Assembly: GCA_963924565.1 (NCBI GenBank)
Contig: OZ004608.1
Coordinates: 7,068,001 to 7,132,000 of the forward strand
Reading direction: 5' to 3'
DNA: 64,000 nucleotides
Source: Ascidiella aspersa
Taxonomy: Eukaryota
The notes beneath the pieces were generated by a model that did not search any database, had not been told where the DNA came from, and saw nothing but the letters and a program-made list of their open reading frames with translations. Made by a program: the position numbers and the translations under genes. This document shows positions 1-64,000 of the stretch, piece by piece; position 1 is the stretch's first letter, and every line of letters begins with the position of its first letter.

Positions 1-1220
1 ACTGATATAATTTCAGAGCATTTTTAAAATATATTTAATGCTGGATAAAATTAGTATCGACTGTTTAAAATTCTTTGTATGAAATTGCTGAAACGAATCT
101 TACGTTTGACTCTCGAACACTTTTTGAGGTTTGTTAACTGCATTACACACAGCAGAAAGTATTTAAAAAAATTTTTGATAGTGAAAATGCAGGAATATTC
201 TAAACGATTATTAAGGCATATTGTATGTAAATTGAACAACCTAAAAGCACTTGAAATTAAACGAAGTATAAACAGTCAATTTCGTTAACATTATGCGCCG
301 CATGAAGTGATAATACTGTGTGCTTCACAATAATCGAACGGCAACGATCAGTATTCTCGGGAGAGCGGAAAACCAATCCTTACATAAGACGTTTTTGTCG
401 GAAGAAATGTAAATCATAATCAATTAAGAAGGGCTTTTCCTGATTAAACTTAGATTTAAACGATCTGGTTGCAACTTTATTTTACAGCTATTTAGCAACG
501 TTGTAAAATAAGATTATAAAACCACCAAGGAACCCCGAGTGTCCATTATTTCGAGAAAGCGTTGATAAATGACACATCAATCTGATATAGATATACGCAT
601 GTTGATGGTCCATGGCACGCCCACACATACTTTCAGAATTCCATTACACGATGACACGTTTGTCATATGCGCCGGCCTTAATGGTACCGTGTTACGAAAC
701 GCGAAAGATCGTTGTTTCGACGAAGCCTCAATATTGATTAAACCACCGCTCGAGTTCGCCATGACCTCGTGTATAATGTAAAGTGCCAAAAGGCCATGTT
801 GGGAACTTGGCCGCTTGCTCGAGAGAGTGACTGATTTGCGAGGCTGCAGCGCTTTTTCTTATATTTTTAGTTCGCTGCTGCCGCAACCCTACCTGTTAAG
901 ACCATCATTGAGGGTCCACTAAACAATGCCTGTGTATATAAGGATTTTGAGTACGCTACATCAAGGTTTATTACGCAATACAAAAAAACTGTTTATATAA
1001 CGCTCAACGACAGAGCTTCATTTTGTTTGTGTTATTTTTAGTTGAGTTATTGATCATAATCGGAAGGGGTTACCAAGTTTTTTTGATTTGACTTGGAATT
1101 GGCTTGATCGTATTATGACTTGGACTTGACTTGTTATTTATTCAAAAAGACTTGACTGAGACTTAAGTTTTTTTACAAACAACCTGACTGGGACTTGAGT
1201 CATATAAAAATCACTCTCAC

Positions 1221-1418
1221 CTTCGTGATTAGCGGCGGCTCCGACTTGACCGGGCTGATTTCCTTGCGGAGGCAAATGGAGGCGAGAAGGTAGCAAATGC
1301 CCAGGAGGTTCCAGAAGAAAGTCAGCGGCCATATCACGAAGAAAAATACGTGGTCGGGAATGATCTCGTGATCAAATTTGTCGCTCACGGCTTGGCGCGA
1401 ATTTTGAAACAAGGATGC
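1221..1418 (-). CDS. Probable exon of an unidentified host gene
   Basis: GC-richer block with strong minus-strand donor AAG|GTGAG at 1221/1220. Two frames are open (hydrophobic ...VIWPLTFFWNLLGICYLLASICL... or MAADF... from 1332); product not recognised. Confidence 0.35.
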
Positions 1419-4400
1419 TTTTCACAAGGAAGACAGAAAATATGACGGGACTTGGAGAAGGCAATAGGCTTTTTAGAGCTTTCGCTTGATAGCCCGTTCG
1501 GTAGAAAGCTGGTCGTGTAAACCAATGGTTGGTAGTTCGAATCTTACCAAGGTTTTTCGAAACATTTCTCCTTAAATTGACCGTATCTATTCTGTTCAGT
1601 CGAAATTTCAAACATCTTTTTTGATAGCTCAATTGATGGAAGAGTGGTTGTGTTACCCAACGGCCGTAAGTTCAAATATCACCGAAGATATCTGACAGTT
1701 TGGAAGTTTAAAGGCGGCAAAGGAATAAATCGATCTGATTATGTCGAACGAGTGTGAATTACTTTATATCACATTAAGAGTTGTAACGTTACCCCAGGGC
1801 TTTGATTCGAATCCTTATAACATATATGATAGTTCTCTCAGTATGGCAGTATACATGTAAGGTTGTCGTAAGTTAATTTCAATTAAATATACGAGTTATT
1901 ATAAATAACTGATTACTGCGTTGTATAAAATAATATTACAAAATTGTGTACCTAACCAATGCTAATCGGTGCGAATCCACTTGTAAACCACCCTAAATAA
2001 ACATTGGCACGGTAAAGCCATCTGCTTAGTCTCATTAAAAATCCAATTTAAAAGTCATGAAATTAAATTAATTCCCTCAATCGAACGTTGTTTAAAAGTA
2101 CCACCAGGAGCGGAAAGTTGGTTATTTTATCAAGGTTTTTCAAGCAAAAACAACCTACACATATACGAACTTATAATAATTGAATAAAAAATGTCTCCTA
2201 GAAAATTTCACATTCAAAATAGGTTTGTTTTCAAAATAGGTTTTGTTTGTTGAAACATATGCACTCCAAACAAAATGTTTATAGGAATATGCATTGTGTT
2301 TGCATTATTGTTCCCGATTTTGTTTCGCGTGGAACAAAGTTTGTTTTGAAAGTACAAATTTTGTTCCGGAAAAACATTCGGAACATAATTCATCGCATTT
2401 TTTTCAGATTGAGCGTAGTTTTTACGAGCCTAAACACGATCAAAATACTTTATTTGGAACATTTGAAATAATTCAGCCCTTGACATACGCATATCTGACG
2501 GTTAAGGGACGAATCTTTTTTTAAAGATTTCTACGACGTTAGAACAAACAATTTGTTGCTTACTGCAAGTTGGTTGTTCCTTGTGGTATAATATGACAAC
2601 GAATAGGTTTAAACTAACCTTCTCCTCTTTCTCTTCTGTAGTAGCATATGATTATTGTTGCGATGTTGCTGCACGCGGCGCATATCAATAGAAACAATTT
2701 TACTTTATCCATGTTTGTTCAATTATAGAGAAATGCTGTTAAAACAAGAAATTGTTCTGTTTAACTGAAACACCTTTGTTTTTTGCTGCATTTTCTGTAG
2801 ATAGCTTAAGCCCTATCTCTGCAATAATTTTATCCCATGCACGTAGAATATAAGCTTTTTCAAACAAACTTTTGCATTTGTGTTTTTGTTTATATATTTC
2901 CTTAAAAAAACACTTCTAGTCTGAAATCTTCTATTAGATTTCCTACTAGCCTATAAACAACCAACCCAAGCTTTAAAACTGTATAGGACTTCGCTAAAGC
3001 GCAACTATACTAACAATGCCCATCTGTCTGATTAATTATCTAAAATATGAGTATGAATTTAAAAATAAATTAAGAACCTGACAGATCAGCCTTGTGTCTT
3101 AAGTCTTATCAATATTTCTTTCAGTATTTAAATTAGAAAATGTTAAACACTGTCCAACGTTTTCTTGTGGCACTGGCGTAAGCTGGCTTTACCATTGTTG
3201 CATTTCCGCGCTTTTCAACAGTAATATTGCGGAAACTGTTAAGGTTCGCTATACGGTCTGGTCCCTACATAGACCACATATTGCCCGTATAGAGTGCAAC
3301 AAAATGTTGCCGCTTCTTCGCAACGTTAATGTATAGGCACGTTATGTACTTGACTTGATTTTTTTCTTATGTGATAACATGATTAACATAACTGATTGTG
3401 TTGTACCGATTATTTTATCGTTCGCGTGAGCGTATGCGTTAGTGTTTTTTGTTTTACATTCGTTGTTGGGTTAAAACAAATTCGTTTGTGACTGCCTAAA
3501 ACAAATTCGTTTTGTGTTCAACATATACATGAAACAAAACATTGACTCTGGGCACGATCGTGCTGTTTGTTTTTTCATATTTTGCTGATGCAAAAGCAAT
3601 ACCACTTTAAGTTTTTACCAAGTTAAAAAAAGTATGTAGATCACGATTTTTACAAACGAAAATTAAAATTATACCTAAAATCCTGCATGAAAACTAACAT
3701 TTCCTTCAATTCAATTAACATAAGTTGTATGGCTTAATAGTAAATTTCAAAGCAAAAGGGACGCGTAAATCAACAAATATGATAGGCATAATGACGTTCC
3801 AATACGCGGCTAACAACTTATATATTCATCAGAACATTGACTGATAAACAGTCGCTTTCAGGCAATATATTAATCTATACAGCACTTAGGTCTATGCTTG
3901 GATCTCTAATGTATCTATATAATGACGATCAAATTCAAATAGGTAAAACATATTAATGGATAATAAGTATAAGAACAGGGCGTATCGAAACGTCTTTATC
4001 AATATAATGTCGATTTTCGTTATCAAGCTGCATTACAGATGCGTGCATAGCGTAACTAAACCTAAATTATGTTTTCTCTTAGACTTATTTACTGCCGTTT
4101 GGCAATTCAGCGCTTCGCACAAAACCGGACCAACGTTTTGACAGACTTTGGCAAGCTACACCGTTTATATATAAGGTCGCCAATATTGGTAACGTAGGCG
4201 AACGAAAAACCTCGCGAGTTGCACTCAATCCAAACAATTTTGCCTACAGACGTATACGAGGGTTTTACGAGCAAATGAAGGAAAGCAAGTTCTGATTGAC
4301 ACAAGTAAAAGCATCTCCATTGAGTTGCAAGTGCTTTTATAGATTGAATGGTTGCCTAGCCACCAATGACGTCTTGATCATGACGTCTTGACTTTCAAAA

Positions 4401-4712
4401 AACGGTCAGGGATTTATTGTCGAGCTTTGTCATTCGTCAATAAAGCGTCAGCGCCTACGCAGAAGTGTAATGACTTTATTGTAAATGGAATCAAACGTCA
4501 TATAACGGAATAATTCATTGCCAAGATGTGGTGTTTTCGTTCATGTGTGTATACTGTACAGGCATTGTGATTTTGGTAACTCCCCCACTCTTAAACTAAA
4601 ATTTCAACAAAGGATAGACGTAACTTGATATTTCGTTAGCGATACCCATCATCCGATAATTTTGACAAAAAAAAACTTGAAATCTGCAATGTACTCTTTC
4701 AGCCACTGTAAA

Positions 4713-4780
4713 TCAGTGTTTCGCAACCTTTTTTGGCTTGCCGCACAATATAGAATTATAAATAGTTCGCGGCACCCTTG
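4713..4780 (+). mobile_element. hAT-like terminal remnant
   Basis: CAGTGTTTCGCAACCTTTTT...GCGGCACCC resembles hAT/Charlie termini; no partner end established. Confidence 0.35.
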
Positions 4781-7479
4781 TTTGTATTTTTACTGGATGG
4801 TTAACTGGAAAGTTTACAAAAAAAAACAAGATTGAAACAGCGCGTTAACTGTGCAACAAGGTTAAAAAAACATTTTTTTTTGATACTTCATACATTTTTT
4901 CACATGTTATGGCCAGTATACAGCAACCAACAAAAAACATCAGACACTCCTTTCAACAAGCTTTTTTGATTTTTCGTGTCTGAGTTAAATCGCCCTTTGT
5001 AAATTAGCCTGAAACGCTTTACCAACTGTTTTGTTATCTCTTTGCAAGCGTTTGTTTTGCCTTTTTCTATGAAACACCATATTGTATTTTAATTGCATAT
5101 CTACATCTACAATGCACCTTCGCAATCCATAACCGGCAACTCGGCTGATTCAAACGTTTAGGAACCTATTTTAGGGCAAACTTTTGAGACGTTTGCATAC
5201 ATTACTTGGACCACATTAAATTTCAAAAGCGTTATAACATTAAACTTTTATATTGCTTGTTCATATTTCGCCTTTGCAACTCCATAGCCAGCCAACTTGG
5301 CCGTTTAACGCTTTAGTGCTGCTTTTTAAAGCGATTTATTTACGACCACTTAACCCGCTGCAGTTGTGAAATGCTTCCGTTGTTTACCGCAATGCTTATA
5401 ATTAATTTAAAGCGTCTGTTCGGCTTCGTGTCAAGTCCCGACAATGTACGGTCTTAAAAAACGTAAACTCTGCAAAGCAATCTGCCTTAACCATTAATAA
5501 TGATGCTGCGGTAAAAATGCAAAAAAACGCCCTTCCACCACATCACTGTGCACTGTTGTACGATACAGGTCATGGGTTGCCAAATGCCCAGATATCAGGT
5601 CCAATAATTCTAATCTATTGTATAACCCCAAAAGGCCTATGCCATCAAGAAGCTCACACATATAATGCCTTTGCTCCGCTTAATGTCGGTGACCTATCAA
5701 CAAATGGTTGCTTACACTGAGGTTTTTGTCAATTAGATGCCATCACGCTCTCTAATGTTATAAAATCTGTTGACGTGATTAAACTAAAAGTAAAATCGAA
5801 CCTCAGACGAAACATGCAATAACCACAATTGACAACTTAATCAAACGAAATCGACGCTGTAGTGAACATCCCTAAACAACTTAAATACAACATGAAAGCC
5901 GCATAAAAGCAGTTGAAGGTATGTGGGTTGGTCACCCCTGGTCACTGATCTGATTAGCGCTGATTGTCAATTAAAACTTGTACAGAAATTTCCTAAAAGG
6001 AAATGTTCTTCAAATTGTCTCTCTATTGCCGGCGTCGTAAATTGTCTGATCGATCAATTTTATCCAACGACTGAGATTAATGCTCGGTTCAATTAGCGTC
6101 AATCAGATGCCATTCGCGCAGCCGCTTTGACACTTCCTCGTCATTATACGCCGCAAAGCAAACTCTCCCAGATATTTCCACAACTTGAGCTATGTTATAA
6201 AAGACTGTGAGCGTTTCTATATTTATATGTTAAAAAAAAAACTGTGAGCGTTTCTATTTACGGAGTTCAAGATTAATCTGTCATTCTAAGAGCAACCAAT
6301 TAGGAACAACAAGGTGTTTGTAAATATAGTAAGAATATAAAAGCCCATACAGCAGTAAAGGTATCAATTTTACAAAATTAATAGCTTCCTTTCTGTCGTA
6401 AAATACAGCGCATCCTGGCCTCATCGGAATGGCAAAAATAAAAAGGTGGATTGCCCCATGTTGACGAGTGTTGGATTTACCCTTTCAGTTGCTTTCATTT
6501 GGTTGCAAAAAAATATTCAATATCATTCAGACACATAGTAAGAATATCAAAGCCGATTTAGAAGTATAGGTATCATTTTGAATGTTTCGAATAACTCTTC
6601 ATTTATTTTCAACATGATGTTGTGCGACCGACTTCTGTATGGGCTTTGATATTCGGTCTGCTCTAACTATAATCTCTATCAGCCACTATCTGAAGAGTTA
6701 ATTTAAGAGCAAAAATGGTGAATACTTTGGGCTTTAATATTCTTACTATGTCTCACTACAACCTCCAACCAATATGCTCCAGAAATTTATTCTACCCAGT
6801 TTAGGGTCCTCTGGTGTACATTTTAGGTGCTTATTAGAACTTTTAATTTTTGTTTTGGAATGTTTTCAAAGAAACCTACGGGAGAATAGTAAACAGATAA
6901 ACGCAATCGAAGTTTATCCATGAGAAATAATACATTCATCGTGACAAACAAATTAAGCAGCTATATAAACCTACTTTCTGGTCGCGAAACATTTCCCCAA
7001 ATCTCTCGCTGTACCTTGCAGTTTAACTCGACTACAAAACGGTTATTTAGCTGTTACCGCTACAGTTCAATATTGTAGTTCATTTTACATTGACCTCAAA
7101 ACAAAAATATCTTCCTAATTAAATATTGAACCTGGCCAAAAAGCATTGCAAAATAAACACAACAATACCCGGTTAGGCGGTCAACCGACATGAGGACGCT
7201 GCACTGTGACAAGAACACCGATATATTTGGTGGAACGAGCGCTTTTACGATTATTTGCTCAAATACCGTCCTATCTGGTCTGTGGCCGTAATTTTTGTCT
7301 TGCGTGTAGAATAGGCTGTGGACCATTGATGGATATAACAAAGACGGTGTATCGATTTTTGCAGGAGGCATTTTTTAATTTGCATTACACTTAACGAGCA
7401 ACGGCGACCTCGATTTAAAGCCGATCTGGACTTAATAGAAAGGTATTGAACAGAGGCGTGAATGATACAGATCCTTTAT

Positions 7480-7485
7480 CATATA
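7480..7485 (+). repeat. Target-site duplication, left copy (CATATA)
   Basis: CATATA immediately precedes AGTAGT and is repeated at 24110-24115; 6-bp TSDs are typical of Polintons. Confidence 0.95.
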
Positions 7486-8102
7486 AGTAGTGTTTTCCTT
7501 GCGCGAAGTGTGCCGTGTGCCCAGGTGTGCCCAGGTGTACGGAAGTGTATTCCGGCGTATTCAGGTTACATCCGGTAAGCAAAAGTAAAATTGAAAAGTG
7601 TTCAAAAGTGTGCAAAAGTACCCTGAGGAGCAAAAAAGCGTCTTTGGGTGAAAAAAAACGTTTTTATAAGTTTCCGGAAGTGAAGGTGGAAGTGACAAAA
7701 AAGTGACAAAATGTGTGATACGGTAAGGTAAGGTAGTTCTCTACGTTGCAATGTTTCTGTTAGGCCCAAAAGATTTTTTGTAAAATTTTCAGAAGAGTCA
7801 GAAATCTACTTTTGCGCGAGGTGTGCCAATTTCAAAAAGTGACCTTTGCACGAAGTGTGCCAAAAATATCGTCGATTGGTAAAGTCGAACTGTGCATTGG
7901 TTGTCTTGTTTGTTGTGGCTGATTTGGGCTCGTTCACAGAGCAGAGAGGAAACAGTGTTTCCCTATCAAGACTGGTTTCCTAATTATAGCCAGTATTGGT
8001 TTACTATTGACGTAAAGAGCAATGAGATGGTATTTTATATTTAGTTCATTAAAACTTTAGTTGTTTGGTAATTTAACTTGAAGATGATGGATTTTATTAT
8101 TG
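7486..8102 (+). repeat. Left terminal inverted repeat (~617 bp)
   Basis: Reverse complement of 23493-24109; about 12 differences by manual comparison. Confidence 0.95.
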
Positions 8103-8214
8103 GCACACAAAAAAACTTACATTATCCAATTCATTTTGTTTATTTCTAAATATTTGTGTTTTAAATATACCATTGACTGTATAGTTTTGCTTGACGTTTA
8201 CAGAACGTTAAGTT

Positions 8215-8345
8215 GAGAGGAAACACTGTTTCCCTATCAAGACTGGTATCCTAATTATAGCAAGTATTGGTTTGCTATTGAGTTATAGAGCATGGAATTG
8301 TTATTTTATTTTTTTTTCAGTTAATTAAAACTTACGTCGTTTGGA
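8215..8345 (+). repeat. Subterminal diverged direct copy of the inner TIR segment 7944-8070
   Basis: gagaggaaaca(c/g)tgtttccctatcaagactggt.tcctaattatagc.agtattggttt.ctattga occurs at both 7944 and 8215. Confidence 0.85.
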
Positions 8346-8536
8346 AATATAATGTATTTTGTTGATGACACTGAAAAAAAAAGCAATCATTTTCAATCTA
8401 TATTGTTTATTACCAACTATTTTTATTTCAAATACAGCGACACTATTTACACGAAAAACACAACAAAAAATCATGACTTTAAACTTTCAATTTATTTACA
8501 TTCCTGTTACATTAATGTTGTTATTATATAAAACAG

Positions 8537-9187
8537 TTATTTCTTGATACTCCTTTTTTGGTTTTTGATGGAGTCTTTCATGTCCGTCCACATAGACTGC
8601 AATAACTTTACCAGTTCATTAAATTGTCTTCTTACATTGGAATCAACTAATCCGTCTGCTAGTGGTGCAACTTCGTAGAACTTTATATTGGGTATTAAAT
8701 ACTTTAAGTAATTTTTTGGTGCATAAATATTTTGTACCCGTGATTTTAAAATTAAACCATCTTCTTTAATTTCAGCAGCAGTCGTTTTGATCTTGGATTG
8801 AATAGTACATTCACTATCATCTATACAAGTGGGCCAAAATAGAACTTGAACAGTTGTATATCCATTTTGGCTCTCTTTTTGTTTAGGATACATAATTACA
8901 AAAGGTGACGAAACGTCCATTAATATCTCAACTATCTGTTTGAGTTGTCCGTGATTGAAAAATGCCTTGCCTCGTACTTGAACACTGATCGTAACCATTC
9001 GAATATTCGATTCGTCGTCAAAAAGCGAACGTTTTGAACGTATCTTTCTAAACATTTCACGAATCGGTTTTCGCTTTATCGGCCCAATACAACTTGGCTC
9101 TTGACGTTTTGGCGGAGTTTCAAACAACTGAGAATCCTGTAAAAGTTGAGAGTCCTCATTACATAAATCTAATAAAAGCTGAGCCAT
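8537..9187 (-). CDS. Polinton accessory ORF, 216 aa, unknown function (TPPK and KRSLF motifs; possible degenerate HUH/origin-binding fold)
   Basis: ATG-initiated 216-aa ORF in AT-rich DNA with TATATA ~40 bp upstream (9225-9232); divergent from pPolB. Confidence 0.8.
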   Translation of the reverse strand: MAQLLLDLCNEDSQLLQDSQLFETPPKRQEPSCIGPIKRKPIREMFRKIRSKRSLFDDESNIRMVTISVQVRGKAFFNHGQLKQIVEILMDVSSPFVIMYPKQKESQNGYTTVQVLFWPTCIDDSECTIQSKIKTTAAEIKEDGLILKSRVQNIYAPKNYLKYLIPNIKFYEVAPLADGLVDSNVRRQFNELVKLLQSMWTDMKDSIKNQKRSIKK

Positions 9188-9280
9188 TTTGTTTGACTTG
9201 TGAAATTTTGCTCACAGACACAGATATATATACTGTTTGATGAATGAAAAAAAAACATCTGTTCTTGGTGTGTAAAATGG

Positions 9281-9590
9281 TGTGGGAAAATTTGTTTAGT
9301 ATACATTATTTTCTCATAATTTAAACAAACAATTAAATTTTTGTTTTTATAGATATCTGCATCTGTTTTAGGCATGCCTGGGCAAGCCAAAAAATGCTGT
9401 GGGAAAATTTCTTTAGTATACATTATTTTCTCATAATTTAAACAAACAATTTAAAATTGTTTTTATAGAAATCTGCATCTGTTTTAGGCGTGCCTAGGCA
9501 AGCAAAAAAGCTGTGGGAAGATTTGTTTAGTATATATTATTTTCTCATAATAGAAACAATCAATTTAAAATTGTTTTTATAGAAATCTGA
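9281..9590 (+). repeat. ~116-bp tandem repeat (~2.7 copies) between divergent Polinton genes
   Basis: tgtgggaa.attt.tttagtata.attattttctcataat... units start at 9281, 9398 and 9512. Confidence 0.9.
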
Positions 9591-9949
9591 ACAATTCATT
9601 TTAATAGAAAATTGTCTTTCAAATAGTTCCCAGGGATATTTTTCTTTAGTATTAAATTGATGTGTAACGGCTTAAATATGCCATCTTGCGACAGAGTAAA
9701 ATGACCAACGATTTTTTTTTTTTGCGACTGTCATTATTCAATAGATAACCGTCAGAACGGCGCCACATGTATCCAACTTCCGTTCCCACAGAGATGGTGA
9801 GTGAAAACAGTTGTGGATCTCTATAAATGTATGAGGTTTTTTTTGTATATTGACATATTGAAAGCAAAAACTATTTAGATAAGTTTCGTTACTTTTTAAT
9901 TTAATGGAAACAGGAAAGTGATACCTTTCGTTATTTTAACTTAGCAAGA

Positions 9950-12900
9950 ATGAATTGTGAGCAAGGTACGTTAATAGAGATGTATTTTTATTTTTAAATT
10001 AGTATCCATATTTTGTTTGCTTTATTGATCTGTTATTTGCTAGTAAAATAATGAAATTATAATATTGAATATAATAAAGTAATTTAAATCTCAGATAAAA
10101 AATGAACTTAAACAGTGTGAAGATTACTGCCGAGATCTAGACTTTTTTTTTGAAACAAGATTTAGTTATATTATAATATATGTTATAATAAAGTAATTTA
10201 AATCTCAGATAAAAAATAAACTTAAACAGTGTGAAGATTACTGCCCAGATCTAGACTTTTTTTTTTTGAAACAAGATTTAGTTATATTATAATATATATT
10301 TTAGGCTTACAAGATGATTTGTCACTGCAAAACAACGGTATTTATTTATTTATTTGTATTTGAAATATAATAGAAGTATTTGTTTTTTGTTTGTTTCTGA
10401 ATAGTGTGAAGTTTTCAGAGATTACGTTAGGTGATATGGTGTGAAGGAAAATCACTTACCGAATGCTAAGCTAAATTATATGCGTTGTGATAGGATTCTT
10501 ACATTTATGTATTTGTTTTTTAGCTGACTATCTTGTACATCAATCATGGTTTATTGAGGAAATGAATAAACCCTTTTTGGTGGAAATTTGTGGTTAGTTT
10601 TGTAACCGGTATTTTTTTAGGTGAAAAAAAAAAAACTAAAATTTATTGTCCATCAGAAACTCCAGAAAAGCAATTACCACAGGAAAATGAAATCTTTTAT
10701 GACCCTAAACCATTATCACTTTTGGATTTTACTAAGCAAGATAAAGTTCCTAAAAATATTGATCAAGTTTTGGATTTTGCAGGTGTGTTTATGTACGTAA
10801 TGGCTTAGTGACTAATCTATTATGAGTTTTTCTTGCTTTGTATTTCAGTTAAAATTGGAACCAATAATGCAGAGAAGGAAACTAAACCTGAAACGAAAAA
10901 TGTGGAGAAGGAGAGTATATCTAAACTTGTAACAAAAAATATTAAGAAGGAGACTATACCTAAACAGATGCCTCTCATCATAGATCTCACTAACCAAGTT
11001 AAACTTCCAGACAATATTGATCAAGTTTTGGATTTTGCAGGTGTGTTTATGTACTTAATGGCTTAGTGACTAATCTATTATGAGTTTTTCTTGCTTTGTA
11101 TTTCAGTTAAAATTGGAACCAATAATGCAGAGAAGGAAAGTAAACCTGAACTTAAAACCAAAAATGTAGAAAAGAAAAATATACCTGCAGGTGTTTATAT
11201 TTAGGATAGTTCTATTGATTTTATAGCTTTGCTTTTGAATATTTATAAACATACATATTTAAATGAGATATTTGTGATTTAACTGTTAAAAAGTTGTTTG
11301 CTTGTATGTTTCAGATAAAGTCAAAGACAAAACTCATCTCATTATTGACAAAACAAATCAAAATAAATGTAGACTTTGTAAAAGTTATTTTGAGAGCAAA
11401 GCCATGTTACAGAAACATCATATTTCAAACCACCCAAAGCTTCAGTGTAAACTTTGTAATTACTGGTAAGACAATTTTGTATTCTTATATATTATTAATT
11501 TTTTTTGGGTTTAATTATTCACAACTCAAATTAAAATTGATTTTTTTTTTTCATGATAGCTTTTCATCTGCGTACCGAAAAAGACAGCACAGTGATAAAG
11601 CATGTGAACAACGGAGAAAAAGGTTTTGTTCTAAGGAAACTATGAACATCTCTGATTTATCTCCTCAAAAAGGCCAAGGGTTGAAAGAAAATTTAATCGT
11701 TCAGGATAAAATTGAAAAACCAACAAAACCTAAAAAACTGTAAGCTTATCGTTTTTTATTTTTAGTTATCGAAACATTATTCTATTTAAATGTTTTTTTT
11801 TTTTTTTGTTTTTTTTTTTTATTTGTCTCTGTATTTAGAATTTCTAAACGAAGTGATGACAAAAGAAAACGTAATCAAATTATAGATTCAAATTCATCAG
11901 ATAGCACAATTGATTTTCAAAAACATACAGCAATACCTTTTCACAAGAAAAAGTTAGTTTTTTTGTTTTTTTTTCAGTGTATATATGCATTTTTTATTGT
12001 AAACTCTTACATTATTCTATTTTGATGTCTTTTTATGTGTCTCTGAATTTAGAATTTCCAAATACAATGATGACAACAGAAAAAATATATCAAGCAAAAA
12101 ACGTAATCAAATTTTAGATTCAGACTCATCAGATAGTTCGAGCGATTTTCAAAAACTTTTAAAACCTTTTCATAAAAAAAAGTAAGCAATTTTTTTATGT
12201 AAGTCACACATCATGATTTTTTTTTTACCTAATAATATGTTTTTAGGAATTCGAATCGAATGATTAGCAGTGACAGTTCTGATTTTAACTCTCCTCAGAA
12301 AGGCCAAGGGTTGAAAAAAAAATTAAACGTTCCTGATGAAGTAACTCAAAGACCAAGAAAACTTCAAAAAATGTTAGTATATGTCATTTTTTATTGTTTA
12401 CACTTACACTATTCTATTTTAATGTTTTTTTTTTTATTTGTTTTTGAATTCAGAATTCCTAGACGGAGTCGTGACCAAAGAATAAAATTGTTAAACAGAA
12501 AACGTAAACTGTTGGATACTAGGTAAACCAATATTAATTAATCTTTAATATAATTTTTTTTTTTTTTTTTTATTTTAAAAAATATGTTTTGTTTTAGTGT
12601 TCGAAACAGATTTTCTGAAGATAGTGATATACTTTTCTCAACAATACCAAAGAAGAATCAAACGTAAGTCTAGGTGATAAATGATTTATATTAAATAGTA
12701 CCTTTCAATTAACATAATTCTATTTTGTAGTTCAATTCCAACTGAAGTGGCACACAGTTCAAACTATACACCAATGGATACAAATGACAAAGATGAAACT
12801 TCTACGTCTAAATTTTGTGACTTGCCACCAAAGAGAAAGAGATCGAAAAGGTGATTATCACTATATTATTTATTTCATTAAGAAATGTAATTTTTTGTAA

Positions 12901-15900
12901 GAAAAAATAACTATTCAATTTTTTTTTTTTTTTTTAGAATTACAAATCCTATATGTCCAGAAAACAGATCCGATATTGTTCAACAACATTGGGATAGTAT
13001 TTCTACTTCTACATCACTGAATACCATGATGTCAATTTTCAACTACCAATTACCACTTGAAAAATCTATTGACGATATCACAAAAGATATTTTAGAAGGT
13101 ATGTCTCCATCCAGCTTCAAGATAAATACAAGTTTTGGTTTTGTTATGAGTAACACAATGTCACTTGTGAACCAGTATTTCCATGCATCCCCAAACAATT
13201 TTACTTTCTATTTGATGCCACCTGTTGTTCGTTGTTTTGAAGATCTCAAAAATATATTGCAGTCAGTTCTAAATAGTGATGTTTTAGCTAAACTTTCATT
13301 GCACCGTGAAGATACAAAGTGGTATTTAACAGAACTCACAAATGTTACTTTTTTTACCTATCGTCTAAAGGAGTTTCCCTTAATCGGTTGTTCTGTTATT
13401 TGTTTACCCTCTTTCTTGAAGCGTAGAGGTATCCTTGGTTTTACAAGAAACCACTCTAGGAAACAGATTAATGACAACCTCTGTCTTTTTAGATGTTTGG
13501 CAAAAGGTTTAAAGTGTGATGATGCTAATCTTGAAAAAAAAACATTAGAATACTTCTCTCAGTACTATCCTGAACAAAATGTAGACTCATTTCCAGGTGT
13601 ATCTTTTAATGAAATTTCAAATATTGAACAGTTTTTCAAAGTTCGAATTACTGTGTTCTCAGTCGAAAAAGTTAACGAAGAAATTATTTGGAAAGTAAAA
13701 CGTAGATCTTATGTTCCCAAATCAAATGCAAATTTTATATCTTTTGATGTAGTACAATATGAGAATCACTTTTGTTTTGTTCAATCTATTGAAAGCATCA
13801 CCCATAACTTTGCATGTCAATTTTGCAACAACATGTTTAAAAAACCTTATCTTGTTCTAAAACATGAATCATCATGTGAAATCGGTGTCAAACAAACCTT
13901 TCCTGGAAAAATATTTCGAGTTAACCCTAATATATACCTTGAGCTAGAGCAAAATGGAATTTTAATTGCCAAACAATTGCAATATCATCCATTTTTCATT
14001 ATTTTTGATTTTGAGGCTTTCTTTCCAAAAAATGTCAGCAGTCTTCCAACAAACACAGGAAAAACAACTTTTACACAATGTTACCAACTTTTAAGTGTTG
14101 CAATAACATCAAATGTTCCAGGTTTTGATAAACCTGTGTGTCTAATTTCAAATGGAAACTCTCACCAATTAATTTGCAATATGTTGCATTATTTTTTTGC
14201 AATTCAAAATAAATCTGAAAATTTGATGCTCGACAAATATAGTCATGTACTTGACGAATTAAATTGCAAGATTGATGAAGCCAAATCTAACGAACCTGAT
14301 TTCAAAATGAAAAACCACCCTTTGGTTAAATTAAAAGCAAAATTTTCAGCTTTTATAAAGGCAATACCAGTGTTAACATTTAATGGATCAAGATACGACA
14401 TTCCATTATGTTTAAAATGGCTAATTCCACTATTGCAACAATTTGATCCGATTCTTTTTTGCATTAAGAAACAGAATTCCTATCTTTGCCTTCAAACAGC
14501 CAAATTTCGTTTCTTAGATCTATGTAACTTTATATCACCAGGATATAATCTTCGAAGTTTGCTTCTTGCATTTAACACTGAACAGCAAAAACTATTTTTT
14601 CCTTACGAATATGTTGACAATTTAGATAAATTACAAGACAGGTGTCTTCCACCAAGAGAGGCATTTCGAAGCAGTCTCACAAAAGAAACTATTTCAGAAG
14701 ATGACTACGATGAATGCTGTAAGTTATGGAAAACTCAAGGTATGAAAACTTTTAGGGATTATCTTATTGCTTACAATCTACATGACGTTGAACCACTTAA
14801 ACAGGTTGTTATTAAGTTAATTTCAATCTATCACTCACTGAACATCAATTTTTTGTGTGATGGGGTGTCAACCCCTGGTTTATCACAACGACTTATGTTT
14901 CAATTTGTTCCACCAGATATCTATTTCTCTTTGTTTCCAAACAAGCATGCTCACATTAATAAATTGTTTCGCGACCAAATTGTTGGAGGTCCATCAATTG
15001 TTTTTACACGTTGGCATGCAGCAGGGGAATCTGTTATACGGGGAGATGTCTATGGTGCTACTGCAAAAACATGTCAAAGTGTTATAGGGTATGATGCAAA
15101 TTCCCTTTATTTGTCAGCTTTAATGGGTGATATGCCAACTGGAAATTACATTCTTCTCGAGCGAAAAGAAAATGATAAGTTTAAATTTGAAAGGTCTCAA
15201 ACAACTGGATATCTTGCTTTACAGTGGATGACATTTTATGCAATGCAAAATGATATATCATACATTCAACATCAATTTAATGGTGGAGAAAAGCAAATTG
15301 GTTCTCGTAATATTAAAGTAGATGGGTATATAGCAGATCAAAAAATTGTACTTTCGTTTTTGGGTTGCTTTTTTCATTGCTGTCCTAAATGTAATATCAC
15401 GAAAACCTTTAAGGATCGTGACTTTGAAAAAGTTAGGGAAAAAGACAAAGATATTGCAGCCTATATTCGAAGTTTTGGTTATACTCTTATTGAAATGCGT
15501 GAATGTACTTGGGCTTTTCAATGTAAGACTGATCCACTTGCCATCAGATTTGTGTCACACTATCTATTGACATCACTCCAGCCCCCAAAACCACTCACAC
15601 AAGAAAATATTCTTCGTGGGTTCCAAAATGGAGAGTTGTTTGGTTTTGCTTTGGTGGATATTTTTGTCCCACCTGGTCTAAGAGGTAAATTTAAAGAGTT
15701 CCCCCCAATTTTTAAGAATGCAGCCATTTCACGTGATGATATTGGAGATAACATGAAGCAATATGCAATTGATAATGATCTATTATCCTATCCCACTCGA
15801 TATCTTATAAGCAGTTATAAGGGTGATAAAATCCTCTTAGCTTCCCCTCTTCTTGCATGGTATATGACAAATGGATTGGTGGTCACATTTGTTCACAAAG

Positions 15901-16058
15901 TTATACTCTATGAACCCAAACAATGTTTCAAAACATTTTGTGATAAAGTAACGACTGAGCGACGGAAAGGTGATCTTCATCCAGACTCCCAAATATTAGC
16001 AGATTTATGGAAATTACAGGTAAAACCTCAAAAAAGTATTAGTTGTTTGATATTACTT

Positions 16059-16099
<41 letters not shown>

Positions 16100-16995
16100 T
16101 TAAATAGATTTGTAACTCAATACTATAAGGGAAATTACTACTAATATTAATGAAAATCTTTAATTTGTTTTTTCAGGGTAACTCTGCATACGGAAGGACA
16201 TTGCTTAATAAAGAAAAACAGGAAAATGTTACTTTTTTAAGTGAGGAAAAAACCACCAAAGCTATGAACTCCAAACATTTTCGCAATGCTACACAATTGA
16301 GTGACAACGTGTATGAAGTACACAGTAGAAAACGTTCAATCGTACACAATGTTCCTATACAGATAGGTTCAATGATTTTACAGCTCGCTAAACTTCGTAT
16401 GCTAAGGTTTTACTATGATTGTCTTAACAAATATATTTCGCCGCAAAACTTTGAACTTGTTCAAATGGACACTGATTCATTATATTTTGCACTTTCTGAC
16501 AAAAATTTGGATAATGTAATTATTCCTGAAAAACGTGCAGAATTTTATGGTGAATATGACACATGGTTTCCTTCTATTGCTTGCCCATTGCATTTTAATG
16601 AATTTGTCGCTACCAAAACTGCTAATCTCCCCTTTAATGCTTCTCGTGCATGCTGTCTTACACATTTTAAACATGAAAGTCGGACCCCTGGTTTGTTTAA
16701 AGTAGAGTATTCTGGCAAAGCCATTGTAGCTCTGAACTCAAAAACATACTTTTGCCATGGTGAAAAAACTAAACAAACATCAAAAGGATTGATTAAGAAG
16801 CAAAACAAATATTGCATTGACGATTATTTTAAGGTTCTATCAGAAAAAATAAATGTTTGTGGAGAAAATCGTGGATTTCGTTACGTAAATCAAAAGATAT
16901 ATAGCTATCAACAATTTCGACAAGGCTTGAATTATTTTTATCCTAAACGAAAAATTCATTCTGATGGTATAAACTCAAGCCCATTAGATATTTAA
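9950..16995 (+). CDS. polB: Spliced protein-primed family B DNA polymerase (pPolB) with long N-terminal extension; predicted 16 exons, ~1791 aa
   Basis: Predicted exons: 9950-9965, 10305-10337, 10524-10592, 10657-10782, 10849-11040, 11107-11190, 11315-11465, 11560-11739, 11839-11952, 12053-12181, 12247-12372, 12454-12522, 12598-12663, 12731-12850, 12938-16019, 16177-16995. All introns are GT-AG and phases are consistent. The first three exons are the least certain. Confidence 0.75.
10071..10297 (+). repeat. ~115-bp tandem duplication inside the predicted first pPolB intron
   Basis: ataataaagtaatttaaatctcagataaaaaat...caagatttagttatattataatata occurs at 10071 and 10186. Confidence 0.9.
12938..16019 (+). 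CDS. polB: pPolB main exon (terminal-protein region, vOTU-like protease, zinc finger, 3'-5' exonuclease, palm motif A, Vsr-like insert)
   Basis: ExoI IFDFEA, ExoII FNGSRYD, ExoIII YNLHD, motif A YDANSLY; ends WKLQ at donor CAG|GTAAAA. Confidence 0.95.
16177..16995 (+). CDS. polB: pPolB last exon (rest of motif B, motif C, thumb)
   Basis: Acceptor ttttttcag|GGT gives GNSAYG (completing KLQGNSAYG); motif C MDTDSL; RTPGLFKVE; KTYF and SKG; stop at 16995. Confidence 0.95.
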   Translation, partial: GNSAYGRTLLNKEKQENVTFLSEEKTTKAMNSKHFRNATQLSDNVYEVHSRKRSIVHNVPIQIGSMILQLAKLRMLRFYYDCLNKYISPQNFELVQMDTDSLYFALSDKNLDNVIIPEKRAEFYGEYDTWFPSIACPLHFNEFVATKTANLPFNASRACCLTHFKHESRTPGLFKVEYSGKAIVALNSKTYFCHGEKTKQTSKGLIKKQNKYCIDDYFKVLSEKINVCGENRGFRYVNQKIYSYQQFRQGLNYFYPKRKIHSDGINSSPLDI

Positions 16996-17413
16996 AAAGC
17001 ATATACTTTGTTGTACTTCTGTAGTAATTGTGAATTTTTAATGAAACTGTTTTGTTATGTATTACTAAATCGCTTTATAACCAGAAAAAAGAAAACAGTG
17101 AAAACATGTAATTGTGATGACATTGATGGGAAAAGTCTTATTTTATGTTGTTGTTTTTTTGTTTACTTCTTACATAAAGAATCACAGATTAAAAGAATTT
17201 ATAAAATGAATATGGTTGTTTGTATGTTTTAAGGTTCTTTTCAAGTTATTCAATCTTAGGAAGAGTATATGGAATGTTGATGTTATTTTAAACTAAATTT
17301 ACAATTATGTGAGGCGTTAGCAGCTGACTGAAAGGGAGATTCCCCAAATCATTGAAGTGTAACAAAAAAAATGACCAAATTGTTCATCCATATTATTTTA
17401 ATCTGATTAGTTT

Positions 17414-17884
17414 TTACAGAAACGATTCGGTTACATAGTTATACACAAACTCATCATTGGCTTCCAAATCAGAATTAAAAATATTTACAATGTCTGGCAT
17501 AGCAATACCACGACTACGAACTAAAATAAAAAAACAACTATAGAATCCACAGAATGTTGACGTTAACTCTTGTAAAGTTTTTGTGTTGTAACGAAAAATG
17601 TAGGATGATCGCGAAACAAAACGTGATATATCATTTCCAATTGGATAACAACCGAATGAGTCAAAGTAATCACACTCTCCATTAGAATTGAAATAGACCG
17701 CCACCCAGTGACTTCCATGTTTTTCGGACGAATCCAAATTAATTACATACGATTGAGAAGTTTTGCTTTTTTTAATTGAATAAGTGTTCAGTCTTCGTAG
17801 TTCATCACTTGCAAAAACACCACGAAATGTCTGATTTGCTATTGGATCATTTTGAATAACATTACGAATTTCAATACTATTCAT
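17414..17884 (-). CDS. Adenain-like maturation cysteine protease
   Basis: VINLD..GSHWVAVY (His), YFDSFG (Asp), LQ...FCG (Gln, Cys): the adenovirus/Polinton protease catalytic signature. Confidence 0.93.
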   Translation of the reverse strand: MNSIEIRNVIQNDPIANQTFRGVFASDELRRLNTYSIKKSKTSQSYVINLDSSEKHGSHWVAVYFNSNGECDYFDSFGCYPIGNDISRFVSRSSYIFRYNTKTLQELTSTFCGFYSCFFILVRSRGIAMPDIVNIFNSDLEANDEFVYNYVTESFL

Positions 17885-17886
17885 AT

Positions 17887-19185
17887 TTATGAGTTAAAAT
17901 CAAATGAAACACTCCTTGACCTATCAATTTCTAATAAAGAGTCAAATTCAGTAAACACCACAATATTAACAGAATTTGGAAGAGCAGTTCCAAACTTACA
18001 CTCTAAACGAATAGTTCCGTGTCTTATCAAATCAGTGTGAGAAGAATCACAAGAATTTGGAGTTAAATCAAAGGCATACAATGTACATCCATCAATAAAT
18101 TCTGACTTTGATAAATTGTGTCCACCATTTCGAAAAAAATTTCCTGTTGCTAAAAACAACGCAAAATAAGAACGAGCTGTGTTTTGACGAGAAAAGTTAG
18201 GTTGATAAGCTTTGGAAGGAATTTGTTTTCCGTCTTGGTAGAGAGCGAGAAAATTTAGGTTATAATTTTTAAAATAAAAAGGATTTTTATCCAATTGACC
18301 ATTAAAAGCAGCGTTGTCTACTAAACCAATAATAACTCGTTTAGGGATTTGACCAGAAATAATATTTTTCACTACAGTAAGATCACCACTAGGAATCGAA
18401 AAAACTTTTACATCCACACGAGAAATAGGATATTTAACTGTTCCACGTTCAAGGGCTTTCAAGTGGCCCATTAGAACAGGTGGAGAAGGTCTTATCTTGC
18501 GTGCAAATAAGGCTACACTTTTAAGATTGACTTTGAATTCTCCATTGTTTGCAGACATAAGAGAAAATGTATCTTTACTTCTTGTAAGTCGTACCTTAAC
18601 GTCCACTCCATCGATTAAATAGCGAGGTTGAAAACCCATGTCAAAGTGAATCTTTCCCAGCATCTCAACTATTCGACTGTTACGAGCCAAAAATTTTCTA
18701 TCACGAAAACCTTGATTGGCATTCGTAAGTGTATCATACTGTTCAGCAACGTCCTTTTTCCACAATGCAGACGTAAGGTGAGTCTTTTTCGCATCGCTAC
18801 CAAAGTTAAGTAATGCTTCCAGGTAAGCTCGGTATGGGTAAGTATTGTTTGAAGCAGTTATCATTTTGTTGTTAAACGATACATCAACTTGACTCCATAA
18901 GGAATGAAGCCAATAGTTAACTGGTGCTACAACTGCATCTTCTGCTAACTCTGTCCCGTCGGCATTCACAACACGTGCACAACAGTACAATTGAACACTA
19001 GAGAGATCAAGGTAATCACTAGTTCCAGCTAAATCGAATTCAATCGTTCCACTATCAGTCAACGTTGAAATCGGTAAATACTCGACAGAATATGAGTCTT
19101 CCACGCTAATTTGAGTTGGTTTAACTGCAAACAGATCCAACTCCTCCATTAGACAATGACAGGAGCGATCGTCTTTAAGTGCCAT
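17887..19185 (-). CDS. Major capsid protein (double jelly-roll, Polinton PY/hexon-like)
   Basis: SCHCLMEELDLF...PTQ, YPYRAYLEALLN, NPFYFKNYNL and LYAFDLTP motifs typical of Polinton MCPs; ATG at 19185 with TATA and CCAAT upstream. Confidence 0.92.
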   Translation of the reverse strand: MALKDDRSCHCLMEELDLFAVKPTQISVEDSYSVEYLPISTLTDSGTIEFDLAGTSDYLDLSSVQLYCCARVVNADGTELAEDAVVAPVNYWLHSLWSQVDVSFNNKMITASNNTYPYRAYLEALLNFGSDAKKTHLTSALWKKDVAEQYDTLTNANQGFRDRKFLARNSRIVEMLGKIHFDMGFQPRYLIDGVDVKVRLTRSKDTFSLMSANNGEFKVNLKSVALFARKIRPSPPVLMGHLKALERGTVKYPISRVDVKVFSIPSGDLTVVKNIISGQIPKRVIIGLVDNAAFNGQLDKNPFYFKNYNLNFLALYQDGKQIPSKAYQPNFSRQNTARSYFALFLATGNFFRNGGHNLSKSEFIDGCTLYAFDLTPNSCDSSHTDLIRHGTIRLECKFGTALPNSVNIVVFTEFDSLLEIDRSRSVSFDFNS

Positions 19186-19223
19186 GATTAAGTGAGCCAA
19201 TAATAATATTTGACTTGTGTTGT

Positions 19224-19268
19224 CTTATATATGTCTTCTCAATCAATGCAAAAAATAAAAACACCAAT
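19224..19268 (-). promoter_or_regulatory. Putative MCP promoter (inverted CCAAT + TATATAA)
   Basis: Minus-strand ATTGG at 19264-19268 and TATATAA at ~19224-19231, about 40 bp before the MCP ATG, in the only sizeable intergenic gap of the block. Confidence 0.5.
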
Positions 19269-19338
19269 CAGAAACAAATACGGTAGCTCAACCAGTTAAC
19301 TATCCTCAAAAATAGAACAAACAATTCAGTAATCGACA

Positions 19339-19743
19339 TTACTGGAATATATCAGATTTTTTTGTTTTTTTATTTTTTCGTTTATTCTTTTTTCTTTTCT
19401 TTGCAGCAGGTTCGCCTGGCGGATGTGAACCTTTTCGTTTCTTTTGAGAAAAGAATGAGTTGGTTAACTCTCGTGTTCTTTTTATAGCAGAGTTTCTAGG
19501 ATTTTGTCCTTGCATTACATCGGAAGCAAAATCAATTCCAGATTTTAAAACTTGTTTTCCAACTGATTTTGCACCAGAACGAATTATCGGTAAAATAGAA
19601 CGCCCAATTGTTGAAAAAATAGACCCTAAACCATACCCTCTTTGCAATCCCCCAGAATAAATTGGAAAACCACTCCCTACTTGTGAAAGATAATATTTTT
19701 CATACTCTTTAACATCCTGTTGACAACAGTAGGGTTGCTTCAT
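19339..19743 (-). CDS. Conserved Polinton core-like virion protein with QxGxG motifs and basic tail
   Basis: YYLSQVGSG...QRGYGLGSIFSTIGRSILPII amphipathic segment; KKRKKNKRKNKKTKK tail; lies between penton and MCP. Confidence 0.8.
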   Translation of the reverse strand: MKQPYCCQQDVKEYEKYYLSQVGSGFPIYSGGLQRGYGLGSIFSTIGRSILPIIRSGAKSVGKQVLKSGIDFASDVMQGQNPRNSAIKRTRELTNSFFSQKKRKGSHPPGEPAAKKRKKNKRKNKKTKKSDIFQ

Positions 19744-20531
19744 GCTAAATCGAAGAGACGTTGTCGTTTTCGAAACTTAAGGGTAACGGTAACAAGCCCC
19801 GAAACAAATGGTATGACATTGCCAAACACATCTCTTATAAGTATTTCGATAGAAGAAAATGAGTTTCGTTGAAGACGATGATATATTGGAAAAGGAAAAC
19901 GATGGTAAATCATTTCACCACGTTTCGTAGTAATTGGAATGGTCTCGAATAATGGGACTTCACAATCGCCCACGATACGTGGTTCAATAATATCCGAATA
20001 AACATACAATTCATTAACTCCACGGCGAATATCTGTTGCTACATCCCCACTATATCGCCTTCCTCCATTAAAAGTTGTTTGTTGAAAACCTAACATTGAA
20101 GCAAGTTTAACAGATAAATTTACACGACTACCATCTGGTGAAACCTTTAACTCAGTTTTTCGCGTAAGAGAATTAAACTTAAAACGGAGACGAACCCTTG
20201 AATCAAAGATTTCTGGAGAGTTAGTTAATATTTGTAAGTCTGCGTCTTCAATCAGCTTATTAAGGTATTCCATGAATTCCGTTTCATTTTCGTAGTGTCC
20301 ACCTGGGAGGAATAATTTTTCCTCCTCACCATTTGATATTGAAGTACGAGAGAGAAAAACCTCTTTATCCATAACAGTAAACCAGGAGTGTGGGGCTTGA
20401 AATTCAATCAAACCAACCTCCCATAATCCATTAAGAGTTATTGTTCTTGGGAGTTTCGTTACGTAACTGGTTAACGTATTTTTTGGATAATATTTCAATG
20501 AGCTGTTTGACGGAAGCGTGATATGAAACAT
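19740..20531 (-). CDS. Minor capsid protein (penton, single jelly-roll)
   Basis: FHITLPSNSS...NT...KLP...WEVGL N-terminus; LYVYSDII..RIVGD; SIEILIRD..GNVIPF..G.VTVTLKF C-terminus. Confidence 0.88.
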   Translation of the reverse strand: MFHITLPSNSSLKYYPKNTLTSYVTKLPRTITLNGLWEVGLIEFQAPHSWFTVMDKEVFLSRTSISNGEEEKLFLPGGHYENETEFMEYLNKLIEDADLQILTNSPEIFDSRVRLRFKFNSLTRKTELKVSPDGSRVNLSVKLASMLGFQQTTFNGGRRYSGDVATDIRRGVNELYVYSDIIEPRIVGDCEVPLFETIPITTKRGEMIYHRFPFPIYHRLQRNSFSSIEILIRDVFGNVIPFVSGLVTVTLKFRKRQRLFDLA

Positions 20532-31200: not shown

Positions 31201-34200
31201 AACCTTGTAATTAACAGAGCACGAAAGCAATGGTTGATTTTAGCGATTTTAATTATTCCAAATAAATCACAAAACGATTAAATGTCCCAGGCAATTGTTT
31301 TTTTTATACCAGTCACTATGTTGTAAAAGTAGGCCGGAAGGGCGTTCCTCTAAAATATTTCTTTAGCTTTACTTCATGATGGTAAAGATATGCTCTATTT
31401 TTAACAGGCCATTTTTAATGAACAGATGCTACAGAGTGACCTTTTCCATTATATGTATTGATTCCATCCTTACCAAGGGGTGTGCTACCTTGATCTCCAG
31501 TCCTCAATCTTCTTCAGTGTATTAACACGAGGTTTAGTTTCATATTTGTACACTGCGTCTAATGATAACCCCAGGTTTCCCAAGAGTACTGGTATTAGAT
31601 GTCCCATTGTGATGTACCTTTGTGACTTCATCTCATTCGTACGTTAAAATTATTTGTAAAAAATTTCGTTCGTTCCGGTAAGAAAAATATTCCACTTTCA
31701 CCGCTGGAGACACCCTGTCCTGTTGTTGGGTTCGCCACCGTATATTACCCCTTATTCAAGTAAAATTTTACCGCAGCCGAAACAGCGTGAACCCGTAAAA
31801 TTCCTTTTAAGCATATCACAAACGAAATCTTATCGTTTGAAGTGGGCTACTGTACATGGCATTTTTATGACACTGTATCGCGGAGCCAAAAATTCCACGA
31901 AATTGCGGAATTGTTGACATACCAGCCGCCGTTTAGCTTGCAATCGCCTTATTTGGCGCGCCGATATTGAGACACCCCAACATTTTCTAGCGCTTGGTTA
32001 CCTAAAAAAAAACCCGTAAGCGATAAAATCGGGCTGACAATATTCAAAAACACATTTGCTTTGCTGCGGGCCGGATAATTTTCGATTACTTTGTCCGATA
32101 GTTACTGCAAACCGTGCTAACGTTTCGTTTTGATATTAATTTGTATGCTGATAAGGTTTAATGCAAACGCCCGCCTATATTGCAAGCCTTGGAACAAATA
32201 GCACGAATAACTTAGACTCATAAGTCTCAAACTTCTTTATCGATAAAGAAATTGGAAATGACATAAAACAGCTTAGCCAAAGTAAGTTACAAACTGCTCA
32301 TTTTATAAAAGAAAAACTTGGAACACACAATAAGACCAACAAGGAAACAATATCTAAAGCAGAATAATCTATAATACCATGGTATTACTAACGGCAATAT
32401 AAAGTCAAATGCAGAATAATATCCACGACCACACGCCAATCATCTCACGAAGACCTAAACCTGTCAGAATGCTTCCTAAATTCATAAGGCTTAAATCGGC
32501 GAAATAACGCCTGAAACTGTAGGATGTCGACATTGCATGGGACGCCCTAGTTTGACAGGCGCCTCTATTTTGGCTCCGGTTTTTTTTTAAATGTTCTTTT
32601 TTGTCTTACAATTAACTTTCTACGTTTGGTTCAGATTTTAAGGATTTCCTTTTTGCATTATCGTACGGATTAAACCCAACACTCGCTTACAAACGTCCTA
32701 TTCGAAATTCCTCGCTTTGTTTGTGACGTCACTGGTGCGCGTGTGAGGTCACAAAGCAGCAAACTCCAGCAGCCTCAATAAGTCAAGCTGCTGTTTCAGT
32801 TTAAAAGTTGGTTGAGGCACTGTCTAATTAGAACTGGTGAATAAAGAAGGCGTGCTGTGTTTGCACCAGCGAAAGTTGCTTATCTTGTAATTCGACCCGG
32901 GTGGAAATAGCTTGAAACTGTAAGGCCCGGTGCCTTGTCCCTTTGATGGACCTGGATTGGGACATGCTGCTTTCTAAAACTATTTCACAACGGATTCTAA
33001 ATCAGTGACCTCGATTTTCTGGCAACTATGAAGACTGTATCGATGCTTTGCGAAATTCAACAAAATAGATTTTAGCTCTAACAAAAACTTTTAGCACATA
33101 TTTTACAAAATGTAAGTACAATAGGCCTATGTTGTAATTTTAAATTTCGTTGAAAAAGGAATATTGAACTCGGTATCACATTTGTAGCGTTTCCCATTTA
33201 AGTTATTTATAACAAAATTAGAAACAAATTAGAAGTCATAGGCCTATATATACTGTATTGTTTTGCTGAAGTTTTCATTTTCAAATTCTAAAATATATAT
33301 TTCAATCAAAAAAAAATAAAGTACTAAATTTTTTTTTTTTTTTAGGTTTTGCAACAACCATTGGTTTTAACGAATGCTGTTTAACCTGAATTTTAGAAAT
33401 ATACAGTTCGTTATTAGGCATGAAAATAAATTAGTGTGTGGCTTTTGTTAAATATAATGTTTTGACACAATGCCGTGTTTACGGTGTTTGCTAAACTAAT
33501 ACAACCGTTGCTTTAGAAATATTTCGGAAATGAAATAGTTTTAGTAACGGTCGTATCTCCTTTACCCATACATCGAAGTGAAATTGTATGTTTAAACAGA
33601 AGGCGCAAACACTAAATATCTCAAAAACCCTTTTTCAAAGGCTGTAAGACGGATACTGCCGGTAGCGGAGGTTGGCAAAATATTTGCTTACTTCGGCCCG
33701 AAATAAAAGAAAAAACAGGCCTTTGTTTGTTGCAGATAAGGGCCACAGTGAAACACACCGATATAGAAAGATCAGTAATTTTTGTGGGCCTGTTTCAAGG
33801 ATGTACCGGTGGCAGGGACGGTAACACAATATTTGCCCACTTGAGCTGTTGCGACTCCCGGAAAATTCGCCCTTTGTTCGAGCTAATGTCGATTTCGAAG
33901 GCCAACAGGAATCAATGGTTATCGTTTATCTACGCTATAATTGCTATGAAATTGTAAACAAGTTTCGTTTAGACTGCGTGCTATAAGCATCTTGTTAATT
34001 GTGTTTTTGGATTTACACCTAGCTAGATAAAGGTATTTGTCAGGTTAATCGTATTCCAATGTGTGACTAATGGCAGCAATTTACTGAATTAGGTAATAAG
34101 TTTGAGAAACTTTTGTTAACTATCTGTAGATGTATAAGCGTTTAAAGTAGGTTTTATGTAAATAAATATAGATTGTAGGAATATAAAATATAGATTGTAG

Positions 34201-34859
34201 GAATATATTGTATCTATGTTCAGAATATTGATCGTTGTAAACAACATTCTGAATTAACTAGTAGAAACCTAAAGCAAGAATTACAACTTATGTCCTTTCT
34301 ACATTACATCTCAAGAAAACAACGTCCATATATCCTCTAAATTACACAACAGACGTGTTAATAAACGTTGGTACGGTATTTAAAAAGCAATACAGATCAT
34401 CTTCATTGGTTAAACAACTTTTTGTTTCTATATTGAGTACGATATAGAAATGCCAGTAACCGTTTTTCTTTGTCTTTGGTCAAACTATTTTCCACGAAAC
34501 GAGAATATATAATGCAGGTTGAAAAAGAGGAAGCAAGATGTCATAACCAAGTAAAGCAACGTTAATTAGTAGTACTAAGCAAATATTGTACCGAAAAACG
34601 CTTCTAAACGTTTAATTTTGGCTTTTGTGAAATTTGTTAGCAATAATTTAGAAAATGCATATCGATCTGGCAAAGTTAAAATAGTCGAATAGTGCTTAAA
34701 AACTGTGCAATGGTTATAGGAAGACGTATTACGAATAGCAAAGCCTAAATAAAAGTAGGTATAGCATTTTGAACGTTTTGAATATATTCTTATTCATTTT
34801 CAAAAAACAACTAATGTAATCAGAGTTATGAGAAACTTTTACTTAGGAAAAAATAATTT

Positions 34860-35133
34860 ATCAAGAATAGAGAGAATTTGCCACAAATTAACACAACTTA
34901 TTTAAACAGCGATACGTCGTTTCTAAACTTGCGAACAGGTCAAAATCGCTATCAAGAATAGCGAAAGTTTACCACGAATTATCCAAGGTCTTTAAACAGC
35001 TATACACTGGTTCCAAATTTGCGAACAGGTAAATATCGCTATAAAGAATAGTAAGAATTTACCACGAATTAACAAGATTTTATTCAAACAGCGGTACACC
35101 GATCCCAAATTTGCGAACATGTAAAAATCGCTT
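34860..35133 (+). repeat. ~90-bp minisatellite, 3 copies
   Basis: aagaatag..a..ttt.ccac.aatta...aaacagc..tac....t...aa.ttgcgaaca.gt.aa.atcgct is repeated. Confidence 0.8.
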
Positions 35134-35977
35134 CCACTTCCTTTGAGGCGCATAGGATGGAAGTCGCTATCTCGTCGATATTTGTCCACTCGAAACTACT
35201 GGCGCTGGCGTGTTCCGTGCGACCTGCTTCGGCGCGCCGCAGCCTTTTTCCCCGTTCCGGTCGCCTTATAACCACGATGAAGGGAGCGCTGGGTTGACAG
35301 ACTGCCACAAGGCATAGCGCCTGCTATACACGGGCGAAAGCGACTGTGATTGATTGGAGACAGCTCGTAGGAGAGCAAACCGTTTTGCGGCGGAGCGCGT
35401 GATGTTTCAGAGATTAGCTTGCGTGCGCACTTTACTAGTGCTCAGGATATTTTTTTTGCTGATGTACACTGGTCGGTTGGATTATGGAAGCTGTGTTTTT
35501 TTAAATTGATAAATAGATGGAGAGATAAGTTTTACAATTTTGCGGCGTTTTGGTGGAATATGAGATCGCTTTTTCGTAGGCAGTTCTTTGTGTATCGCAT
35601 GTGTACTATTTCTCGTTGAAAGTAGACCGTATTGAAAATAAAAGCAACACAGTGCAGTACTGACTTCATGAATTACGATTTGGTGATTTCTATTCAGCCT
35701 TTACGGCTTATGCGAATAATGTAGAACAGAAGTCCGTGTGTTAAATTTGAAAGTAGAAAGGTGCGTGTCGTTTTGCAGAGGATAACTGGATTGAGCCTAT
35801 GTGCGCTATACTATAACTGCAAACTATCGCGCTATATTATGTTTTCTTTATTAATGAAAACTGTTTCTGTTGGAACACAGTCAAACTTATATCGCTACAT
35901 TTTGCTGCTGGTTCGGCAAAAATCTCGTCGAACAAAAAACAATGCGACTCAATGCAAACACGTGCGACTACCGGATC

Positions 35978-36049
35978 ATGGATCTTATTTTTCTGCTTAT
36001 CTTATGTGGGTTATGGGAATATGCCAGTGGAAAAGGCTGTGAGAATAAG
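35978..36049 (+). CDS. TRABD2: TIKI exon 1 (signal peptide [24 protein letters not shown])
   Basis: Hydrophobic N-terminus; donor AAG|GTATGT, phase 0 compatible with the next exon; alternative in-frame ATG at 35942. Confidence 0.7.
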
Positions 36050-39000
36050 GTATGTTCAATTTTTTACAACACCGTCTGTAAACACCGTACGAATTGGATT
36101 TTTTATTATTTGTAAAGCATTGGCTATTTGATGCGTATGTCGGTGTGTTACATGTTCGCTTCGATTTCAATATTTTTGCAGACTTTTCGTCTTAAACCAT
36201 ATTGGTGTCACTTTGTTTTATTCCCCATGAAAGTTTATACAAAAAGTAGTTCATTAATGATTTGGAAATCTATAAATGATTGGTTTTACCGATTTGAGAG
36301 TTATGTTTGCAAATACACATAAATTGGAGGTGGTCTTGCAAAATAAATAATAGACACTTATACAAAACAAATGATAAACAAAAAGTAATTTTTCTATCAG
36401 ACAGGATCGGTTATTGTGGCATGTAATTTTTTAGAACGCACCCCTGTACCTGTCAACGTGTTTGTAAACAAAACGCAGATAAGCGTGTTACGGCTGCAAG
36501 ATTTGAACCGCCGGGGTGGCCATTATACACGTATCGAACACCTGGACCCGTTGGGCGTCTATTTGCGTCCTTTTAACAAGTGAGCTTGCCATTAACGGGT
36601 GCAGATATCGGTGGCAAAATCTAAACACAGAATTCGTATTAGAACTTCTATACGGGCTGTCCAACACGTGTTGTGTGAAATACCGCTTTATTTAAACCTC
36701 GTCTAAATGAGCGGTTCTTAAACACTTACCGCTTTTGGTTTTTAAAAAATGCCAGCCTCCATGTGATATACTTTACATGTCATAAGGATATTTTATACTC
36801 TCCGTTTAGAAACATACATAGCCACCCTAAAACCACACCCCACTTTCAAAAAACATTTTGAATATGGGCGGCAAAATCCATTTAGGTCAAATGCGATAAA
36901 GAAAACGTTGAGATCGGCAAACCTACTGGCAATTCCAGTGGGTTAGATTTATCATTCCAGGCCGGTAGTTCGAAAGATTAAACTTGCAAAACAAAGGAGT
37001 TGAATGAATCAAAGTTACTCAGCCACTGGTCCAAATAATTGCGCTGTAGTGAGCGGCATATGGCCCGTGACGAACAACTAGCCCTCTTGTGCGGAAACGC
37101 GCAGCCAAAACGATCGGATTGGGCAAGCGGGTCATTCCAGTCATTAGCCGCGAAAAAACACCAAAACTTGGTCGCTTTTGTCCGTTTGCCGACGCGATTG
37201 GCCTAGATCGTCGGTCGCGCTTAATCCCCTTGCCATTCCCCGACCCCAGCCCGCCGTAGGTCGTCCTGCGGGAAACGGATTAGCCAAAGCCCGCCGAGCT
37301 CTATCTGCGGCCCCGATCTCACGCACGATGTTTGCGCCGGCGATTTGCCGCCATTGTTGGTTCCCGTAATGCGCCGCGATCGGACATCTGCGAAAATAGG
37401 TGAGCGCGCGCAATGAGCGCTAATACCTTCAAAAGGTTCGAAAAGTTGCCACAAAATTGGGTTTATGCTTTGTACCGAATCATAGTACCGTACTATATAA
37501 AATCAACAGACAAAAAATCATTGGTGAAGTAATTTTTTTGCCCGTTTCTCTTCTATTTCCGTCTGTTGAAAATATACTTTGGCTTAAAAGGACAAGAAAA
37601 GATTAAAATATTCAAACCAACGCCAATAGAAATAACAAAATAAAGTCGAATATGGACTTTTACTTTAACTGATTTCCCTGCCTATACAACACAATTATAC
37701 GACGTTCTACATTTTCAACGAGGTTTCAATTTCGAAACATGCATAATTCGCTAAACCAGCAATAACAACAATAATGTTTCACTGAGTTTATTAAACGGAA
37801 GATGATTAGTTATCACAACAACAAAAATGACGTTTTTTGGTGAACTTTCGATTTATTTCAGGTGCGACAGAATTCTTTCCTATGGAAGGTGAAGCGCGAC
37901 CCTCCGGCCTATTTCTTCGGGACACTTCACGTTCCCTACACCAAAGTGTGGGGCCAGATTCCTGCCGCGTCCAAGGTAAGAAAATAAGTTCGTTTGCGTT
38001 TTCGTCTTTTTTGTACTAAACTTTAGTACTTAACGGTATAATAATTGCTTCGCTGAAATATTGAGCTAAATCATGCGGTGTTTTTATGTTAAAGTTTAAA
38101 AAAACAGACAAAATCGAATTAGCTTGAGTATTGAAAATCAAAGCCAAAATGTACAATTTATCGACATCACCTTGAAAAATACGTTTTAATATGCACTTAT
38201 TGTAATCAGTTAATGTCTGTAAGGATCGGTATCGCACACGTCTTTTACAGTTGTTGTGGATTTACTCGCCTTTTTTAGATTTGAGGTTCATCACATTACA
38301 GGTTCATGCATAGTGTGTACCTTTAACTAAATTAATTTCAAATATTTCTTGGTTGTTTTTCTAACAGATTTATTAACTTGATTAAACGTTAAAAAATTAA
38401 ACCAAAAAATTATAGAAAAATATTTTGTGTTTTAAGCCTACAATCCGTCAGTAAATTAGCCAAGCCAAATAGTGAACTTTCTCCCAATTATTGTGATATT
38501 CATTAATATCAAATGTCAGATTAAATTCTCCCACTCAGCCCTAATCGTTTCCTTCTTGCCGCAAGTTATTTTGCGCTACTCAATTAGCGCAATTCCAGCG
38601 TGTTTAACATTCCTTCGAATAATATGAAATCCGCGGTCTGCGGTGAAATGGAATTCATAACCTTTCCAACCCGCAACTTCGGATAATTGCAGACATAACA
38701 GATGTCGACTTTTCCTGAAAGTCGTTGGTTCCGCAAAACCGTTTTGCGTCGTCATCGTTTTAAAACTTAAATATACATTCAATATTTTCCATTACTTTGT
38801 TGGGTATAATCAAGCATATAAAACAAAACATCAAAATAACTCAAACGTATATTAATACTTTGGAAAACATGTAGAAAGAGACATACCTACACACATACAA
38901 AAAAGTCGAAGACACACACACAAATAACGACAAAGCCGCAAAAATATACAAAGAAGAAAATATCACTAAGCTTATATACACTTTTAACCACATACATACG

Positions 39001-42000
39001 CAAATCGAAACACACCTATATAAATAAAAGAACACCTACACGCGCACATACAATACATATACACCACACACATAAACACAGACACAAGCGTATACATATA
39101 TACAAACGCACATCACCACAAACGCATTTCAGGGCTCAAGCAGCAAAGCAAACATTTATCCCTCTTCGGAAGTCTTGCAGTCTCCCGTTGCGATATCCCG
39201 TCAAACCGAACCAGCGTGATTCGGCGTGATCCGCAAATTAAACGCAATTAAACGCGCCCACTGAACGAGAGTGGCCAGCGGGAGATTGCGCGCGCGTCTC
39301 CGTTCAAACCTACACCTCTCCCTGCCAAATATACTCTCGTGCCTTGCTCTTTAGCGGTCGAGTTGATTAATTATGATACACTTGATCGCAGTTGGCAATT
39401 TGCGCAATCAATAACCTGTCAAAGCTTGAGTTTTCGTCATATGGTTATCTGAGTAGGTTTTGACGTCTAAAAAGGGCAATAAACACCCATCTTTTAACAG
39501 TTGCATATTTTAAATCTCGGTTTTAATGCTTTTTTGTTCTTGTTGGTTATATTTTAGTATTATAATTTAACAGCCTGCTACCGAAATACTACGTTTTCTA
39601 ACCCATTTTATCATCGCCTATTTTTTTCCAACTCTGTAATCAGTTACCTTTAAAATGACGGCGATTTACCCAAACATGTATACATGGGTATGAGCCATTC
39701 TATACCAGTTTGATTTCCTCTTAAAATACAATTTTACCCTGTATTTTCATCAGCGTGCGTTCCGCGGCAGCGACAACGTATACTTCGAGTTGGACCTGAC
39801 CAATAAGCGAACACGCACTGCACTGACCCGCTGCCAAATGCTCCCTGGTGGTGCGGATCTGCGTCAAGTGCTGCCCGACGATCTATATCGTCGCCTTAAG
39901 CGGCATTTGGACTACGTGAAGCGAGCCATGCCAGGATGGCTGACGTCGGAACAAGCCGGAAAAGGTGTGATTTTTCTTTAGTTTTTTGTTACTTGTGCCA
40001 AGGTTTGGTTTTCTTCCGTGGTGAATTAGGTTGGTTAAGCAAAAAACAACACTAATAAGATAAACATCTCAGTAAATGTCTGTCACGTTTTGTAATTACT
40101 GCATTTTCGTGTGAGATGTGCCTTCATTTAATTTTAAACCAATAGCAAATTTATTTTAAATAAAAATGTGTGTTATTCTTAAATCCATTTGTTTAAAACT
40201 GCTAAAAAGTTTAACTTTTTTATAACTAAAATCAAATTTAGGTTAATAAAACGCTTTCTGGCTTTAAAAAATATATCCAATAAATAAAAACGTACTAGAA
40301 AGCCTAACGGAAAACGCCAAATAACGCACTGAAATGCTCTTGTTTTCGTTTAAAATTCACCCGATTGTTACGTCACATTGTACACTCAAACACAGGCTGG
40401 TACGCTGACAACCTGTTCGAGGCGATCGCAGGCAACTGGGAACGAAAGCGACCGGTGTGGGTAATGCTGATGGTCAATTCTCTAACGGAAGACGACATAA
40501 GAAGCCAGGGGGTACCGGTCCTGGACCTGCATTTGGCCAGTCAGGCCGGTCGGATGGGCAAGAAGGTCGGCGCCATCGAGCAAGTCGACGAACAGTGCCA
40601 GCCGCTAAACGGACTCAACATGTCTCAGGTTAGCGTTTATGTGTGGTTAATGTATTCAGCTAGGATTTACATGTGTGATTGGGCCGCGAAAAATGGGCCG
40701 GCCGACAATTTTGAAATAGAAATAATGCGAAAAATGTTTCACAGAGAAATTATAACCAATCTATGAGCGATTTCTAATTTTTATTTTTACATCTTTGACA
40801 TTACGCCGTATTGAAGTTTGCGAAGTTGCAGTTGGGTGGAATTGGCCATCAGGTAGTTTTAGAAATATGGGGCGAAAATTCTAGGACAAAATTACCAATT
40901 ATTTAGTTTAAAAATATAACAAACTGTTACTTTTTTGGTCGCGCAACCTTTCATATTCTACTTGGCTATGTTTCTTAGTTAAAAATCATGTTTAATTTTT
41001 CCATGAACATTGGAATGTCGTGTCGCTAAAAAAATGCTTTTTAGATGTTACTCTTTAACTTGAAATAAAACTACTTTTAGAAAACAAACCCTTTTATCGT
41101 AACATTCACTTGCATCTTCGCCAAACAAGCCAAGAAGTAAGCCAACTGTTAAATATCCTATAGTAAACTGACTGACCAAATCACTCAAAAGGCACTAAGA
41201 GCACGGAATGTTACGTCTGTTCGCGGTCGTCCGAATCCCACCACTCACTACAACAGCAACAACCACGCCCGACTTAATGTTGTTGTCCTCCGTTCACAAA
41301 GGGCCCTTCCCTTTTAAAGGACATTCCGGTCCGCGACAGAGCGTTAAATCGAGATTCTCATTACCAGTTGTGTGTAGTGTCAAACTTTAAAGATTAAAAA
41401 AAAACACTTTAACAGATATTGCGTGAACGAACGAATTATATAGTACGGAGATTCAAGCAAAAAATACAACACCGAAAACGAGTTTCTCTTATATTTTAAT
41501 TTATCGAAAAAGATTTGAAAAGTATTACTTATTTAACTTCTCTTTCGTGCAGTACGCCTCCTTAAAAAGAAACTGTTTAAGGTGTACCAAACTGAAAATG
41601 TCATTCTCTGCTTAACATTACCTTTATATTACATAACTTATTATTTCTAGCTGTGTGTTATCATTGTTTGAAATTTGAATAAAACTTACCCTTTAAATGT
41701 ATCTAAATCTCACCACATATAGCCCTACCAAACTTAACACAGGTATAGCGTCCTAACAGAAAACAATACCACATAATCCCGACCGAAAAAAAGCTAACCA
41801 CACCCACATAGCCTTGTCTTGTGCCCAGGTGTTGTACGCCCTGGACCACACCCTTTCGATGCAGGAGCGAGTTCGTTTCGGAACAGTAAGTGTCCCTTAC
41901 ACCAAGGAAGACCTCATCGCTCAGTACAACTGTGGCGATCTGGACGCGGCCATCTTTGACAGCGATTCCTCACAGGTTGGACTCGTTTATATCGTTGATT

Positions 42001-45000
42001 CGTTACATGAGAACTGATAATTCGTATATTATTCAAATGCTGATAGTTTGGGCCCAGGTTAGGCTTGATTGAAATGGAACTTTAAATATGCAAAAAAAAA
42101 CACTTTTTACATAATCTGTGGTTTCCAAACCTCAAAACCCATAAACACAGCATTAAAGTAGCAGTAGTCTGTCCTTATTTGAAGGCGGTCACAGTCAGAA
42201 CACAAAAAGACGGACTAGAAGCTCAGAAGTGTCGCCAAAAACTTTGTAAACCGGCTCGTTCGAAAATACGCACGTGTAAGCAATCACCGGCTGCTGCGGG
42301 CTAACGCCTTTTCGTAGCACCCTCGCCTAACGCGGCTTGCCCAGCCTTAATTGCCGGCCTACCAGCAAGCTCTAACTGTCACTTAGGTCCAAGGCCACTT
42401 GGATCTTTCGTTAGAAGCGTGTGTTGGTCTTACTGTATCATTACAGCGCCAAGGCGGCCGCCATACCTCGAACCGGGCCATCGGGTCCGTTGGGAGGTGT
42501 TTTATCGGCTGAGAAACGCTTTATATATTGCCTTGCCGATGTTTTTTGGTAGAATGTATCTTTGGTGCATTGGCGATTATTTTAGATAAGAAGTGTCCGT
42601 TATCAACTGAGTCCTTAAGTATAATAATATGAATTCAAGTGTAATCCTACTTTGCATATATGTTGTGAAATATAGGAAATTTACAGTTTTATTGTTTTAA
42701 TATTTTATAAAACAACCTTTCCAAAAAAAATTGAACAACCAAAGTCAGAATGTTTTCGGTTATTTAAAGACGCATAACTGAGCTTGTTGTTTTACGCGGC
42801 GCCCATTATTCAGGCTTTCTATATATAAGACCATTGGGAATTATTAATTCACAAACCAGCATTTTGTGAACTCCTGCACCAATTGCACTCTCTTATACCC
42901 CTCCCATCAAACGCTGATAGTTCAGCGTTGTTAAAGATATTAATTCCCAACCGGCTTCGCACCTGTGTATTAAGCGGTTTTACGGCGAATACTCAAGAAG
43001 CGATTTACGTACCCAGCATTTAGGCCTGTGCGCAAATTCTGCGGACTTGGTCAAATTTGTCATTCAATTTTGAATCCTCGAAACTTAAATTACCCGGGAA
43101 AATGTATATCTGAAAACGTTCTTTTGCCTTTTTATGCCTTTACCAATAAAAGACTCGCTTTATTAAAAATCGCGGATCTATATTATTAATGTAAGTATCT
43201 GCAGAGGCTATATAAAGCCAAATTATGATGGACCGACTTCATAATTTATATGCTTTGTTCGGCTATCCTTTAATAATTATAACACGCCCACGTAATGCAC
43301 GCTCGCAAGTTTAATTTTCTTGTTGAAGTAATGATTTATTAATGACAATTCGCCAAATAATTCATGTTATATCAAGCTAAATGCACCGCAATTTACCCTT
43401 GCCACACTTTGTTGAAGTACACTAAATTGAAAGCGGCTAATCTACACCAAACAAGATACAATTAAAATCGGTCGATTCATAAAATGTTTCAAAAGAAATG
43501 TATATTCATGACATATAATAATAAAAAATTAACAACCTCGCAATAAAAAAGTTGTTTCGACAATTAGGACATTTATGATTGTACTTTATAGAAAAACAAC
43601 GCCCCCTTTCAAAATCCAAAAAAAAAACTTTTATTCGGCCAATTTAGTCCGCATCATGAAACATCCCGCTTCGCCGCCGGAAATTAACCCTCAAATCCCC
43701 GCAGATTCCAAAACTGGTCAACGGCAGCGAGGGAGCGATTTCGCAGGAGGAACAGAACATGTCGGATCAGGTGGACTGGTACTTTAGAAACGAGCTCATC
43801 TACCGGCGGAACAAGAAGATGGCGCAGCGAGTAGAGCGTCTCCTCGTCAATAATCCCGATCAGAGCTTCTTCTTCGCTTTTGGAGCCGGTGAGTGAGGAG
43901 AAATTTACTTTTGGTTACAATTTTGGGAGAAGTTACGGGCACAATTGGATTGGTATATCATGGTCGATGTTTGAATGTTTCGAATTGGTATTTTTTCCAA
44001 TTAAATTGGAAAATAGTTTGATCAACATTGGCGAACAGGCGATCAACATTAACTTTAATTATTTTTTCGAAGATATATTGGGCACTGTTGAATGTTAGAC
44101 TTATGCGGCACTTAATATTATTGTTAAAGATTGGAAAAAAATGTTTGAAACGGCCTAAAAATAGATTTAAAATTTACACTGTTATATAAAAGATTTTAAG
44201 AGAAAAAAATGCTTCCTTCACTTTAAGTTGGCCAAAAACATTGTTGAAAATTGGAAGAAAAAGGTTCTAACAATATCTGTGGCGGTCCATATAAGTATGC
44301 TAAGGCAACCTTGAAATTTCGATTGCCTATTTGGAAGCCTAAATTGTTTGCTTGCATACTGTTTTCCACGACCGCAAAATATTTGCTAAAAGGATAGCAC
44401 CGACGCTTATCGGCGTATATATTGTGTCTGTACGCGGACTGTGCGTTTTACAGCCAATTTCACGCTCGGATTCGCTCATAAACCGATTTTACGCGAATCC
44501 GCGGTCAAAACACCGTTCTACCTGACTGTCCAAGTCGTTTTACATGGTTCTACAGCCCTAACAGGAATGAATTGCGAGCTTTTGTATTTGGCTTGTTTAC
44601 GTCCGAATATCGATTGTTTATTGTCGAATTTCGATTGTTGACTTTCGAATTTCGCTTGTTTGTTTACGAGTGTTCAACCTTGGCGCGTGTTTGTCTGGCT
44701 CCACTCTCCTGGACAGCCTTGTTTGGCACATTGCGCACAGAAGAACCCGGCTCAACCGGGGCATCAAGACCTCCTCCGCCCCTTTGCGGCAACTTGGTGC
44801 CAGATTTCGCGTGTGAAGGAGAATTTTTTCTCGAAACAAAACACCACCAGCGCTTTTCGCTTTCGAGTACCCGTGACCGGCCCCCTAAACCCCCTAGACC
44901 CCAAAGCCAGATTTTTCGGGAAGATTCATTTGCCCCCCTACCCGCGAGCGAGGGGTCACTGCTAAAGAGCTCCCGTTGTTTTTTCGCGCGCCCCCTAACG

Positions 45001-48000
45001 TCATTATGAGTAAGTTCTCCCAGAAAAAGCAGCGTCAGGCCATGTTTTCTTGCCTTGCTGGTGGTAAATGAGCTTATGAAAACAAGTTTCGGAAAATTCT
45101 ATTGGCCCTAAAACAATTTATAGAGAAATAAAGTGTCGTCAAATGATGGATAGAGAAATATGAAAGTACTGTATTATAATATAGTAAGATGGCGGCCATA
45201 ACAAAAAGGTCCTCAAAGTTAAGTAAATATTGTACAGGGTCGAAACAGCTTTGTCAAAAAAACGCCAATAACTTTAATTTTGATATTAAAGAAAACTGAT
45301 CAAAATCTAGATGTCCTGATAAGAGGGTGAAATTTACCTTAAAATTGTACAAATGCTTCGATACAGCTTCGCCCAAAACCACACAAACCGCATATCGTTT
45401 GTTTTCGTATTTAAACACGTGAACAAATTTCCGGACATCCGAATTCGCAACCCCTCATGTCAAGAAAAAGCACAAGGCACGAATTATGGGGGCGCTTGGA
45501 GATTTCCGGATAAAAATCGCCATTGTGTAAGGGGCGACCCATTTCGTTCAAAAGAGAAAAAACTGCCATTCGTTCAAAGAGAAAACGCCTTTACATCTCG
45601 TCGTCTCAAGTCGGTAGCCTCTCTTGTCGCTTCGCGTATTGTACCGGGCTCAGGCCTTTTGTCTGCCGGGCACCTAACGTAAATATTGGATCAGCCTTTA
45701 CTTTCACAGCGCGAAGCCGATCATTATCTTTAGGAAGCCGCGGCGTTATTATCACGTGGTTTGGCGGCGCAATACCCCCAGTGTATGGGTGGGGGCGATT
45801 TTTTTGTAAGATATCTGAGCCGGTCTTAATTATTCAGTGGTAACTGCTTGTTCCGGGTAAAGTGTTTAAAACGATGTTCTGAATAAATCACTTGATTGGG
45901 CGCATACCGCATTCGGTGTTTCCGCGGCGTTTTTTGCGATTGCGATCGGCAACTGTATACCAGTCAATTCTAAATATAGAAGTTAGTCATTCTAAGTATA
46001 GAACATTGGAAATAAACCCCTGTCACCGTAAATAAAAAGCCTCTTTAAACCCTAAAGTCTGTGAAGGACAGCTTTAAAACCCAGCAACCTCAATCGTTTA
46101 CCTTTGAAATATGATCCCATAGATCCGACTGATTACCTAAACCTTTATAGAGTACAACCGAAATAAATATCGTTGGTTTGAACGGCGTTGAATAAGCTCA
46201 ATTCTTGCGCCCACCTCAAAAAGTGTTAGCTCTCAATTTACCCAATTTTCCTGCCATTTTATACAGCTTATATGGGGATTATAGGAATAAGTGTATTTCC
46301 GACAAAAAGCCAAGTTAAGCGGCCTATAGAGCAAAAAGTAACCACCATTATACGTTTATATAGGAATTATAGGCATAAGCGTATTTCCGACGAAAAGCCA
46401 GGTTAAGCGGCCTAGAGCAAAAATGATCAACCATCAAATCAGTCCGATCTTGATTGACGCATTTTTTGCAGTCGGGCCCACATCCGTGTCAGGACTGCGA
46501 TAGTTCAACAAACGTATACGCATGTACGAACGAACGCGTACGTCAACATATTTCCGACCGCCAAGGCAAGGTGCGGTCTCATGAGCCGCTAGATTCACAC
46601 CGTGATTAGGGGTTGAAGTTTGGTGTTAAAACGCGATAGAGAGCGATCTTTTCGAAAGACCTGGGGCCGGGAATTTTGAAGAGGTCCAAAAACCGACCCT
46701 TATAACTCTATTCGTCAAGTTTGTAGCTTGGCTGCTTGATTTTTGTAGTAACTTCGGATTGCTTTGTTCCTCATTTTTTTACATAGTTGCTGTAAAAATC
46801 ACTGGAAAGTTAAAAATATGAGCGATTTATTTGCTTTTCACTTAGGTATCTGGAAAGAGTTGCGTTGTCGTTTTATTCCCAACAAAAAAATATGTGAAAT
46901 TTGGTAAGGTTTTAAGGCTGGATGAACTATAGTGCTTAAATTCGTTTTCCGTTTAAGTAATTAAATTTTGTTTCCCAATCAGGAAAGATTTTCCTTTTTA
47001 TTGGAAGAAATTAATCTTGCAGTCCGCTTTTTTCAAATACAATGCCGCCTTTAACGCCGTATACCACCTTGGCGTATCTCGCTGGCAGCCAAAACAACAC
47101 CGGCCAGCATATAGATAATGTCGGCGTTATCTTCCCAAATCGTCAAATGTGCGAGGTGCGAATTAAATTAGCGGCAGGTCGTGGTCGGCGCTTTAAGCTT
47201 ATAGAGTGGCGCCTCTGTCTGCCGATACAAAGGACATAAGCCAATGGTTTAGCGTCCCCAGCCTTTTTGCCAGCCACGCGATACATTCAAAAGCGTATAG
47301 TGAAGCGGCTTTGTTTGCTGGTATTATGCGCGCCAATAGCTGGGCTAATTCAACTGGTTTCTTATGTCTGTGGGTGGCGATTTAAAGTCAACACGGTTGA
47401 ACCGGATCTGACTGCTAAACTTTTGTGCGGCAATGTTCACTTTCTGGTTTTGGCTTTGCTTTTTCGGCATAGGATATAGTGTTGTTGCTGTATTTTTACC
47501 GTTCATGTATATACTTTTTTTCAAATTAAATTTCTACATTATAAATTTGCTTGCGTTTATTTGCAATTGTCAAAATAGGTGGTCGAAATTTATGCTAGAG
47601 GTGAAAAAAAAACACATTCCATAGCTAACTTTTTGAATTTTTAAATATAATATAAAAAGTTTACCTTTTAGTATTTTTGACCCTGTTGAAAATTTAAAAC
47701 GTTTAACTTGATTGCTTTCGCGAATTTGCCTTGGTGACGAAAGCGCATCACCTTTAACAGTAGTATTTTCGTCAAAAATCAATCATTGAGTGGCCTCGAA
47801 AAGCAAAGCCGATTTCTGCAAACCGCTGAATTAACATTCCGGGTTATTTTCGAGCCCCCACCTATGCACCCCTCCCCCCATCAAGGTACCCCTGGGCTGC
47901 CAAGGCTTATCTCGATTGGATTATCAGTCAGCTGGTGCCTGGCATGGTGGCGAGTCAGACAGGCGTAAGCTTCTAAGCGTGGCCAATCTATCAGCAACGC

Positions 48001-51000
48001 AAAAACCGATAGCCTCTTCCCACTGCGCAGCCCGCTTTGGTGCTAATTTGCAACCCGTAAATATACCGGGCTCGCTTGCTGTCTAATTATTCCCATTACC
48101 CTGAGTTTTGCTCGCTGCGAACAGTCCGTTTCCTGTCTGTTGGAGTTGTTTACAAACAGTTGGAACAATGAACCTCCTAATTTGGCTGAAAACTTGATGT
48201 ACATTGTTCCAGTGATTGAATTATTTTCATATTTTCCGGGTTTCAACGAACCTTTTTGAGCCACTAGCTTTGCAAATGTTGTTGGTTACAGTTTCGCTTT
48301 CAAAAGCGAGCATTGTTCTGTTAAAATGGCAATGGAGCCTTTGTCATGTGATCAACTGTAATTATGTTTGTCGCCTTGCGCTGACGTAACAAGAGCCATT
48401 GTTGCCCGTCATCAATGAAGGTTGTGATTTAAATAATGCGACGATACCCGTGTCAGGCAATTACGCCGCTCTGCGAATGCGTATTAGCGCAATGACTTTT
48501 GATCTTGGTGAGACCGATTGATGTGTTTTGCCAAGCTCGCATATTTGGCGCATTCGCGGAATCGCTAAACGTATAAGCCTTTTTTTTCTATCTGGATTAA
48601 ATCCGGATTATAGTCAATAAGCAAGCTAAGCCATTTACCACATTAAAGGTGATCGGATAGCGGTGTATTTAATTGAAGCGCGCTTGTCGCGATGATTGAA
48701 ATGTTTTACGCAGGCCTTGTAGATATATTTACAAGCTGTGCTGAAACAATGAAAACATCAGCTATATGGTTCAGTTGAAACGATTATTCAGTAGTTGGCC
48801 TTCTTTACCATGTACTGGTTTAAAACAACGTAATCGAGCCGTTTGTGAATTTAGTCGACGTCCAAGTTTGCTTTTCAACTTGTTAAGTCAACACAACGCT
48901 TTTCCCTTCAGCTACGTCACGCCAGTGACGTAATACACCCAAAAGCCGCTCACAAGCAAAAAAACACTTGCTCGGTCGACTGGTTCGCCGTTTATTCGGA
49001 TAGATATTGCGCAACGTTCCTCGCAGCGTGAAAACAATGATTCGACTCTTTCGCGTGTGAGTTGGGACTTTGTCCTATCGTAAATTCCCGCAAGAACGCG
49101 GTTGTAAGTCAAATACTCAGCATATCGGGCAGCAAAGTGTCGCGGGCCGAGATGACTGATCGGAAAACGATGCACGCGCCAACACCGCAAATGTTACCAT
49201 CTGTTTCCTGGCAAACAAGAGCCAATTAATATCCGCGTTTCTCAACTTGTGTACCGCGTTTGTCACGCAAGGGCCCCGCGTATTATTTGCACAAGTTTAG
49301 TGGTTCAGCATTTACGATTGGTTGTGGTTCGAGGGTGGGTATGTTTGCCTGCTGCTTTTGCCTCACCCGGCCTGGGTTTGGTCAAGATCTTATCACGTTG
49401 CTCGAAATATTTTCGATGCCTTTGAAATTTCGGCAACGAAATACGACCAAGCTGAATAAAAGGTGACATTTTAAAAAAAATCAACTTATATACTTGTACA
49501 ATAATGGCAGAGATTTTTTTACGTTACAAACTAAAATGTTAATGATTTTACTAAACAACAAACGTCATAGTGTAACAAAGGTTGACGCATCCAAAACAAT
49601 TAAATAAAAATAATTTTACTGTTTTGATTTAGATTTTATCACGTTCTAGGATGGTTAAAAACGGCAACACAGATTAAGGCCAAGTATAATCAAATCCAGC
49701 CTTTCCCAACACAATATCTTAAATTAAAAAGACAAATGTTTGTGATTGCTTCTTCGCTGAAACTCATAAAATACAAGCTTCGTCTAACTTTAATACCAGC
49801 CTTCTGTAGTTTTGAAATATTGGCCTGGCACTACGTAAACGCCAAGTTGGGATTCCAAATCTAAGCGAATTTCAATATGACGCCATAAACAGCGTGGAGC
49901 TCGCGCGTCACAATTTACGCGGTGGGCGGATCAGGCGCGCAAATCGGATAACGGGTTCGGTAAAAACGCGACAAACAATGTCGGATTACGTCAGAATTTC
50001 CGAGGATTCTGAACTTTTGGCCCCTTTTAATTAAAACCCGATTATAAGCGTTCGTGGAATCAAAAAAAACGACGTGTTTAAAAATTATTTGAAATTTTGT
50101 GTTTTTTTAAGGGGGGTGGGTGGTATTTGGTGCGGTTGAAACTTAAGTAAACAATTTTATTTGTTTGGTTGCAATAATTGTCCCCCCAAATGTCTTTACG
50201 GGTGTTTATCTGAAAACCATTTTACCCACTCGTTAGGAACATCCCTATACCAACTAATTGTAATCCTTTTAGGGGTTTGTGCGAATTAAAACTGAATCCA
50301 CATAATTTTAAGGTAAAAACTGAAGTCCAAATACTTAAAATAGGATTTATCTAAAAATGACGTTATCCTATATTAGATAGGATCAATTCGTCATGCGTTT
50401 TCCAATCACAATGTTGCATCGGAAAACTTCCACTACACTGACAAATCACAAACGCTCATTAAGCATAAGATGACTTTGCGGGAATTTTCGGACTTTGCCA
50501 CTTGGAGAATTTTCCGCAAAAATTTTCGCACACCGCGGCTGTATATCTGCGGTATCTGCACGGATAAATGCTGCCTTTACTGCAATAGTTAAGCGGAATC
50601 TGCGGGATTTCGCAGCGCCGAATTCAACACACGTGCAATTAAGCTCGCAAAGCTTATATCTCGGTTGATTTTCCTGCGTTTTTTCCGGATTAGAATAAAA
50701 TTAAAACGTTTGGAGCGGACCTCGACGTGTTTCACCTGCGTTATTTCGCTGGTAACATTTTAATAACACAAGTAGACACTTGTAGCGACCGAGGCGGCGC
50801 GCGTATAGATTTCTGACAGTCGAGTGGCGTCGAAATTTCCCCTCCTTGCATTCCGGGCGTAATTCCGTTCCCACGGACCTGACTTAATACGTCAGGTGTG
50901 CACTCCGCGCAGAAAAGTGGCCTTTAGTGATTTGATCGCGTCTCGGCGCCCAGCCAAGTTCTGCAACATAACGTTTGTCGTTTACTGCATCAAGTGATTA

Positions 51001-54000
51001 AGATACTTCGTTTGTTTTCAATTTTCATCTTAGTTAGTTTCCTACCATTTGATCTAATTATGACTATACTTACAATTAAAAAAAAACGTTTGTTTTTCCA
51101 CTTAGAACCAAACTCACAATTTTGTTTTGCCAACATTAAATATTAAAGGGAATGAGCAACAAAAGTTTAAAAAAATTACCATTTAAATTTGCAACTTGCA
51201 TTATTTCAGCCAAAAAAATATATTTTGAGGCTTTTTAAACCAGGTCGCGTAATGGTCGGCGTCGACAAGTGCGTCGCGTGTCGCCTGCGCGCCTGTCGTC
51301 CGTCGCCTGTCGCGGCGACAAGTGAAGTGGCGTTCGCACGCGATCGCCCAGCCCCCTAAACTCGTCGCCCCGTGCTTTTAACCCCACCACGGCGCATTGA
51401 CTTTGGGGAGCTTATCTGTGCTACAAGTTGAGAGCCCCCTTAAAGAACCCATTCACAAAGAAAAAAATTAACCAAGATCTCACAACAAATGTCAGATTAT
51501 TTTGTCTCCTTTTTAAAATGATTACTCTGGCATTTTATTACAAATCCCAAAGTTTTTACCCAACTCTAAGTCTTACACTCTATATATCTGATGGTGGCTC
51601 AAGACAGAAGATATACACTTTATATTGTACGCTTGGCGAATAAAAACTTGTCAAGCTCCGCACTCGAGATTCCACGCCGTGCAGTTTTACCCACCACCGT
51701 CTTTTGGGGGCCCCAACAAGCTCTCCCCCTTCGTCCCACTTTTTGACCCTGCTTGTGCGATGTTTCACTCAACACTCGAAAAGTGGCTAGCCATTTTTTG
51801 GCCTACTTGTCGAAAAGGAGGTTTGCGCTCCCAATGAGTTGACGAGGGCCGCTTACTTTTCCATTTAGAGTTGACAGGAGCCCAAAATTTAGCCCCCTAA
51901 TTGACAAACGCCCCACAGTTTGCCCCAAGTTGCCAAAGGCACACGCAAATCCTACAGCACACCAATGTTTGACTAAAAAATTAACAAGGTTTTATTTTTT
52001 CACCAATCAAGTGAAAACACTAAAGATGGCGCCGAATTTGCATTCTCTTAGTATTATGGGGATCCAAAATTTAACCCCAGAGTTTACAAGACACCAATGG
52101 TTCGTCCCAAGTTGCATGGCGATCACTGTTTTTGCATCTAGTTATCTAGGACCTTTATTAGTTCGCCATAAGCGACAGACGCCTTTTGCTGTAACGCTAT
52201 GTCAAAATCGTTTTACATATGATGGTCCAGTTTGTTGCTAGTCTAGTGGTGTACTTCAGAGTTTTACGAACCCCCAATTAGTCACCCTTCCGTCACTACC
52301 CACTCCTATACTAGAACCCCAAACGACCAAGACCCAACCGCGCAATGTTATTTTACGCGAGTCGATTAGCGTTAAGCTAAGGCGCCTATACTAAAGCGGA
52401 CGCCGCTTTATCCTTATCTCGGCCGAAATCTTACAGCCGAACGGCTGCAGCCATATTTGGTGGCCGCCGTCTCATTGGCGCTCGGGTCAGTTCGTAGGCC
52501 ACCATTGTGACGTCATATGCGAGCGCGACTACTAAATACCCGCCTCTGCTGTTGATGTTTGCTGTTGAAAGAATGTTCGACGCTATAATACCTATTAATC
52601 CTGATAGGCGATATGGGATTTGGCGATGACCAAGTTGTTTAAGGCTTAATTGAGCAACGTACGAATTGAGCAGCGTACCTTCCGCGATCGTAAAGACTGG
52701 TGCTGAAGCGACCTGAATTGTATTTTTTTACTAATATTTTTGTTAATATAATGCACAACATGTAAAACTCGCATGTGAAATTTATCCCCATACTGATACA
52801 TAATACTTTTGTCAAATGATACTAATCCTATATCAAGTATAAAATTGAAATGAACAATGCAAGGTGTTCAGATTGGTACGGCAATTTTCGCGTTCGTGTA
52901 AAAAAAGACTAATTACCGATATCGGGACACAGCATCGAACGATTTTCCCTCAATTTCGCAAAATAGTTAAAAGTCAGCGTCGAAGTGAATTAAGTCAAAA
53001 CGCGACTTCAAAAAGTGTAAATTCCGGCTCAAACGAGCTTTTAGCGTGCATACCGCCCATAAATAGAGCAACAGGGCCTGGCTGGATTTGACCCTTACAT
53101 TGGTCTGCCCCCTAATCCGTCTGTCGTCCGAACGTGCTTTTAGGCTCGGCTTTTAAGGCCTTTGCTTCTGGCATACTTGACCTTTTACATAGCGCTTTCT
53201 ATAGCGGTAATTTATCACGAGGGTTCAAACTAGGCTTTCGTTGCCACGTTTGTACCCTCAAAAAGGGTTGGTAGGGTCTAAAATGGCCCCACCCTCTACG
53301 TTTCGTAAATTCGTGTACCCTTTTAAAAAACATTTTCTCACTAACCTGCAACGCACACATATAGGGCGGCTATTTTGACTCGTTTCTGTTTGCACTGGCG
53401 ATACGTGTTTTTTCCGCATTTGGCGCCGCCGTGACCAAACAACAAGTTTAGTCGTTCCACGGGTCGCTTACGTCCGCCGACGCCGCTATTTGACGCACGT
53501 TATTTAACGCGACTTACGTCTGAAAGCCAAGGGTTGCGCTATTTGACGTGGTCAGCGCCTGACTTGTTTGTTTTTCGTTAGGCGCCGACCCTATGGAAAA
53601 CTTGAATGGGCGTTCGCGTATAAAGGACCCCAACGTCAAACGCACTTTCGTGTGGTATAAGTTTGTGCGCAGTGCATTGCACTCGTGATATGTTATTAGA
53701 AATCTATATTTTCCAGTTACATGGTTAAGAAACGCCTTCCTCACTGTTATGTTCTGTAACCAAAGCCGTTTATTTTTGTGACGACGCTATTACTGTATAT
53801 GAGGTCATGGCTAAAAAGTGTGACATAACAATTTTCTTAGCATCACATTTCCATAAAGGGCCCAGGGACATGACAAGGCTTATTAATTAGTTTGGAGGAC
53901 TATATTCTCCCAAAGCGCAGTAGGAACATTAAAATTAAAACTTATTTATTTTAGATAAAAGGTTAAAGTGTTGGATGATTTTTACGCAGGGAAATAGACG

Positions 54001-57000
54001 TAATTGGTGCTTTGTTACAATAGTTTAACTGGACATTTTTTTATTAAAATTTGTTTGATACAGCTTGCGTAAACCCTTATTCTGAATTTGGCAGCTAAAT
54101 CTCACGCCTTTGACAAACTTTGACCATTTTCATATTAGCTTTTCACGACATGCCAGCCCTGAGTTATAAATATTTCCCCAAATTAGAAATTCCGCCTTTT
54201 TCAAACGCCCAAAGACACGTGTATAGGGAACGCCTATAGAATCGCAAGTGTCTGTTTACTTTGCCGGGAGAAAATGCTCGTAAAAAAGTCGCGATCTCGA
54301 AATTATTAAAGTCGGTTGTAAAAAAGGCGGACAGTTTTGTCATTAAAACTGGAACCTTTGAAGTTGGTCGTGAAACGACGATGGCAAACTTTCCGTTAAC
54401 GGCGGCACGAGCCTTGTAATGTGGTCTATGAATAGCTGGCCCGCTGAGATTTTGCAAGCAGATAACGCCAAGGTTTACAAAACCGCGCAAATATTTATGC
54501 CCGGGCTTCAAAAAGCTTTGGTTGTTCGTGACGAATATAGCTGTAGGGGTCACCTTAAAAAGCCCCATAAGTTTGTATTAAGCTCGTGGTTTGAGCGGTT
54601 TTAACGTTTTTGACTTCCTTGGGGAACAAAACAATTTCAAGAAAACAAAGAACTTGTAAAACAAGAAAAATTGAATTTAAATGTTGTTGGTATTCTCAAA
54701 ACTGCATACACGATGTAAAAATATATAAAAAGGTTTGGCCGACGTCAATCCTCAGAAAAATTGTCACTTAGTTTAAGGCCTTATCAAAATTTGGTTTGGA
54801 TTGTATCGAACAACAGTTGAACTGTACTTCATACTAAATGAACTCCAACGTTGCACATAGACACACACACGCGCGAACATGCAGGTCGTGAAATTCGCCG
54901 AATTGCTTCACACGCGCGGCAATACAGGAAAACGTACAAAAGACACCGTGGAATTGGCGGATGCTCTTGTATAATTTAAACAAAACTATAACAAACGAAG
55001 ATCCGGACGTCTATGCGTCCGTCTGTACGCACAGTCCGCGACACAAGAGATTGATGCGTCCCGTGCGGCACAGTTTACAAACAATCCAGGAACGAATGGG
55101 CCCCGATTCGGCGAAAGCGCACGGTTTACTTGTGGTCACCCCGCTGTGACCCGACTAACACATACAAATCGCCCTAGATCTGTTTATTTATGAACACCGC
55201 TGTTTATTTAGCGGCCACTGTTTGTGCGAATTTCAATTCACCTTTTATACAATCAATTTAAGCGATCAACTTAACCAGTAGTTCAGGCTTGAGTAATTAG
55301 CCCCAAATTATGATATTTTGTCGCTTTTTGCTTTTTTATTATTTCGGACTGTATCTTTGGGCGATTTGAAGCAGAAATTTCTTCCGATTTTATGTCGTTT
55401 ACTTCAGGCCAATAGTTGAACATAAACTTGTTATTACTTTATTTATTAGTTTTATCAATAATTAATGCCGGCCACTAATTATTTTGTATAATATTTACGA
55501 AAAAGTGTATGAAAGTATTTCTCACGGACACAAATAATTTTTGTTGTAATATTTAGAAAACTATGTAATCAAATTTTATAAGTTCTTTTCTCACTGACAA
55601 CGAGCTAAAAAGGTTAAGAACCAATGGATAACGTTTCAGCGCGCGCTTATTTCCCTTCATTGTTTGGAATTAGATTTACGAAGGTCGAAACCGACTCTCA
55701 CGCCCGTCACAAAATGCTAGCGCCACTGCGGAAACGTGACCTTGAAAATTTGACCTGGAGACATCAAGGTCACGTGCTCTCCCGGTCAAGGTCGCGCCAA
55801 GGTTAACCGATCGTTCTCTCCTTGCCATAATATTTGCCGACCACCGTGATTGTTTAGGTATACCAGAGCAACTTTCCGGTATGGAACTGCGCTACGGCCC
55901 ATAAATGCGCCTTTAGGTTTATTGATATTTTGCGACGTCTATCTAGTTAAGAATCCACCCAATTTATTTTTCATACCTGAAAAAAAATCGTCTTCATAAT
56001 ATACTTCTAAACCAGGGGTTATCAAATATACCCCGGTTTGAACAAATCAACCTCATGCAAACTTACAACAAACAAATACATTCATAGCTTAGCACAATGT
56101 CAATACTAATTCAATTACAAATTATTTAAACATTAGGGAAAACTGCCATTTAAGTGCCCCTGGATATCTTTCCGTTTTGCCCAAGGGTAAGAACAAATTC
56201 TTTAAATTATGTTAAATCGCCTTATCCTTGTGACCTTGCAAAATTGGAAGGTCAGTTTGAGGTAAAAATTAAATTGTTGTCCGGCGGATTGAACGCAAGG
56301 TTATTGCAAAGTCACATAAATGATTTTCGGACGTATAAAGCGAGCACCTGCAGCTAAAATGCAGTATAAGCTTGTTTATGCCACGTTTGCTGTCGAGCTA
56401 ACGCCTTGACCTCAAATTTGATGTTATATTCTAGTCAAACGTCGCCCTAAAATCTCGTTCCTAGACTTAAGTTGTTCGAAATCCTATTGCGGTAGTCAAA
56501 TTCCGTCAAGTCTAGCACGCGCGCCTAAATGCTGCGACGTAACGGAGATTAATCGTCGTTTTAATTCCCGCCGATGTTTTGCCTCGTTGGATTAAATTAG
56601 CTTAAGAGTGTGTACGGTTGCAATACAGTGTACTCGTAAGTAAGAGGAATTGCATAAAGTCATCGAATTTCAGTCTCTAATTGTGTAAAACGTTACTGTC
56701 GAGATTTTAAAGCAATCATGACCTTAACGGGATGGAATAGGTTTTCTGCACAAAAAAGTAGTAAACTACACAAACTATTTAGGTGATATCGGGAGTCGTC
56801 TTTTTGTCCGAAATATCGCTGTCGGAATAAAATATTAAGTTTCGGACAACACTAAACTCAATTTTTTAAGTTATAATGCAGATTTACGTATTTTGGTCAA
56901 CAAGGAATTACAAACACCACAACGCAATAATGAGATAACAGCTTTTTTCCCACATTCACGCTGCTTAAACAAGCCGATGAGAAAATACCTCCGTGTCATG

Positions 57001-60000
57001 TTTTGGCCAAATTACGGCCACGCGGCCCGCTGTTTGTGTTGAAAACGGGGTGATGTTACCCCGGCGGCCGAGCGCGGGTCAAAACGCGTCCCCACACCGC
57101 CTAAAGGGGTGTTCCACAAAACACCAGGCCCCCGTGGGGTCTGCACATTCCAGAGAGGCCACGAATTGTTTCGACGCTTATAGCTTCACCATAACACTGG
57201 ACGCTTGTGTTCGTTGCTTAAAGCAGCTATTCTCGACTTTTTTGACCGCATATGGCCTAACTGTAATCTGATGTCGCTGCGTACCATCATAAAAACAACA
57301 TTTGAGTGAAATTTACTTAACTTAATAGAAAAAACATGATTAAAGCTTTCAATCGATTTTAGATGATATGATATGTATAGATCGCTTTAATTTGGCAAAT
57401 AGGGTATGTAACCGAAATAAACGATTACGTAAGCCGTTGTCGTTGGTCAAAAAGCAGCTTCCGAAGGGCTAGATGCAGCTTCCGAAGGGCTAGTTGTTAA
57501 TAAGCACATATGTGTATGTGTGTGTATGTTTTATTATGTTATACTTGTTTTAATTTTCTCAAGTCCTGAGTAAGACCTCTGCATACCAATAGTAATACGT
57601 AATCAACAGTTCGAAAACTGCTGTTTTGAGGTGACACTCAAAGCTCTTTTTACAAGATAGAGCGTTGCGTTTTGGCTTCGAAATTGAAAACCGACTCATT
57701 TAGGATGTATGCTACGCATATTTGTTTCGTGAGTGTTCTTTGCGTTTTTGAATCTGAGATTCCATTTGGTTCGTGTCGAACCGTGCAGCAAGGTATTAAG
57801 ACACGTTTTTAGTCGAATTTAAGGGTGGTCTATCAGTTGAATTTCATAAGCATTTTAAACCATAGGATTAAAATTGGTAATCTAAGTTCATCCTTATTTT
57901 GCACTCGATTCTCCAGCAAAAAAATGTTATTAAATAATGTTGATTGTGTTAGGTCGAATATACTAAAACATGTGGCATAATTAGGCCGAGGCTCTACTAA
58001 AATTTGGGATTTCAATTGGACGAACTATTGAACTTGAGGAAAATAGTGTTAAAATTTTACATAATGTTTCATTAGACATCATGAAAAATATAAACGTAAA
58101 ACTTTTAGCTATAGTGGAACAGGCGAGCGTGGAATAATCAAGACAATTTTATGACTTTTCTAACAAAGGGATGTTGTCTGGCCAGATTTTTCCTGTGGAA
58201 CGTTCTGGAATGTTCTGGCGTTCCGGGTCTCCACAGAGTCAGACAACTTCGCACCATCGGTAGTTAGTCGCGTTTCGCGTAAAATTACACGCGGATATTT
58301 GGCGTGACAAAGAACGTTCTATTTTGCTTTTCGAACCAACTCGGAAAGGTTAATGAGAAACTCTACTGCTTAGCAAAACGTCGCCCAACCTCGAAACTGG
58401 TTGTTAGAGTGCCTTAACCCACTTATAGCGATTTAAAGATTGCACGGATTATTCTGTGAACCTTTCATGACCGAGCGTGATTTTGGGAAACATATTTAGT
58501 CAATTTTGTGGCTATATTTTTGCCGAAATTCCAGCACCTTGCTTTCTAAGCTTTGGAACAGAATACATCGGATGGACTTTTAGCTCTGTAAAGATTGCCT
58601 GAAAATAACTAAAAAAATAATTTCACCCATTGTTTTCAACAAATATTTCACTGAAACCAATAGGATACTACAAAAAGTTACCTCTATTTTGACGCAGATG
58701 ATTATCCAGAATCCTTTAAAAATATGAATGCATCAAATATATATAAAAAAAATTCTTTGCCAATTCAATAGACATCAACAAGTTACACGTAGTTTTTCGA
58801 AAGGAGATCAACCGTTTATCGATTCGCGCGTTGAGCGACGAAAACAAAATGCTTTGAACTCACCGCCGTTGGTGTACTTACAAGAGCTTAACACCGTGGC
58901 CCTCACACCATCGTTAGGGGGGGTAATGGTAAGGGGTGCAAAGATCTCGCGAGTGGATTAACGCCTGCTGTGTTCGTACTGGGTAGAGGGGGTAAGGGGG
59001 GTCACAAAAGCACGCTGTTCTATTGGCACAACAAATCAACTCGAAGCCTCTTGGACCAACTCGAGGGCACTCTCGAATCAAGACAACGGCGCTTCTAGTG
59101 CTTTTGCGGGCGCGGCGACTTCAAAAGCCCGCGGCAAAGGGACGACGAGCGTTGTTTTTGTGTTGTGTACGATCCGACGCGGCTCGACTGTTTATGCAAG
59201 GTACCTAATTACCGACGCCCTTTTGATGAGCCACGCTGCCGCACATAGGGACACGCGTGTCTGGACGTTTTGACTTGTTTAAAGTGTGTGATTTGACATA
59301 ATCGACGGACTACACTTTTTTGCTCTTCTATTTTATTTTTACCTTTTGAAAGGGTAATGGCCATTGAAAAGAAAATTATTGATGTCGTTTTACTCTCACA
59401 GAGTTTTTGTGGCTTGTTCACCCCTATAATCCTTTTACAGAGATCTTAAAAGAAAAACAGTAAAACGTTGGTAAGAAGGGCGACTGATCGCCTTTAGTCC
59501 GGACTTGCAGCAGTTTCGTCTATTAATTGTCCACCGCTTGGTTTATAATGAGCTTCTTATTGGTATGGCGGTTTTAATTTATTGTGCGATTTGTAGGGTT
59601 CTGCATAATCAAATCGAAAATCTGAGATTTTACATTGTTTTGCAATGGTTGTTACTTATCTTGGCTATACAGAATTGCTTCATAATATGACTTCACTTGT
59701 GCCGTGTATTACTCTAGTCTTGTAGCTCCTTGAATGCTTGTTATACATATCCCATTGGTGTAGACCTCCTATAACCCGTATCAACTAGCCAACACTTTGT
59801 ATATACTTGTATAGCTCTGTTGTTGTCTGCACGTTTGTTAGGTGCCCTATCGCATTTCAATCGTTCTTTTCTCATAAAGCCTAATCGCTTCAAAGTAGCA
59901 AGGCCAGTCCCACGTTTAATGAGGCACTGTCGTTCCGAAGACAATAATTTGAAATCACCATAGCGCCTTACTACGAACCAACACAACCTGAAATGCCTTC

Positions 60001-63000
60001 ATCAGAGACGGAAAACGAACGCGTTTTTAGCGAAATGTTTCAAATCGAAGCGTAATTGGGAGGTTCCAGGCACGTCTAAACAATTCCGTTGCGCTAATTG
60101 GAGGACGACATTGAAGAACCATAACATTTGGCGTCGAAATGCTAAGCGCTACTCGTACATTCCATCACGATCGTAATTTCAGCACTCGGTAATTGGCGTC
60201 GTTCATCGGAATTATGGCAAACATCCGAAGAAAAATTTCCTTTGTAATAAGAAAAACGTCCAAGTACAGGTTGAATTCCACATCTTGAGTTTCTACATCT
60301 TTTCTTCTTCTTTACGTTTAATGCGGGGTTGGGCAAAATATAATTTTTTAAATGTTCAGTCGACTTTCATCTGAGAAACCCTAATGTGATTTCAAACCTT
60401 ACTCGGAGAACTACGACTACAGGAAACAACTACAGGGGCCTATAGCTGACTTGCAGTCCAAATATGTGCGGGTAAAGCTAAAATCCTAGAACAGCAAAGC
60501 AGTCTTTCCCACGACGCTTAGGGTTTGCTTTTCAACTGGTTGAATGGGGTTCATTTCTTTGTCATGAAAAACCGCAGAAAAGCGAAAGTCTAAGTTCTCT
60601 GTCTAGGGGGGATGTCAACAAAACCAGACAGACGTCAATCAGGAAATCCAAAACTGGTCTTAAGGTCGGTAAAGATGGCCGTTTTTAAATACAGTCCAAC
60701 TCTTTTTTAAGCTTTGTTTTGTTTCTTCTTAACGCCGAAAATTTAAAACTTAGCAACTTAAGAGCCAGCGCACAAAGTGGCTCAGGCTTGAAAATTGCAC
60801 AAAAAATAAGACGAGGTAATCAAATCAAACAGCCTCATATTATGTGGGTCGCAACCCGTTCAAAAAAACACTGGGTTAGTAAATGCAAAAACAAAGGTTT
60901 GTAACCAGTAATCCAACTGTTGTAAAAATGTAGACAGCTATTTTAACTCAAATAAAAATATTCCAAGGCTTAGAAACAGGATTATTTTAAACTTTGGAAT
61001 GACGATTTGAGCTGTACAAAGTATTTAAAGCGGTGAGAACTTCGCGCGTAGTTTGAATTCTGAACAACAAAAAGATGCCACCCCTTCTCAGCAGCATCAG
61101 AACAAAACAAAGCGTCAAGTCCCGCGCGAGTGGGGCCTGGTTTACCCTTAAGGGGGCCCGCCCCCATCCCCTATGGTTTAACTTCAAAGCAAGAGGCCGC
61201 CTATTGATGTCTAGGGTTCGTGGCGAGAGTTTATTTGCATTTCGTGCGACCCTAAAGGCTAAGACAATGGCGATAATGATGTACCCTTCTCCATTCACGC
61301 TCAGTTAAAAGGCCTTGTGTTCGCCGGTGTGACGTAATAGCAGCTTTTATTGTTGTTGTTTTTGTTCAAATTGAGCGGTCGTGCGAATTGAATGTTAGGC
61401 CATAACTTGAACCTGTCTGATCTTTGTTTGGTGCAATGGTTTGCAAAGCGTTTTTTACGACGTCAAACTATTTGAAAAGGTAGGAATATACGTACTATTC
61501 GTTAGTGAATAATCCTACAGCAATATTTAAAACAAAAGTTTAAAATATAAGGTAAAATTACAAGTCTAACTCAATAAAAACAAATACTATATATCAAATC
61601 CAAAGTTTCCCAAACACAAGTCGTATTTTCACGAAAAATATAACCAAAGTATTTAACAGAGATCCAATTAAGAATTATATCACAGACGGTTTGATTGACG
61701 TTAAGTCAAAGGCAAACATACCCAAAGCTCTTTGGTCAAAAGAGAAAACCTTTTTCAATGTCCAGAGCTCGTCCCTGACTTGTCACCCGCTGTCCAGTGC
61801 TAGTGACCCTTTGTAACTGGACACTCTGGGCATTCCGGGTCATTTAAAACCGTCCAGCAGACCACTTTGGCCGCTCTGGCCATCCGGGATCGTTCAAATC
61901 TGCAGCACTGCTTTGTTGTTACAGTGTCGATAGACAGGGGTCACTTAAAACCGTCCGGCTGACCACACTTAGCGGGCAGTTGGGGTCATTTTGACCACTC
62001 GGAAGCGCGAAAACAGCCAAGACATCCTTAACTGACCATTTTGGTAGCCTTTTGATGCAGCTTGGTCATCGGAAATCACCCGTATGTCCACTCTGAGGTC
62101 AGTTTGGTCACCTCGGCCACTTGAAACCACAGAGTTTGAGGCGCTTAACAAGGTGGAAGCGCCGTGTTGACCTCAAGGTCATTATCAGGGGCCGGCGCGT
62201 TGCCTAATTATAGAAATATCAGCAATTACACGGCAGCCGCACCTATATAAGCTCGTATAGTCATTAAATAGGATCTTGCGCCCTATCTTACAGCTGAGCA
62301 GCCAGTGTGGCCAAAATCAAACGATGCCGCCTGTTTATTTATTTTTGCCAGCTTTTATCAGAACAAGATCGTATACGTACGATGCTCAAAAATGACAGCA
62401 ATGTCCAGACAACCTGACCGGGTGTTTTTTTGCTGAAGAAGTTAAAAAAAACTTTGCCGAGAACGCCCCACGGCAAAAAACGTCAATCTAGCTGTGTTGG
62501 TGGGATTTCTTGGTTTCCTGGCGCGCTTTTGGGTGCTTGTTTGTTTGTCCAAGCTTTGTGTTTGTTAAAGTGCCAGCAGTCTACAGTGGCTAAAAGTTGG
62601 TCTTGTCATTTCGAGATTTCTTGTAGTTTTTTGCCGGTTTTTATTCGACATGAAAATGAATATAGTTTCGTGAAAATCTCAAGGTTGTACGCCAAGAGAT
62701 TGAGTAGTTGTCCAGTTGTCCGCTGTACCATTTCGTTCAAAATACTCAATAGATTTGTCTTAAAACGCTAAAAAACATGAAAAAAATCTTTTGACGATTT
62801 TGCGACGACTAACGCCAAACGATAAAATCGATCAGCAACTTAAACGGTGAATCATCACCACCCAATTACTCATCTATTCGCCTGTGTTCTTTTTATCCAA
62901 CGTGGGTCCATATAGAGCTGTACTTTAAGTTCGCGACGTTGATCTATCGTAAGACCAGTACGTTTTATGTTTTGACAGTCTAGCGAGTGTAGTTTGTTCT

Positions 63001-63509
63001 CTGTTGTTGTTTAGTATGAAATTGCGTTTAATTGTGGTACGCCGTTTGCAGTTTAAACAACAACGCTTAATGCTGTGTTTTTTCATTTCAGGTCATTTCC
63101 TGGGCAATGGATCTGTGATCGATTTTCTCGAGAAAGCCGGTTTTGAGATTGAGCATTCTGCCGAAGTAGAACCTTCCTCACCGAGGTAGGCTAATGATAT
63201 ATTTGGTAAAATTTTAAAAGCAGATGTATATAATTAAACTAAGACAAAAAAGGATCGTTTTGAAGCATGCTAACTAAAAGTTCCCACTCATCTTTAACTG
63301 GAGTATAAAATGTTAATCCTTTTTTCTTTAAAGAACTATATTTACTGGTTGTCAGCAAAAGAACTAAAAACCTAACATATTTTCTTTGTGGAATTCAGAA
63401 AACGCAAACGGGCCCAGGACAGACAGCGTAAAGGAAAGTCCCGTCGACGACACCGCAGCAAAGGAAGACAAAACAACAAAAAGTCGAAGAACAAGTTTCG
63501 AAACGAAGG
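35978..63509 (+). CDS. TRABD2: TIKI / TRABD2 metalloprotease gene (TraB/PrgY family), 3' end outside window
   Basis: Exons 35978-36049, 37862-37975, 39754-39964, 40396-40628, 41829-41975, 43705-43888, 63092-63185, 63399-63509 join in frame. The product reads signal peptide + [76 protein letters not shown]. Confidence 0.93.
37862..37975 (+). CDS. TRABD2: TIKI exon 2
   Basis: [30 protein letters not shown]; tttcag acceptor, gtaag donor. Confidence 0.93.
38820..39125 (+). repeat. CA-rich low-complexity tract in TIKI intron
   Basis: Runs of acac/atac. Confidence 0.75.
39754..39964 (+). CDS. TRABD2: TIKI exon 3
   Basis: [16 protein letters not shown]...CQMLP...[13 protein letters not shown]. 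Confidence 0.93.
40396..40628 (+). CDS. TRABD2: TIKI exon 4
   Basis: [30 protein letters not shown]...GVPVLDL...[10 protein letters not shown]. Confidence 0.95.
41829..41975 (+). CDS. TRABD2: TIKI exon 5
   Basis: [14 protein letters not shown]...[16 protein letters not shown]. Confidence 0.93.
43705..43888 (+). CDS. TRABD2: TIKI exon 6
   Basis: IPKLVNG...[20 protein letters not shown]...[11 protein letters not shown]; donor G|GTGAG. Confidence 0.93.
46269..46423 (+). repeat. ~88-bp tandem duplication
   Basis: tata.g..attatagg.ataag.gtatttccgac.aaaagcca.gttaagcggccta occurs twice. Confidence 0.8.
55737..55805. promoter_or_regulatory. Cluster of NR5A/ERR-type extended half-sites
   Basis: TGACCTTGA 55737, TGACCT 55751, TCAAGGTCA 55764, TCAAGGTCG 55786, CCAAGGTTA 55797. 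Confidence 0.5.
63092..63185 (+). CDS. TRABD2: TIKI exon 7
   Basis: [22 protein letters not shown] completes the GAGH motif across a phase-1 intron. Confidence 0.92.
63399..63509 (+). CDS. TRABD2: TIKI exon 8 (polybasic)
   Basis: Phase-2 compatible, ttcag acceptor, gtgag donor; [37 protein letters not shown]. Confidence 0.7.
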
Positions 63510-64000
63510 GTGAGTTGCATTTCTGCAAGCTGTGTTTTTCTTTTTGATAACTATTCTGTTAGTTTTTCAAGTTCTGTGGGTTGTGGAATGCGATACAAAA
63601 AAAAGAATTAAAAAGTATTTATAAAAGCTGTATTACAAGGAAAATATACTGCCTAACTGTCAACTTCTTAAAATTGAGTAGGAGCATGTTTTTTGCGCGA
63701 AACGTACAACAATAGTGTTTAAAAACGCCATGGCAAAGCAGTAGAGGGTTACCTAGTACAAGTAATGTTTGGTCATACCGGCCATTTATCATTTGTCGAC
63801 TAGCCACCACTCGTGTCTCCTCTATTAAGCCCGAATGTTGACTCTGTCGTCTGTGTTTATAAACGGATTAGCGACGCTTTTGTGTCGACTTGAGTCATCC
63901 CGCGATCCCAGCCTAACATCAATAGTGATAATATTCCCGGAATAAAACGCTAAACGGTCGACTTAAAGTTTCTCCGATAATGAAAACGTCACTAACCAGA

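Follow-up and report, generated by a model that had tools for sequence, protein, structure and literature searches.

The DNA polymerase gene of a full-length Polinton/Maverick of Ascidiella aspersa is transcribed into a long spliced mRNA that encodes, in this order, a leader with two zinc fingers and a basic/acidic spacer, a terminal-protein (TP) domain, a vOTU protease, an internal finger, an exonuclease and a polymerase. A second, short mRNA very likely arises by alternative splicing. We interpret the leader as a zinc-binding module of an Alpha-class protein-primed family B polymerase (pPolB), expressed from two mRNAs and with a DNA-binding or nuclear role, a reading to which we give a probability of roughly 0.6; that the fingers are real and fused to pPolB is practically certain. 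In what follows, the window is the whole stretch of 64,000 nucleotides analysed.

The element and a repeated motif in its terminal inverted repeats (TIRs) are located as follows:

7486-24109, no strand: full-length Polinton/Maverick of 16.6 kb, delimited by AGTAGT/ACTACT ends and inverted arms
7500, 7813 and 7847 (within 7500-7861), plus strand: three copies of a TIR motif, a putative binding site

The inverted arms (7481-8102 and 23493-24114) are 100% complementary over 405 nt, and CATATA forms a 6-bp target duplication at 7480-7485 and 24110-24115; the long TIRs, AG..CT termini and 6-bp duplication that define membership in the Polintons/Mavericks are all present. The motif is mirrored at 24095, 23782 and 23748, giving three copies per TIR. 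The minus strand encodes an integrase with a chromodomain (20743-21852; Pfam rve, E = 2e-13, and Chromo, E = 2e-10), an IVa2-like packaging ATPase (22836-23507; Adeno_IVa2, 27.4 bits against a cut-off of 21) and an adenain-like protease (17414-17893; Peptidase_C5, E = 6e-4, slightly below the Pfam cut-off). TIRs, 6-bp duplication, rve-chromo integrase, ATPase and protease are shared with known Polinton and adintovirus elements. Two further ORFs, 17887-19224 and 19740-20540, are open and gave no match in a Pfam scan; they are candidates for the double jelly-roll major and single jelly-roll minor capsid proteins. Small minus-strand ORFs at 19339-19776 and 22496-22894 may correspond to two accessory genes known from Beta-class virion modules, the cupiennin-like and the GasderminX gene, which would here be paired with an Alpha-class polymerase. 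On the left side, a divergent ORF of 224 codons (8537-9211, minus strand), which lies outside the RNA coverage and has no convincing Pfam match, adjoins three tandem units of ~115 nt each (9273-9589).

The polymerase gene has the following structure:

10562-16995, plus strand: pPolB gene, 14 exons and 1761 codons from the ATG at 10562 with no internal stop, defined from exon phases, RNA junctions and X3 contig 11
10657-10782, 10849-11040 and 11107-11190, plus strand: exons 2 to 4, duplicated low-complexity leader exons ahead of the fingers (repeat D3, 175 nt, 93%), with joints of 8, 19 and 31 reads
11466-11559, plus strand: phase-2 GT-AG intron of 94 nt (GTAAGA..ATAG) within finger 2, seen in X5 reads and in X3 contig 11
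16020-16176, plus strand: last intron of the long form, phase 0, within polymerase motif B, seen as a loose end of X3 contig 11

All 14 exons keep the frame across the 13 introns, and the frame of exon 1 is open back to an acceptor at 10523, which means that the true ATG may lie further upstream. This structure differs from that of intact vertebrate Mavericks, described as intronless in the accessible text of PMC8097293. The RNA evidence comes from two sources. Run X5 is a stranded RNA run chosen by its species label; ~6% of its reads were analysed, and 529 were placed on the window. Its first mates are nearly all from the minus strand, and the RNA is therefore plus-strand. X3 lacks the introns and is therefore derived from RNA. 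In X5, the intron at 11466-11559 is crossed by 22 reads with 12 different starts, seven further introns between adjacent exons have 8 to 33 reads each, and two more are backed by loose ends. The joint from 12850 to 12938, which connects spacer exon 12 to the TP/polymerase exon, is covered by 8 reads. Contig 11 of X3 (5032 nt) consists of exons 5 to 9, 265 letters corresponding to exons 10 to 12 plus 10 nt, positions 12948-16020, and the last exon. It thus connects the finger exons with the polymerase in a continuous frame, and the fusion to pPolB proposed by the first-pass annotation of this DNA, which had been made from the letters alone, is confirmed.

These joints bear directly on whether the fingers belong to pPolB or to a separate upstream gene for a Ziftr- or Oncoid-like regulator. 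Such stand-alone genes are reported for adintoviruses, as zinc-finger Ziftr genes in the available part of 10.1101/2024.03.25.586562 and as Oncoid genes (CXXC), typically located upstream of PolB, in that of PMC8502044, and the short form discussed below amounts to a protein of this kind. In our element, by contrast, the fingers are spliced onto pPolB, with 8 reads joining 12850 to 12938 and contig 11 passing through in frame; in related loci, 19 of 38 have the fingers in the very ORF that encodes TP; and a search of the 12 leader exons, each taken singly, found no L-x-C-x-E, the motif that accompanies CXXC in Oncoids. A separate finger gene as the sole reading is ruled out by the RNA joints and contig 11, and we regard the idea as extremely improbable.

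Several other features upstream of TP were observed. A few X5 reads at 9600-9814 end near a strong donor at 9797, which suggests that the gene has another exon on its 5' side and that its promoter lies ~800 nt before the first coding exon that is certain. Exon 3 (10849-11040) is joined by its end to its own start in 25 X5 reads and in an X3 contig, and four reads skip this exon. The depth of the DNA run X1 is doubled over it (~700 vs ~350), and therefore most copies probably have an extra tandem exon unit, with back-splicing as the alternative. A 7-nt deletion at 12809 is present in 4 of 25 RNA reads, indicating that broken copies are transcribed too.

The fingers and the spacer that follows them are:

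11368-11433, plus strand: finger 1, C2H2, residues 163-184, from its pattern, a Pfam zf-C2H2_4 match below the cut-off and ESM Atlas neighbours
11446-11465 joined to 11560-11605, plus strand: finger 2, C2HC, residues 189-210, split by the intron, from junction reads, X3 contig 11 and the acceptor test
11606-12850, plus strand: basic and Ser/Asp-rich spacer of ~250 residues, the remainder of exon 6 and exons 7 to 12, partly duplicated (repeats D1 and D20), from composition, joints and contig 11

The first-pass annotation had read a C2H2 finger followed by a C2HC finger across 11466-11559 in the spliced frame, and had staked this model on the cDNA; both the pattern and the RNA of X5 and X3 agree with it, showing the predicted junction and an open frame. 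The finger-bearing exons are exons 5 (11315-11465) and 6. Finger 1, located entirely within exon 5, is C-x2-C-x12-H-x4-H; counted from the second Cys, positions +4 and +10 are the classical F and L, and the finger conforms to the classical pattern C-x2-4-C-x3-F-x5-L-x2-H-x3-5-H. The Pfam search that had been recommended succeeded in part, in that finger 1 does match zf-C2H2_4, but with 18.1 bits (E = 0.004) it remains below the gathering cut-off of 27. Its nearest ESM Atlas neighbours are C2H2 clusters (0.96-0.97, a weak result with low recognition), and the single-sequence AF2 model of exon 5 is uninformative (pLDDT 53). Finger 2 is C-x2-C-x12-H-x4-C, with F at +4 and K at the position where L is usual, and departs from the classical C2H2 pattern; the Cys of the codon split by the intron is not one of its four ligands.

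The 12-residue spacing from Cys to His had been taken as independent support for the splice, and rightly: among the 17 AG sites located 50-400 nt past the donor, a single one completes finger 2, and it is the acceptor used in the RNA. A profile built from the fingers of relatives scores finger 1 at 22.9 bits, finger 2 at 14.2 and the unspliced read-through at 5.5. In the six unspliced frames of the 64-kb window, the strict finger pattern occurs twice, both times in pPolB (finger 1 and the internal finger at 13815). We considered a chance motif, which is rejected by the rarity of the pattern in the window, the acceptor test and the comparison of relatives with shuffled leaders. The fingers are missing from the ORF track, as had been stated: finger 1 lies in a stop-to-stop frame of 59 codons and is therefore not in a track of 60-aa ORFs, and the 158-codon ORF over the finger region reads exon 5 out of frame.

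The nuclear-localisation-like basic and Ser/Asp-rich repeats described after the fingers are also present, as KRKR in exons 7 and 12, SPxK words, a K/R content of 41% in exon 10 and an S/T content of 21-28% in exons 7, 8 and 12. The leader as a whole comprises ~470 residues from 12 exons ahead of TP, different from the protein of the TP-vOTU preprint (10.1101/2024.03.18.585575), which starts at TP in the part of the text available. The fingers lie ~260 residues before TP, compared with a median of 38 in relatives, a median biased to intronless genes; duplication of short exons (repeats D1, D3 and D20) accounts for the long distance here.

Although the fingers had been presented as special to this element, the analysis of related proteins and loci indicates a widespread and little noticed family trait of Polinton pPolBs. 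We pooled 173 relatives (27 and 150, with 4 shared) and dropped the 7 whose alignment stopped short of TP, leaving 166. Fingers precede TP in 71 of these, and all 71 are among the 96 relatives with a leader of at least 60 residues. By leader length, fingers are found in 0 of 70 relatives with fewer than 60 residues, 26 of 46 with 60-119, 26 of 30 with 120-249 and 19 of 20 with longer leaders, compared with 80 of 4800 shuffled leaders; the short leaders are probably cut at introns. The relatives are ~30% identical in the polymerase and have 1 to 8 leader fingers with widely varying linkers. It had been asked whether the Cys and His residues are conserved in related elements; the finger motif is kept and the finger sequence is not. 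At the DNA level, 80 loci were fetched, 12 with less than 600 nt upstream were dropped, and the remaining 68 were collapsed to 38 non-redundant ones. At 30 of the 38, the coding strand has fingers in the 3 kb that precede TP, compared with 5 of 38 for the other strand; at 19 loci they share the ORF of TP and at 11 they are separated from it. Three of these 11 have a break inside TP, and introns therefore do not explain every separation. Of 15 loci examined, 10 have an acceptor-like site immediately ahead of TP, and one locus (L029) appears, from its sequence, to have the layout of our gene, with a finger exon, short repeated exons and TP. The leader of one relative (P0072) also has a bHLH DNA-binding domain, and two others (P0023 and P0073) have an added NADAR domain. 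Scans of IMG/VR found no relatives.

Some database entries named "C2H2-type domain-containing protein" are in fact Polinton pPolBs: A0A7D4VFN9 of Drosophila-associated adintovirus 2 and the Clavelina entries CAK8697126/7 and CAK8675227. They share the TP-vOTU region with our gene (Foldseek E = 1.5e-17), and the Clavelina models have 1 to 3 leader fingers before TP. They differ in that their names are automatic labels only and in that none of 13 Clavelina models is a finger-only form that ends inside TP.

Downstream of the leader, the exon-13 frame encodes the following domains:

12966-13364, plus strand: TP (D1) domain, residues 10-142 in exon-13 numbering, from an AF2 model and weak little-finger/PAD matches
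13400-13800, plus strand: vOTU protease domain with Cys182 and His277 (exon-13 numbering), from a structure match to OTUD1
13815-13877, plus strand: third, internal C2HC finger directly after the vOTU domain, from the strict pattern; lost from the short form

The AF2 model of the first 400 residues of this ORF has a mean pLDDT of 89.9 and consists of a TP-like and an OTU domain. The structure search with the TP domain retrieved Y-family little-finger/PAD domains with weak scores (Z 5.0-5.8), which is the match class reported for TP in the available text of 10.1101/2024.03.18.585575. The best match of the vOTU domain is OTUD1 (Z 8.1, rmsd 3.5, 115 aligned residues), followed by many further OTU domains, and Cys182 and His277 are invariant in 26 of 26 aligned sequences. 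The internal finger is found in 146 of 170 relatives, its four ligands are invariant in 119 of 119 aligned sequences, and the accessible part of the TP-vOTU preprint (10.1101/2024.03.18.585575) does not mention it. As a single Pfam query, the whole 1070-aa exon-13 ORF had no match, and a 400-aa part (window 14001-15200) matched PF03175 with E = 4e-15 and 56 bits, which identifies a protein-primed family B polymerase. In the available text of PMC8502044, the Alpha-class adintovirus PolB is defined by an OTU domain together with pfam03175; both are present, and by this definition the pPolB studied here is an Alpha-class PolB. It has the OTU fold, PF03175 and the TP-like domain before vOTU in common with the Alpha-class adintovirus and Polinton pPolBs described in the consulted portions of PMC8502044 and 10.1101/2024.03.18.585575.

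Two observations concern the polymerase itself. The stretch at ~15300-15530 is probably a VSR-like endonuclease insert: in relatives it weakly matches Pfam Vsr or bears that name, and in this pPolB it has no Pfam match. HNH and VSR inserts are described, and no leader fingers are noted, in the parts available of 10.1101/2023.08.22.554363 and PMC10748475. Introns in or beside motif B occur here at 16020-16176 and in three relatives, at ~8845-8932 (L006), ~9238-9311 (L041) and ~3110-3365 (L073); they lie at three different positions within two codons and are present in 3 of 22 non-redundant loci, and four related proteins (P0008, P0010, P0020 and P0039) end at the site. The pattern suggests that introns were gained repeatedly at this site. 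Introners are known from dinoflagellate elements, according to the accessible text of PMC11957031.

As judged from their sequence, the leader fingers probably bind DNA, and the basic words of the spacer would be nuclear localisation signals. It is possible, and in our estimate unlikely, that they instead bind proteins (ubiquitin, SUMO-modified or chromatin partners) alongside the vOTU deubiquitinase. TGEKP is the linker consensus of Kruppel-type DNA-binding arrays, and the linker between our two fingers has 4 residues and is not of this type. Helix positions -1/+2/+3/+6 are S/A/M/K and S/Y/R/Q; with these residues, the 4-residue linker and no L in finger 2, the pair seems ill suited to reading bases. 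Y-family polymerases include C2HC ubiquitin-binding fingers, which favours binding to proteins, as do a finger 2 that is C2HC and lacks the core Leu, the 74 of 188 leader fingers of relatives that end in Cys (some of which match zf-C2HC_2), the highly variable finger number (1-8) and linkers, and the hydrophobic words IIDL and VLDF of exons 2-3, which we take to resemble SUMO-interaction motifs. The fingers of relatives nevertheless have the C-x12-H spacing, the core F (144 of 185) and L (125 of 185) and the R at +6 (83 of 185) of the classical DNA-binding type; 124 of the 185 have R or K at -1 or +6 of the helix, and many of their arrays pass the gathering score of PF00096. The internal finger has the same bias for R, which therefore separates DNA and protein roles poorly. 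If the leader fingers bind DNA, the motif repeated in each TIR is a candidate site, and it could as well be a site for a host factor.

TP primes replication, and the vOTU domain is hypothesised to cut TP off, with the cut placed between TP and vOTU in the yeast plasmid pGKL1, in the available portion of 10.1101/2024.03.18.585575. If the cut were made there in our protein, the leader would stay on TP and hence on the 5' ends of the replicated DNA, where it would help the polymerase to load on the terminal origin and would carry the genome to host chromatin or anchor it there.

The first-pass annotation did not include an alternative splice by which the finger region would become a protein of its own:

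13099-16176, plus strand: alternative intron from the donor AG/GTATGT to the last-exon acceptor, from 13 X5 loose-end reads

Among the loose ends listed, 13 X5 reads, at a depth of 23, stop matching at 13099, and the consensus of their remaining letters maps only to 16178. The alternative intron removes most of TP, the vOTU domain, the internal finger, the exonuclease and the palm. The donor is of phase 1 and the acceptor of phase 0, and the joint therefore leads to an immediate stop and a predicted protein of 517 residues, which keeps the fingers and the basic-repeat spacer and loses all catalytic domains; in the AF2 model, the break follows TP residue 53 and precedes the domain's central sheet. 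The donor at 13098 is the only AG/GTRNGT site of the 3.1-kb exon, and such words occur at 0.02 per 420 nt in the polymerase genes of relatives. The depth of X5 agrees with this splice: upstream introns have ~26 junction reads each, the depth is 23 at 13092 and 11 at 13184, and the skipped core averages 8.3. The DNA run X1, from an animal other than that of X5, is flat (391 vs 416). The short form thus represents about half of the transcripts in X5, the one run in which it is seen and of which ~6% was read. X3 contig 11 crosses 13098 unbroken, and the short form is therefore rare or absent in X3; its ratio would differ between the samples, from about half in X5 to undetected in X3.

We consider it very likely that the short mRNA is a true splice product. 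A non-autonomous copy with an internal deletion, present in the genome of the RNA individual, would give the same reads, and X5 does sample several copies, as the 7-nt deletion at 12809 (4 of 25) and many variant letters indicate. The ends, however, are exactly a consensus donor and the long-form acceptor, with just 3 shared letters, as is typical of splicing, and the depth of X1 shows no drop, with X1 record 4 spanning the site, albeit in an animal other than that of X5; we regard a deleted copy as improbable.

The significance of a true short mRNA is less clear-cut. It is quite possible, if short of even odds, that it is a cryptic accident or host-imposed silencing, in which a lineage-specific donor cuts the polymerase output and the short protein has no function. 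The donor is not conserved, since a strong donor word in the TP region is present in 0 of 35 relatives (the 38 loci less 3 whose match missed TP), the joint from 13098 to 16177 shifts the frame, and the short form is not seen in X3. A mere accident is, on the other hand, at odds with a splice carried by about half of the X5 reads and with the fact that no donor variant is listed in four runs, meaning that the donor is tolerated in an otherwise intact element. A stop codon in the last exon should escape junction-dependent decay, and the stop of the short form is in the last exon. A regulatory role of the short protein is a tentative proposal. The short form would divert transcripts from the polymerase and, more speculatively, may be a competitor that takes up the same sites but does not prime, or a transcriptional regulator, by analogy with the truncated P-element protein. 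That a Maverick replicase is under alternative splicing, with a polymerase-less finger protein that binds the ends or the promoter and keeps the element latent, is doubtful in our estimate.

The Drosophila P element produces an 87 kDa transposase and a 66 kDa repressor by alternative splicing, as reported in the accessible text of PMC7776569. In both systems, one gene of a mobile element encodes an N-terminal domain that binds DNA (THAP in the P element) or probably does so (the fingers here), and a splice choice keeps this domain and drops the catalytic part. The proteins are unrelated, the P element retains an intron whereas an internal donor skips 3 kb here, and repression is proven for the P element, whereas here the mRNA joint is shown and repression is a proposal.

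In the Polinton, Maverick and adintovirus literature available to us in part, no fingers fused before TP and no polymerase-less splice form were found, and genome maps in supplements may already mark the fingers. The words "zinc", "C2H2" and "splic" have 0 occurrences in 10.1101/2024.03.18.585575; the available parts of PMC5803895, PMC11296320 and 10.64898/2026.10.13.758929 contain nothing relevant to leader fingers, and the accessible text of PMC3671162 describes C2H2 proteins of virophages. The published domain plan, as far as the consulted text goes, starts at TP, and most relatives with a recoverable leader carry fingers ahead of it; ORF-based surveys miss them because introns cut them off. 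This copy contributes direct RNA proof that the fingers are fused to pPolB, together with a candidate splice switch. Leader fingers by themselves are common in the family; what merits further attention is the candidate splice that skips the polymerase. The leader and the short form bear on two questions, the silence of integrated Polintons and the loading of the polymerase onto their termini. If the proposal is true, the splice would be a latency switch in endogenous Polinton viruses, comparable to the repressor of the P element.

Follow-up and report, generated by a model that had tools for sequence, protein, structure and literature searches.

The window, that is, the whole 64,000-nucleotide stretch of Ascidiella aspersa DNA analysed here, contains an intact Polinton/Maverick element of 16,624 bp (7486 to 24109, no strand assigned), recognised by its terminal inverted repeats (TIRs), a target duplication and matches to integrase, ATPase and protease. 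The TIRs measure ~616 bp and are 97.9% identical over 623 columns, and the 6-bp target duplication CATATA is present on both sides (7480 to 7485 and 24110 to 24115). Pfam searches returned an integrase with an rve domain (PF00665, E = 1.9e-13) and a chromodomain (E = 2.1e-10), a packaging ATPase (Adeno_IVa2, E = 2.2e-6, above the cut-off) and a maturation protease (Peptidase_C5, E = 5.8e-4, just under the cut-off); two further intact ORFs, of 432 and 263 amino acids (aa), gave no Pfam match and are named by size and position only. Internal stops were absent from all seven other ORFs checked in the element. A duplication of ~270 bp (74.6%) lies at the inner end of the left TIR (7944 to 8434), and direct or tandem repeats are found on the host side at 24537 to 25916, 27828 to 28220, 34859 to 35132 and 46259 to 46434 (84.6% over 683 bp, 75% over 192 bp, and periods of 90 and 88 bp).

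Exon E16 (12938 to 16019, + strand) is by its motifs and homologues the conserved body of the protein-primed family B polymerase (pPolB) of this element. It has 27 homologues (best E = 4e-197, the best one carrying PF03175), the nearest named one being from Clavelina at 31%, and no direct polymerase match in Pfam or PDB searches. OTU-like, Exo I to III and Pol A motifs were recognised in E16, while Pol B and Pol C fall in the last exon (16177 to 16995, +), beyond the last intron; each of the Exo I to III and Pol A to C patterns that mark a pPolB occurs once in the gene. The boundaries of the terminal-protein and OTU parts were drawn from motifs. The donor of the last intron (16020) was inferred from the length of a 5,032-nt contig described below, and its acceptor is used in RNA. 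Positions 830 to 893 of the family profile A1 (12939 to 16019) match Vsr endonuclease structures (E = 9e-5); pPolB2 of molluscs and of one marine nematode is reported, in the parts of the source available, to have such a domain, VSR (10.1101/2023.08.22.554363).

Upstream of this body, 15 introns with GT..AG ends were predicted, 7 in phase 1 followed by 8 in phase 2, and the resulting 5' model contains no stop in 495 codons. Reads from 4 of the 14 listed runs were aligned, leaving out X1, X2 and the metagenome rows with a small share. These are a stranded RNA run chosen by its species label (X10; 363 reads placed, with about 6/100 of the run read), a DNA run (X9), a DNA-type run (X4) and a run whose type is not on record (X3) and whose contigs skip GT..AG introns. 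RNA backs 12 of the 15 predicted 5' introns, so that this pPolB carries at least 12 spliceosomal introns in its 5' part and at least 13 including the last. X10 reads cross the joints of I4 (12 reads), I5 (8), I6 (19), I7 (31), I8 (22), I10 (16), I11 (33) and I14 (27), and loose read ends match the next exon at I12 (5 reads) and I15 (8 reads). I9 and I13 are covered by the 5,032-nt X3 contig, I9 by adjacent pieces and I13 by coordinates only; the listed coordinates of this contig agree with the model from E8 to E16 (window position 12948 corresponding to 1047 of the record), and its length is that expected of a message whose 3' end lies 95 nt past the stop. One contig is spliced in frame from E7 into the polymerase exon.

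All parts of the model lie on the + strand. The leader exons E1 (9950 to 9965), E2 (10305 to 10337) and E3 (10419 to 10430), with the phase-1, GT..AG introns I1 to I3 (leader region 9950 to 10523), are an in-frame prediction; no joint for these introns was found among the matches listed, X10 depth there being ~0 to 1, and X3 holds an unspliced piece (10308 to 10552). E4 (10524 to 10592), in which an in-frame methionine at 10562 may be the start codon, is followed by I4 (10593 to 10656), whose 64 nt with GT..AG ends are skipped both by the X10 reads and by an X3 contig. Next come E5 (10657 to 10782; 126 nt, phase 1-1), E6 (10849 to 11040; 192 nt, phase 1-1) and E7 (11107 to 11190, phase 1-1), separated by two 66-nt phase-1 introns, I5 (10783 to 10848; reads with up to 70 letters on the short side) and I6 (11041 to 11106; up to 72 letters), and followed by I7 (11191 to 11314), which an X3 contig also supports. 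The phase switches from 1 to 2 in E8 (11315 to 11465), which carries a C2H2-pattern finger; after I8 (11466 to 11559), E9 (11560 to 11739) completes a second finger, of the C2HC type as judged from its sequence, and holds the peptide SPQKGQGLK. Exons E10 to E15 (within 11740 to 12937) are divided by phase-2 introns supported by X10 and X3: I9 (11740 to 11838), I10 (11953 to 12052), I11 (12182 to 12246), I12 (12373 to 12453), I13 (12523 to 12597), I14 (12664 to 12730) and I15 (12851 to 12937).

The extension encoded by these exons is rich in lysine (15.6%) and serine (9.5%), and the E8 finger matches Pfam zf-C2H2_4 at E = 0.007, below the cut-off. Since 10 of the 27 homologues also have an N-terminal extension with a C2H2 pattern before the conserved body, we regard the extension as a family trait and the intron load as the unusual part. 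Lengths divisible by three are found for 9 of the 16 introns of the model. Among the matches listed, 9 of 11 indels in the DNA runs fall in introns, 2 of 11 in or at predicted intron 1 or 4, and none in confirmed exons. Two unrelated tandem arrays with 114-bp units lie at 9274 to 9589 (2.7 copies) and 10056 to 10297 (2.1 copies), the latter within predicted intron 1, where three DNA reads skip 132 bp of it.

The sequence-only reading of this stretch had drawn attention to a near-identical pair of segments, 10755 to 10892 and 11013 to 11150, each containing a 66-bp intron, and had described them as intron gain caught in the act. The pair itself is as described: the segments differ at 2 of 138 positions and the GT..AG introns I5 and I6 at 1 of 66, and both copies are spliced in RNA, as the reads over the two joints show. 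The 258-bp period of the duplication is likewise real, although only 138 of the 258 bp are near-identical, so that these are not two fresh 258-bp units. Homology extends further, over approximately 10702 to 10924 versus 10960 to 11190, with coding flanks that are 73 to 75% identical; identity rises to 98.6% at 10755 and drops again at 10893. Mismatches number 2 in 138 in the core against 21 in 81 aligned columns in the flanks (Fisher P = 2e-8), and the contrast persists for the intron alone (1 in 66 versus 21 in 81; P = 1e-5). The recency implied by "caught in the act" was therefore overstated. A near-identical core sits inside an older duplication and was probably homogenised later, because a neutral intron cannot otherwise stay 98% identical while its coding flanks lose a quarter of their identity; such a step in identity is what one would expect to see at the borders of tandem arrays whose members exchange sequence.

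Nor was an intron gained in the sense of one newly created: what was copied is an intron already present, together with the exon halves adjoining it. The copied block takes in the intron with one half each of E5 and E7, the 3' part of E5 forming the left edge of the duplicated block, and E6 is thus a new, chimeric exon with an E7-like start, a 39-nt (13-codon) sub-repeat (10882 to 10959, units 79% alike) and an E5-like end. Five DNA reads fit a form of E6 without one 39-nt unit. A whole intron was therefore duplicated together with exon sequence on both sides, and both copies are spliced, a situation that Ma et al. 2016 (PMC4974935), in the part of that article available, keep apart from intron creation as multiplication of a pre-existing intron, with TOUCH3 of Arabidopsis as the case (Knowles & McLysaght 2006; Gao & Lynch 2009, as cited in PMC4974935). 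Under the alternative model of Rogers, a new intron arises from tandem duplication of an exonic AG/GT site and, by the criterion given in the same source (PMC4974935, in part), derives from duplicated exon sequence and leaves the peptide unchanged. The exon ends preceding I5, I6 and I7 do look like acceptor sites followed by GT, but I5 and I6 are like each other and unlike the exons next to them, the protein gained a 64-codon exon from the duplication, which was not spliced away, and skipping of one unit from E5 to E7 is seen in 4 reads whose short side, 34 letters at most, falls within the ambiguous range. We consider this model very improbable for the locus as a whole, and for I5 and I6 the present data refute it. 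An assembly artefact, to which the two cores with their two differences might lend some colour, has a probability close to nil: an independent RNA run joins E5 to E6 (70 letters) and E6 to E7 (72 letters) past the shared stretch, E6 has 120 bp found nowhere else, and DNA reads cover both introns, only 1 of 685 fitting two places.

Signs of older duplication are also present further downstream. The SPQKGQGLK exons E9 and E12 (11560 to 11739 and 12247 to 12372; z = 25.7, a score reached by none of 200 shuffles) are related, as are the ISK exons E10 and E11 (11839 to 11952 and 12053 to 12181; z = 23.8), both pairs having been proposed as paralogous earlier (as exons 8 to 11, which are E9 to E12 here). 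The same proposal linked the introns ending at 11838, 12052 and 12453. This holds for the pairs 11838/12453 (z = 6.2) and 12052/12453 (z = 10.5); the pair 11838/12052 is weak by itself (z = 2.7, 5 of 200 shuffles) but has an acceptor window identical at 30 of 36 positions. When 36-nt junction windows were compared across 34 same-phase intron pairs, with 32 cross-phase pairs as a control (maximum, 18 of 36), I5/I6 (36 of 36), I9/I10 (30), I9/I12 (26 and 24), I10/I11 (25) and I10/I12 (23) exceeded the control, and the other 8 of the 13 pairs above it did so by only 1 to 4 letters. The suggestion that duplication lies behind the runs of identical phase is thus clear for I5/I6 and for I9, I10, I11 and I12, whereas paralogy of I4, I7, I8, I13, I14 and I15 is weak or undetectable; duplication would explain about six introns clearly and more of them plausibly. 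Between the paralogous exons, gaps keep the frame and amino-acid-changing codons mostly outnumber synonymous ones, a pattern that resembles divergence in a loosely constrained linker.

On this evidence, we think it probable that the 5' end of pPolB, which encodes a lysine/serine-rich, zinc-finger-bearing extension of ~460 to 495 aa, grew by duplication of blocks, that the E5-to-E7 block is still turning over and that an alternative donor drops the polymerase from part of the messages. Growth would have occurred by internal tandem duplication of blocks made of half an exon, a whole intron and half an exon; since neighbouring introns share their phase, every additional block brings with it one more intron and one more exon, in frame. 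E5-I5-E6-I6-E7 would then be an older duplication with ongoing turnover, in which unequal exchange or conversion within the 138-bp core may keep the twins identical while the outer flanks drift. In this scheme, change would have run towards gain rather than loss. An unlikely, though not far-fetched, alternative is that a host (cargo) gene was captured and spliced onto pPolB as its intron-rich 5' part, most introns and their phase runs arriving with it and duplication adding few. In nematode Mavericks, cargo genes with introns sit beside core genes without them (10.1101/2022.07.12.499685, in the part available), about half of the introns here have no detectable paralogue, and the short isoform described below uses the 5' exons with nearly no pPolB sequence. 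Against capture, N-terminal zinc fingers are usual in the pPolB family (the 10 of 27 homologues above), the contig spliced from E7 into the polymerase exon stays in frame and much of the 5' region is self-similar. For the oldest introns, cargo capture can be compatible with block duplication.

In the same scheme, some element copies would have more than one E6. X10 contains 25 reads, with 15 different starts, in which the end of E6 runs directly into its own start; the best of them has a short side of 66 letters. The letters shared exactly are 28 before the donor (E5/E6) and 33 after the acceptor (E6/E7), and a linear message with two introns could have misplaced at most 7 to 10 of these reads, none with more than ~36 letters. 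RNA depth in X10 is 12 over E5, 35 to 53 over E6 and 30 to 35 over E8. DNA depth in X9 is 48 to 53 at four E6-unique places against a mean of 33 (25 to 42) at 18 flanking places, a ratio of 1.52, to be read with the four places not being independent and with bin depth in that run ranging from 8.5 to 53 for other reasons; among 30 bins, the two of E6 rank highest. In X4, depth is 11.7 for the contig over E6, versus 2.1 to 7 for seven other pieces among the matches listed, and X3 shows no excess over E6 (116 vs 110). Three further candidates were dropped as evidence for extra modules or skipping: an E6 back-joint in X3 (36 letters) and the E5-to-E7 skip (4 reads), both within the ambiguous 28 + 33-nt overlap, and an X9 joint from 11139 to 10921 (5 reads), which would look the same if E6 had lost 39 nt in frame.

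Circular RNAs are usually scarce in mature-mRNA libraries. A genome with the two-intron form only could nevertheless produce E6-to-E6 reads as a 192-nt circular RNA or by template switching during reverse transcription, in which case the duplication would be a static, converted repeat without any accordion. E6 is indeed flanked by identical introns, X3 has no excess depth and the DNA depth is noisy; we nonetheless judge this reading to be distinctly improbable, given that the E6-to-E6 junction is about as common as the linear E6-to-E7 junction (25 vs 19 reads), that X10 has an intron depth of 0 to 2, like a mature-mRNA library (its library selection not being on record), and that two DNA-type runs have raised E6 depth. 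Extra genomic copies of the module probably account for the reads, with more than one E6 in some element copies. The accordion-style amplification proposed from the sequence thus retains its symmetric in-frame exons, its spliced twins and its setting in the polymerase of an intact Polinton, and for a varying module number there are signs. A search for a single-module relative that would fix the direction as gain or loss found none: viral contigs with the pPolB exon gave 41 candidate stretches and no relative, and metagenome contigs with the capsid ORF gave one 5.6-kb locus without a long ORF of polymerase size.

Several other observations concern variation among copies. A diverged subfamily accounting for ~15% of DNA reads has different versions of the twin introns (10632 to 11155), with unphased joints in X9 from 10632 to 10753 (5 reads) and from 10839 to 11155 (3 reads); it is possibly a form with fewer modules. 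X9 depth is 8.5 to 19 across 11665 to 12632 and 23 to 39 on either side, which may reflect masking of T runs or copies whose phase-2 modules are missing or different. Eight reads join 10864 to 13029. The Clavelina records P0029, P0031 and P0034 have a 44-residue N-terminal repeat once or twice depending on the record, and the RefSeq isoforms of Clavelina differ by in-frame segments inside the polymerase.

A second feature of the transcripts is an alternative junction within E16. In one RNA run, X10, thirteen reads break off from the reference at 13099, with loose ends that match the beginning of the last exon. The segment removed (13099 to 16176, +; 3,078 nt) begins with GTATGT and ends at the normal acceptor of the last intron; with its GT and AG ends, it is therefore best read as an alternative intron rather than as a deletion. 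Because the donor is in phase 1 and the acceptor in phase 0, the frame shifts and a stop is reached one codon into the last exon, a position from which a stop codon should escape nonsense-mediated decay. Counted from Met 10562, the short isoform would have ~517 aa, compared with ~1,762 aa for the full form, and would keep the zinc-finger part. Read depth in X10 drops from 23 to 10 between 13092 and 13103 and is down to 0.24 in the last bin. None of its reads extends beyond 13450, whereas 46 DNA reads overrun the ends of the stretch; X10 thus contains hardly any full-length message, which X3 does hold. The residual X10 depth of ~10 from 13103 fades to ~0 before 13450 with no joint among the matches listed. 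Between 13099 and 13800, AATAAA and ATTAAA are absent and there is only an A9 run, at 13534. A 7-nt deletion at 12809 occurs in 4 of 25 RNA reads and 0 of 25 DNA reads, so that at least one frameshifted, broken copy is transcribed.

To our knowledge, how Polinton/Maverick elements restrict their own activity is an open question, and the literature consulted contained no account of control by splicing. Splicing out the polymerase could be a way to switch replication of the element off. We put forward, as a tentative idea that we think rather more likely to be wrong than right, that this Polinton might control its own replication through a regulated choice between the donors at 13099 and 16020, the short zinc-finger protein being a putative repressor or competitor. 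Such a polymerase-less protein would act at the element ends in the manner of the P element, and the exon-intron accordion would be its fast-evolving part. Origin of the short message from decayed copies, and silencing from the host side, would be alternative explanations. The isoform is a candidate switch between soma and germline or between latent and active states. The IVS3 switch of the Drosophila P element, between an 87-kDa transposase and a 66-kDa repressor (PMC7776569, in the part available), is similar in that one splice form keeps the N-terminal metal-binding, putative DNA-binding part without the catalytic part; it differs in that the P element retains an intron, whereas here a 3-kb alternative intron is removed (one RNA run).

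That the amplified exons belong to a viral gene, as the sequence-only reading had it, is borne out by the TIRs, the integrase and the homologues, which place them in the polymerase of an intact Polinton. Like the Polintons and adintoviruses described in the available portions of PMC8502044, PMC8097293 and PMC12721341, the element has TIRs, a 6-bp target duplication, an rve-chromo integrase, an ATPase and a protease, and its pPolB has the OTU-like and Exo/Pol motifs; known Polinton/Maverick pPolBs carry N-terminal terminal-protein and OTU domains (same sources). As far as the accessible parts of these studies go, Barreat & Katzourakis (PMC8097293) report intronless ORFs in 134 intact vertebrate elements, and Widen et al. 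(10.1101/2022.07.12.499685) report intronless core genes and intron-bearing cargo genes in nematode Mavericks. The pPolB described here differs from both in having at least 13 introns and an alternative splice; the absence of introns from core genes, a trait reported for vertebrate elements and one nematode element but not a defining one, does not extend to it, 12 of its 15 predicted 5' introns being RNA-supported. No spliced pPolB is described in the available parts of Jeong et al. (10.1101/2023.08.22.554363) or Starrett et al. (PMC8502044), no case appears in those of PMC12220804, PMC11296320, PMC12721341, PMC5718144 or 10.64898/2026.07.28.741278, and no report of a spliced Polinton pPolB was found in the literature searched, Repbase reports, most subscription papers and supplements, which may contain intron-bearing gene models, falling outside that search. 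Spliced models do exist in databases, as the RefSeq isoforms for the Clavelina pPolB-like gene indicate. The RNA evidence here indicates that a core Polinton pPolB can hold at least 13 spliceosomal introns, and since the leader is split by introns, ORF-based surveys would miss its first 460 to 495 residues.

Related spliceosomal introns within Polinton-like elements are also known from dinoflagellates, where they are introners, that is, transposon-made introns (10.1101/2025.03.18.643946, in the part available). Those were inserted at unrelated sites, whereas here the related introns lie in related exon flanks, as block duplication predicts, and on that ground, from a comparison within this gene, we rejected an introner identity for them. 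The closest likeness is to multiplication of the TOUCH3 type: a whole intron and exon sequence on both sides are copied, and intron number rises with none created. In contrast to TOUCH3, the gene concerned here is one of the core genes of a mobile, virus-like element and serves its replication, the process has recurred at two phases, and copy number seems to vary from one element copy to another. The locus offers a multi-copy system in which intron number, apparently different from copy to copy, lends itself to direct scoring. The duplication mechanism is textbook; what sets this case apart is where it occurs, the apparent variation in copy number and the alternative splice.
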